In this document: positions 1 through 64,000 of the stretch, one piece after another | Layout: every line of letters starts with the position of its first letter | How positions within the stretch are numbered: position 1 is the first letter of the stretch | Source: Eledone cirrhosa | Lineage: Eukaryota | Assembly: GCA_964016885.1 (NCBI GenBank) | Contig: OZ024750.1 | Location: 25,110,001-25,174,000 of the forward strand | DNA: 64,000 bases | Direction: 5' to 3' | Notes under the pieces: model-generated | Told to the model about the DNA's origin: nothing | The model's input: the letters and a program-made list of their open reading frames with translations, nothing else | Database searches by the model: none | Program-made: the position numbers and the translations under genes

Positions 1-3000
1 GCTCATACAGGAACTGATCTGGCTTGATTTCTACAGCTGGATGCCCTTCCTAACACCAACCTCATTTACAGTGAGTGCTGGGTGCTTTTTCGTGGCGCCT
101 ACACGTCCACTTTACAGTGTGGGCTGGGTGCTTTTTTGCCGTGGCACCTCCACGACCACCTTGCGGTGGGGGGGGGGGGGGGGGGGGCATATTGTTTATA
201 TGCTTCAGCATGTACCCATGGGAGGTCGGGTACCCTGTATTACTGCGTGACGCCAGAAGTCACGGTCGTGTGTCATTGACTTTGAGAGGTGTAGTTGGGT
301 AAGGTCGGCTTTTATCACCTCATCCCAAGTCATCTTGGGTCTCCCCACTCCGCGGTTTCCATCAACTTCTAGTGCTCTGCACCTTTTTATGCAGCTGTCA
401 TCCTTCATACGCATCACATGTCCATACCAGCGTAACCGCCTCTCCTGCACGCAGCATTTGATTCCTCTTATGCTCAGTCTCTCTCTCAATTCATTTATGC
501 TTTGTCGTTCACGTATATTACTGTTACACATCCATCGGAGCATGCAGGCTTCGTTTCTCTCTAATCTACGTAAGTCTTCCACCTTCAGCGCCCAGGTCTC
601 ACTACCATGCAACATCGCTGTTCGGATACACGCATCATACAGTCTGCCTTTCATTCTGAGGGAGAAGCCTTTTGCAGCTAGCAGTGGTAGTAGTTCCCTA
701 AACTTCTTCCATCCCGTTCTTACCCTAGTTATTGTACTTTCTGAGCACCCACCTCCGTTGCTAATTCGGTCACCTAGGTAGCAGAAGCTGTCTACTGTTT
801 CTACAGGGCCCTCCCAGAGATTGGTGGTACTTGTTTCCTGTGGCTGTTTGCTTGCTGTTTCAGCACAGCTGCTGCATGTGAATCCTACATTCTTAATTAA
901 GCTTCCTGAGATCCCGCTACATCTCTTGTGTACCCATTGTTTGCATTTGGGGCAAAGAATGGAGTTCCTACCTACACCTTTCCTACATACTGAGCAAGGC
1001 CATTTCCCTGAGGGGATCTGGGTTCTGTTTTCTCGTCTACTTATAAGGACCTTAGTCTTTGTCATGTTGACTTTGAGGCCCTTTCTCTCTAGTCCCTGCT
1101 TCCAGGTTTGGAATTTATTCTCTAGTTCTACCATAGATTCAGCTATGAGTGCGAGGTCATCAGCATACAGGAGTTCCCATGGGCATCCGGTCTTAAACTC
1201 CTCCGTTATTGCCTGCAGGACTATGATGAACAGGAGAGGGCTAAGAACAGAGCCCTGGTGGACCCCAACCTGTACGCTAAATTCCTCGCTATACTCATTG
1301 CCAATCCTAACTTTGCTGACTGCTCCCCTATACATGGCTTGTACCGCTTTCACAAGCCATTCATCTACTCCTAGTTTTCTAAGAGCCCACCAGATTACTG
1401 CACGTGGAACTCTGTCAAAGGCTTTCTCAAGGTCGACAAATGCCAAGTAGAGTGGCTTACTTTTAGCTAGGTACTTTTCCTGTAATTGCCTCACAAGGAA
1501 GAGCGCATCAGTGGTGCCTTTCCCTGGAACAAACCCAAATTGCATCTCGTCTATATTCACCCGGTCCCTAATCAGCTGTGCTATAACTCTTTCTGTTACT
1601 TTCATGACCTGGTCCATCAACTTTATACCTCTATAGTTTCCTCTATCTAGTGCATCGCCTTTACCTTTGTAGCAGTTGACAATGATGCTACTGCACCAAT
1701 CTTTTGGTATGGCCCCCTCTAGTATTACCTGGTTAACGATACGTGTGGTTATAGTGTGACCTACAGACCCAGATGCCTTCAGCATCTCGGCAGCTATACC
1801 CGATGGACCGGTTGCCTTCCCTATCTTCATATCTCTGATTGCCTTACTTACTACGCTGCCGCTGACTTGTACTGCTGGTCCCTCTATAGGGTCTACGTGG
1901 GGTAGGGTCTCTTCTTCCCATGCATTCTCCTCATTTAGTAATCTATCATAATGACTCTTCCATGCATCTTTCTTCTCAGCACTTGTGAGGGCAAGCTCAC
2001 CTTTATCATTCCGGATACACTTCTCTCCAATGACATCACAACTATCTCTGACACACTGCCTCGCAATCTTGAATACCTCCTGTTTCTGGTCCTCACGTTG
2101 TAAAACATGCTTGAATTTTCTATCCTCTGCTTCCCTCCTAGCTAAGTATACTTGTCGCCTAGCTTCCCTCTTGGTCTCTATGTAATGTACCCTGCTCCCC
2201 CCGTTCTTCCATTCTTTCCATGCCTGTCTCTTGGCCTTGACTGCTTCATCTACTTTATTGTTCCACCACCAAGTCACTCTCCTCCTGCTTGAGGTCTTAC
2301 TCCAGCCACAAACCTCATCCGTCGCCTCTAGTAAGTTATTTTTTAGGAACTCCCAGTTCTCTTCTACGTTAAATGTCTCTATCTGTTCTTCTTTACTGTC
2401 GTAGGCGTTGAGTAAAATATCTTTAAATCTGTTACTGGTTGAGGGGACTTTCAGCTTCCAGATCTTTCTTCTCCAGGTTGGCCTCTGTTTCAGGGCTCGT
2501 CTAGTTCTGACCGTGAGGTCGCTGACAACTAAGCTATGTTGGGATGTACATTCCTCACTAGGGAAGGCTTTTGTGTTTACGACCGTCCATCTGTCACGTC
2601 CTCTGATGAGAATAAAATCTAACTGACTAGAGTGCTCCCCTGATCTATAGGTGATCAGGTGGTTGTCGGGTTTTTTAAAGTTTGTGTTACATATCGACAT
2701 GTCATTGGCGTCGCAGAATTCTAGAAGTCTGAATCCTTCCTCATTCCTTGTGCCAACTCCATGGCCTCCATGTACTCTATTGAAGCCGTCGCAGTGTTTA
2801 CCTACGTGTCCGTTAAAATCTCCTGCAATGATTAGGAAGTCCTTGTCGTCTGTTAGAGCAGTAGTGTGTATTAGGGACTCGTAAAACCTATCCTTAAGTT
2901 CGTCTGGCAGCCCCGATTGGGGTGCGTAAGCTGATATTATTGTGGTAATTGTCTTATTCAGGACTAGTCTGAGTTTAATGATTCTTGCATTTACCCTGTA

Positions 3001-3570
3001 CACTGAGATTACTTTATCTACCCACTTGTCAGCTAATAGTATACCTACACCACCCATCCCATCGTCGTTTCCCACCCAGAAAAATTTGTAGCACTGGCTT
3101 TTTCCTACAAGGACTCTAGCAGACCCTCCTCTCCATCTAGTCTCTTGCACACAGCATACATCAACTTCCTTTCGCTCTAGCATTTCTACGATTTCTCCTG
3201 CTCTTCCTTTCATTGAGCCTACATTGATGGTACCAACTCGGAGTTTTGGGCATTTGTCGACACTCGTAGGGGAGGGTCTCTGGGTTGGCGCTTCACGTGG
3301 GTGCTTGGTAGCTCGCAGATTCATATTTCATCTATTGATTCAGAGTTGCTCGTGTATTCCCAGCTCATCCATCCATAACGGTGGGAAAATTGAGGGCTAG
3401 AAGGACAGTGGTGGTGGGGTAATGGCAGGGTGTGTTGGGATGCGCCAGAGGAGGAGAGAGTTAGTTAGGCAGGTAGTAGCAGCAGCAGCAGTGGAAATGG
3501 CATGCTAGGTTTGATTGGTCGAATAGACTATGGTGGTGTGTGAGGGTGGGGGGGAGGGAAATTGTGAGGT
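1..3570 (-). mobile_element. RTE LINE body with 3' UTR (running off the window start) and 5' UTR
   Basis: ORF above. Positions 1-204 match the 3' UTR motifs of other RTE copies and SINE tails in the window (cactgtaaatgaggttggtgttaggaagggcatccagctgtagaaa). The 5' boundary is uncertain. Confidence 0.85.
205..3324 (-). CDS. RTE-clade non-LTR retrotransposon ORF (APE endonuclease + reverse transcriptase), intact
   Basis: 1039-aa open frame. APE motifs: TINVGS, VQETR, SAYAPQ, GDFNGH, SQLDFIL, SQH. RT motifs: YRGIKL, QFGFVPG, FVDLEKAFDRV, GVHQGSVLSPLLF, LLYADD, CYLG. RTE-type C-terminus RRLRWYGHV...GRPK.TW. Confidence 0.95.
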   Translation of the reverse strand: MNLRATKHPREAPTQRPSPTSVDKCPKLRVGTINVGSMKGRAGEIVEMLERKEVDVCCVQETRWRGGSARVLVGKSQCYKFFWVGNDDGMGGVGILLADKWVDKVISVYRVNARIIKLRLVLNKTITTIISAYAPQSGLPDELKDRFYESLIHTTALTDDKDFLIIAGDFNGHVGKHCDGFNRVHGGHGVGTRNEEGFRLLEFCDANDMSICNTNFKKPDNHLITYRSGEHSSQLDFILIRGRDRWTVVNTKAFPSEECTSQHSLVVSDLTVRTRRALKQRPTWRRKIWKLKVPSTSNRFKDILLNAYDSKEEQIETFNVEENWEFLKNNLLEATDEVCGWSKTSSRRRVTWWWNNKVDEAVKAKRQAWKEWKNGGSRVHYIETKREARRQVYLARREAEDRKFKHVLQREDQKQEVFKIARQCVRDSCDVIGEKCIRNDKGELALTSAEKKDAWKSHYDRLLNEENAWEEETLPHVDPIEGPAVQVSGSVVSKAIRDMKIGKATGPSGIAAEMLKASGSVGHTITTRIVNQVILEGAIPKDWCSSIIVNCYKGKGDALDRGNYRGIKLMDQVMKVTERVIAQLIRDRVNIDEMQFGFVPGKGTTDALFLVRQLQEKYLAKSKPLYLAFVDLEKAFDRVPRAVIWWALRKLGVDEWLVKAVQAMYRGAVSKVRIGNEYSEEFSVQVGVHQGSVLSPLLFIIVLQAITEEFKTGCPWELLYADDLALIAESMVELENKFQTWKQGLERKGLKVNMTKTKVLISRRENRTQIPSGKWPCSVCRKGVGRNSILCPKCKQWVHKRCSGISGSLIKNVGFTCSSCAETASKQPQETSTTNLWEGPVETVDSFCYLGDRISNGGGCSESTITRVRTGWKKFRELLPLLAAKGFSLRMKGRLYDACIRTAMLHGSETWALKVEDLRRLERNEACMLRWMCNSNIRERQSINELRERLSIRGIKCCVQERRLRWYGHVMRMKDDSCIKRCRALEVDGNRGVGRPKMTWDEVIKADLTQLHLSKSMTHDRDFWRHAVIQGTRPPMGTC

Positions 3571-5192
3571 AGGAACTGAGGGTCGCATGGTAAATATCCA
3601 AGTTAATACTACATCAGTAAAATTAACAATAATAACGTCATGAAAAAAGCTACTAAGAGAAACCCTCGAAAATTTATCGTTAATACAGCAGGGAAAATTT
3701 AACGCTAATACAGCAGGGAACATCATAATATTAACGACATGAAAAAGCTACTAAGAGAATCCCTCGAAAATTTATCGCTAATACAGCAGGGAAAATTTAA
3801 CGCTAATACAGCAGGGAACATCATAATATTAACGACATGAAAAAGCTACTAAGAGAAACCCTCGAAAATTTATCGCTAATACAGCAGGGAAAATTTAACG
3901 CTAATACAGCAGGGAACATCATAATATTAACGACAATATGTAGGCTAAAATACCTTCGTAGATTAGGTGGATGGCTGGCTGGGAAAATTTGAATCAGCTC
4001 TACTTGTACATTTTAGCAGAGAAGAATGGCAAAGTGTCTTATCTCTTCAATATTTTCAGATTGAATGAATTAGGTTAAAGACAGGGTAGTAAGCCTTAAA
4101 GAAGTGCATAGAGGGGGGGGGGGGGGGGTAGGAACTGAGGGTCGCATGGTAAATAACTGAAAGAGATACAATAGGATTAGAATACCGCATGGTAAATATC
4201 CAAGTTAATAAGTTAATACTACATCAGTAAAATTAACAATAATAACGTCATGAAAAAAGCTACTAAGAGAAACCCTCGAAAATTTATCGTTAATACAGCA
4301 GGGAAAATTTAACGCTAATACAGCAGGGAACATCATAATATTAACGACATGAAAAAGCTACTAAGAGAATCCCTCGAAAATTTATCGCTAATACAGCAGG
4401 GAAAATTTAACGCTAATACAGCAGGGAACATCATAATATTAACGACATGAAAAAGCTACTAAGAGAAACCCTCGAAAATTTATCGCTAATACAGCAGGGA
4501 AAATTTAACGCTAATACAGCAGGGAACATCATAATATTAACGACAATATGTAGGCTAAAATACCTTCGTAGATTAGGTGGATGGCTGGCTGGGAAAATTT
4601 GAATCAGCTCTACTGGTACATTTTAGCAGAGAAGAATGGCAAAGTGTCTTATCTCTTCAATATTTTCAGATTGAATGAATTAGGTTAAAGACAGGGTAGT
4701 AAGCCTTAAAGAAGTGCATAGAGGGGGGGGGGGTAGGAACTGAGGGTCGCATGGTAAATAACTGAAAGAGATACAATAGGATTAGAATACCGCATGGTAA
4801 ATATCCAAGTTAATAAGTTAATACTACATCAGTAAAATTAACAATAATAACGTCATGAAAAAAGCTACTAAGAGAAACCCTCGAAAATTTATCGCTAATA
4901 CAGCAGGGAAAATTTAACGCTAATACAGCAGGGAACATCATAATATTAACGACATGAAAAAGCTACTAAGAGAAACCCTCGAAAATTTATCGCTAATACA
5001 GCAGGGAAAATTTAACGCTAATACAGCAGGGAACATCATAATATTAACGACATGAAAAAGCTACTAAGAGAAACCCTCGAAAATTTATCGCTAATACAGC
5101 AGGGAAAATTTAACGCTAATACAGCAGGGAACATCATAATATTAACGACAATATGTAGGCTAAAATACCTTCGTAGATTAGGTGGATGGCTG
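3570..5192. repeat. Hierarchical tandem repeat: ~605-610 bp units (about 2.7 copies), each with three ~98 bp subunits
   Basis: taggctaaaataccttcg recurs at 3941, 4551 and 5156. catgaaaaagctactaagag recurs every 98 bp. Confidence 0.9.
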
Positions 5193-5269
5193 ATATATAG
5201 ATTTATATATTGCTGATATATAGATTTATATATTGAATGAATATTTTGACAATAGATGTAAAGAAAACA

Positions 5270-5600
5270 GGGACAAATTTATCTGACAATATTGATATAT
5301 AAGACAGTGTATCTTTTAAATATTATTGATTTCTATAATACCAATTTAGCAATAAGTTTATCCCACAGTATTGATACATATAACACTGTATCCTGTAGAT
5401 ATTGATTTCTATAATCCCAATTTATTGATCAGTTTATCTGGCAGTATTGATTTTTATAATACCAATTTATCAATCAGTTTATCTCACAGTATTTCTATAT
5501 ATGACAGTATCTTGTAGATATTATTGATTCCTATAATACCAATTTACCAATCAGTTTATCTGGCTGTATTGATTTCTATAATACCAATTTACCAATGCAA
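5270..5600. repeat. Degenerate minisatellite (tattgatttctataataccaattt...cagtttatc)
   Basis: Imperfect repeated motif visible several times. Confidence 0.6.
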
Positions 5601-6144
5601 GATAGAAAGCTTCATATAATTAACAAACAACCGAAACAACATTAACTTATAAAATTAACTTTCCTATAAAACAACTCAATTTATTGAGAAAAAAAAAAAA
5701 TTATCAACAAACAACCAAAACATTATTAATCTGTAAAATTAACTTTTTGTACAAAGATAATCCATAAATATTGTATTAATATTTTCAGTCTTTAAGATGA
5801 AAAAAAAAAAAAAAAAGAAATGTAGTTGAATTTGTTTATAGATTAAGATTTAAAAATAATAATAAAAAAAAAAAAATTAGCACCAAAACACTTTTGATAT
5901 TTTCTTCAACTCAGAATTGATGCAAGTCTACTTGCACACAAAAATACAGACATTTCCAGGTATGGCATTAAGATATTTGGTTGTTCAACCCTCTCCCTCT
6001 TCATATATATCTCAGTTAATGTTGTGTGTGTGCCTCTCAGTCTGTGTGGGTGTTTACTATACATTCTGTGTTCTTCAATTCACCTTGTACCTAGGTCATG
6101 TTAAAATCAATATATTTCATATGTTAATATATATTGGTTCATGT

Positions 6145-6580
6145 GGTCAGTGGATTTGCAGTAATCAATAGAACGTTGGACAACATACATTGCAGCATAT
6201 GGTTATGACCCTTTACTGTCTGAGTTCAAATCCGGCTGAAGTTAGCTTTGTCTTTCATCCTTACGGGGTTGACAAAATAATGTACCAGTTATGTATGGGG
6301 GTTGATTTAATTGACTTGCCCCTCCCTTCAATTTGCTGGCCTTGTGCCAAATGTAGAAACAATTCTTTATTGGTTCATGGGGTCAGTAGACTGGCAGAAT
6401 TGGTGAAGGCTTGGACAACAAGCTTTACACTATTTAGTTTTGGCTATTTACACTCTGAGGTTAATTTTGCCTTTTATCCTTTAGAAGTCAATAAAATAAA
6501 GTACCAGTTAAGTACTGGGGTTAATATAATTGATTTCTCCCCTTCTCCCAAATTGCTGGTCTTGTGCCAATCTTAGAAAT
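6145..6580 (+). mobile_element. Two degenerate tRNA-derived SINE copies (Meta-like family)
   Basis: gagttcaaatcc B-box in the first copy. Both have the gttaactttgcctttcatcc...ataaaataaagtaccag body and the gctggccttgtgccaaa tail. Confidence 0.7.
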
Positions 6581-7254
6581 CATATCATATATTGTTTTGC
6601 TTCTCAATCACAGGGTTTTAGGTTTGATGCTACTGTACATAACTTTGGTCAAACTGTCTTCTATCAAACCATCAAGTTAACCCAAGCCTTGTCAGTAAAA
6701 TTAGGGATATGGAAACTGTATAGACTCTACCTAAGATTTGAAGGTTTAGTCATGTCCAGAAGATGGCATAAAAGGTACTCATGTCTGGAATGTCCAATCA
6801 CTTAAACTACGGTACAACATAAATCTATTTAAATCCTCTATTTCATTTTCAAATAAGAACTCTGCTTTGGTTTACTTTTTGTTGGTTCTACATACAAATG
6901 TTTCAATTTTAAAAATATGCATAGTTTGTATCACTTTGGAAAAGTGTGTGTGTGTGATAGAGATTTTAATAAATGATTAGTCAAAATTTTGAATTATAAT
7001 CAACTGAATATTCACTTGGGTTTCTATTTTAATTTCTGTTACAAACAACTTTGGTATGATTTTTTAAAAATAAATGTTTTCTTTTTTATTAAGAATCTTA
7101 ATGAGTTTTAATGTTTAAACTAAAATATTCAGAAACAAAATTCATTAGTTCTCATTTTTAAATGATTAAAATATGTGGAATAATTTCAGAAGCTAAATCT
7201 TATTTTCTTTATTATTATTTTTATCATTACTACTACTATTATTATTATTATAAT

Positions 7255-7945
7255 GCACTGGGATAATTGCTGGCCTTGTGCCAAAAGTAGAAACAATTAT
7301 TATTATTATTTCTTCATCATCATCATCATCGGGTTTAGCGTCCGTGTTCCACGCTTGCATGGGTTTGATTATTATTGTAAAGCATTGGATCATATGCTTT
7401 GCAGCATAGTTATATTCCTTTACGTTCAGAGTTCAAATCCCATCGAGGTTAACTTTGTCTTTCATCCTTACGGGGTCGATAAAGTACCAGTAATACACTG
7501 GGATAATTGCTGGCCTTGTGCCAAAAGGAGAAACAATTATTGTTATTATTATTATTAAGGCAGTGGATTGGCAGTATCGGTAGAGGGTCAGATACCATGC
7601 TTTCCAGCATAGTTACATCCCTTAACGATCTGAGTTCAAATCCCGCCAAGGTTGACTTTGCCTTTCATCCTTACGGGGTCGATAAAATAAAGTACCAGTA
7701 ATGCACTGGGTAATTACTGGTCTTGTGCCAAAAGTAGAAACAATTATTATTATTAAGAGCGGTGGATTGGCAGAATTGGTAGAGCGTCAGATATCTTGCT
7801 TTGCAGCATAGAGTTATGGCCCTTTACGTTCTGAGTTCAAACTCCGCCGAGGTTAACTTTGCCTTAGGGGATAAAATAAAGTACCAGTAATGTACTGAGA
7901 TAATTGCTGGCTTTGTGCCTAAATCAGAAACCATTATTATTATCA
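7255..7945 (+). mobile_element. Tandem cluster of tRNA-derived SINEs (Meta-like central domain)
   Basis: A-box tggcagtatcgg, B-box gagttcaaatcc, central gcctttcatccttacggggtcgataaaataaagtaccag and (tta)n tails. The Meta-domain assignment is from recalled consensus only. Confidence 0.8.
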
Positions 7946-7949
7946 TTAT

Positions 7950-8232
7950 ATCCTCTCTCAGGATTGATCTTAATTCCTGGTTTCGTCAAGTGGTCTGAGG
8001 TATCATGGCGTTGTTTCCTTCTTCTCAGTTTACATGCAATACATTTCACATTATCCTAAGCAAACAAGGTTTCTGTAGCATTTCTACTTACTAAAGATTC
8101 AGGTTTAGTTATTTATTTATTTTTCTTTCAATCCATGAAAATTCTTTGTAATTGTCCCTGAGGCACCAATGACTACTGGTATCACTTCTACCTTTTTCAT
8201 CTTCCACATTCTTGAAATTTCATTCTTCAGGG
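7950..8232 (-). pseudogene. R4/Dong-like non-LTR retrotransposon C-terminal (restriction-like endonuclease) relic
   Basis: Minus-strand translation LKNEISRMWKMKKVEVIPVVIGASGTITK...MLQKPCLLR, followed by a (taa)n tail. Confidence 0.65.
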
Positions 8233-8644
8233 GAACCTTTTTTTGTTTTTATTATTACTATTAATGTTATTTCATTAGATATAACTTAATTCCAAAATCT
8301 GTAATGTGTTAACTCAGATGGTGGTAGGTGGAAGCTGTAGTTAAGTTTAAGAAATTTAAAATTAAATTATTTGTTGAGGTTAGGAAAATGTTTTTTCATG
8401 TAAATTTCTCAATTCTCTGGGATAATGCAGCAAGTTGCCAGAAGATGCAAAACGTTGCATCAAGATGCATTTATATGCACAACGTTGCATCAAGTGTTAG
8501 GAATGTTCTATAGACATTTCTATATTTTTAAAGGAATGACTGCTGAATTATTTATGATTATCTGCTACCAAGTAAATAAAATTTGAGAAAATATAACGAT
8601 GGTAAATGGATGCTTGAGAAAATGTTGGCTGGAGAAGATTTAAT

Positions 8645-8883
8645 TGTTCTTTAGATTTACATGATGTTGGTTATGAAAATGTCATGCTAAGGGTCATTTG
8701 CCTTCTAGAAGTAATAGCTAAATCTTCCTTAAATTACACTTTGGAATACATTTATTTAGTGTATCCTTTAATATTTTGAAAGAAAGTGTAATTTAAGGAA
8801 GATTTGGCTACTACTTCTAGCAGGCAAATTACCTTGTTAGCATCACATTTTCATAGCCAATGTTATGTAAATCTAAAGAACAA
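8645..8883. repeat. Imperfect inverted repeat, ~95 bp arms
   Basis: ttgttctttagatttacat...aaattacacttt (8645-8741) versus aaagtgtaattt...atgtaaatctaaagaacaa (8783-8883). Confidence 0.8.
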
Positions 8884-9136
8884 CTGAGAAAATACAAGAT
8901 GGCCATAGCTGGAATACTTTTGTTCATAGGTCTGCATGATCAGGGATGACTTAGTGTTAAATAAGCATGAAATGTAAAGCTAACATCTTCAGGATTTGAA
9001 CTGAGAATGTAAAGGGCTGTAACTATCTGCTGCAAAGCATGGTGTCCGACACTCTATTAATTACTACCAATCTACCACCCTAACATTATAATATAATACT
9101 GAATTTTTAACTGCTCAGTTATTCTAGTTTACTAAT

Positions 9137-9538
9137 TAACACATTTAAACCGGCTTATCCAGGCAGAATTCTTTCACCTCTTTCTTTTCAAACTGGCTAT
9201 AACTGGCCTTTCATACTGATGTTAAGGCATTGTTCTCAAAATATCTCGTAGATTCAATATTATGTGTGATAAAGCTTTTACCACAAAAATACAATAGTAT
9301 ATATAGAGTAATGTAAATGCTAAAGGGTTAAACGAGCTGTATCCGACCAAAATCCTCTCACCTCTTTCTGTTTAAATCGGCTGTAACCAGCCATTCATAG
9401 TGATGTTAAGGTATTGTTCTCAAAGTAAACATCATAATATCATAGATTCAATATTATGTGAAGTAAAGCTTTTACTGTGAAAATATAACAGTAAATACAA
9501 TAGTAAATATAGAGTAATGTAAATGCTAAAAGGTTAAC
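9137..9538 (-). mobile_element. Two tandem degenerate copies of the piggyBac-like MITE
   Basis: Right ends tagagtaatgtaaatgctaaagggttaa and ...ctaaaaggttaa. Body is homologous to 57395-57607. Confidence 0.7.
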
Positions 9539-10079
9539 ACACTGAATATCTTGTCTTTCGACAAAATAACACTTAATGTGACTAATGTAATGTTTTTTTT
9601 GTTGTTTTGTTTTTGTCTTTAGCTATGAGAAGTCTGTTTTGGTGTTAAGTAGTAAATGATTGTGTAAACTATAATATTACATCAGTAAGGAAATGTTTAC
9701 AGAAAAGGTGACAAGATGCGTGAACCTGTACAGTCATTTCTCTGACTAAGCAGTTTACCAGTAAAACTACTGCTGCTACTACTACTACTGATGTTGTCTA
9801 CTTTTAAGAAATGGATTATCTTAAAGAACTATAGACATTATATCAACTGATGACAATAATTAATACTATTATATATGTCCAGGCAGGGAAAGCGGATGTT
9901 AAAGCAACGATGATGATGATGATGATGATGTCATTATGTGATTATTTAATGTGTTTGTCTCTTTTATTGAGCTTTTATTTATATCTTTTCTAACACTAAT
10001 GTGCTACACTTAGTCATCATCATCACAATCAACATCATAAACATCACTAGCATCATCATCGCCACCGTCATCATCATCG

Positions 10080-10345
10080 TTTGCTCTTCCACAGTTGCAT
10101 GGGTTAGACATGAGGCAGTGTTCTACAGCCAGTATGGAGCATATTCCATTGGTGTTTGTAGAACAGTTAAGCTGTAGGGTTCTTGTGAAGATGTGCAGAT
10201 ACACATCTTACACACACAAAAGGCTTCTCTACAGTTTCTGTCCACCAAATTTGCTCACATGGCAATAGTAGAAGACACTTGTCTAAGGTGCCATGCACTG
10301 GAATAGAAACCAAGAACATTTCGTTGGGAATCAAAGCTCTTAACC
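10080..10345 (-). mobile_element. Degenerate SINE (CORE-like) with (gat)n tail
   Basis: gacacttgtctaaggtgccatgca is the reverse complement of a CORE-like ccttgggcaagtgtc segment, and a (cat)n tail lies to its left. Confidence 0.5.
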
Positions 10346-10391
10346 TCACAGCTTCGTTATAATTATACATCCACCAATATTACGTATCTAA

Positions 10392-10596
10392 CCCTTTAGC
10401 ATTTACATTACTCTATATATATATACTATTGTATTTTTGTGGTAAAGGCTTTCTTATATAATATTGAATCTGAGATTTTGATATTTATTTTGAGAACAAT
10501 ACCTTAACATCAGTATGAGCAGCCAATTACAGCCGGTTTGAACAGAAAGAGGTGAGAGAATTCTGGTCGGATATGATTGGTTTAAATACTAAAGGG
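10392..10596 (+). mobile_element. piggyBac-like MITE copy
   Basis: TIRs ccctttagcattta ... taaatactaaaggg. Confidence 0.75.
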
Positions 10597-11363
10597 TTGG
10601 TCATTGCTGTCAGATATGTCAAATATAAGATATCTTTCAGTGACCTCAAATGACCTAGTGGTTAGGGTGTTGGACTCATTATCATAAGATCACAGGTTCA
10701 ATACTTGGACTAAGCAGTGTGTTGTGTTCTTGGACAAAACACATCCTTTTACAATGTTTTTCATGAGAAGACTGAGGCCCATATCATTAAAACACCCGAG
10801 AAACCTCCTATGAGATGCAACTTCATAGGAGGTCAACTAAAATTACATAACTGTGAGCTGTAAATTTCATTTTTTTTCAATTCTTCTGCTCCAACTAGTG
10901 AATTATTATTTAGCTGTTAGCTTTTATAGGTTCTCTAGTTACTAATTCAACAAAAAATAACAAAAAAAAAAAAAAAAACCCAACAAAAAAATAACAAAAA
11001 AAAAAACAAACCCAACAAACCTTTGTGTTTCTTTCCATTCTCTGGTTCTTTGACGAATCTGTTCATAGCTAAATTATTTCCTTCAACAAACATTAACACA
11101 TTACTGCTTTCAACCATTGTATGTTTTTATATATAGTGTGTCTTTATGTAGCATAGTGTGCCTGTGTAAAGTATGTATGTATGTATATAGTGTGTCTATA
11201 TATAGTATAGTGTAGTATGTCTGTGTATAGCTAAATTATTTCTTTCAACAATCATGCAATCATTACTGTTCTAAACCATAGTATGTCTTTATATATTATA
11301 GTATGTCTAAACTATAGTATCATCATCATTAACGTCTATCTGCCACACTAGCATGGGGTTTGT

Positions 11364-11865
11364 ATATAGTATGTCTGTATATATTATGTCTGTATATATT
11401 ATGTCTGAATATAGTATGTCTGAATATAGTATGTCTGTATATAGTATGTCTGTATATAGTATGTCTGTATATAGTATGTCTGTATATAGTATGTCTGTAT
11501 ATAGTATGTCTGTATATAGTATGTCTGTATATAGTATGTCTGTATATAGTATGTCTGTATATAGTATGTCTGTATATAGTATGTCTGTATATAGTATGTC
11601 TGTATATAGTATGTCTGCATATAGTATGTCTGCATATAGTATGTCTGCATATAGTATGTCTGCATATAGTATGTCTGTATATAGTATGTCTGTATATAGT
11701 ATGTCTGTATATAGTATGTCTGTATATAGTATGTCTGTATATAGTATGTCTGTATATAGTATGTCTGTATATAGTATGTCTGTATATAGTATGTCTGTAT
11801 ATAGTATGTCTGTATATAGTATGTCTGAATATAGTATGTCTGAATATAGTATGTCTGAATACAGT
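11364..11865. repeat. 15-bp minisatellite (tatagtatgtctgta)n
   Basis: More than 30 near-perfect units. Confidence 0.97.
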
Positions 11866-11874
11866 TTATTATAT

Positions 11875-12215
11875 GGAGGCACATGGCTTAGTGGTTAGAG
11901 CATTGGCCTTGCAATCGAAAGCTTGTGAGTTCAATTCTCAGACCGGGTGATGTGTTGTTTCCTTGAGCAAGACACTTTATTTCACATTGCTCCAGTTTAC
12001 TCAGCTGTAGAAATGAGATGATAGGGACTGGGGTCCATATCATTCCACTGTAAAGTGGATGTGGAGGTGCCACGGCATAAAAGCACCCAGCACTCACTGT
12101 AAATGAGGTTGGTGTTAGGAAGGGCATCCGGCTGTAGAAATCAAGCCAGAATCAGTTCCCGTCCCACCCTTGCACACAGGGAAAAAGCAGACATAAAATG
12201 AAATGAAAAAATGAA
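11875..12215 (+). mobile_element. tRNA-derived CORE-SINE with RTE-derived 3' tail
   Basis: A-box tggcttagtgg and B-box gagttcaattct. The segment tccttgagcaagacacttt...ccagtttactcagctgtagaaatg aligns with the MIR/CORE consensus. The tail matches the RTE 3' UTR. Confidence 0.85.
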
Positions 12216-12930
12216 AATATCTGAACTATAGTATGTCTGTGTATAGTATATCTGAACTATAGTATGTCTGTATATAGTATAGTATATCTGAACTATACTA
12301 TGCCTCTATATAGTATAGTATATCTAAACTATAGTATATCTGTATATCGTAGAGTATATCTGAACTATAGTATGTCTATATAATATAGTATATATGAACA
12401 ATAGTATGTCTGTATATAGTATATCTGAACTATAGTATGTCTGTATATAATATAGTATATCTAAACTATAGTATGTCTATATAGTAGAGTATATCTGAAC
12501 TATAGTATGTCTGTATATAATATAGTATATCTGAACAATAGTAAGTCTGTATATAGTATATCTGAACTATAGTATGTCTGTATATAATATAGTATATCTG
12601 AACAATAGTATGTCTGTATATAGTATATCTGAACTATATTATGTCTGTATATAGTATATCTGAACAATAGTATGTCTGTATATAGTATATCTGAACAATA
12701 GTATGTCTGTATATAGTATATCTGAACTATAGTATGTCTGTATATAGTATATCTGAACAATAATATGTCTGTATATAGTATATCTGAACAATAGTATGTC
12801 TGTATATAGTATATCTGAACTATAGTATGTCGGTATATAGTATACCTGAACTATAGTATGTCTGTATATAATATAGTATATCTGAACAATAGTAGGTCTG
12901 TATATAGTATATCTGAACTATACTATGCCT
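12216..12930. repeat. ~31-36 bp minisatellite related to the 15-bp unit
   Basis: Repeated tatagtatatctgaac(t/a)atagtatgtctgta. Confidence 0.9.
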
Positions 12931-13200
12931 CTGTCTAAGTAAATAATTTCCAGTTATTCACATTATAATTACTGACTTTTGTTGATGAGTTTCAGTTTTT
13001 GCTGAGTCATTAATAAATTGATGTAATTAATTGTAAAAATTTAATTTCAATTTCCTATCAATATATTGACAGAGTTAATTATTGAAATGGTGAGAGGCTA
13101 ATTTGGTTTTCTTGAAGAATAACAATCAAAACAGTTAAAGACATAAAATGACATGGAATAACAGTTTTCGTTTCTGCTGTTTCGTGGTTTTGTTTTGGTT

Positions 13201-14055
<855 letters not shown>

Positions 14056-14365
14056 GCGACAGTAAGAAGACAAGAAGATATTCCTGTCCTAAGTTCTATT
14101 ATACAATCAGCAAACAATTAGTGTTCAGTAGCAGGAAAAAACTGTAAAGTGTTAAAACAATGGAATTAAAACTGTAAGAAATGTTGTCATCATCTATATT
14201 GTTGTTTTAAAGTTATCACTTTTGAAGTACTGAGATATTGAACTACTAAATGGATGCTTTGATAATTAGTGTAATCCATTCTAAGTGAGAGAAAGTTCCA
14301 CATTATTTAGCTTGTGTATTGTTTTATTATTTGGCTGGGGTTTTTTTCCTTTGTTTTATACAAAG

Positions 14366-16147
14366 GTAAGCTGTTTGAGGTCTGTGTTAGAAGTGTGTAG
14401 TAAGTACTGTTGTACTATGGGTACACTAAGCTAAGCTGTTTGAGGTCTGTGTTAGAAGTGTGTAGTAAGTACTGTTGTACTATGGGTACACTAAGCTAAG
14501 CTGTTTGAGGTCTGTGTTAGAAGTGTCTAGTAAGTACTGTTGTACTATGGGTACACTAAGCTAAGCTGTTTGAGGTCTGTGTTAGAAGTGTCTAGTAAGT
14601 ACTGTTGTACTATGGGTACACTAAGCTAAGCTGTTTGAGGTCTGTGTTAGAAGTGTCTAGTAAGTACTGTTGTACTATGGGTACACTAATCTAAGTTGTT
14701 TGAGGTCTGTGTTAGAAATGTGTAGTAAGTACTGTTGTACTATGGGTACACTAATCTAAGTTGTTTGAGGTCTGTGTTAGAAATGTGTAGTAAGTACTGT
14801 TGTACTATGGGTACACTATGGTAAGCTGTTTGAGGTTTGTGTTAGAAATGTGTAGTAAGTACTGTTGTACTATGGGTACACTATGGTAAGCTGTTTGAGG
14901 TCTGTGTTAGAAGTGTGTAGTAAGTACTGTTGTACTATGGGTACACTAAGCTAAGCTGTTTGCAGTCTGTGTTAGAAATGTGTAGTAAGTACTGTTGTAC
15001 TATGGGTACACTAAGCTAAGCTGTTTGAGGTCTGTGTTAGAAATGTGTAGTAAGTACTGTTGTACTATGGGTACACTAATCTAAGTTGTTTGAGGTCTGT
15101 GTTAGAAATGTGTAGTAAGTACTGTTGTACTATGGGTACACTAATCTAAGTTGTTTGAGGTCTGTGTTAGAAATGTGTAGTAAGTACTGTTGTACTATGG
15201 GTACACTATGGTAAGCTGTTTGAGGTTTGTGTTAGAAATGTGTAGTAAGTACTGTTGTACTATGGGTACACTATGGTAAGCTGTTTGAGGTCTGTGTTAG
15301 AAGTGTGTAGTAAGTACTGTTGTACTATGGGTACACTAAGCTAAGCTGTTTGAGGTCTGTGTTAGAAGTGTGTAGTAAGTACTGTTGTACTATGGGTACA
15401 CTAATCTAAGTTGTTTGAGGTCTGTGTTAGAAATGTGTAGTAAGTACTGTTGTACTATGGGTACACTAATCTAAGTTGTTTGAGGTCTGTGTTAGAAATG
15501 TGTAGTAAGTACTGTTGTACTATGGGTACACTATGGTAAGCTGTTTGAGGTTTGTGTTAGAAATGTGTAGTAAGTACTGTTGTACTATGGGTACACTAAT
15601 CTAAGTTGTTTGAGGTCTGTGTTAGAAATGTGTAGTAAGTACTGTTGTACTATGGGTACACTATGGTAAGCTGTTTGAGGTCTGTGTTAGAAGTGTGTAG
15701 TAAGTACTGTTGTACTATGGGTACACTATGGTAAGCTGTTTGAGGTCTGTGTTAGAAGTGTGTAGTAAGTACTGTTGTACTATGGGTACACTAAGCTAAG
15801 CTGTTTGCAGTCTGTGTTAGAAGTGTGTAGTAAGTACTGTTGTACTATGGGTACACTAATCTAAGTTGTTTGAGGTCTGTGTTAGAAATGTGTAGTAAGT
15901 ACTGTTGTACTATGGGTACACTATGGTAAGCTGTTTGAGGTTTGTGTTAGAAGTGTGTAGTAAGTACTGTTGTACTATGGGTACACTATGGTAAGCTGTT
16001 TGAGGTCTGTGTTAGAAGTGTGTAGTAAGTACTGTTGTACTATGGGTACACTAAACTAAGCTGTTTGAGGTTTGTGTTAGAAGTGTGTAGTAAGTACTGT
16101 TGTACTATGGGTACACTATGGTAAGCTGTTTGAGGTCTGTGTTAGAA
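14366..16147. repeat. 65-bp minisatellite, ~27 copies
   Basis: taagctgtttgaggtctgtgttagaagtgtgtagtaagtactgttgtactatgggtacac recurs at 14367, 14432, 14497 and onward. Confidence 0.97.
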
Positions 16148-16844
16148 CTGTAATAAAGATGGCCACTGGAGTTTGAATTTGCTTTCCTTTCTGAAAATAA
16201 CTTGAGAGTTCAAACAAAGGTGTGTGTGTATATATATATATATGAGAGAGAGAGGAGATACGATAATATATATATATATATATGTTAATATAGATATTTA
16301 AAGAAATGAGTCAGATATATTAACATAGATACATAATACACATCAATGTTGGGAGGAGTTGATAGTGTAGAGCAGGAATTGGAGAACAATGATTTGCAGA
16401 CTTTTTTAAATATGTGATATTGTATACCAACATTATTTGTTTTCCTTATTCCTTTGCTTGGGATAATCTTTGTGTTGTTTTCACTGTTTTAATTCACTCC
16501 TAAACATTATTCTGTGTTGACTTTTCAAAGCCACTGGTTTAGCAAAAGAAATATTGTCATTAATGTAATTAAAAGATATTGTAGTATTAAGAAATACCAG
16601 CTATTTTGGCTCTTCTGATTCCTTTGGTTATTCTTTACATCACTTGTGGAAATATTTCTTTTATTCTTCTTTAAACAATATTAATGAAAGACATTAAAGA
16701 AATTCTAGAACAAGCTGTTACCATAACTTTGTGTGATCATATTTTTTTTATACATAAAACATGAAAACATTTTCAATGTGGGCTGAACTCTGGTTGAGGT
16801 CTTTAGTCTTTAATGGTAAAGGTAAACCAAGGAACTAGGATGTA

Positions 16845-17115
16845 GTGGTGGTGGTGAGAATGTTAGGGTATGGTGGTGGTGGCGAGAATGGTAGGATGTG
16901 GTGGTGGTGAGGAGAATGTTAGGATGTGGTGGCGAAAATGGTAGGTTGTGGTGGTGGTGAGGTGAATGTTTGGATGCAGTGGCGAGAATGGTAGGTTGTG
17001 GTAGGGCGAGGAGAATATTAGGCTTTAGGATGTGGTCGGGAGGATTTTAAGATGTCGTGGTGGTGCCGAGAATGGTAGGATGGGGTGAGGAGAATATTAG
17101 GATGTGGTGATAAGA
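16845..17115. repeat. Degenerate G-rich minisatellite (ggtggtggcgagaatggtaggatgt)
   Basis: Imperfect repeats. Confidence 0.7.
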
Positions 17116-17242
17116 ATATTAGACATTAGACAAGATCACACAATCTCTACTCAGAGATGTATGGTATGGTAAACTGGTGCAACTGTTACTAAAGAGTTAA
17201 AAGCAATGATATTCTTCTATTTGCTCATTGGAGCTACATTTA

Positions 17243-17378
17243 ACCCTTTAGCATTTACATTATTCTATATTTACTATTATATTTTCACGATAAAGGCTTT
17301 ACCTCACATAATATCGAGTCTATGAAATTTTGATATTATTTATTTTGAGAACAATACCTTGACATTAGTATGAGCTGG
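17243..17378 (+). mobile_element. Truncated piggyBac-like MITE
   Basis: Left end TTAA-ccctttagcatttacatt present, right end missing. Confidence 0.65.
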
Positions 17379-17517
17379 TAGGCATGTCTGAGGACTCTGC
17401 CTCCATGACACTCACGGGATTAAGTAAACAAGAACAAGAGAATGGAATACACATAAACTACTTTTCACTTCATTTTGAATTAATGTTCTTCTTGTTTGTC
17501 TACTTCTCTGAACATTC

Positions 17518-17561
<44 letters not shown>

Positions 17562-17594
17562 GTAATATTTACAGTAACAATAATAAGAATAATA

Positions 17595-17996
17595 ATTGTT
17601 TCTACTATTGGCACAAGGCCAGCAATTACCCAGTGTATTACTGGTACTTTATTTTATCGACCCCATAAGGATGAAAAGCAAAGTTAACCTCGGCGGGATT
17701 TGAACTCAGAATGGCAAGGGCCGTTACTCTATGAGTCAAAGCATGGCGTCCGACCCTCTACCGATACTGCCAATCCAAATAATGGTTTCTTATATAGGCA
17801 GAAGGTCAGCAATTTTGGGGGAGGGGAAAGTCGATTAAATCGACCCCAGTACATTACTGGTACTTTATTTTATCGACCCCGTAAGGATGAAAGGCAAAGT
17901 TAACCTCGGCGAGATTTCAACTCATATCATAAAGGGCCGTAACTCTATGCTGCAAAGCATGGCGTCCGACCCTCTACCGATACTGCCAATCCACCA
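17595..17996 (-). mobile_element. Two Meta-like SINE copies
   Basis: Reverse complement of the 7559-type SINE. Confidence 0.8.
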
Positions 17997-18169
17997 GTAA
18001 TGACAACTATAATAACGGCATTAATGATAAAAAGAAAGGAAACAAAAGGAAAGAAATAATAGGGAAATATAGAGAAAAAAGAGAGAAAGAAAGAAGAAAA
18101 AGAACGGGAAGGGGAGGGGATGGCAAGAGCTCTGGTGTCGCAAGCGGAGGGTGATTGGGCCTAGGGCAA

Positions 18170-18292
18170 GGAGTGCCGCGCCCTGCGGACAAGACGGCAA
18201 AAGCATTCCTGTGGATGATGGCCAAATACACCTGTTGCAACAGCCACTCAACCTTGCGGGGCTCTCTCTTCAGACGGGCTGTCGACATTCGA
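18170..18292 (-). pseudogene. CRE-like non-LTR retrotransposon C-terminal relic
   Basis: Translation STARLKREPRKVEWLLQQVYLAIIHRNAFAVL resembles the CRE-clade terminus (DPRE..WL.QR.S.AI.RGNA). Assignment is from recall. Confidence 0.5.
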
Positions 18293-19113
18293 CTAAGGAC
18301 TTAAGACATTTTGTGTTGTTTTTCTGGGCGGAAGTTGTGTGTTCCTGATCAATTTGACCACTTAACATTTTATCAGTGGTGCTTGTTTTGTCAACTAAAT
18401 CTTTTCATTTTAGAAGTAGCCAATTAAGAAGTCATGACTGTCTTTCCTACAGTTTATACAGTTTAACTATTAAAGTTCTGTGACAATCAGATTGCTTGTC
18501 AGAGCAACATAATGGTTGTGTCAGTGGTATGGATGAAGTAATGTCATTTCAAGTACATCTCTCTAGTGTATATATACATATATGTATATACACACACACA
18601 CATACACACATACACACATACAAACATATATATATTTATATATATAAACGCATACACATAGACCTACATACAAACATCCATAAACACATATACACACACA
18701 CACACACATACATACACGTGTATATACATACCTACCTACATACAAACATACATATATATATATATATATACCTACATATATACATACATACATATATGCA
18801 TACATACATACTACTTTCAATGTGATTGAGAGAAAAAGTTATCTTTTACTATTAGGAGATTGTCATAGTAGTCTGCTGTTTGCTTTGTAGAACATTAATA
18901 AGTTATAAAACCTTTTATGGCGGAGCTGTTGTTTATGTCTGACATAGGTGAGTTACATCATCATCAGCACCGTTTTATGTCCATTTTTCCATGCTAGCAT
19001 GGGTATTAGACACAATACAGCGGTAAAAAGGGGACCTGATTACAACAGCCTGGCATTATAAAAGGATTGTGACACTGCTGATCACAAATGCTAGTCTTGC
19101 TATATATATATAT

Positions 19114-19541
19114 ATAAATGGAAACTATATTTATAAAACCATATTTATTTCATTATACATATTTCAAGGACACCAAAGCAAATTATGGTGCGCTTTCATC
19201 AGATAAAATATAATATAGATCAGTTTTATAAACAGATATTGACATACCCTTAAAAGAATGCAACCATGTCTGTTGGAAGCTCCCGACATGGTCGCATTCT
19301 TTTAAGGGTATGTCAATATTTGTTTATAAAACTGATCTATATTATATTTTATCTGATGAAAGCACACCATAATTTGCTTTGGTGTCCTTGAAATATGTAT
19401 AATGAAATAAATATGGTTTTATAAATATAGTTTCCATTTATTAATATATTGTATTTTTACTCCAAAAATTTGTTGAGTGCTTTATATCAGTTATAAAAAT
19501 ATTTGCTTGTTGTATCCCAACAAATTAAATATAACTTCTAC
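19114..19541 (+). mobile_element. (TA)n-flanked fold-back element (Penelope-like pseudo-LTR remnant) with 157-bp inverted arms and a tail
   Basis: Arms 19114-19270 and 19285-19441, unique tail to 19541, (TA)n on both sides, hammerhead motif in each arm. Confidence 0.75.
19345..19409 (+). ncRNA. Type I minimal hammerhead ribozyme motif
   Basis: tattttat-CTGATGA-aagcacacca..tggtgtcctt-GAAA-tatgta-TA-atgaaata, with an 8-bp stem I. An inverted copy lies at 19146-19210 (-). Confidence 0.75.
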
Positions 19542-19714
19542 ATATATATATATATATATGTATAATAAAATATATATTTTCATTATGAGAATATTTTTCA
19601 TTTATTAACATTTTGAATAATATTAAACACTCCAGGAAAATCTCTTGTCGAGTGCTTCTAATCTATTGTAAAATAGTATTTGTTGATTAATCAATGAACC
19701 ATATTAATGTTTGG

Positions 19715-19756
<42 letters not shown>

Positions 19757-20077
19757 GAACAAAGAATCAGTGTTGCATCATATACATATTTAATTGCGTA
19801 TTACATATGTTTCACTGTCGATCAGCTCAAGGAACGATCGATTAATGATCGATCCTGACTCTGGAATCGGAAGCTCCTACGGGCGCAATTAATTTGTACC
19901 TCTATTATATATATATATATGGTTTTTATTTTTTATGAGGTCTTATATTTGAGAAAGATTAAAATAAATACAATCAAAAATCAAGCTTTTTGAATAACAA
20001 ACAATATATGTATGTGAGTATTTTCTGATTATAGTTTTAATGAGGAGGAGGCTGAGAGTCAAACTTAGTTAGGCAAT

Positions 20078-20282
20078 AGTGGGTACTCTACAGATGGGGT
20101 GGTGAGTGGTGGGTACTCTAGAAATGGGGTGATCTGTGATGGGTACTCTAGAAATGGGGTGGTGGCAGTGGTGGGTACTCTAGAAATGTGGTGGTCAGGG
20201 GTGGGTACTCTAGAAATGGGGTGGTCAGGAGTGAGTACTCTAGAAATGGGGTGGTCAGGGATGGGTACTCTAGAGATGGAGT
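20078..20282. repeat. ~30-bp minisatellite (gggtactctagaaatggggtggtcagg)
   Basis: About 7 imperfect units. Confidence 0.85.
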
Positions 20283-20336
20283 TGTATTAAAATTAGACTG
20301 CTGTGTAACATACTAAATGATCAGTATTCTAGACCT

Positions 20337-20672
20337 AGACCCCCTTCAGTCATGAATGACCATAGGATTTGCACCTAGAAAGTCCCCCCCCCCCAGGTAC
20401 AAGCCCTGGCTAGGTGGTTTGTGGAAGACCGGCAATTGCCCAAGCATACCAGTCTCACCTCTCCACGCCACCGATGTTGTCCAAGGTAAGAGAAAGGCCA
20501 ATACAACTTGGCACCAGTGATGTCTCAACTCATTTCTACAGCTGAGTGAACTGGAGCAATGTGAAATAAAGTGTCTTGCTCAAGAACACAACACAAATCT
20601 CAATCCGAGAATTGAACTTACAATCTCATAATTGTAAGCCCGATGCTTTAACCACTAAGTCATGCACCTTCT
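20337..20672 (-). mobile_element. CORE-SINE with a different 3' tail
   Basis: Similar tRNA head and the same CORE segment as the 11875 SINE, but a non-RTE tail. Confidence 0.75.
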
Positions 20673-21185
20673 GTAATAATGGGAGTGTAAAACTGAATAT
20701 TTAAGGACCAACATTTTAGAAAATTTGGTGGCAGTTTTAGGTAACTTTAGCTTAAGCCTAACCCAAATTTAAATACACCAAATATATTTTATGTAAAAGA
20801 TATTTTAACTGTTATAACTAGAAAGATGACTCTTATATTAAATTTTTCAAGATGTCTACTTAAGTTCTGAAATATTGCTGTACTAACATTTAAAAAAACA
20901 TAGTACTCACTAACAATGAATGAGTTATATAATGGTGCATGATTTAATTACTAAATGTGTTTAAAAGATTACTCGTATACTATATTATAATTTTAGATTA
21001 ATATTTTAGGCAGGTGATTGCATTAGATTTGTCAGTGAGTGCATTAGCAAGAATAATGGATATTAGAACCAGGGTAAAGAAAAAAAATCGTTATGTAAAA
21101 TTAATGTAATTTTTATTTTCCATTTCTATATAATATATGTAACTCTATCCACTAAATATAAATTCATAGGTTTTTGCTCTACTGA

Positions 21186-21237
<52 letters not shown>

Positions 21238-21258
21238 CTCTTTCTCTCTTTCTCTCTT

Positions 21259-21291
<33 letters not shown>

Positions 21292-22416
21292 TTTTTCTAT
21301 TATTTCCCTCTGTGTGCAATATTTTGAGATTCCAACATAGATTTGAAGATGTAGAATTTCTGGTAATTTCAGTAGCTCCAGTTAGACTGGAGTTTATCGC
21401 ACATAAAAAAATAGTTCATTGAATGTTTTCCTATGTCAAACTGTTGTAACTTAAACCAAGTCTCTACAACTGTAACTGGATTGAAATGGTGGAGGAAGAG
21501 GAGGATGTTAATCCTATTTTATCTCTTCTTCCTTTTCCAACAGGTCATTTTTCCCCCTCTGGCTTCTTCTCTTCATAGCTTGTAAGATTCAAAGGGAAAA
21601 GTCACTATCATTGTAAACTATTCCAACTATTCTTATTGATTTCTATTTCTTGAATAAAAAATAACCATCAGTTTATAGCGAGATTACTGGGTTGTATGAA
21701 TGTAACAAAACGAGACATGGTTTGTGTGTATAATATTTAATTAACAATGGTAGATAGTATAGTTGACATGTCAAAGATGAGGATGTTGTTAGAATGAAGC
21801 AAAGTTAGTAGTTACCGTTTTGATTGCCAGGCAAACGCGGCTGGCAGAGGACGCCTGGCTAAGGCCAGGCGCCTGTTGGCCAAATGAATGGCAGAGCCAA
21901 ATGTGAGGCTCTTGACCTGGTGCCGAAAAGGCAATGAGAGATTGAGAGCTTAAAGTTATTAGTTTTATAGGGTTCTGACCGGAAGTTACAGAAAGGGTTC
22001 TACTTCCCGTCTGGATGTTAATCCAAACAAGGGAGACAACCGCTACAAGTTTTATGCCATTTTTGTTTGTTTGTTTTTGTAAAACCAATATTTATTGCAA
22101 TTGAAGAATAAGGATGACTTTTCACTTGACATAAGGTCTATTTTATAATAGTGAATTGCTGTCAATATTTCTACTTTGTCATTGTCTGAAGGAAGAAGAA
22201 TAGCCAAGCTGGCCCTGAGATTAGCAATGCAAGCTTGAGAATTACTGAAATAGATATTGCAAAGTAGGCCACCATGATGTTTGTTTTGTAGTCTGGGTAG
22301 TGGTCAATTCAATAGACTGGGGGATTAAATAACTCCTGGTATTTAGTTACAACTCTTTATGTTCTGTTTTCAAATATCATTGAAACTTTCCTCTCTCATC
22401 CATATGGAGTTGATAA

Positions 22417-22760
22417 ATACTAGTAGTACTAATAAAATACAGTTGACTGTATATTTGTAACATACTAATAGTACTAATAAAATACAGTTGACTATATTTC
22501 TGGCATACTAGTAGTACTAATAAAATACAGTTGACTGTATATTTGTAACATACTAATAGTACTAATAAAATACAGTTGACTATATTTCTGGCATACTAGT
22601 AGTACTAATAAAATACAGTTGACTATATTTCTGGCATACTTTCTGGCATACTAGTAGTACTAATAAAATACAGTTGACTGTATATTTCTGACATACTAGT
22701 AGTACTTACAGCTGACTCTGTATATTTGTAACATACTAGTAGTACTAATAATGTACTAGG
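22417..22760. repeat. ~43-bp minisatellite (tactagtagtactaataaaatacagttgact...)
   Basis: About 7 units. Confidence 0.85.
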
Positions 22761-22846
22761 AGTCAGTTAGTTAACTTAATATAATATTTGTAACAATGTA
22801 CCATTGGAAAAGAAAATCAATATTATCTGAAGTGACACAACTTTAA

Positions 22847-23575
22847 GGAACTCAGTTTTAAATATATAGGACTTGGAACTCTGTTTTAAAGATTTAGGAC
22901 TTGGAACTCTGTTTTAAAGATTTAGGACTTGGAACTCAGTTTTAAAGATTTTGTTCTTTTTGGAACTCAGTTTTAAATATTTTGTTCTTGTTGGAACTCA
23001 GTTTTAAAGATATAGTACTTGTTAGAACTCAGTTTTAAAGATATAGGACTTGGAACTCAGTTTTAAAGATTTTGTTCTTGTTAGAACTCAGTTTTAAATA
23101 TATTGGACTTGTTGGAACTCAGTTTTAAAGATTTTGTTCTTGTTAGAACTCAGTTTTAAAGATTTTGTTCTTGTTAGAACTCAATTTTAAAGATTTTGTT
23201 CTTGTTAGAACTCAATTTTAAAGATTTTGTTCTTGTTAGAACTCAATTTTAAAGATACTGTACTTGTTGGAACTCAGTTTTAAATATATTGGACTTGTTG
23301 GAACTCAGTTTTAAAGATATTGTACTTGTTGGAGCTCAGTTTTAAAGATTTTGTTCTTGTTAGAACTCAATTTTAAAGATTTTGTTCTTGTTAGAACTCA
23401 ATTTTAAAGATTTTGTTCTTGTTAGAACTCAATTTTAAAGATACTGTACTTGTTGGAACTCAGTTTTAAATATATTGGACTTGTTGGAGCTCAGTTTAAA
23501 ATATATAGGACTTGGAACTCAGTTTTAAAGATATAGAACTTGCTGAAACTCAGTTTTAAAGATATTGTACCTGTT
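22847..23575. repeat. ~28-31 bp minisatellite (gaactcagttttaaagattttgttcttgtt)
   Basis: More than 20 units. Confidence 0.9.
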
Positions 23576-23785
23576 GACATTTGAAAAGAAACTTTTAAAT
23601 GTTTGTTGTTTCTAAAGATGGTTATTTCTTGTAATGTAAATATATATAAAAATATATTCTAGTATCCACCATATTTGGTTAACATAAACCATGAATAGAT
23701 ATATTATTTTAAATTATTCAAACTTTATATCTTTTATTCTTATTTTCTGTTTATAATCTTTTATTCTTATTTTCTGTTTATACAG

Positions 23786-23816
23786 TGTTTGTTTTTTCTT
23801 TTATTTTCAGGTAAGT
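23786..23816 (+). other. Juxtaposed 3'/5' splice signal (polypyrimidine-CAG|GTAAGT), candidate recursive splice site
   Basis: tgtttgttttttcttttattttcag|gtaagt, with the junction at 23810/23811. Confidence 0.45.
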
Positions 23817-24096
23817 GTACCTGTACAATTTTCAATCAACTGGAAGTTGCAAGTAACATCTTTTTTATTCAATATTTAAATATTTAACTTTTACTTCACC
23901 ATCTTAACTATTATATATAAAAAAAAATCCAAGTTGTCTTTCAGTTTGTTTTTCTCCCTTTTAATATTCAACCAAAACATTCTGAAGTAGAAAAAAATAT
24001 ATGAATAGAAAGTTTACTGTGATTGAACATAAATACACTAAATTGTAACAACAAAAAATAGTGTGTACAATATATATATATATAGAGAGAGAGAGA

Positions 24097-24405
24097 GCAT
24101 TGGCTTTGCAATCGAAAGGTTGTGAGTTCAATTCTCAGACTGGGTGATGTGTTGTTTCCTTGAGCAAGACACTTTATTTCACATTGCTCCAGTTTACTCA
24201 GCTGTAGAAATGAGATAATAGGGACTGGGGTCCCTATCATTCCACTGCAAAGTGGTTGTGGAGGTGCCACGGAAAAAAAGCACCCAGCACTCACTGTAAA
24301 TGAGGTTGGTGTTAGGAAGGGCATCCAGCTGTAGAAATCAAGCCAGAATCAGCCCCGTCCCACCCTTGCAAGCAGGGAAAAGCGGACGTAAAATGATGAA
24401 ATGAA
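24097..24405 (+). mobile_element. 5'-truncated CORE-SINE with RTE tail
   Basis: Homologous to 11875-12215. Confidence 0.85.
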
Positions 24406-24547
24406 AAAAAAATATATATATATATATAATCATCATCATCATCGTTAATGTCCTTTTCCACACTAGCAAGGGTTATATATGTGTGTGTGTGTGTGTGTGT
24501 ATATATTTTATATATATATTTGTGAAATGATGATGATTGTATATGTA

Positions 24548-24617
24548 TTGGGTCGTCAAGTATGAAATTTGAAGAAATTTGTTTTTTTTTCTACAAATTT
24601 CATACTTGACGACCCAA
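24548..24617. mobile_element. 70-bp mariner-type mini-MITE
   Basis: 24-bp perfect TIRs ttgggtcgtcaagtatgaaatttg, flanked by TA on both sides. Confidence 0.7.
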
Positions 24618-25059
24618 TATATATATATATGTGTATATATATGTATGTATATATATATATGTATGTATGTATGTATATGTATGTATGTATATATGTATGT
24701 ATGTATGTATGTGTATGTATGTATGTATGTATGTATGTATATGTATGTATGTATATATGTATGTATATGTATGTATGTATATGTATGTATATATGTGTGT
24801 GTATAACATTTTCTTTTAACAACATTACTACTTTCAATTTTATACAATACTATTTTATACATATATATATAGTTAGTTAGTTTATTCTTAGATAATGCTA
24901 CAAAACATATTGACAAGACTAATTGGCAAATGACACTGCACTGTCTCCCCCTCCCCCACCACCATTCTTAAGATACTTCTGCACAACTACTACAACCCTA
25001 CTTAAATCACCTAGAAACATGGCTCCACAACAACAACACCAACAACAACAATAATGATA

Positions 25060-25241
25060 ATTGTTTCTACTTTTGGCACAAGGCCAGCAATTATCCAGTG
25101 TATTACTGGTACTTTATTTTATCGACCCCCGTAAGGATGAAAGGCAAAGTTAACCTCGGCGGGATTTGAACTCAGAATGGCAAGGGCCGTAACTCTATGC
25201 ATCAAAGTATGGCGTGAGACCCTCTACCGATACTGCCAATC
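25060..25241 (-). mobile_element. Meta-like SINE
   Basis: Reverse complement of the family consensus. Confidence 0.8.
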
Positions 25242-25832
25242 GAATAATAATGATAAAAACTCAGCAGACCTTAAATCTACTGTCTCTTTTCTTATCAGCA
25301 ACACCAGAGAAATTAAAGTGAAAACAAACCATCACACTCAGCAACATAAACATATTACACATACACAAGACAAAAATACTAACATTTACATGTAAATTTT
25401 CTCCAAATATTTTACAACATTCATAGAAGACATGGTAAAGAAAACAAAGCAACAAACAATTAAAAGTATTGTTACATTTTGCCAAGAAAAACAGAAAACA
25501 GAAGATTGGTATATAAACAATAGATTAGAACCTTCATGGATTATACTTCAATAAACTAGAGTAAACACATAACTGCAGATTACACACTATAGAAGCTTGT
25601 ACATAGACCATAGCAACACGCCACTCACACATACCACTCACACCTTCACACTGAAACAATAGATTAGAACCATCATTGATTATACTTCAATAAATTAGAG
25701 TAAACACATAACAGCAGCTTGTGCACCAGTTATAACAATACACTACACACACCACCCACACCTTCATACTGAAACAAAAAATATGAAAAATAAAAGACCA
25801 TCTGGACATGTAGGAAGATTTTGGAACCCAGA

Positions 25833-26125
25833 TATCATCATCATCATCATACATCCACTTTTCCCTGCTTGCAAAGGTCCTCTTTAGCGCAGCATCTCTC
25901 CATTTGTCACGGTCCTTCGTTATCTCCTCTGTGAGCTTCAGTGATCTGAGGTCAGCTCTCGCCACCTCCGCCCATGTCTTCCGTGGTCTTCCCCTACTGC
26001 ATCTTTCTTCCACTGGAATCACTTGGCACTGCTTCACCCAGCAGTCATCATCCATGCACATCACATGGCCATACCAACAAAGTCTTCTCTCCTGCACACT
26101 ACAGTTTATTCCTCTCAACTTATCC
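25833..26125 (-). pseudogene. RTE 3' fragment of another subfamily
   Basis: LRGINCSVQERRLCWYGHVM...RGRPRKTW followed by a (gat)n tail. Confidence 0.8.
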
Positions 26126-27044
26126 ATGCTTGGTCTTTCACAAGTGATAAATATGTGGTACATATTATCATTTAGATATGCATACTAAATTACTTTGAGA
26201 AACCTACTAAAACATAATCAGAAGATATAGAAGATCTGTTTGCTAGGTGGGAATAGATGATGATAAAATAAAAAAGTCTTTTAGTGTAGCTGGTACAGAT
26301 AAAAATCAGTTTTAACAGAATTTTATTGTATTTTGAAGTTGGATGAATAAAAAGGAAAAAAAAAAAGAAGAGCATTTGAAATGATCGAATTTTTTTTCAC
26401 CTTGATGAAATGAAAATCAAGGTAAAACAGTTCAAATGTTCGATGAAAATCAGTGTTAAGAAAGAAAAACTAAAACTAAAACAGACTTTATTTTGTGATG
26501 AATGTTGTAGAGTAAGGGTTAAAGCTCTCAATGAACTGAACCTATTATCTACTTTCAATTGTTAGTTTTCCTTAGGTAATGTTGCAGCTTCCCCCCCCCC
26601 CCCCCCGCTTCTATTAATGCATTACTGTGTACTTGCAAAGTTAATCAATAATAAGGTGTGTTTAAAATTATTTTTCATTGTAGTTAAAAAAAAAAAAAAT
26701 GTACATCTTTCTGTAGAAGCTCGCTGTATGATATGTAATAAAACCATGGTGCTGTGATATTAAATGTATTTTAGAAGAATCAAAGAGAGTTAGTTGATTG
26801 GATGTTTGGATTTCAAAAGAAAGATTTAACTTAGGATTAAATACATTCTTGTTGAGAAAGAATTGAGGTTGAAAGGTTAAATGTTGAAAATAAATTAAGG
26901 GTTGTGGTAGAAGAACCATCTTTGTTTGAAGTTCTTGGTTGGTTATAAGAAAGATATCAGAAAAATAGACAAAGAAACACATAAGTGGTAGAATGGCAGA
27001 TATTTTACAGCCATTTTTAAAATCATAAACTTGGTGTCTCTTGT

Positions 27045-27355
27045 TTTACTTTCTCTTTCCTCCTTCTCTCTCATTTTCTCTCTCTCTCTATTTCTCTTTC
27101 TCTCTCTCTCCTCTCTCTCTCTCTCTATCTATCTTTCTTCTCTCACTTTTTTGCTTCTCTCTTTCTTTCTTCTCTCTCTCTCTCTCTTCTCTCTTCTCTC
27201 TTTCTCCCCCCTCTATCTTCTCCCCCCTCTCTCTCTGCTCTAACTCCACCAACATTCCCCACCCTCACTTCAGTTTTACTCTCTGTCCTCACCTCTCTTC
27301 TATCTATTCTTCCTCTCTCTTTACTTTCTTCTGTCCATCTATTTCTCCCTCTCCA
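27045..27355. repeat. CT-rich low-complexity tract
   Basis: Direct observation. Confidence 0.85.
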
Positions 27356-27719
27356 GTCCTCATGAATAGTTCTATCTCATTATGCAACCAGTGGAATTCT
27401 AAGAATTACAGTTATTTCAGTAATCTATGAAATGTAGACACACTACTGGGACTGTTGTCAGTCTTTCTATTTTCTAAGTTAAAAATACTTATCATTGGAG
27501 TAGAAGCCACAAAACGACATATACTAACACACTCACACAAACTCACACACACACGTGTGTATATATATAAATCAGTGTTCTATTTTAATTGAAGCCTCAT
27601 CTCGTGTTACACAAGGTACATACATCATCAGTGATGTTATCTGGGACCATTAAGTATTTGGTGCCTTTCAGATTCAAGCACTCCTAGGTAACAAGCTCCA
27701 GTTTGCATCCATGTATTGC

Positions 27720-27980
27720 TGCCCCATCTGTGCTTCACCTCTCCTGAGCTACAGCCCTGCTTTCCTGAAGCACCTTCTACTACCCTGCAGGTTACTGTGC
27801 CATCTGTGGCTCACCTCCCCTGACCTACAGTCCCCCTGTTCACTGAAGCATCTTCTACTACCCTCCTTGTTATTGTCCCATCTGTGGCTCAGCTCCCCTA
27901 AGTTACACCCCCCGTTCACTGAAGCACCTTCTACTACCCTGCTGGTTACTGTCCCATCTGTGGATCACCTCTCCTGACCC
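27720..27980. repeat. ~75-bp degenerate tandem repeat (ctgaagcaccttctactaccct...catctgtggctca)
   Basis: About 3 imperfect units. Confidence 0.7.
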
Positions 27981-29188
27981 CTTATTTCCTCCTCAAGATC
28001 CTTCATGATTCACCTAGCCTCCAGGATGGATGTTGTCACAATCAGTTTCTCCTCAAGGCCCTAATTGGACTCTGCACGTGCTCAGTTGTCCACTTCACTA
28101 CAACATATTTCACAAATATGTTCATACTGAACACAAAATGGATCACTGTTTGATTAGTTGAATAACTCCTCAGTCAAATTAATTTTATTTATTTTATTCA
28201 CATTAATATTTTCTATGATACACAAGAGAATTTAGCTTAAACCTAAAACAAAATTGTTTTAAAAATTGCTGACTAGGTAGTATGATTTTTTTTTATGTTT
28301 CTTTCAAATTCAGTTTCTAGTTCAAATTCCTTAATCTTTTTCTATTTTGTCTTGAAGTATTAGTAAATAAAAGGCTGTGTGAATTGTGAATGTTATGATT
28401 CATTCTAGAAATTTATCATGTTTGGTATCTTGCCACCCCTGATGCAATCTAAGGGTGGGTACTTAATATTGGCACTGGTTTTATATCTAAACCAAGCAGC
28501 AATCCACATCTGAGTAGATTTCAGTTTGGTAAAAATCCTGAATATTGAAATTAGATATTCTGTGTTATACTTCATAAATTAACAGACATTATTTCTTACT
28601 TTTGGTCATACTTTTCTTCTCATAAAAATGAATTCCAATTTTTAACAAACATTTTATTATGAAGACATTCTTTTCTTTCATAATTTCATAAATTTACATC
28701 CTGATACTTCTTCCCCCTATTCTTTTATTAACTCTTGTAAACATTGCAATGAAAAATGTATACGTTTCCACATAAACATTTGTACTTTTGTCTTACTGAC
28801 AAGTTAAAACTACTTTGGTAGTATATCATATTTAATTTATTTCGTCTTTAAAAGATTTTTTTGTGGTGGGGAAGGGATTACATATTTGTGCCCCCCCCCC
28901 CCCCCCAACACCACACCTCTTTCGCACAATTTATGTACTGTTTTAGTATTTAATTTTGTTTTTCAAGGAAGCAAATGATTTAAGTGACCTTCTGAATAGT
29001 TACTCACTTGACCAGCTTAATCAATTTAACAACAAAATTTCATTTCTCTGAAGAAACTCTTTTAGGAACGGACTCAGTTGTTTTAAACTCTAGAATTTAG
29101 GATGATATTCTCTCTATAGATTGGTTACCCATAACAACCACACTGGCCATAAAATGGTATTTAGCATGGTATTATCTCTCTATAGATT

Positions 29189-29378
29189 GGCGGTGAATTG
29201 GCAGTATCGGTAGAGGGTCGGACGCCATGCTTTGATGCATAGAGTTACGGCCCTTGCCATTCTGAGTTCAAATCCCGTCGAGGTTAACTTTGCCTTTCAT
29301 CCTTACGGGGTCGATAAAATAAAGTACCAGTGATACACTGGGAAATTGCTGGCCTTGTGCCAAAGGTAGAAACAATTA
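29189..29378 (+). mobile_element. Full-length Meta-like SINE with probable target site duplication
   Basis: A/B boxes and family body. ttatctctctatagattgg occurs on both sides. Confidence 0.85.
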
Positions 29379-29424
29379 TCTCTCTATAGATTGGTTACCC
29401 ATAACAATTACACTGACTATGGTG

Positions 29425-29474
<50 letters not shown>

Positions 29475-29579
29475 CTATATATATATATATATATATAATA
29501 GAGAGAGAGAGATAACTATATATATAGCACTGTGTATGTATGTATACACACACACACACAGTGGTATATATAGTTATAT

Positions 29580-29783
29580 AACGAAGGAAGTGTGGTAAGG
29601 GACCATGTGGACCATATCACACCAGAGTACTCAATACTTAGGGTAGTAGAGTGGGTAATAGGAAAAGGTTCAGGACCCCGACAGCAGAGCTCAAGCAGTT
29701 TCGATTAAATTCTGGAATTTAGTCCAGAAATAGCCGTTGAAATGACTTGAGCTCTGCCGTCGGGGTCCTGAACCTTTTCCTAT
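29580..29783 (-). mobile_element. (TA)n-flanked tail+hairpin element (family D, copy 1)
   Basis: Homologous to 55605-55775 and 63162-63360. Hairpin at 29658-29783. Strand inferred by analogy with 19114. Confidence 0.7.
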
Positions 29784-29936
29784 ATATATATATAGTTCTA
29801 TATATATATATAGTGCTATATTTGAGTCAAACTCACATGCCACAACACAGGTTGCCTTTGGTAATTTTATTGTCTCAAAGTTACTGAAAACAACTGACCC
29901 TGTTTTCAGGTTACTTATTCTATAGTAAAATAGTTC

Positions 29937-31770
29937 CAAGGAGATGCCCTAGATAGGAGTAACTATAGAGGCATTAAATTAATTGACCAGGTCATGAAGG
30001 TCACAGAAAAAGTAATAGCGCAACTAATCAGAGAGAGAATTGATCTAGATGAAATGCAGTTCGGGTTTGTGTCAGGTAAAAGTACCACAGACGCTCTTTT
30101 CATTGTATGACAACTACAGGAGAAGTACCTAGCTAAAAGTAAACCCCTATACTTAGCTTTTGTCGACTTGGAGAAAGCCTTTGACAGAGTCCCCCGTTCC
30201 ATTATCTGGTGGGCTCTTAGAAAACTAGGTATTGATGAATGGCTTGTGAGAGCTATACAAGCCATGTATAAAGAAACAGTCAGCAAGGTTAGAATTAACA
30301 ACGAATATAGTGAAGTGTTTAGCGTAAAAGTTGGTGTTCATCAGGGCTCCGTTCTTAGCCCCCTACTATTTATTATTGCCCTTCAGGCTATAACAGTGGA
30401 GTTCAAGACCGGCTGCCCATGGGAACTCCTATACGCAGATGATCTAACGCTCATAGCTGAATCAATGGCCGAACTAGAGAAGAAATTCCAAACATGGAAG
30501 CACGGCCTAGAATCAAAAGGCCTTAAAATTAACCTGTCTAAGACTAAAGTTCTAGTTTGTAGGAAGGAAAATAGGGCACCGGTCCCATCCGGGAAATGGC
30601 CATACTCAGTGTGTAAGAAAGGAGTAGGTAGAAACTCCATTTTATGTCCCAAATGCAAAGTATGGGTGCATAAAAGATGTAGTGGGATCACAGGTAGGCT
30701 AACTAAGAACATAGATTTTATATGTGGCCGGTGCTCTGGTGCAATAGGTAGCAGCAAGTGCCCACAGAATACTAGCTCATTCCATTGCACAGATGGTTCT
30801 ATAGAAATAGTGGACAGCTTCCGTTACCTGGGTGACAAAATCAGCAGTGGGGGAGGGTGCTCTGAAAGTACAGTAGCTAGAGTCAGAACTGGAGGGAAAA
30901 AGTTCAGAGAGCTTATACCACTATTAGCCGCTAAAGGGTTCTCCCTAAAAATGAAAGGCAGGCTGTATGATGCCTGCATACGAACAGCAATGTTGCATGG
31001 CAGTGAGACCTGGGCATTGTGTGCAGAGGATATACGCAGACTGGAGAGGAACGAAGCTTGCATGTTCAGCTGGATGTGTAATAGTAATATACGTGAACGG
31101 CAAAGCATAAACGAACTAAGGGAAAAATTAGAAATAAGAGGGATCAGATGTTGTTTACTCGAGAGAAGACTACGTTGGTATGGTCACGTGATGCGCATGA
31201 AAGACGACAGCTGTATAAAAAAGTGCAGGGCAATAAAAATAGACGGTAGCCACGGAGTAGGCAGACCCAGGAAAACCTGGGACGACTTGATAAATTCCAA
31301 CCTCACACACTTACACCTCTCCAAGACAATGTTACTGGACCGAGATCTTTGGGGCTACACAGTAATAGAGAAGACCCGCCTTACATAAGTACAAAGTGAA
31401 ACCTACTACAGTCAGTAGGCACCTCTAACAAAATACACCCCCGTCCCACTACCCCCATCCCATCCACACCACCCCTTTCAATGTAAAGTGGTACCACAAC
31501 ATCCAGTCTGAAAGAAATGAGGTCGTGTAGGTCTCACAACAAAAAAACACACAGTCCACGCTGTAATGTGGCCGTGTAGGTAACACGGTAAAAACCTCCC
31601 AGTTCCACACTGTAAATGTGGTTGGTGTTAGGAAGCTGGGGCATCCAGCCGTAGAAAACCCGCCAGACAGTCCTATACGAGCAAGCCAACCACTCTTGCC
31701 TCAAGTAGGAAAACTCCCGTCCAAACCCATGCAAGCGTGGAATATGGACGTTAAACGATGATGATGATGA
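29937..31770 (+). pseudogene. 5'-truncated RTE LINE (RT, PHD-like insert, 3' UTR, (gat)n tail)
   Basis: ORF 30168-31388 is closely similar to the 205-3324 protein. There is an upstream in-frame TGA near 30108, and the first PHD Cys is replaced by Tyr (WPYSVC). Confidence 0.9.
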
Positions 31771-32359
31771 TATATATATATATATATATAAAGTATGCAT
31801 ACATATACATATGTACATGTGTGTGTGTGTCTACGTATGTATACTTATTTTTATGTATCGGCTGTGCTAGAGTGTGAAATAAAACTCTAATTTAATTTGT
31901 CTCTGTGTGTGAAGAGGGAGAGAGGTAGATAGATAGAGAGAGAGAGAATTTGTTTAGTTTTTCATTTTCTATCTATCATACAGATTTCACATTATTTATT
32001 TTCAAAACCATTTAAAATCATGTACTTACAATATATTTCTTAGATAACTGAATTTATCTACAACACCCTGAAGTTAATTTCACCAGAAATGTACTTAATT
32101 TTACTAAGGAGCTGATATTATCTACAGAGTCTGTTATCGCCATATAATAGGTTTGATTCTATTAACTACCTCCCTTTATCTTTTCGAAGAGTTACTCTTA
32201 AAATAAATCATCCCTCATTCCTTTACTATTCTTATCTTTAATGGTATTCTTTTTTAAACTTTATTTTATTTTTTCATCGTTTAAGGCTTTAACATCTTTT
32301 TACTCTTATATTAACACCTCTAATGTAGAGATTTACAGTTGAACATTATTTCTAACACT

Positions 32360-32575
32360 TGTGGATTGGCAGTATCGGTAGAACGTCGGATACCATGCTT
32401 TGTAGCACAGAGTTACGTCCCTTTGCGTTCTGAGTTCAAATCCTGCCGAGGTTAGCTTTGCTTTTCATTCTTACAGGTTCGATAAAATAAAGTACCTGCA
32501 ATGCACTGGGGTCGATATAATTGACTTTCCCTTCCTCCCAAATTGTTGACCTTGTGCTTAAATCAGAAACCATTA
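32360..32575 (+). mobile_element. Meta-like SINE
   Basis: Family consensus. Confidence 0.8.
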
Positions 32576-33034
32576 ATTCTAATACCTGATTGGTAATACC
32601 CTGTTAAACTCTGTCAGTATTATTTCCTGTAATGCTCAAGTTTAGAAAAATTACCACATTTGATTAGGTGACAGCTTAATTGAATTCTTTTGATATTTTG
32701 TGGTTTCAACATTAACTGACATGAGCTAATTGGCTGTAATGAGTTGTTTTAATTTCTCTTTCATTCTAACATTACAATATTTCCAATCAATATATATTAA
32801 GTTAACCTTTTGTTATATGAAGTTTTGGGCTAATTCTTGTTTAGCTGATCTGGCAGTTGCCAGTTTAAAACTTAATCCTAACCAACAAATTGAAAATATT
32901 AGATGTGATGTGTTGTTGGTAATCTTATCCCAATATCTTATTGAGACTTAGTCTTAAACCCAGATAGTTTGAACCTGAAAAGCAAACTAGTTTTGAACTT
33001 AGACTAGTAAAATACTGGGCTAGTTTATCTGACA

Positions 33035-33295
33035 CTAGCAAAAGAGCCCGTTGTTGCCAGGCACATCTTTCACCACTGTCAATAAAGACCCCCCCCCCCT
33101 CATCTTCTCCTCAACGTGGCCGTCTGTAAATACCCATCAGAACTCTGTTATTTTAGGGAAAAGCAAGATTTAAACTTTGTTGACATGCTTCAGGAGCTAA
33201 ATAACCTATGTATCAAATTTGAACAAAATCGGATGGAGATTGTCTGTATGCATTCTATGCATTTCCACAGACATTTTCTTTTTTATTTACATAGA
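33035..33295 (-). mobile_element. Short non-autonomous Helitron
   Basis: Minus strand reads A|TCTATGTAAATAAA...GCCTG-gcaacaa-CGGGC hairpin...CTAG|T. This gives 5' TC, a subterminal hairpin, 3' CTAG and an A/T insertion site. Confidence 0.7.
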
Positions 33296-35084
33296 TTCTG
33301 CAGCAGAAGTTTAAGATGACTGCATCCTTATTCAGTATGTTGGAATTATATGAACATTAAGTTTATAGAAAGAGTAGGTAACTCAAATGCGAGAAATAGC
33401 TATTAAAACAGCCGACTGTTGTTAATAAATCCCAGTGGAAGGAAACTGCAGTAGAGGAAGACCTGGGTAGAGATAGTGTGAGTTGGCCTTAAATCACTGA
33501 AGCTCACAGAGGAGATGAAGGAATGCAACAAGAGAAACTGTGCTGGAAAAAAAACCTGTCCAATCCATACAAGCTTGGAAAAAACAGATGTAAATTGATG
33601 ATAATGATGATTAAGTTAAATGAATCCAAGAAATATCTATCCAGACTAGAATTTTTTTTCCATACACTGATGCTTATGTGTGTGTATGTGCATATGCATA
33701 CATTTATATGTATGAGTATATAAATATAAACGCACAAACACAGACACACTTACAAAAATTCACACTCACACACATACATTCACACACACACACATATTTA
33801 CACAAATACGCATACACTCACACATATTTACACAAATACACATACACTCACACAGTGTAGTTTTTTCACCATCCCCTTCCATCCTTTTACACACACATAT
33901 ATTCACGCAGGCAGCAGACGTAAAGAGAGAGAGGAGTAGTAAGAGGTAGTCAAACTACTCCTCTCTCTTTACCTGTTGTGACAGAATCGCAGAAATTTAT
34001 ATATAGATATGTTAACTCCATTCAAGAAGAAAAGAATGTCTTGTTGATCTGGAACTAAGTTTGAGCATCTTTCTGATTGTTCTTTAAAAGTATATAACTT
34101 CTTAACTTCCAAATATCTCTTTATCTATATTGCATTTAGAAGTTCTCAAATAGCTGTTCTCACTTATAGTGCTTACAACTTTTAAACAATTGTTATGTTT
34201 ACTTTAAGTATTGTCCTGGCTTGCAAGCATTACTAAATTCTTATATTTAGGTTGTCTTCGTTAAATCAGGAATGTTGACTAGATAAAAGTTTTGAACAAT
34301 ATCATCCTTTATCATACATTTTGTTAAATTATTTATATACAATAAAATCTGGCACACCCTGTATTCTCTCTAGGTCTACATTCCTGTATATTCATTCATG
34401 TTTTTACTTATTTTAAGATAGAGGTTATTTGAAACTTAAAATATCACCCCATTTGTCCACTTATATCTCTCCTTCCCTCCATTTTGTTGCGTGAAAAAAG
34501 AATATATTCAGATCTTTTGGCTAATTTTTGTAAGGTATGAAGGTGTAAACTTCAAAATAGTTTTAACTTGTGTTTACACTTTAGTTCGTTAAATGAAATA
34601 CATTGAACATATTTCAAAAATTATTAAACAGGTATGCTAAAAAAAGACAGCCAAACCCAGATTTGTTAATGAAAGACATTGTTCAGTGTTGATTAACCCT
34701 TGCCATACCAACCTACCACAAACCAGCTCTAGTTTTATGAAACAAAACCACTAATTTTGAAGGGGTTTTTAAATTCTAATATTCCAACATAATTTTATAT
34801 AAGAACCATATGTTAAGTTACAATCTTAGTAATAAAATAATTTCTCAAAATTCTTCAATAGCTACTAGGCCATGCATCTTCACTCTTAATTGTATTAGTA
34901 CAAAACATTGTCATCATTATCATCATTTAATGTCCGCTTTCCCTGCTAGCAAGGGTTATCTTATAATTTCTTTAGGCAGACAAATTTACATTTGCCCTTC
35001 ATCCCTCCTTCTATACATCTAAATATTTCTTGTTCAGTTGAAAGTTCTGGGTAAGATTTAAATGAAAAGCTTGTATTATTGATT

Positions 35085-36205
35085 CTACTGAGTTCAAATC
35101 TCATTTAGGTTAGCTTTGCCTTTCATCCTCACAGGGTCAATAAAATAAAGTACCACTGGGGTCAATTTAATTGACTTTCCTCTCTCCCAAAAAATTGTTA
35201 GCCTTGTGCCTAAATCAGAAATGATTATTGATATGAGTTTAAATCCTGCTGAGGTTAGCTTTGCCTTTTAATCTTACAGAGTCAATAAAATAAAGTACCA
35301 GTAATGCACTGGGGGTCAATTTAATTGACTTTTTTCTCTCCCCAAATTGTTAGCTTTGTGCCTAAATCAGAAACGATTATTGACATAACCATTCTGTTGA
35401 CTTATTCAATCTACTGACTTTGTAATAACGACTTGTTGTTTATACCCAGAGTAACACCATAGTAGAAGGACATTATTTCTATATTTAAAGTCGAGCTATC
35501 AATGGTTTATAATTACAATCCAACAACTAGTATTACTTGTAAAGTTCACTGAACATTTAGGTGGCATTATTTTGTCATCAACATTGGCATTTCAGATAAA
35601 ACTTGTATTTATGTCTGTGAAATATTTGTTTAATCTGCCATAGTTTAATTTAAAGTTCAATAATATTTCATAATAATATTATTTGTAGACTGCAAGAAAA
35701 ACAATGATGTTTACTCTTTCTTTCTTTCTGTAGTTTTTTTTTGAGGTTTTGGCACCAATAATTCTTCAGTTAATGTTAAATTGAAAGGAAATATGTCTGG
35801 TGATCAATATTTTGAGAAACTACAGAACATCAGTAGAAAATGTATTGCTGGGGATAATTTGCAAAATGTCGTTATTATTATTATTATTTGGCAGTGGTTT
35901 GGCAGTATCAGTAGAACGTCAGACACCATAGTATAGGAGTTATGGCCCTTTATGTTCTGAGTTCAAATCCCACCAGATTAACTTTGCCTTTCATCCTTAC
36001 GGAGTCAATAAAATAAAGCACCAGTAATGCACTGGGGGTAATTGCTGGCCTTGTGCCAAAAGTAGAAACATTATTATTTGGTAATATTTGTAGAGTGTCA
36101 GTTATGGCTCTTTATGTTCTGAGTTCTAAACCTGCCGAGGTTAACTTTGCCTTTCATCCTTACGGGGGTCAATAAAATAAAGCACCAGTAATGCACTGGG
36201 GTAAT
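35085..36205 (+). mobile_element. Cluster of Meta-like SINE copies (35085-35380, 35890-36205)
   Basis: Family motifs repeated four times. Confidence 0.7.
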
Positions 36206-36229
36206 TATTATTATTGTTGTTTTTATTAT

Positions 36230-36545
36230 TTTCTTGGAGTCTCAGTCATTGATGTTATTTATCTGGAAAATTTGTTCAAATGAACATCAAGCCACTACCT
36301 GCAGCCTCAGATATTCAGGATGTATTGGAGGGTTCTTGCTGTTCCCAGCAAACATGCCTTTTGAAGTGTTCCAAAAAAAGGGGGTTGGACTAATGTTCTT
36401 TAACCATCCTTGAAAACTCATCGAGATAGTACCTAATGCTCCCATGACAATTGGGACGACCTTGATCTCATGACAGTCCCAAATCCTTTTAAATTCCCAC
36501 TTTAAATCTGGTATCGGTTAATTTTCTCCTTTTCTTCTTCTTCTT
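36230..36545 (-). pseudogene. R4/Dong-like RLE C-terminal relic
   Basis: EEKEKINRY...LKWEFKRIWDCHEIKVVPIVMGALGTIS...LQKACLLGTARTL with a (taa)n tail. Confidence 0.7.
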
Positions 36546-36589
36546 CGGAGAAACCTTAATTCTACAGCTCCTATAGAATGCAAATATAA

Positions 36590-36780
36590 TGATTTCTACT
36601 ATAGGCACAAAGTCAGGGTGAGGGGAAAGTCGATTAAATCAACCCCAGGGCATTACTGGTGCTTTATTTTATCGACCCCTGTAAGGATGAAAAGCAAAGC
36701 TAATCTTGGTGGGATTTGAACTCAGACCGTAAAGGGCCGTAACCCTATGCTATGAAGCATGGTATCCGACGCTCTAAAAC
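36590..36780 (-). mobile_element. Meta-like SINE
   Basis: Reverse complement of the family consensus. Confidence 0.75.
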
Positions 36781-37111
36781 TCCTATACAATGGTAAACAT
36801 AATGGCCTATTTTTGAGATACCTTAGTTCTACAACTCCTACAGAATGTAAACATAATCGCCTATCCTTGAGATACCTTAGTTCTACAACTCCTACAGAAT
36901 GTAAACATAATAGCCTATCCTTGAAGTTGTTTAAAATTGTCAATTTGAAATATATTCTGAAATGTATAGGCACAACCCAATAATAACAGTCACAGTATTT
37001 TCATACGCCTCATATTTTACCAAGTAAAATATCCATTTGTTTGCAATCTCAGTGAATCCCTCCTACAAGTGGGAAAACAATAACGAAAGTGGAATCTCTT
37101 ATAAATAAACA

Positions 37112-37150
<39 letters not shown>

Positions 37151-37207
37151 ATATGCATATGTGTGTATGTATATATGTATATACATATATTTATATATGT
37201 GTGTATA

Positions 37208-37260
<53 letters not shown>

Positions 37261-37618
37261 TGTTGTCAACGTTTAGTGTAGGTGTGGCGCAGAAAGAAAG
37301 ATAATAGAGAATATAGAAAGTAAAGTAGTTTTGTGAGAGAAGAGCTGGACTTTACTGTTGTTAGCTGTCAGACACTGTTATCCCAGATGTCAGTTTAAAT
37401 AAATAAATATTACCGTTACATTCTTGTATACATGACAGGCTACTGTGCCTTGCTTCAACTGCTGTAGAGCTTGGGGTGGCGGAGCTGGGGGGGGGGGGTA
37501 ATGGGGAGGGACTATAACCAGTCTTGCCTCGGGTGGGTGGAATGGGGAGCAATAGGGGCAGGAGGTGAACCTTAAACATTCTAAGGATATATATATTTTA
37601 AATATTGCATCTTGGGAG

Positions 37619-37812
<194 letters not shown>

Positions 37813-38096
37813 TGTTTCTTTTCAAAAGGATCAAAAGACTAGAACAATTCTATCAAGATGTCCTGTTCCCTTTGAATGATGGTTTCAAGGTCTGTGATAG
37901 TAGAAGCAGCATAAATCTTAAATGTGCTTCAGAAAATAGGTCTAGGTTAGATTTCTTAAGTGTTTTTGAAAATCAAAAGGAAATATCTACATCAAAAGAA
38001 GTAGTGGTGACACAATAACCTTGCTAGAATGTGGCTGTTGATAGGAAAGAAGCTTATAAACATCTAATCGCAGGATACACATGAATACTGATTATT

Positions 38097-38790
38097 CAGT
38101 ATTGGTAGAGGGTCGGACATCATGCTTTGCAGTATAGAGTTACGCCCCTTTATAGTCTGAGTTCAAATCCTGCCGAGGTTAACTTTGCCTTTCATCCTTA
38201 CGAGGTCGATAAAATAAAGTACCATTTGTACTGGGTAATTTCTGGCCTTGTGCCAAAAGTAGAAGCAATTATATATAATTGTTTCTACTTTTGGCACAAG
38301 GCCAGCAATTATCCCAGAGTATTACTGGTTCTTTATTTTATCGACCCCGTACGAAACAATTATATATAATGACTGATAGTTATAAATAAAGTGTGATAAT
38401 TGAAAATAAAGTCTGATAATCTTAAATAATTGTTTCTACTTTTGGCACAAGGCCATCAATTACCCAGTGCATTACTGGTACTTTATTTTATCGACCCCGT
38501 AAGGATGAAAGGCAAAGTTAACCTCGGCGGGATTTGAATTCAGAGGTTAACTTTGTCTATGACAAATAATGAAGATAAAGGGTCGGACGTCAAAGCATGG
38601 CGTCCGACCCTCTACCGATACTGCCAATCTACCGCCCTTAATCTTAAATAATTGTTTCTACTTTAGGCACAAGGCCAGCAATTACCCAGTGCATTACTGG
38701 TACTTTATTTTATCGACCCCGTAAGGATGAAAGGCAAAGTCAACCTCGGCGGGATTTGAACTCAGATCGTAAAGGGACGTAACTATGCCT
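38097..38790. mobile_element. Meta-like SINE cluster in mixed orientation
   Basis: Plus copy at 38097-38270, minus copies at 38277-38350, 38428-38640 and 38650-38790. Confidence 0.8.
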
Positions 38791-38844
38791 GATAATTGGA
38801 GATAATAGTTTGGTAATTAAAAATTTAGTCTGATAAGTATGGGA

Positions 38845-39965
38845 TTGATGGTCAGCTTCTTGCTGCCCTAATGTCTCTATACGAATGCCCGTGTGTTTGT
38901 GTTCGTATAAATGGTGTTAAATTGAAACCATTCAATGTGGGAGTTGGACTCCATCAAGGGTGTGTACTGTCACCTCACCGAGGTTAACTTTGCCTTTCAT
39001 CCTTACAGGGTCGATAAAATAAAGCACCAGTAATGTACTGGGGTCGATTTAATCGACTTTCCCCTCCTCCAAATTACTGGCCTTGTGCCTATACTAGAAA
39101 TCATTATTTACATGAAAACAGGATTGACATGTGCAGTCGGGTTGGAAGTGGTATCATGACTGGCGGGTGTAAAATCTGTCAGCTGGAATTTGCAGACAAC
39201 ATGGTGTTACTTAACTCGACAGAAGATGATCTTCGACTTGTACTTGATAGGTTTGATGCCGAGTGGTACATGGCTGGATTGAAAATCAGTGTTGCGAAAA
39301 CTGAGACACTCATCCTCTCAAGAAAGCCTGCGCAGTGCACACTACATTTGAATGGAGTTACACTGAAGCAGGTAGAGAGGTTCAAGTATATAGCGGCCGT
39401 GTTCACGAGAGATGGATGGCAGAGGCTGAATTAAGTGCAAGAATTGCAAAAGCTGGTGCTGTAATGCTTTAGCTTCAGTAATCAGAAAAAAGGCTTAATG
39501 TCAAATTCGCTATATTCAATTCGGTTTTCATACCGACCCTTATCTATAGTCATGAATGTTGGGTAATGACTGAAAGGATACAATCGCGAATACAAGTGGC
39601 CAAAATAGGATTCCTCCAAAGGGTCTTTGGAGTAACGTTACTCGATAAAGTGTGTAGCTCTGCGATCAGAGAATCACTCCAGGTAGAGCCTCTACTTCTC
39701 CGAATTGAGAGATCACTGCTCCAATACTAGGGGCATGCGGTTAGAATGTCTCAGGAAAGACAGATTTTATAGGTAAAACCAACCTGCAGGAGACCCAAGG
39801 GGTAGACCTTGAGCAAGATGGTTGGCTAACATGCATGAGTTTGGCTGGTCTCACTTGGGGATTCAGCCGGATCTACTGGAGATGGTTGCTTCTGACAAGA
39901 CCTGCTGGAAGGAGTGTTTAAGGATTCTGGCCCCACAATCCTCTCAGAATAAGGGGGCAAAGAAT
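38845..39965 (+). pseudogene. Degenerate RTE-type LINE RT/3' fragment interrupted by a SINE (38978-39105)
   Basis: VGVGLHQGCVLSP, LEFADNMVLL, GLKISVAKTE, QVERFKY, PTLIYSHECW and RRPKG, with stops and frameshifts. Confidence 0.8.
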
Positions 39966-41010
39966 AAAAAAAATTATTAACTCTAGTGATGATGAACTAT
40001 GATGTTGATGATGATGATAATGAACTATGATGTTGCAGAGTTTTCTCAGTCAAACCCTCTCTAATTGAAATCATTTACTGTATATAGTCTTTCAAAAACA
40101 ATATCTTTAGCTGTCTTTAAAATTTGATCTTTACTTCTTATATATTATTAAGTGAACCAATCCTGTTCTTCAATCAATCTAGTTCTGAACATATTTGATT
40201 ACAGTAGAAATCTTATATATCATTGTTTACTCAAAGACTAAAATTAGGCAGGTTTTTACAATAAGTTGTCAATAAATGGTCTTCAAGCTACCTACTAGTT
40301 ATTTACTATAGTTAAAGTATTTCAATTTTATCTTTGTAAGAATTTTATTTTAGTTTTATAAATTTTATAATCTATTTAACAGAGTTTAATTTTTTTTTTT
40401 TTTTCAAATCTTTTGTAAAAATAGTTTAAAATAGCAAAACCAATTGCTTCTAAAGATTTCCAATAGTGGGGATATTTCAAAAGAACTGTTGGTGGCAATT
40501 CTGCAGATTCCAGAAATTCTGCTGCTGAATTTGATTTGCAGGTGTAACTGCTGTTAATCATACAATTCTGAGCATTATATATGAATGTGGGAACTCCTTC
40601 TAAATCAAAACCTTACTGTTTATCTGTTTGCCATTTGTACTTATTGATTTTTCTATAGATAAAAAAACAAACATAAAGATGAACAATAGATGCTATTCTA
40701 TATAACAGTCTTGTTGTTTAGTGAGTGGTCTTTTATTTTTCAAAAATAGTTTTTAGGGGGGTGAAGTTTTATAAAAATATCTTAAACTGGTAAATTCTTT
40801 CATAATCATTGATTTTTGGGATAATTCTATTCATAAAAAATATATAGCATACATAAAATTTATATTTGTACATGCAAAAGCTTTTAAAGTTAAATCCAAA
40901 GCTGTCAAAACAGCAAGAGCTCAGCCATCAGGCCCCAACTCTTTCTAATAAAGTCACACTCTACTATCCCAAGTACTCTGTTGAATAATGGTCTTACTAG
41001 TTTAATACTG

Positions 41011-41044
<34 letters not shown>

Positions 41045-41048
<4 letters not shown>

Positions 41049-41357
41049 CACCCTTTCTCTATAAAGTTATGTTGGTATCACAACATCCAGTCCATACTAA
41101 TGAGGTTGTGTAGGTGTCACGACAAAAAGAAAAAAGGAGAAAACAATATAGTCCATGCTGTAATGTGGTCATGTAGGTAACATGGTAAAAACTCCCAGTC
41201 CACACTGTAACTGTAGTTGGTGTTAGGAAGGGCATCCAACCATAGAAAACCTGCCAGATAGTCCTATACGAGTGAGGCACGATCACCCCCACCAATCTTG
41301 CTTCAAATGGGACAATTCCCATCCAACCCATTCTAGCGTGGAAGATGGACGTTAAAC

Positions 41358-41430
<73 letters not shown>

Positions 41431-41720
41431 TATGTTGGTACCACAACATCCAGTCCAAACTAATGAGGTTGTGTAGGTGTCACGACAAAAAAAAAAAACA
41501 CAGTCCATGCTGTAATGTCGCCATGTAAGTAACACGGTAAAAACCTCCCAGTCCACACTGTAAACGTGGTTGGTGTTAGGAAGGGCGTCCAGCCGTAGAA
41601 AACCTGCCAGATAGTCCTATACGACCGAGACATGGTCACCTGGCCAATCTTGCCTCAAACAGGACAACTCCCGTCTAACCCATGCTAGCGTGGAAGATAG
41701 ACGTTAGATGATGATGATAT
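41045..41720 (+). mobile_element. Two RTE 3'-UTR-only insertions with (gat)n tails
   Basis: Homologous to 31470-31770. Confidence 0.8.
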
Positions 41721-42050
41721 ATATATGAGGTAAAAAGCAAGTAAACTAATCAGAAGAGATGGGTGATTAGTTATGCAGATTCTTAGCCAGTATAGAGTAG
41801 GTTAGTGTGCTCAATTGCATATAGGTTGTTAGACCAGCATGCCATGCAATTAGACAGAAAGAGAGATAGCTTGACAATCGTATAATCAGTAGAGCAAAAA
41901 ATCATATTTGAAATGCTACAGAGAGCAACAAGGATTTATGAATACATGTGCAATATTTGAAACAACTTGTCAGCCATTAAATATATATACATGTATTTAT
42001 AAATCTTTGTTGTTCTCTCCAGAATTTTAAATATTATATATATATATATA

Positions 42051-42992
<942 letters not shown>

Positions 42993-43173
42993 TTATTATT
43001 TTTATTTTTTTAATTATTTTTTATATTTTTATTATTTTCCCCTTTATATTACGTCTGTTATTTTATTTCAGCCTTGCTTTCAATTGTTCTAGACTTTGTT
43101 TTGAAATCCATATCTCACATCCGTTCGTGAAACCTTTGGTAAATGAAATAATTGTCTTATGTTGTTTATTACA

Positions 43174-43204
<31 letters not shown>

Positions 43205-43435
43205 TTTATGTCCATCTTCCACACTAAAATGTGGTTGGCATTAGGAAGGGCATCCAGCTGTAAAAACCAAGCCAAAATCAGTTCTGTATGAGCAAGACAT
43301 GGTCACCTGGCATTTCTCACAACAGGACAACTCATCTAACCCATTCTAGCATAGAAAAATGTATGTTAAACAGTGATGATGATAGTAGTGATATAGGTGA
43401 GTTTTATTGTATCACAATAAAGCAATGCAAACATG

Positions 43436-43597
43436 ATATGTTGATTTAAAACTTCACTATTCACAAGTGTTCTTTAAGCTTCATATCATGTCTCCCAATT
43501 TTATCTGATGAGAACGCAGATATCATGCCATGATGATATGATTTTGAAATGCGCATAATAAAATACTTGGAACTCTTTTAACCACCTTTCGATCTTA
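43436..43597 (+). mobile_element. Hammerhead-bearing element ending at (TA)n (family E, copy 1)
   Basis: Homologous to 56537-56700 (-). Confidence 0.7.
43498..43564 (+). ncRNA. Type I minimal hammerhead ribozyme motif
   Basis: attttat-CTGATGA-gaa...ttt-GAAA-tgcgca-TA-ataaaat, with palindromic stem III ATGCGCAT. Confidence 0.75.
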
Positions 43598-43616
43598 TAT
43601 ATATATATATATATAT

Positions 43617-44448
43617 AAATGAAAGGCAGGTTATACGATGCCTGCATACGAACAGCAATGCTGCATGGCAGTGAGACCTGGGCATTGTGTGCAGAGGATA
43701 TACGCAGACTAGAGAGGAACGAAGCTTGCATGCTCCGCTGGATGTGCAATAGTAATATACGTGAACGGCAAAGCATAAACGAACTAAGGAAAAAATTAGA
43801 AATAAGAGGGATCAGATGTTGTTTACTCGAGAGAAGGCTACGTTGGTACGGTCACGTGATGCGCATGAAAGACGACAGCTGTATAACAAAGTGCAGGGCA
43901 ATAAAGATAGACGGTAGCCACGGAGTAGGCAGACCCAGAAAAACCTGGGACGACATGATAAATTCCGACCTCACATGCTTACACCTCTCCAAGACAATGT
44001 CACTGGACCGAGACCTTTGATGGTACTCAGTAATAGAGAAGACCCGCCTTTCCTAAATTACGAAGTAAAAACCTACTACAGTCAGTAGGCATCTCTATCA
44101 AAACACACCCCCGTCCCACCACCTCCACCCTATCCACACCGCCCCTTTCAATGTAAAGTTATGTTGGTCCCACAACATCCAGGCCGAAACAAATGAGATC
44201 GTGTAGGTGTCACGACAAAAAAACACACAGTCCACGCTGTAATGTGGCCGTGTAGGCAACACGGTAAAAACCTCCCAGCCCCACACTGTAAATGTGGTTG
44301 GTGTTAGGAAGGGCATCCAGCTGTAGAAAACCCGCCAGACAGTCCTATGCGAGCAAGACAACCACTCTTGCCTCAAGTGGGAAAACCCCCGTCCAAACCC
44401 ATGCAAGCGTGGAACACGGACGCTAAACCCGATGATGATGATGATGAT
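43617..44448 (+). pseudogene. 5'-truncated RTE LINE (same subfamily as 29937)
   Basis: ORF 43619-44020 MKGRLYDACIRTAMLHGSETW...GRPRKTW, then 3' UTR and (gat)n tail. Confidence 0.9.
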
Positions 44449-44464
44449 ATATATATATATATAT

Positions 44465-44641
44465 ATGGAAAGTTATATTTAAAATTGTTGGGTTACAACT
44501 AGTAAATATTTATAACTGATATAAAAGAACTCGACAAATATTTGGAGTATATTTACAATATTTAATAAATGGCAGCTTAAGCCTCTTCAAATGGAAGTCG
44601 GTGTTATAACGGTATGTCGAATCTATTTATCTATAAAACTG

Positions 44642-44645
<4 letters not shown>
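44465..44645 (-). mobile_element. (TA)n-flanked relative of the 19114 element tail
   Basis: Reverse complement ccatttattaaatattgt...actccaaatatttgtcgagttcttttatatcagttataa...cccaacaatttt matches 19434-19541. Confidence 0.7.
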
Positions 44646-45623
<978 letters not shown>

Positions 45624-45675
45624 CTATTATTCAAAATATTAACAAATAAAGATATTCACATAATCAAACTATATG

Positions 45676-45735
45676 CTTTATTATATATATTTCGAAGGTA
45701 TGTTTTTTTTTCCAGTACGTCCTCGTCAGATAAAA
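45676..45735 (-). ncRNA. Type I minimal hammerhead ribozyme motif
   Basis: Minus strand ttttat-CTGACGA-gga...ttc-GAAA-tatata-TA-ataaag. Confidence 0.6.
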
Positions 45736-45949
45736 TATATGATTTGATATATGACATACCTCTACAGTCTTGATATTTCAATTGCAGTATTGGCAGTCAG
45801 TTTGACATGTCATTGTGATCCTGAAGAAAGACTTATGCCTGACATGTCAAACTTACTTTCCTCTTTCTATTATAAAGCGTGAAACTAATAAAACCTTTTG
45901 TACCTCTGTTGTCTCCTGGAACTATATATATATATATAGTAATAATAAT

Positions 45950-46013
<64 letters not shown>

Positions 46014-46139
46014 GACGCATTACGTCTTTCATATAATTGTTCTGCATCCTCCTGCATTGAATCACCTAGGTACTATGACATAACTTGTGTATTTGCTAGC
46101 ATTAGTGTACATCTGTACGCATATGTTGGTAAATATACT

Positions 46140-46244
<105 letters not shown>

Positions 46245-47079
46245 CACACACATCATCATCATCACTGTTAAACATCCATTTTCCCATGCTATATGAGAGG
46301 GATAATTTCATGAATTGTTTAAAGTTCACTTTAGTTTCAAAACCTTCCCCTTAATGCTGATCCAATTAACAAAGATTTCATTGTTTTCCACCATGGAAGA
46401 ATACTTAAGACATAGAGTTAGGTTCATGTTTCTATAGGATTTAGTAGGGATGTGTGTTGGTGAGTGAGTACATTTAAACTTGTCTCCTTATGTGGGAATA
46501 TGGTGATGAAATATGGCCTTGTTTTTATTGTTTGTCCTGCTGTGTATGTGAATACATGTGTCTATTATGTTTGTAGGCACACACACATACTCACACACAA
46601 AATCCCCCCCCCAGACACACACATACACATACACACACATTCACACACATATTCACACACATACACACATAGACACACATATACACACAAACAAACACAG
46701 ATGGTGGTAGTTTGGTAACAGCTGGTTTTTGAAGTGAAAAAGAGATCAAGGATATTTTAAGTGTGCGCCTGTGTGTGCCTCTGTGTGTGTGTGAGTGATA
46801 GTACTGTCTGTGTCTATTTGTGTGTGTGTGTGTCTATTGATCAAGGATATGTGTGAGTGATAGTTATCAAAGAGGAATCAGAATTATCAAGAGTGTTCCC
46901 TCTACAGCAACAACACCAATATGGTAGGAGTGTGAGAATCACTAAAAGTTGTGAATATTCCCTCTACAACAGAGCTTCTCGAGTCTTGAGCTGATCAATA
47001 GCGAAATGTGCATCACACCTCAATAAACATAATGAAGATCTAACAGTTCGTCCTTTTTATTATTATCAGTGTATATAGG

Positions 47080-47545
47080 ACAGTGGATTGGCAGTATCAG
47101 TAGGGCATCGGACAACATGCTTTGTAGCATAGAGTTACGGCCCTTTATGATCTGAGTTCAAATCTCGCCGAGGTTAACTATACCTTTCATCCTTAAGGGG
47201 TCGATAAAATACAGTACCAGTCACGCAATGGGGTCGATTTAATCCCCCCCCCCCCAAAAAAAAATGCTGTTCTTGTGCCTATATAAGAAACCATTATTAA
47301 AGGGCGGTGGGTTGGCAGTATCGGTAGAGGGTCGGACGCCATGCTTTGCAGCATAGAGTTACGGCCCTTTATGATTTTAGTTCAAATCCCGCCGAGGTTA
47401 ACTTTGCCTTTCATCCGCAAAAAAAAAAAATTTCTGGCCTTGTGCCTATATAAGAAACCATTCATCCCTACGGGGTCGATAAAATAAAGTACCAGTAATG
47501 CACTGGGTAATTGCTGGCCTTGTGCCAAAAGTAGAAACAATTATT
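47080..47545 (+). mobile_element. Two Meta-like SINE copies
   Basis: Family consensus. Confidence 0.8.
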
Positions 47546-47571
47546 ACTAGTGTGTGTATATATATATATAT

Positions 47572-47948
47572 AAACAAATGAGATCGTGTAGGTGTCACAA
47601 CAAAAAAACACACAGTCCACGCTGTAAATGTGGCCATGTAGGCAACACGGTAAAAACCTCCCAGCCCCACACTGTAAATGTGGTTGGTGTTAGGAAGGGC
47701 ATCCAGCTGTAGAAAACCCGCCAGACAGTCCACGCTGTAATGTGGCCGTGTAGGCAACACGGTAAAAACCTCCCAGCCCCACACTGTAAATGTGGTTGGT
47801 GTGAGGAAGGGCATCCAGCTGTAGAAAACCCGCCAGACAGTCCTATGCGAGCAAGACAACCGCTCTTGCCTCAAGTGGGAAAACCCCCGTCCAAACCCAT
47901 GCAAGCGTGGAACACGGACGCTAAACCTTGAGGATGATGATGATGATG
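47572..47948 (+). mobile_element. RTE 3' UTR fragment with ~110-bp internal tandem duplication
   Basis: acagtccacgctgtaa...acccgccagac occurs twice, followed by a (gat)n tail. Confidence 0.8.
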
Positions 47949-48750
47949 TATATATATATATATATATATGTGTGTCAATAGGAAATAAAAATTATTTCTT
48001 AGTTGAGATAGGGTAGTATATCTTGCCCAAGGTATCAATACATTGAATATGACAAAGCCAAAATTTATGGCGTCAAAGTATCTTAGTCTTTGAGTCATTA
48101 CTTCTCACCTCTCCAGCATCCTTTTCTCCTTTGATAATCAATTTAAATGACACTAGTAAGACTATGTTGGGCTCGTTATTCCTTGCTCCACTTGGTACAG
48201 AGAAAATTATAAAAAATTTCATTCAAACATTTTTAATCTTCCAAACTGCGTGTTTGTATTAGCCGTGTCCGTCTCAATGATAATTTATCCAAAACACTTG
48301 GACAGGTATCTCTCTCCCTCCTTCCTTCTCTAACTCCCTGGATACTTATAGCTCTGCTGAATAATGAAATTATATTGTGTCGTATCAGTTCTGTAGAACT
48401 TGATTTTCAGTAAATTATATTAGGAGTTTTATTTGAATAGTTTACTGTTTGCTAATGTTAGGAACTCTAATCAATAATTGTATAGACAGCTGGCTAGTTT
48501 TTATGAGTAGTGTTACTAGTTTTCTGGAAGACTGATCAGTTATTTAATAAACAAGAAATATTATAGTCACCAGAAACTTAACAAAATAACAAGATTCCTG
48601 CCAAAACCATTCAACTGGAAAGTCATAGTTTTTTTTCTTTCATTTAACTCATTTTTTTTTCTCTCTAACTCATATTTTTTTTTCTCTGAAATATCGCCTG
48701 GTATACTCTACCATTTCTGAAAACTTTGAGGATTGTCACTGCTATATTTG

Positions 48751-48798
<48 letters not shown>

Positions 48799-49361
48799 TG
48801 TGTGTGAGAGAGAGGTGAGTGTGTGTGAGATTGTGTGAGAGAGAGAGAGAGAGGTGTGTGTGAGAGAGAGGTGAGTGTGTGTGAGATTGTGTGAGAGAGA
48901 GAGAATGTGTGTATGAGAGAGAGGTGAGTGTATGTGTGTGTGATTGTGAGAGAGAGAGGTGTGAGAGAGACTGTGTGTGTGTGTGAGAGAGACACACAAA
49001 TGTGTGTATATGGTACATGCCTATAGCTGCGGTCATAATCAGAATTTTTCAATAGACAGTTAATGTCAATTCTCACTATCAATAGCATTTATTTGTGCAG
49101 ATGGACAGAATTATGCTTGATGGCTTCTCTACAGCAAATCAATTCTCCTGACATTGCTAGATATTTATTGTTATAGCAGGTTGCTAACTTATTTTTCTGT
49201 TAGGACTGAGCTGGAGTTAACTTTCTCATTACATTCTCTGGCTTCCTATAAATAATTAGTCTGGGTTATATACAATAAATTTTGATGTCAATCTCTTTTT
49301 AGTGTTCCTAAATATAATTTTCGGAATTACTCGAAGTAATTGTCATCAGTAATAAATTGTC

Positions 49362-49662
49362 GTCATCATCACCGTTTTACGTCCATGCTTCCACGCTAGC
49401 ATGGGTTAGACGGGTAGTCCTGTTGTGGGCAATGCCAGGTCAGGTGACCATATCTTGCTCATACAGAACTGATTTTGATTTGATTTCTACAGCTGGATAC
49501 CTTTCCTAACACCAACCTCATTTACAGTGAGTAGTGGGTGCTTTTTACTTTGGTGCCTACACAACCACTTTACAGAGTGGACTGGATGCTTTTTTGTCAT
49601 GACACCTACACGACCACTTAACAGTAGAAAGGGGTGGGGGCATACTCTCTATATGCTTCAGC
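49362..49662 (-). mobile_element. RTE 3' UTR fragment related to the intact LINE
   Basis: gctcatacagaactgat...gggcat...tatatgcttcagc matches positions 1-210. Confidence 0.75.
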
Positions 49663-49744
49663 TTTGGCTTGTCTAGATTAAAATATTGTTTTAGTTCCTC
49701 TTAGCAGAATTCAACATTTTATCTTCTGTTTCATATTTTCATAC

Positions 49745-50110
49745 ACAAAACTTTCCATAATACACCTGAAGAAACTTTCTATAATACACCTGAGGAAACT
49801 TTCTATAATACACATGAGGAAACTTTCTATAATACACCTGAGGAAACTTTCTATAAAATACCTGAGGAAACTTTCTATAAAATACCTGAGGAAGCTTTCT
49901 ATAAAATACCTGAGGAAGCTTTCTATAAAATAGCTGAGGAAGCTTTCTATAAAATAGCTGAGGAAGCTTTCTATAAAATAGCTGAGGAAGCTTTCTATAA
50001 TATACCTGAGGAAGCTTTCTATAATATACCTGAGGAAGCTTTCTATAATATATCTGAGGAAACTTTCTAGAATATACCTGAGGAAACTTTCTAGAATATA
50101 CCTGAGGAAA
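49745..50110. repeat. 24-bp minisatellite (cctgaggaaactttctataatata)
   Basis: About 15 units, giving an 8-residue periodic translation. Confidence 0.9.
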
Positions 50111-50186
50111 GAAGAAATCTATATTTATTTTAGAACAATGATTCCTTACCTTTTCACTACAAAAGGTTCTGTTCATGTAAATCAAT

Positions 50187-50445
50187 TCTTCCACAGACCT
50201 CAGCTCCAAGGGTTCTTCCACAGACTCTACTCCAAAGGTTCTTCCACAGACCTCTACTCCAAAGGTTCTTCCACAGACCTCTACTCCAAAGGTTCTTCCA
50301 CAGACCTCTACTCCAAGGGTTCTTCCACAGACCTCTACTCCAAGGGTTCTTTCACAGACCTCTGCTCCAAGGGTTCTTTCACAGACCTCTGCTCCAAGGG
50401 TTTTAATTTTAGTTTCCTGAGCCAAGGGTTCTTCCACAGACCCCA
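50187..50445. repeat. 24-bp minisatellite (ggttcttccacagacctctactccaa)
   Basis: About 9 units. Confidence 0.9.
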
Positions 50446-51390
50446 GGATTTTGAAAGATCTCTCTATTCAACAAGTTTTTGGGTCCCCAGTACAGTTTTG
50501 TGGACCACAAGTTGGGAAGTGTTCTCTTAAAGGAAAAGGTGCCATTATTCAATGACTGTTCAATGGAAGGTGGTGGGTTGATTTCAATAGTCTCTGATTG
50601 AGATTACCAGCTAGAAATATTCATTGAACAGTATGAAGATCCTACTAAAAAATAACAAAAATAAAAACTTCAGCATTCAGTCTCACCTATCACATATGAT
50701 TGATAATTAAATATATATATTTTGGGGTGGGGTGGGATTATTATTTTTTTTTTTTTTCAGCTTAAATTTTGGAAATCCATATTCTTCCAGCTGTCAGATG
50801 GTTTATTACTAAATTAATACACACCTGCTCTCTTACATTAATAATTCCACAAGGTAACAGGATTTCTACATTTCCTTTACAGCAGATACTGGTCTTCACA
50901 AATATAATGCTAGTCAATAGAAGCTGTTCATTTTAAGATCTAAAGGAGCAGGTGTATGAATAGTCAACCATTAATACAGTTGTATTTGTTTATGAACTTG
51001 TTGCATTAACTAACATGTATAGAAAGATTCTATGTGGAAATTTCTTTAAAAAGATATCTTAGTTTCTTTTAAAAAAATATATCTTAAGATGATTAAAACT
51101 GTTTATTATAAAATAAATCGGTTGAATATAAAAATATATTGCTAAATCCTTTCTTAACCCCCCCCCCCCAAAAAAAAAATTGCAAAATGAAATCCCAAAT
51201 AGATCATAGCCAGTTGATTTAAACTGGAAAGTTCTTTAACAAAGAAGTTGGAATTATTCATATTTAAATACTTTTTAAAGCATGCTCTTCTTTTTCACTG
51301 AATTGACGTAGTTTATAAAAGAATTACATTTATTGGAAGAAAAATGGAGCTATTTAATTTAGTTTTGTTTAAACTGTGTGTGTATGTATG

Positions 51391-51441
<51 letters not shown>

Positions 51442-51445
<4 letters not shown>

Positions 51446-52004
51446 GTCTCATGGTCGGGTCGTTGGCGACTAAACTGGCAACCCCACCAAGGTTTTTTGG
51501 TGAGGAGGGTGACTTTGGACATCCTGCAGGACTAAAAACAAAACCTGTCAAAGGGCAAAGGAGCTCTTAAGAGTCAATGGCCATCCAAAATCACCGGGAG
51601 AGATGACCCCTTAGCCTTTATCAAGGCAGAATTCTAGGAGAAGGAAAACTCTGATATAACACCTGCAACCCTGATGGTATCCAATGGTGTTGACTTGTAC
51701 TTCTTTTTGGTAAATATCATCTTGGTTAAGAGAGTGGGACTGGCTTTGTGCAGTGCCTTTGCTCACTATAAAAGCTTCACGGCACAGGCATTGCTTTATA
51801 TCTGGAGATCTCTCTGCACTTGTCGTCATATGGTACCATGGGCCCAGCACTATGTGTCAATAATTGTCACAAGTGTAGTGTTTGTACCAGAGTTTTCAAG
51901 TCGCTGGCTGGACTAAAAAGTCACATTCGTTCAGCGCATCGGTAGGGGTTCTCCTACATGGATATAAAGTAGTGGCCATATTTGAAAACGAGTTGGCAGC
52001 CACC
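51442..52004 (+). mobile_element. Candidate bipartite non-autonomous RTE derivative in (TA)n
   Basis: The 5' part resembles RTE 5' UTR motifs (aaacctgtcaaagggc, agtcaatggccatcca, ctaggagaaggaaaactctgat). The 3' part encodes C2H2 CSVCTRVFKSLAGLKSHIRSAH* (51874-51945). Confidence 0.55.
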
Positions 52005-52027
52005 ATATATATATATATATATATTAT

Positions 52028-52178
52028 AATTGTTTCTATATTTGGCACAAAGCCAGCAATTATCCCAGTGTATTACTGGTACTTTATTTTATCGTCCCCG
52101 TAAGGATGAAAGGCAATGTTAACCTCGGCGGGATTAATACCAGGACGAATGGTTACTCCTTCATTACGTTTATTGGAG

Positions 52179-52211
<33 letters not shown>

Positions 52212-52415
52212 TTCATTATATAAATGGGCGGTGGATTGGCAGTATCGGTAGAGGGTCGGATGCCATGCTTTCCAGCATAGTTACGTCCCTTTACAATCTG
52301 AGTTCAAATCCCGCCGAGGTTGACTTTGCCTTTCATCCTTACGGGGTCGATAAAATAAAGTACCAGTAATGCACTGGGTAATTGCTGGCCTTGTGCCTAA
52401 AGTAGAAACAATTAT
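52028..52415. mobile_element. Divergent pair of Meta-like SINEs (minus partial 52028-52133, plus full 52227-52415)
   Basis: Family consensus. Confidence 0.8.
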
Positions 52416-52922
52416 TCATTATATAAATATATATAATGTATATGTATAGGTTTGCATGTGGGTGTTTGTATGTGTAAAAATTTGTGTGTGTTTACACATG
52501 TGGATATTTGTGTGTGTGTTTACACATGTGGATATTTGTGTGTTCACATGTGGGTGTTTGCATGTGTACACATGTGGGGTTTTGTGTATGTACATGCAAA
52601 GGCGCATGCGTGCGTGTGTCTGTGTATATGTGTGGTTCTATAGTAGTGTATTTATGATGTTGAGTAGTATACGTGTGAGTCTTGAATGGAGAAACTTTGA
52701 GAGCCCTGACTTCTGTCAATCGATTGATCTGTCGAACAATCGATTGATCTGTTAAGATAGAAGTTGGAAACAAACACCACAGCTTGTTGCTATGGTTAAT
52801 TTGGTTAATTTCAAAGACTTCAAAATAAATTAAGAAATAGAAAACAAAAACGTAAAGAAAAAGATTCCAACTTTCTTAGAAAAATGTCAGAATGTCAATG
52901 AAAGTTCATTTTCAAACTGAAC

Positions 52923-52924
<2 letters not shown>

Positions 52925-52971
<47 letters not shown>

Positions 52972-53373
52972 CTGTGTGTGTGTGTGTGTGTGTGGCTGTG
53001 TGTATCTATGTGTGTGTGTGTGTGTGGCTGTGTGTATCTATATGTATGTGTGTGTATCTGTGTGTGTGGCTGTGTATGTGTGTGTTGCTGTGTGTGCGTG
53101 TGGCTGTGTGTATCTATATATATGTATGTGTGTGTATCTGTGTGTATGTATGTGTATGGCTGTGTGTGTGTGTGTGGCTGTGTGTATCTATATCTATGTG
53201 TGTATCTATGTGTGTGTGTGTGTGTGTCTGGCGGTGTGTATGTATGTGTGTGTGTGTAGCTGTGTGTATGTTTCTCTGGCTGTGTATAGGTTGGCTGGCT
53301 GACTGTCCTTGAAATCATATACCACTCTAAAGCAACCTTAGTTACCATGCAACACTTAGTGGTGGTGGTGATG

Positions 53374-53405
<32 letters not shown>

Positions 53406-53585
53406 GGTAGTGGTGGTGATAGTAATAGTGGTGGTAATAGTGGTTGTAGTGATGGTGGTGGTGGTGATAGTAGTAGTGGTGGTCATAGTGGTGGTGGTGA
53501 TGGTGGTGATAGTAGTAGTGGTGGTAATAGTGGTGGTGGTAATAGTGGTTGTAGTGATAGTAGTGGTGGTGGTAGTAGTAGTGGA
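52925..53585. repeat. (TG)n-rich and (GTG/GTA)n tracts
   Basis: Direct observation. Confidence 0.9.
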
Positions 53586-54006
53586 CTATAATTTTCGCAA
53601 GTTATTTCTATTATTATTAACTCGGAAGAAAGACAAGCTAGATAGATATAGAGGGATAGATAGAGACATAGATAGATTGATAAATAGAAATAGAGAGACA
53701 TAGACAGATAGACATTAAGAGAGAGGGGGAGAAATACAATAGTATGACATAACTGTATCTGCAAAGTCATTTGATATAACATTAGATCATCTAAAGTCTA
53801 AATTCTTCTACAATCTATTGATTATATCTGCTATTAAATTACATTTGATAAAGTAGCAGGTTCAAGTTCATTTCGTACATATATTCATTTGACATTCGGC
53901 TCAAATGTTTTTCTTTAGTTTTATAAGTTAATGAATTCACTTCATATTTCATTATATATTCCACTGGCTTTTATAGCTGATGTCACACAAATAATAATAA
54001 AAATAA

Positions 54007-54260
54007 TCGTTTCTGATTTAGGCACAAGGCCAGCAATTCTAAGGGAAGTGGAAAGTCGATTAAATTGACCCTGGTGCATTATTGGTACTTTATTTTATTG
54101 ACCCTGTAGGGATGAAAGGCAAAGATAACCTCAGTGGGATTTGAACTCAAAATGTAAAGGTGCCCCAGCATGGCCTCAGCCGGATGGCTGAAACAAGTAA
54201 AAGAGTATATGCCACAAAGCATATTTTCGAATGCTCTACCGAGACTGCCAATCCACCACC
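54007..54260 (-). mobile_element. Meta-like SINE with a short internal insertion
   Basis: Reverse complement of the family consensus. Confidence 0.7.
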
Positions 54261-55484
54261 TTTATAATAAAATTAAAGTAATGGCATAAAAATAATAAGA
54301 TCAAGTAAAGGAGTTTTAACCAAATATAGCAACAGCCAAGATTCCTTCAGTGAATATTAAGAAGAAATATGTTGAATCTTGCTTGGTTGTCTTCACTCAA
54401 ATTTAAGTTATCTTGAAGATATTCAATCCTAGAAAAAGTAAGATTCTCTGAATCTAGTAAGCTATTTCTGAGTTAAAATCTTCCTCATCAGAACTAGCTG
54501 AGTATATGTCTATGTATGGTCCCGCAACTCCTGATAGAGTGGTAGAGGCATCATATTGACATATGGTGTTTCTTGGCCATTTTAAGCCTGGCGGAGCCCA
54601 TCCCTCTCCAGGCCTGAGTACAGTAGATTTCTTCCAGAGAAAGATAGAAAGTGAGAAAGAGGAAATAAGAGATATAGAGGAAGAATTGACCCCAGTACTA
54701 GACTGGTATTTTTTTAATTTTTATTGACCTCGAAAGGATGAAAGGCAAAGTTGAGCTCGGCAGGATTTGAACTCAAAGAGCAGAGAGCCAGAACGAATAC
54801 CATAAAGCATGCTATCCGATGTTCTAACAACTCTGTCAATTCGCTGCCTTATATTAGTCTATACTGACAACAAAAACCAATTCTATATTACTCAGAACTG
54901 GCTAAGTATATTAGTCTATACTGACAACAAAAAAAAACAACCAAGTCTATATTCATATTTATTGATAACTTTGTTCTACTTGTAAGACACAAACAGCTGT
55001 CTGGTTTTATTTCCTCTTATTCTTCTAATTTGTTTACTAACCCTTAATTAGCTGCCATCTTGACTGAAACAAAAACTTGTCTGAAGACTTTGTTTATAAA
55101 GCAACTTAATACTTTTACTAAGCCTACTTGACGAGCATGAGTCGTTAATAGCTGTGTTAGTAATTAAACATTACAAGGAGCAGTGTATTGTTACCATTAG
55201 ATGAATACATATAATGTTAATATAGAGTACTATGTTATGTTGGCATGTGACAAACATAACTTGATTTAATAGTAAATAAATCATTGAACAAGATTGATCT
55301 ATTTTTACACCAACTGAATCAATCTGGTCACTGGAGAACTCGATTTATAGACATACTAATCAATAATTAGTACAATGTTGTTGCCACTTACTCTAGTTAG
55401 ACAATAGGAAAAGCTTATAAATCTGGTTAGTATTGAATAACTAATGAACATAATATATTGTATATTGTTTACATTGAAGATTAG

Positions 55485-55538
<54 letters not shown>

Positions 55539-55604
55539 AATAAATAAATAAATACATATATATATATATATATTTATTTATATATATAAATATATATATA
55601 TATA

Positions 55605-55775
55605 AACGAAGGAAATGTGGTAAGGAACCAGATGGACCATAACGCACCAAAGTACTCAATACTTAGGGTAGTAGAGTGGGTAATAGGAATGAGTAGAACC
55701 CTGACGGCTAATTCTGTCCAGAATTAGCCGTCGAATCAGCTTGAGCTCAGCCCTCGAGGTCCTACTCGTTCCTAT
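55605..55775 (-). mobile_element. (TA)n-flanked tail+hairpin element (family D, copy 2, deleted in one arm)
   Basis: Homologous to 63162-63360. Confidence 0.7.
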
Positions 55776-55820
55776 ATATATATATATATATATATGTATT
55801 TATATATATATATATGTATT

Positions 55821-55853
<33 letters not shown>

Positions 55854-55879
55854 ATATATATATGTATTTATATGTATTT

Positions 55880-56052
55880 ATTGGGATAACTTGAACCGTT
55901 AAGGTATATCAACCTTGGTCATGTCAAATATTTATAAAACATTTTGTATTTTATCTGATGATAGCGTACCAAAATTTTTGGTACCCTTTAAATATATGTA
56001 ATAGAATAAATATGGTTTTATAAATATAGTTTCCATTTATTTAATATCATTG
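55880..56052 (+). mobile_element. Degenerate relative of the 19114 element with a mutated hammerhead (GAAA>TAAA)
   Basis: tattttat-CTGATGA...TAAA-tatatg-TA-atagaata, followed by aatatggttttataaatatagtttccatttat identical to the 19114 element. Confidence 0.7.
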
Positions 56053-56103
56053 TATATGTATTTATATGTATTTATATATTTATATGTATTTATATATGTA
56101 TAT

Positions 56104-56445
56104 GGAGGCACATGGCTTAGTGGTTAGAGCATTGGCCTTGCAATCGAAAGCTTGTGAGTTCAATTCTCAGACCGGGTGATGTGTTGTTTCCTTGAGCAAG
56201 ACACTTTATTTCACATTGCTTCAGTTTACTCAGCTGTAGAAATGAGATGATAGGGACTGGGGTCCCTATCATTCCACTGCAAAGTGGTCGTGGAGGTGCC
56301 ACGGCAAAAAACCACCCAGCACTCACTGTAAATGAGGTTGGTGTTAGGAAGGGCATCCAGCTGTAGAAATCAAGCCAGAATCAGTTTCCGTCCCACCCTT
56401 GCAAGCAGGGAAAAAGCGGACGTAAAATGAAATGAAAAAAAAATG
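56104..56445 (+). mobile_element. Full-length CORE-SINE with RTE tail
   Basis: Homologous to 11875-12215. Confidence 0.88.
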
Positions 56446-56568
56446 ATATGTATTTACATATGTATATGTATTTATATATGTATATGTATTTATATATATA
56501 TATATATGTATTTATTTATATATATATTTATATAATATAAGATCAAAAGATGGTTAAGAGTTCCAAGT

Positions 56569-56637
56569 ATTTTATTATGCGCATTTCAGAAACAAATATC
56601 ATCATGGGATGATCTCTGCGTTCTCATCAGATAAAAT
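56569..56637 (-). ncRNA. Type I minimal hammerhead ribozyme motif (family E, copy 2; element 56537-56700)
   Basis: Minus strand attttat-CTGATGA-gaacg...tttct-GAAA-tgcgca-TA-ataaaat. Confidence 0.7.
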
Positions 56638-57009
56638 AGGGAGACATGATATGAAGCTTAAAAAACACTTGTGAATACTGAAGTTTTAAATCAACATATG
56701 AAAAATAAATTAAGATTGATGTATGCGATTTGGAAAAAGTGAGGGGGGGGGAGTTGTTATATTTATATATATATATATGTATTTATATATGTATATGTAT
56801 TTATATATATATATATGTATTTATATATGTGGAACCAACCAACCAACCAGAAATTTATAAATTTATAAATTTATTATAAATTTATTATAATAAATTGAAG
56901 TGAAAGCAACTGGTGCGTGTGTTTCTTATTGGCAACATGACCCTCCCAAAGTATAACAATATATGTATTTAGATATATATATATGTATTTATATATATTT
57001 ATATATATG

Positions 57010-57056
<47 letters not shown>

Positions 57057-57394
57057 GCAGTAGTAGAAGTATTGTATAATGTATGTGGAAAGAAAGGAGA
57101 AATTAGCTTAGCTATTTTGTCTGCAGGACACAGTGGAACCAACGCTCTGACATACGTGTAGAGTCTGTCACTCGCTCCCTTTCCCCTTTTCTTTCATCTC
57201 TTGTCTAATACTCTTGCTTTTTTTTTTTCAATTACATTTTACATAATACAAACATTGTGTTATTTAATGTTAGTTATTCACTGTTAAAAATGTTCAATAC
57301 CATAAAGATTGTAATGCTTACTAAATATTATTGATTGGTAGCATAAGGAAACTTATATATAGCCTGAAAGATGAACAGTAACTATAAACTTTAA

Positions 57395-57607
57395 CCCTTT
57401 AGCATTTACATTACTCTCTATATATTATTATATTTTCATGGTAAACACTTTATCTCACATAATATCTCATATATTGAATCAATGAGATTTTGATATTCAT
57501 TTTGAGAATAATACCTTAACATCAGTATGGGTGGCCATTAAAGCCAGTTTGAACAGAAAGAGGTGAGAGAATTCTGGCTGGTTATGACCAATTTAAATGT
57601 TAAAGGG
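57395..57607 (+). mobile_element. piggyBac-like MITE
   Basis: TTAA|ccctttagcattta ... taaatgttaaaggg|TTAA. Confidence 0.85.
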
Positions 57608-57825
57608 TTAATTTCTCTGGTTCATGTGATAGCTGTTCTTTACAGTTTTTCTTACTTCTCATTAATATAGCAACCCTTCTTCTTCTTCTTCTTTGCCCAC
57701 TTATTCCTGAGGTGGTTGTATTGGCAGAGTCCCCAAACACCCTCTCCTGCAGGTCCTGTCAGAAGCAACCATCTCCAACTAATCCAGCTGGATTCAATAC
57801 CAACCATCTTATATTATATATATAT

Positions 57826-58177
57826 GGAGGAGGTTATAGTTCACTTGAAGCATTGTGTAATGAGGTATAAACGTTTGTATATGTATAATAAAGCCAAAAC
57901 AATGCAGGTATGGACATAGAATAAAGAATGCAAATGCAAAAGATATTGTTGACAATTAGTCTTTTACCTTTTACCTATCAGCATGACTTGGCAAGCTATT
58001 TAGAACACTGGTTTGAGACCTTTACTTCCCTCTGAAGAAGAGATATTATCTCGAAAATTAAGGACATTTAAATAAATCTAAGGTAAAAGACTAATTGTCA
58101 ACAATATCTTTTGCATTTGCATTCTTTATTCTATGTCCATACCTGCATTGTTTTGGCTTTATTATACACATACAAAC

Positions 58178-58184
<7 letters not shown>
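57826..58184 (-). mobile_element. (TA)n-flanked fold-back element with 105-bp arms and a candidate hammerhead in the spacer
   Basis: Arms 57866-57970 and 58080-58184, tail 57826-57865. The motif cct-CTGAAGA-a-gagat-att-atctc-GAAA-atta-agg is at 58029-58063 (+). Confidence 0.65.
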
Positions 58185-58239
<55 letters not shown>

Positions 58240-59932
58240 TTCTTTACATTGCTTTAAATCCTGTTATGTGTATATATGCATGTTTTTTTGTTGTTGACAA
58301 TGCTTTAACATGTATATATATATATATATACACGAGCGAGACACAGTCACCCAACCAATCTTGCTTCAAGTGGGACAACTCCCGTCTAACCTATGCTCGC
58401 GTAGAAGATAGACGTTAAACGATGATGATGATATATACATATATATATGTTTGTGTACATTGCTTTAAACCATGTGATGTATATATGTGTGTTTTGTTTA
58501 CATTGCTTTACACACTGTGATAGGAAGGGCTTCCAGCCATAGAAGACCTGCCAAACAAAGGGTTGGGAGTGCCCTTCAATTGGGTCAAAGAGATTACAAC
58601 CTACTCTGTCTGTGCACTCAAAAGGATGGAAGACCATACGTATGTGAGATAAAGATCGCCCCCCCCCCCCCCCCCCGGTCTGTCTGGGAGGCTAGTAACC
58701 TCACTTTAGTACTGATTTAGTCTATGAAGACCTGTCTAATCTTTGCTAACAAGGAAAGCAGATGTTAAACAACGATAATGATATATTTGTGTGATAATGA
58801 TATATATATATATATGTTTACATTGCTTTAAACACTGGTGTTGTTTATATTGTGATCTTTTACATCCTGTAACTTAGTGGTTTGACAAACAGAGTTTGAT
58901 AGCGTAAATATCAGACTGAAATAAATATTGGTGTTGAAATGATCAGCCATGAAGTCTGTGTCCCAGCATAGATACAGTCCAATAGATGGAACCAGGAAAA
59001 GAATGTTCTAAATATTTTCAATACTTAATCAAGATTCAAGTTTATTAAAATTTTTCTCATGATTCTATCTTGATAAATAATCTTCTCTTATGATGTCTTT
59101 TTTTGTCTAATTACATTTCTGAAAGACAGACACACAGAAGTATGCTTTTATTTTTAATCTAACTGGAGACTAAATTGTTTTATATTTCTGTAAGACATCT
59201 GTTGATAGAGTTTTCACAGCTACTACGTCAAGGAGATATTATGATTTTTGCTAATTACAATCCCAATGAGTTGTCTGCCAGGTTCATTATATAGTTACTA
59301 TTTATAATACAGTTAAAAGAAATTATTGTAAGTTAGAATAGCGATCCTTCGTCTTAAATAATATGTAAAACATTTGTTGATATGTTGGAATGCAGATTCA
59401 TGCAGCCTTTGCCAGCATGAATAAATAAATAAATAAACAGGAAAATGCTGCACTTAATGCATATATTGCAAGTTTTACTAAATACCATAGGGTGGTGAAT
59501 TGGTAGAACCATTCAAACATCAGATGAATTACTTTACAGTATTTCTTCCTATACTCTGTGCTCTAAGTTTAAATCTTGCGTGGAACAAATTTATATTTGC
59601 ACCCAGTACTCACTGTAAATGAGGTTGGTGTTAGGAAGGGCATCCAGCTGTAGAAATCAAGCCAGAATCAGTTCCCGTCCCACCCTTGCAAGCAGGGAAA
59701 CGCGGGCGTAAAATGATGATGATGATGATTTTATCCTTCTAAAGTTGATAAATAAAGTACCAGTGAAGTATTTAAGTTGGTATTATTAACATTCCCCTCT
59801 CCCTTGAAAATTAATGGACTGGTCTGGTCTTGTATCTAAATTAGAAACTATTATTAAATCCTCAGTGGAGGAATATGTGACTTAAGGTGTTGTAGTGTCT
59901 ATTCTAGAGTTAGTGAGGGGTGTATAAGTTAA

Positions 59933-60152
59933 CCCTTTAGCATTTACATTACTCTATATTTACTATTATATTTTTATGGTAAAGGCTTTACTGCACATAA
60001 TTATCTCACATAATATCGAATCTATGAGATTTTGATATTATTTATTTTGAGAGCAATACCTTAACATCAGTTTGAGCAACCAGTTACAGCCAGTTTCAAC
60101 AGAAAGAGGTAGAGAATTCTGGCCGGTTTTGGCCGGTTTGAGCATTAAAGGG
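59933..60152 (+). mobile_element. piggyBac-like MITE
   Basis: TTAA|ccctttagc ... attaaaggg|TTAA. Confidence 0.85.
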
Positions 60153-60278
60153 TTAAGATGTTGTATATATGCTAGAGCTAGTGAGGAGTATGTGAGTTGA
60201 GTTAAAGTGATATAATATATTTTCTACAGTTAGAGAGGTATATGTAAGTTAAGTTAAGATGTTGTATATATTCTAGAT

Positions 60279-60601
60279 CAGGGGTGTGCAATAGGTAACC
60301 CGCGGGCCACAATCCGGCCTGCCAGACCAGTCAGAGTGGCCTGTGATGACCGTTTTTAATTTTTACCTTGTAGGCTTATTTAGATTTTTTTTTTTTCATA
60401 ACCGTAATACAATTTTCTGTTAGTTGACCTATACTAAAGGGCTTCACTGATAGGGTTATGTGTGTTATAATTTCCAAGTTCCATGTTATGGAAAGAAGTT
60501 ATGGTGAATCTTTGGAATAGTGCTTAATAAATATTAATGGCCCTAACATTTGTTCCAATGTTCAAAAGTGGACCAACAATGGAATATGTTGCACACCCCT
60601 G
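60279..60601. mobile_element. hAT (Charlie-like) MITE
   Basis: TIRs caggggtgtgcaa / ttgcacacccctg. The 8-bp flanks ttctagat / ttctggag resemble the NTCTAGAN target. Confidence 0.8.
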
Positions 60602-60804
60602 TTCTGGAGTGACAGGTATGTGAGTTAAGTTAAGGTGTTGTATATATTTTAGGATATATGAGTTAAGTTATAGACAGTTCCACTGTACATGACTTGCACT
60701 GCTCTTATAAGTCATTCTTCTATGCCTAGTTTCCTTGGGATCGTCTGATGACAGATCGTTGTATTCTATAAAAGGCCTTCTCTAGACCCACAGAAGCTAG
60801 ATAT

Positions 60805-60988
60805 AATTGTTTCTACATTTGGTACAAGGCCAGCAATTACTCAGTACATTACTGGTACTTTATTTTATCGACCCTGTAAGGATGAAAGGCAAAGTTAACC
60901 TCGGCGGGATTTGAACTCAGATCGTAAAGGGACGTAACTATGCTGGAAAGCATGGCGTCCAACTCTCTACCTATACTGCCAATCCACC
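60805..60988 (-). mobile_element. Meta-like SINE
   Basis: Reverse complement of the family consensus. Confidence 0.8.
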
Positions 60989-61534
60989 TTCTCTAGTGGT
61001 TATCTCTTGTAGAAGAGGGTATCTGTGATGCTCCATCTTGGCTCAAAACAAAACTTCATTTTATCTAATCAGCTCTTTCTGTCACTATCATAACTTCGTC
61101 CATCAGTGTTATGCCCCTGTAGTTGCTTCTTTCACTAGTAACAATTAATGAGTGTTCTGATCCACCCCGACATTGGGTATGACCTGAGTATTTGATCTAA
61201 GAGATTGTCTTTTTTGCTGAAATAGCACAATACTTGTAAATCTCCATTGGCAAGTAATACAGCTAAAGAAACTAAATTCAACCGGATAACCCCCCCCCCC
61301 CCATCCTCATCCTCCACTCCACAGTAAAAATAACAACAACAACAGAACCAAACAAAAAACATGTTAGCTCAGTTATAACAGGAAATATTACAAAATTAAT
61401 TGAAATTTTTATAAATTTGTTGTTTTTTTCCAGCACCTAATGTAATTTTTTTTAATTTTTATTTTTTTTATTATTTAAATTTTGCTGTTATCAATGTAAT
61501 TTATTGTATAGAGGATATATTCTGTTATTTGTAA

Positions 61535-62209
61535 TCTCTCTCTGTCTTTGTCTGCCTGTCTCGCTCTCTATCTGCCTGTCTCGCTCTCTATCTATCTCTC
61601 TCTCTCTCTCTCTCTCTCTCCCTCTCTCCCTTTGTCTGTCACCCTCCCACTGTCACTCTCCACCCTTTCTTATTCTGTTTCTCCCTCCTTTTGTCTCTCT
61701 CTCTTTGTCTGTCACCCTCCCTCTGTCACTCTCCCCCCTTTCTTATTCTGTCTCTCCATCCTTCTGTCTCCCTCCCTCTGTCTCCCTCCCTCTCTTTGTC
61801 TGTCACCCTCCCTCTCACTCTCCCCCTTATTCTCTCTCCCCCCCCTTATTCTGTCTCTCTCCCTCTCTCCCTCTTTGTCTCCCTCTGTCTCTCTCTTTCT
61901 CTCCCCCTCTCTCTTTCTCTCCCCCTCTGTCTCTCTCTTTCTCTCCCCCTCTGTCTCTCTCTTTCTCGCCCTCCCTCTGTCTCTCTCTTTCTCTCCCTCC
62001 CTCTGTCTCTCTCTTTCTCTCCCCCTCTGTCTCTCTCTTTCTCCCCCTCCCTCTGTCTCTCTCTTTCTCTCCCTCCCTCTGTCTCTCTCTTTCTCTTCCT
62101 CCCTCTGTCTCTCTCTCTCCCTCCCTCTCTCTCTCTCTCTCTTTGTATATCTCCCTCCCTCTCTGTCTTTCACCCTTCTTTCTCATTCTGTCTCTCTTTG
62201 TCTCCCTCC

Positions 62210-62253
<44 letters not shown>

Positions 62254-62410
62254 CTCCCCCCCCCCCATTATACCCCCCATCTTCTGTTAAAGTGAGTGGG
62301 TTACTCCATTGTCACTTTCTCACATTACCTCCCTATTTTCCTGTGGACAATTTTTCCAATTTTATTTTCCTGGCACTTCCTTTACCTCTCTTGATACAAG
62401 CTGTGACACA

Positions 62411-62455
<45 letters not shown>

Positions 62456-62613
62456 ACACACACACACACACACACCACACACACACCACACACACACACA
62501 CACACACACCACACACACACCACACACACACACACACACATACCACACACACACCACACACACACACACACACATACCACACACACACCACACACACACA
62601 CACACATACCACA

Positions 62614-62677
<64 letters not shown>

Positions 62678-62760
62678 CCACACACACACCACACACACAC
62701 ACCACACACACACCACACACACATACCACACACACACCACACACACACCACACACACACA

Positions 62761-62806
<46 letters not shown>

Positions 62807-62825
62807 CACACACACACACCACACC
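61535..62825. repeat. CT-rich tract followed by a degenerate (CA)n tract
   Basis: Direct observation. Confidence 0.9.
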
Positions 62826-62826
62826 T

Positions 62827-63099
62827 TATAGTTGAGATATATATACACACACATAGTTGAGATAGATATATACACACATTATAGTTGAGATATATATATA
62901 TATACATTATAGTTGAGATATATATATATACACATTATAGTTGAGATATATATATATACACATAGTTGAGATATATATATATACACATAGTTGAGATATA
63001 TATATATACACATAGTTGAGATATATATATATACACATTATAGTTGATATATATATATACACACATAGTTGATATATATAGATATATGCATTATAGTTG

Positions 63100-63130
<31 letters not shown>

Positions 63131-63393
63131 TTATAGGTGATATATATATATATATATATATAACGAAGGAAATGTGGTAAGGAACCAGGTGGACCATAAC
63201 GCACCAAAGTACTCAATACTTGAGGTAGTAGAGTGGGTAATAGGAACCAGTAAGACCCCGACAGCTGAGCTCAAGCCGTTTCGACGGCTAATTCTGGACC
63301 GTCCAGAATTAGCCGTCGAAACGGCTTGAGCTCAGCTGTCGGGGTCTTACTGGTTCCTATATATATATATATATATATATATATGCATTATAG

Positions 63394-63447
<54 letters not shown>

Positions 63448-63471
63448 TTATAGGTGATATATATATACATA

Positions 63472-63505
<34 letters not shown>

Positions 63506-63740
63506 TTATAGGTGATATATATATATATATATATGCATTATAGGTGATATATATGTGTATATATATATATATATATGCATTATAGGTGATATATATATAT
63601 ATATATATGCATTATAGGTGATATATATGTGTATATATATATATATATATATGCATTATAGGTGATATATATATATGCATTATAGGTGATATATATGCAT
63701 TATAGGTGATATATATATATACATTATAGTTGAGATATAT
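62827..63740. repeat. TA-rich minisatellite (cattatagttgaga/gcattataggtga + (TA)n)
   Basis: Repeated units with variable TA length, interrupted by a family D element. Confidence 0.85.
63162..63360 (-). mobile_element. (TA)n-flanked tail+hairpin element (family D, copy 3) with a perfect 60-bp palindrome
   Basis: Arms 63240-63299 and 63301-63360 with a 1-nt centre. Confidence 0.75.
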
Positions 63741-64000
63741 ATACATATATACACACACACATCTTTATACTTGTAGACAACTAAAACTGTATTCACCTAT
63801 AAGGTACTGATTGCTGATAGACAAATAATTGCTATGATTAGGATAAGAGGCTGTAAAAAGAGAATTGAGGTTGTAATTTATATATAAAAGTCTTTGATGG
63901 TAGATAGTGATAGAACAATAAATAAGATAAGTAGATGAGATGGAGTGATGTTAGAGTAACATCAGATTGAATGATTTCATGCCTGGATGGATAGGTAGAT

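Follow-up and report, generated by a model that had tools for sequence, protein, structure and literature searches.

A Hydra-clade Penelope-like retrotransposon stub in Eledone cirrhosa: two head-to-head pLTRs and their likely origin from two reverse-transcription starts

Penelope-like elements are the closest relatives of telomerase. Their Hydra clade (Craig et al. 2021, PMC8557442) is marked by an RWK motif, DKT replacing DKG, a CxCX5C linker and CxxC plus CxH motifs, with the CCHH motif absent; this account, like the others cited here, is drawn on in excerpt. Elements of this clade (for example, Hydra-1_Obim and Hydra-2_Amil) are <3 kb long, carry a hammerhead in the pLTR, occupy (TA)n targets and feature an inverted 5′-truncated copy and a one-sided tail. 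How such inverted end repeats with a one-sided tail are built in Penelope-like elements is called undefined in the same excerpt. A head-to-head pLTR pair with one tail is the arrangement drawn for Penelope elements both there and in PMC3846280, and it is found in Pen2a_Av of Adineta (PMC3846280) and in Penelope of Drosophila virilis (PMC2377424). In these insertions the arms are offset by ~15 nt at the junction and the pLTR holds an initiator-like site (TCACT is named for Adineta), behind which a splice-donor-like site follows after 46 nt in D. virilis.

The hammerheads of Schistosoma and other metazoan Penelope elements (PMC4209133) combine a type I core with a short palindromic helix III and a long helix II; in Schistosoma the dimer-type ribozyme is reported to be inactive as a monomer, and opposite-strand hammerhead pairs 100-700 bp apart are known. 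In vitro, the anole Penelope protein (Poseidon_Ac; Frangieh et al. 2024, PMC11167929) acts on both strands of AT-rich targets, cutting and extending each, with two internal start sites bounding the tail; uncleaved RNA is used, and the ribozyme cuts only with the protein present. Finally, in transgenic flies, siRNA arises from inverted repeats of Penelope (PMC3681739).

Here, a 157-bp hairpin from Eledone cirrhosa is compared with these systems. Judged by sequence, the hairpin is two head-to-head pLTR copies, ORF-less and set in (TA)n, of a Hydra-clade Penelope-like retrotransposon. Our main reading, given a probability of roughly 0.8, is that it is such a pLTR pair and that it likely arose in one insertion event with two reverse-transcription starts. 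The locus itself is ordinary: it is one of many stubs from a clade already described, and neither its kind of ribozyme nor the arrangement is new. Its value lies in the family statistics.

Anatomy of the inserted pair

The window, that is, the whole 64,000-nt stretch of DNA analysed, harbours at 19114-19541 an inverted repeat whose arms (19114-19270 and 19285-19441, 157 bp each) enclose a 14-nt loop. Arm comparison found exactly three mismatches (19191/19364, 19235/19320 and 19262/19293), in agreement with the sequence-only reading, an earlier one that had described a 157-bp hairpin with a 14-nt loop and about three differences; a second inverted-repeat run lengthens the arms to 165 nt, reaching the AT-rich flanks. 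Since the arms are 1.9% apart, with two of the three changes at CpG sites, the insertion appears young.

Two parts of the locus had gone unrecognised in the earlier reading. The loop (19271-19284) belongs to the element itself, read on the minus strand, being the reverse complement of the sequence immediately 5′ of the 19285-equivalent base in longer copies, and 19442-19541 is the element tail. The left arm plus the loop thus read as one uninterrupted copy of the element on the minus strand (~19271 to 19441); the copy on the plus strand is the right arm (19285 to 19541). The insertion is a tail-less short arm and a tailed long arm, head to head, with a (TA)n tract on either side:

19101-19113, no strand: (TA)n target tract, left flank (sequence; (TA)n terminates nearly all family copies)
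19114-19284, minus strand: short arm, an inverted pLTR copy without tail, element positions ~19271 to 19441, including the 14-nt loop (arm comparison; loop match in longer copies)
19146-19210, minus strand: type I hammerhead core, mirror copy (descriptor scan)
19271-19284, minus strand: hairpin loop, the 14 native bases by which the short arm extends further 5′ than the long arm; head-to-head junction at 19284/19285, one base shared (comparison with longer copies)
19285-19541, plus strand: long arm, pLTR plus tail, 98.4% identical to the terminal pLTR that closes the RT-coding copy L110
19308-19313, plus strand: splice-donor-like GTAYGT, retained in diverged subfamilies (sequence comparison)
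19345-19409, plus strand: type I hammerhead core of the dimer kind, with cleavage predicted after A19401 (descriptor scan, family comparison)
19451-19454, plus strand: short 3′ end of the family, putative reverse-transcription start 1 (43 of 88 loci end here; loose (TA)n ends in public contigs)
19455-19541, plus strand: tail of ~87 nt, stopping at the long 3′ end, putative start 2 (42 of 88 loci end at 19533-19541)
19459-19478, plus strand: small hairpin with a bulge; a related second copy lies ~8 nt past the long end in full-length copies, outside the window
19542-19559, no strand: (TA)n target tract, right flank (sequence)

The left arm ends 5-13 nt before the usual short end, and in full-length copies the tail extends ~50 nt further, to the ORF start. 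In comparison with the Adineta and D. virilis insertions, the junction offset is similar (14 nt), yet the whole insertion here consists of two pLTR arms with no ORF, and (TA)n hides the target-site duplication; the tail is also longer than the 30-40 nt given for Penelope elements in the excerpted accounts. A non-LTR retrozyme (bioRxiv 10.64898/2026.07.22.740005) was considered as an identity for the locus: as described in the excerpt, these units are likewise non-coding, pLTR-derived and equipped with a type I hammerhead, but their head-to-tail tandem units allow dimer cleavage, whereas the window copy is head to head.

Abutting the right end, 19560-19716 (plus strand) is a stub from a different and more diverged pLTR of Hydra type, with the 3′ half of a hammerhead, a small-hairpin motif and then (TA)n; it begins near the ribozyme cut, the exact junction being masked by the TA tract.

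The parent element

A search of the 3.0-Gb genome with the right arm returned 1087 first-look candidates, the best 41 of which are at 99-100%. Upstream of the longer copies lie ~1.7 kb of untranslated sequence and then a broken RT ORF, itself preceded by a partial direct pLTR copy (L052). Among 20 fetched RT loci, several are organized as pLTR-ORF-pLTR and some have an inverted pLTR ahead (L105, L109, L110, L112, L116 and L122). The same pLTR (94-99%) closes RT-ORF copies and stands ahead of the ORF in a partial tandem, the inverted copy being present in some of them and absent in others (L052, L109, L110, L112 and L122); partial tandems, an inverted 5′-truncated copy and a one-sided tail are all present in the family. 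The RT ORF is absent from the window and was found in other copies; that pLTR and RT ORF were joined by chance nesting is contradicted by the many contiguous copies. A DNA search with sequence from an upstream part of L029 was excluded, since most of its matches belonged to a different nested repeat.

An intact ORF of 742 aa is found at L105:1284-3509, in a related subfamily with a pLTR 88-89% alike. Folded on a 77-sequence alignment, it reaches a pLDDT of 90, and the best structural matches of the predicted fold are telomerase RTs (TERT). Its C-terminal domain is of GIY-YIG type, with Y, YxG, R, H and E invariant in 77 of the 77 aligned proteins. By Pfam, the family's own ORFs match neither RT nor GIY-YIG, and 2 of 18 homologues gave weak GIY-YIG matches; a profile search of solved-structure sequences gave weak RT matches (E 0.6). 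In the predicted protein, RT and endonuclease are separated by an insert that is rich in Asn and folded with low confidence.

The motifs point to the Hydra clade, the published Hydra proteins being compared by eye. The family carries RWR (K stands at that site in 52 of the 77 aligned proteins) and DKT (its T in 67 of 77, its D and K in all), the CxCX5C linker, CxxC and CxH are present, CCHH is absent, and the 3′ flanks are (TA)n, as for a Hydra-clade insertion. With the published clade (PMC8557442, in excerpt) the family thus shares RW(K/R), DKT, CxCX5C, CxxC plus CxH and the missing CCHH, together with the pLTR hammerhead, the (TA)n targets, the inverted 5′-truncated copy and the one-sided tail. 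Hydra-1_Obim is nevertheless a different family, with another hammerhead and another protein (again compared by eye), and the element here is larger, at ~4 kb with its 1.7-kb 3′ untranslated part. The Neptune and Nematis clades were rejected, as their CX2-5CxxC linker and CCHH motif are both missing in the family.

Ends, pairing and the proposed insertion mechanism

A 35-nt piece of the hammerhead core has 879 exact genomic matches. The first 100 of them in contig order, representing 88 loci each chosen with one intact core, were used as the sample. Their 3′ ends fall at two places: 43 are short (~19454), 42 are long (19541) and 3 are other, and loose (TA)n ends were found at both places in public contigs of unrecorded kind. 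A head-to-head partner arm is present in 48 of the 88 loci and an adjacent partner arm is absent in 40; tail-to-tail pairs number zero, and a tandem pLTR pair was found once (L144). Both cores are carried by 16 of the 88 loci, like the window. The ‘recent fold-back insertion' of the sequence-only reading stands as to youth but not as to singularity, the locus being a standard head-to-head pLTR pair.

Among the 48 pairs, 38 are long plus short, none clearly combines two long or two short arms, and 10 have one arm at neither end; in L174 and L199 a long arm is paired with an arm passing the short end, and these are possible exceptions. The odds of 38 out of 38 being long plus short, had the arms picked their ends independently, are ~4 × 10−12. 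Each of the six ORF-bearing copies that were checked has a pair of related small hairpins, located ~7-8 nt past the two 3′ ends, respectively.

The 5′ ends of 36 of the 88 loci lie at 19260-19275, with 27 further in and 25 further out; the pile-up itself spans about 12 nt. When 106 arms were mapped exactly (including 30 loci picked by right-arm likeness, and with some ends defined by substitutions only), a sharp outer edge was seen, with 9 arms at 19264, 1 at 19263 and none until 19251. No pile-up at the ribozyme cut was seen among the 48 partner arms, the nearest ends being 19396 and 19404. The 19264 base is inside a CACTA word that is retained in diverged subfamilies and that we take to resemble an initiator. 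The splice-donor-like site is likewise kept, 44 nt downstream of the 19264-equivalent base, so that both the initiator-like site in the pLTR and the spacing behind it (~44 nt here versus 46 nt in D. virilis, PMC2377424) are close to those of the described Penelope insertions. No spliced genomic copy at the donor-like site was found in the 30 loci examined of 171 matches, nor any splice joint there in public contigs (four runs of unrecorded kind, with a related copy as reference). In this subfamily the 5′ edge is preceded, at a distance of 13-18 nt, by an AATAAA-like word, and the edge could thus be a cleavage site rather than a start.

The mechanism proposed from these observations is as follows. 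RNA would start at the initiator-like site in the element promoter (the 19264-equivalent base), and the RT-endonuclease would cut both (TA)n strands. One DNA end would then prime just ahead of small hairpin 1, giving the short arm, and the other just ahead of hairpin 2, giving the long arm; both copies would run back across the uncut ribozyme toward the RNA 5′ end and be joined head to head through short homologies. Use of the leader start sites would yield a stub, and use of start sites after the ORF a long copy. The hammerhead would be a passenger, simply lying inside the copied stretch.

This scheme may be likened to Poseidon_Ac (PMC11167929, in excerpt), in which both strands are cut and extended at AT-rich targets, two internal start sites bound the tail and ribozyme cleavage is unneeded. 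However, Poseidon_Ac belongs to another clade, and no difference in its start site between strands was reported, in contrast to the long-plus-short genomic pairs here. We lean slightly towards the stricter form, in which both cut strands serve in every Hydra-type insertion, each primed at its own small RNA hairpin (strictly long plus short), with both copies reaching the capped 5′ end of the leader. If true, the two-primer step would account at once for two features of Penelope elements, their inverted pLTR and their one-sided tail. Exact predictions for an in vitro test of Penelope insertion follow from the long-plus-short rule and from the sharp 5′ edge; neither of these, nor the two-primer step, was found in print in the literature searched, which was that outside subscription papers.

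An inverted arm might instead be made from the same element by self-priming, a single cDNA (or antisense RNA) folding back on a junction palindrome, as proposed for Adineta Penelope elements (PMC3846280, in excerpt). The short palindromic words at the 5′ pile-up and the near-perfect palindromic junctions at L002/L003, L006 and L027 are compatible with it. However, the short arm of the window holds 14 native 5′ bases that are missing from the long arm, and since a self-copy cannot hold sequence that its template lacks, they count against self-priming, which alone would also leave the different ends of the two arms unexplained. Moreover, in five loci (L138, L143, L188, L189 and L206) the long arm ends at ~19462-19493, at or past small hairpin 1, and the arms barely overlap or do not overlap. 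Such arms without overlap resemble classical twin priming on one RNA. Self-priming is thus judged unlikely, in favour of two reverse-transcription starts in one insertion event. Arm divergence within the same hairpin is 2.5%, only somewhat below the 3.7% between different hairpins, and a disagreement at a subfamily-diagnostic base was found in 2 of 7 pairs; the two arms of a pair may therefore stem from one RNA molecule or from different ones.

Movement of the entire hairpin as a single non-autonomous element, of fold-back or MITE-like type, is very improbable: the first 100 matches do include 12 exact head-to-head pairs, 8 of which are spaced by 191-249 nt versus 209 nt here, but junctions and arm lengths vary between loci, 40 of the 88 loci are without an adjacent partner arm, and the ends coincide with the two ends of the parent element.

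Ribozyme, duplex and surroundings

A descriptor scan for type I hammerheads over both strands of all 64,000 bases yielded four matches. Among them are the cores at 19345-19409 (plus) and 19146-19210 (minus), both complete and the former with the cut predicted after A19401, just where the sequence-only reading had placed them. The core features CUGANGA and GAAA boxes, an NUH triplet (here AUA) and three helices with helix I open; stem I is of 8 bp, stem II of 3+6 bp, and stem III is formed by an 8-nt self-complementary stretch, a palindrome that includes G-U pairs. That the core is not due to chance follows from the 879 matches, versus 0 for a reversed control, and from its retention in related families: core and self-complementary stem III are kept with other letters in 42 of the 43 distinct types listed from related families in the fetched loci.

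Stem III would be too tight to work within a monomer but is in keeping with the dimer fold of metazoan Penelope ribozymes (PMC4209133, in excerpt), with which the type I core, short palindromic helix III and long helix II are shared. Compared with those ribozymes, the window core, known here from its sequence, has a stem I of 8 bp and carries A-U, not the usual G-C, at pair 10.1-11.1. Related families carry G at 10.1. An A-U pair there is expected to reduce the rate and leave the fold unaffected. This pair and the lack of any match to the Rfam hammerhead models (zero at E≤1 across the whole window) point against a strong ribozyme. The two other descriptor matches, at 43498-43564 (plus) and 45676-45735 (minus), are single type I hammerheads of two further families, each with a self-complementary stem III.

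In the proposed scheme, folding of the hammerhead would need a second same-sense copy (perhaps also the element protein), which the antisense arm cannot supply. In single arms, fold prediction gave pair probabilities of 0.25-0.5 for stem I and 0.56-0.99 for stem II, yet in the hairpin both stems are at 0.0 on either strand. The earlier suggestion that the long duplex could silence the ribozyme thus agrees with the folding model, by which the ribozyme is locked in the duplex; as the antisense arm is transcribed first, the ribozyme fold is predicted to be lost in nascent transcripts too.

It had further been suggested that this duplex lies inside a host pre-mRNA and could feed ADAR or siRNA pathways. 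Read as a host regulatory device, it would turn the ribozyme off there and be retained for editing or siRNA. Besides the predicted loss of the ribozyme fold, the siRNAs that inverted repeats of Penelope yield in transgenic flies (PMC3681739, in excerpt) would speak for such a device. However, a lone predicted dimer-type ribozyme, of a type reported inactive as a monomer in Schistosoma (PMC4209133, in excerpt), probably has little activity to silence, and the insertion is young and, by extrapolation from the 16 of 88 loci, one among a hundred or more. Nor did the placement in a host pre-mRNA find support: the surroundings are repeat-rich, and Pfam recognised no host exon in the 94 of 101 long open frames of the window that were scanned, a scan that short exons would escape and outside which the flanks L053 and L054 lay. 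The sole non-RT Pfam match among the open frames is a tandem repeat. A device of this kind is therefore highly doubtful.

A by-product role is plausible, whereas a selected host role is without support. In a read-through transcript of the inserted pair, the ribozyme is predicted to be locked in the 157-bp duplex, and the by-product could feed small-RNA or editing pathways; siRNA from the hairpin transcript is plausible by analogy, its precedent being that already published in flies. Stubs of this kind, if transcribed, would add perfect duplexes to the double-stranded RNA pool of the host, as may be compared with Penelope in flies.

Several other repeats surround the locus. The window contains LINE-type ORFs with RT and PHD finger at 208-3327 (minus) and 30111-31385 (plus), the former open over 1040 codons and also carrying an AP endonuclease domain. 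Minisatellites lie close by, at 20042-20285 and 17005-17129, with units of 30 nt and about 22 nt, respectively. The tRNA-like matches at 11884-11941, 45322-45379 and 56113-56170 are probably SINE heads, and pLTR copies often have a similar SINE directly at their short end (L019, L020, L021 and L029). Other long inverted repeats were found at 44699-45006, 57866-58184, 63240-63360, 29658-29783, 38156-38544, 52006-52435 and 8644-8883, several of them beside (TA)n; these are probably stubs of further Penelope-like families, and those at 63240 and 29658 represent one family that is also present in L011.

Follow-up and report, generated by a model that had tools for sequence, protein, structure and literature searches.

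Hairpins in (TA)n tracts of the Eledone cirrhosa genome are stubs of a Hydra-clade Penelope-like retrotransposon, probably formed by priming from both target ends

Three hairpins in a 64,000-nt stretch of the Eledone cirrhosa genome (the window, analyzed here at its full length) represent stubs of an end repeat (pLTR) that belongs to a young Penelope-like retrotransposon of the Hydra clade. Comparison of copies across the genome revealed several characteristic features of these insertions: (i) their outer ends fall at two fixed sites, (ii) their two arms are joined head to head and may differ in length, (iii) the arms of one copy agree with each other and have since changed independently, and (iv) the inner ends of the arms cluster near one position. 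Such insertions are probably formed when both cut strands of the (TA)n target prime on one element RNA at two fixed sites, and the two cDNAs are then joined head to head.

The three related elements occupy positions 29580-29782, 55605-55774, and 63162-63359 of the window. Each is bordered on both sides by (TA)n and has an unpaired stretch of 79 nt that leads into an inverted repeat; the sense strand of the retrotransposon is the minus strand of the window. Positions in the element are numbered from the A at the hairpin centre (+1). A preliminary description had placed the hairpins at 29658, 55683, and 63240; all three are present, with stems that start one base later (29659, 55684, and 63241). 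The arms pair perfectly within copies A and C, as it had stated, whereas the arms quoted for copy B mismatch at two positions, where they form G-T pairs. The features of the three copies are as follows.

29580..29782, minus strand: copy A, a two-armed pLTR stub of an older subfamily, in (TA)n
29580..29658, minus strand: copy A tail, +139 to +61, present on a single arm only
29659..29716, minus strand: copy A tail-bearing arm, to about +3, with a small internal change close to the centre
29717..29782, plus strand: copy A inverted arm, -4 to +60, with terminus CCTA followed by (TA)n
55605..55774, minus strand: copy B, a two-armed stub
55605-55683, minus strand: copy B tail
55684-55716: copy B tail-bearing arm, with a deletion between two short direct repeats
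55716-55774: copy B inverted arm, from +2
63162..63359, minus strand: copy C, a young stub with two arms, sharing 99-100% identity with the intact 3,531-bp unit
63162..63240, minus strand: copy C 79-nt tail, between two putative reverse-transcription start sites (+139 and +60)
63211..63234, minus strand: copy C small bulged hairpin (predicted fold), 7 nt past the +60 end
63241..63299, minus strand: copy C tail-bearing arm, +60 to +2
63255..63282, minus strand: copy C predicted hammerhead, 3' half (GAAA, helix III, GUC site, helix I 3' strand)
63300..63300, no strand: copy C head-to-head joint, one untemplated base
63301..63359, plus strand: copy C inverted arm, +2 to +60, with terminus CCTA followed by (TA)n

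Copy C contains the 3' half of the predicted hammerhead and lacks the 5' half. The stem letters that differ among the window copies are subfamily variants adjoining helix I. In folds of full-length copies, a hairpin resembling that at 63211..63234 lies 6 nt past the +139 end; it folds as proposed, whereas the minimum-energy fold at 63211..63234 differs from the proposed register, which is non-optimal.

Several other repeats were observed in the window. A weak, decayed relative of the same end repeat (70% identity over 76 nt) lies at 40900-40975 on the minus strand. Three more inverted repeats in (TA)n, at 19106-19449, 44699-45006, and 57866-58184, are unmatched to the 3,531-bp unit; they are probably stubs of other Penelope-like families, since each contains, by eye, a hammerhead-type core CUGA(U/A)GA..GAAA. 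Another repeat is present twice at 52006-52435, as oppositely oriented copies with (TA)n on either side. Immediately downstream of copy A, at about 29990-30800, there is a fragment that resembles, by eye, the reverse transcriptase (RT) of non-LTR retrotransposons, judged by its likeness to frames in loci L031 and L035.

We counted 39,767 exact occurrences of a 20-mer from this family in the 3.0-Gb genome and none of its reversed control, so that the family numbers about 40,000 copies; its target is (TA)n. Longer copies run on into a reading frame with Hydra motifs, and a tandem array yielded a 3,531-bp unit with a 717-aa ORF, the units being 99.9-100% identical. Many near-identical copies have long open frames, and the family looks very young by its sequences. 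One array (loci L304-L305; G000:C1:437.20 Mb) comprises 4.5 units in tandem, which are 99.9-100% identical and have intact ORFs. Among 7,996 candidates scored, 402 relatives of the ORF protein were found at E<=1e-10. The ORF is 710-717 aa long, and the RT motifs FDI, MGA, and YRDD and the nuclease motifs VIY/YIG, R, E, and N are conserved in 30 aligned proteins.

This organization is that of endonuclease-bearing (EN+) Penelope-like elements: a single ORF encodes RT followed by a C-terminal GIY-YIG nuclease, the 3,531-bp units stand in tandem with pLTRs, and insertions carry an inverted 5'-truncated copy with a tail on one side. Assignment to the Hydra clade rests on motifs, which agree with the feature list in section 11 of PMC8557442. 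The protein carries LRWR and SDKTG, and its relatives RWK or RWR and DKT, in the places of the Hydra RWK and DKT-for-DKG signatures; the CxCX5C linker is present, CCHH is absent, and CxxC and CxH surround the conserved E and N. Hydra elements insert into (TA)n, and here 174 of 195 tail ends pass into (TA)n, whereas 15 extend further along the element and 6 follow neither course. Searches of Pfam gave no match for the 717-aa protein, RVT_1 in one of 30 relatives, and GIY-YIG at E 0.014 in one of 30; neither Pfam nor PDB gave a match for the ORF or its profile.

A miniature inverted-repeat (MITE) or fold-back DNA transposon does not describe these copies, which have a 79-nt tail on one arm, variable centres, and longer versions that encode RT. 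The MITE, Helitron, and DIRS readings, compared with what we take to be the features of those families, were dropped because the longer copies show RT with a GIY-YIG-type end. Penelope-like elements are the sister group of telomerase. In locus L032 (2551-4665), a copy of the Hydra-type family is adjoined by another Penelope-like family, which is broken and has similar motifs.

Three landmarks mark the start of the element. The CCTA end lies at +60, the tail end at +139, and the ATG at +232, 231 nt below +1; both outer ends thus fall in the leader that precedes the ORF on its 5' side. Position +1 is part of an initiator-like motif, and -29 is the first position of a TATA-like box. The same TATA-like and initiator-like spacing is seen in a rotifer pLTR in the available text of PMC3846280. 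The pLTR region folds as a putative hammerhead whose core is mostly U3-A8 (UUGANAA), with a C3/A8 mismatch in one subfamily; a U3-A8 variant has been reported in Penelope-like elements (PMC4209133, in the portion available). Its three helices pair in 95.7% of cells, with no compensatory change and without beating shuffled sequences, and Rfam returned no hammerhead match, giving chance miRNA-type matches or nothing. Because of the lack of compensatory change and of an Rfam match, the pLTR hammerhead stays a prediction. In a few copies, a surplus of ends was seen by eye at the predicted ribozyme site (+41/+42).

The two outer ends are used almost equally. For one subfamily, exact genomic matches identified 7,247 places where CCTA is followed by TATA and 7,623 that run on into the tail, a ratio near 1:1; these matches confirm the common ccta terminus before (TA)n noted in the preliminary description. 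A rarer subfamily has 854 genomic matches; we analyzed 90 of its copies, selected by their inverted arm. They comprise 78 two-armed copies, 8 solo copies, and 4 long ones with a CCTA end. Since solo and long copies share this end, +60 serves by itself as a 3' end.

The proposed route starts with the GIY-YIG domain, which would nick both (TA)n strands and so expose an identical primer on each. One strand end would start synthesis at +60 and its counterpart at +139, presumably on the same RNA and through 2-3 nt of AU pairing, and the cDNA begun at +139 would displace, often only in part, the one begun at +60. Both cDNAs would likely be halted by the RNA 5' end, with +1 as a putative capped transcription start, and their 3' ends would be joined by microhomology or by a template jump. 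A start in the first pLTR of the mRNA would end at +1 and leave a stub of about 140-200 bp, whereas long or tandem copies would result from a start in a pLTR further downstream. Arms would match within copies because both cut ends likely copied the same RNA. The junction patterns, which give an indirect view of priming, fit second-strand priming of the L1 type with microhomology joining.

The lengths of the arms bear on whether one arm could be a copy of the other. Arms span about 20 bp to 16 kb. Among the 78 two-armed copies of the rarer subfamily, the arms are within 10 nt of each other in 55, the inverted arm is more than 10 nt longer in 19, and the tail arm is longer in 4; in 6 of the 78 there is no overlap, the tail arm stopping short of it. 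A sample picked on the tail-bearing arm comprised 95 of the first 100 listed places and the three window copies; a script called 73 of these 98 as short hairpins, which is a lower bound. The inverted arm is longer in 20 of the 73 and shorter in 5, counts that include some mis-parsed or internally deleted copies on both sides. A single insertion joins a 287-bp tail arm to a 16-kb arm ending in CCTA.

The preliminary description had suggested that one arm is re-copied from the other by a programmed fold-back. In such self-priming, the first cDNA would turn and copy its own arm until its CCTA annealed to (TA)n, and unequal arms would reflect later deletions. This reading agrees with the concordance of the arms, with the correlation between left and right inner ends (Spearman 0.37, p=0.0009, 78 copies), and with the 55 copies whose arms are nearly equal; deletions in palindromes could produce part of the inequality, and self-priming has been proposed for Penelope palindromes (PMC3846280, in the sections available). 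However, the longer inverted arms hold sequence that their partners lack, and together with the non-overlapping arms and the pair of 287 bp and 16 kb they mean that simple fold-back fails for many copies unless deletion followed, while later deletion leaves the one-sided excess (19 to 4 and 20 to 5 in the two samples) unexplained. Solo and long copies with a CCTA end and joints without a loop also count against it, so that re-copying of one arm from the other is unlikely.

Priming from both ends leaves the nature of the centre to be considered. Both arms end within -6..+9 in 49 of the 78 copies, and at least one arm does so in 69. The turn-around point described earlier as fixed is thus clustered, but it is not a single point, the 78 copies having 58 distinct joints. 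The same joint recurs across subfamilies, and joints from inside the tail to +1/+2, of the kind without arm overlap, were also found in short-read contigs (four runs of one study, possibly of the assembly's own sample). One substitution in the rarer subfamily creates a 4-nt palindrome at +2..+5, and 16 of the 78 joints lie there without a loop, as expected if two cDNA ends anneal.

Individual joints show further variety. Four loci (L022, L186, L198, and L245) have 17-25 nt of homopolymer or short-repeat filler at the head-to-head joint. In loci L266 and L115, the tail arm ends exactly at the start of the other arm. In the complex insertion L004, the tail arm extends to +1, and an inverted segment from upstream begins at nearly the same point, as in L1 twin priming; an additional internal fold-back is present in the same insertion.

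We consider it somewhat more likely than not that the hairpin centre marks the start of the element RNA, the mRNA 5' end: the arms stop sharply there, the TATA-like and initiator-like motifs are spaced accordingly, and the site lies above the ATG. Continuation upstream was seen in only 19 of 84 arms that reach +1, a set that includes loci chosen for reaching it. Genome-wide, the base after +1 in 21,131 arms is the templated A in 13,595, C in 3,475, T in 704, and, by subtraction, G in 3,357. An extra C at +1 was found in 13 loci and an extra T in none; the partner arm and the target leave 18 C and 17 T unexplained (30 loci each). An extra G marks the cap in full-length L1 copies (PMC11702581, in the part available). 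Untemplated C follows ends other than +1 as well (13 of 34; p=0.32 in a matched subset), so that the extra C at +1 speaks only weakly for a cap.

Priming could be two-ended and the centre could still be a processing site, or a place where an RNA hairpin stalls the enzyme, and not a capped start. In the predicted fold of long copies, +1..+5 form the 3' strand of a small AU-rich hairpin, the ends peak at +2..+7, and the extra C is not specific to +1, all of which suit a stall. Yet the enzyme passes stronger GC-rich stems downstream, whereas only 19 of the 84 arms cross +1, and the TATA-like and initiator-like motifs stand at canonical spacing 231 nt above the ATG; there is accordingly little probability that the centre is a stall or a processing site. 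The broader proposal, that the centre is a capped start, that the roughly 40,000 stubs arise by two-site priming on one mRNA, where one enzyme displaces the cDNA made by the other and joins onto its end, and that in Penelope-like elements at large the same reaction explains how the tail and the inverted pLTR arise and how the second strand is completed, is tentative and has slightly less than an even chance.

The number of templates was approached through the concordance of the arms. After removal of 8 of the 73 hairpins in which the stem boundary was not found, outer-stem identity in the remaining 65 copies is 0.947 within and 0.792 between copies, and none of 10,000 permutations reached the observed value. 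The covariation of arms between copies, on which the preliminary description had remarked, is therefore above chance, and its proposed comparison of within-copy with between-copy identity came out with the former higher. Outer stems are identical within a copy in 35 of 65 cases and between copies in 14%. Among tail arms with diagnostic letters in the fetched loci, 69 of 70 match the rare subfamily of their partner, and one has a common-subfamily patch; three rare variants are mirrored on both arms. Arm covariation is best read as both arms having been copied from one template.

Two separate RNAs from the same source locus, brought by a protein dimer, might also template the arms, and concordance cannot separate this from the use of one RNA. 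The PAc protein is a predicted dimer (PMC11167929, in the text available), the displacement step would be unnecessary, and the arms are discordant in a few copies: L066, L089, and L064 have arms that resemble different subfamilies, the first two being older copies that may reflect two-template events or conversion. Against two RNAs stand the 69 of 70 concordant arms and the three mirrored variants, and L266 and L115 look like twin priming on one RNA. We consider the use of two RNAs improbable and retain one RNA primed from both ends.

The history of the arms after insertion was read from 1,970 paired columns in 71 copies, which contain 11 left-only, 17 right-only, and 3 mirrored changes. The arms were thus born alike and then decayed apart. 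With 28 one-sided against 3 mirrored changes, selection on pairing, which had been offered as an alternative, is not supported; that the hairpin arises during mobilisation, and not by random 5' inversion, was borne out. Inheritance from a pre-formed non-autonomous hairpin element, or maintenance by selection or arm-to-arm conversion, could account for a single joint recurring in 16 of 78 copies, but it is largely refuted and very improbable given the 58 distinct joints, the microhomology at the recurrent one, the sharing of the same joint across subfamilies, and the predominance of one-sided changes.

The family provides young junctions by the tens of thousands, along with intact ORFs and a naturally occurring single-base substitution that shifts the joint, and therefore supports concrete predictions of the two-primer reaction: starts at +60 and +139, a stop at +1, and one template. 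Since the layout has been published and the stubs are probably inert, its value is mechanistic and moderate. It is a new family of a known clade with a known layout and with unusually rich junction evidence. The origin of inverted repeats and tails in Penelope-like elements is called an open problem in the available parts of PMC8557442 and PMC11167929. In the Penelope literature searched, the term 'twin priming' was not found in the text available, and by title and abstract, in mostly open literature without the 2005-2006 reviews, we found no paper that explains the arms by two primers or connects the centre with the start of transcription.

Comparison with known systems, made on the available sections of each source, places the family as follows. 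Like members of the Hydra clade (Craig et al. 2021, PMC8557442; the clade includes Hydra-1_Obim), it has an RWK-type motif, DKT, the CxCX5C linker, no CCHH, CxxC and CxH around E and N, a single ORF, a (TA)n target, and, by prediction, a hammerhead-type pLTR motif. Unlike them, its unit is 3.5 kb long (with a 1.1-kb 3' region) and not <3 kb, and its predicted hammerhead has a long loop II and a core that is mostly U3-A8, in contrast to the listed Hydra motifs; the motif of Hydra-1_oBim also differs from the one here, and the family is therefore a separate one. An inverted copy with a one-sided tail is standard for EN+ Penelope-like elements (PMC3846280, PMC8557442), in which, as here, a 5'-truncated inverted copy stands head to head, the tail is at one end only, and the pLTR has a TATA-like box about 20 nt ahead of an initiator-like motif. 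The tail is 79 nt here versus 30-40 nt in those elements, and most copies here are bare stubs. The same two papers invoke self-priming or endonuclease resolution, whereas the junctions described here favour two primed cDNAs.

Purified PAc (Frangieh et al. 2024, PMC11167929) extends both target strands and, in the text available, initiates at two neighbouring internal sites, between which the tail lies. The likeness lies in these two internal starts near the RNA 5' end and in an AT-rich target. PAc belongs to the Poseidon clade, its sites are within the ORF and not upstream of the ATG, and priming without homology is reported for it, in contrast to the 2-3 nt AU match here; in the sections available, no connection is drawn between its two start sites and the paired arms of a single insertion. 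LINE-1 twin priming (PMC10760644, PMC11702581, both in part) is likewise characterized by two primers, two cDNAs, a microhomology joint, and an inversion. In L1, the second site is variable and the overlap is 1-10 nt at most, whereas in the present family the second site is fixed and the overlap usually extends over a whole arm.
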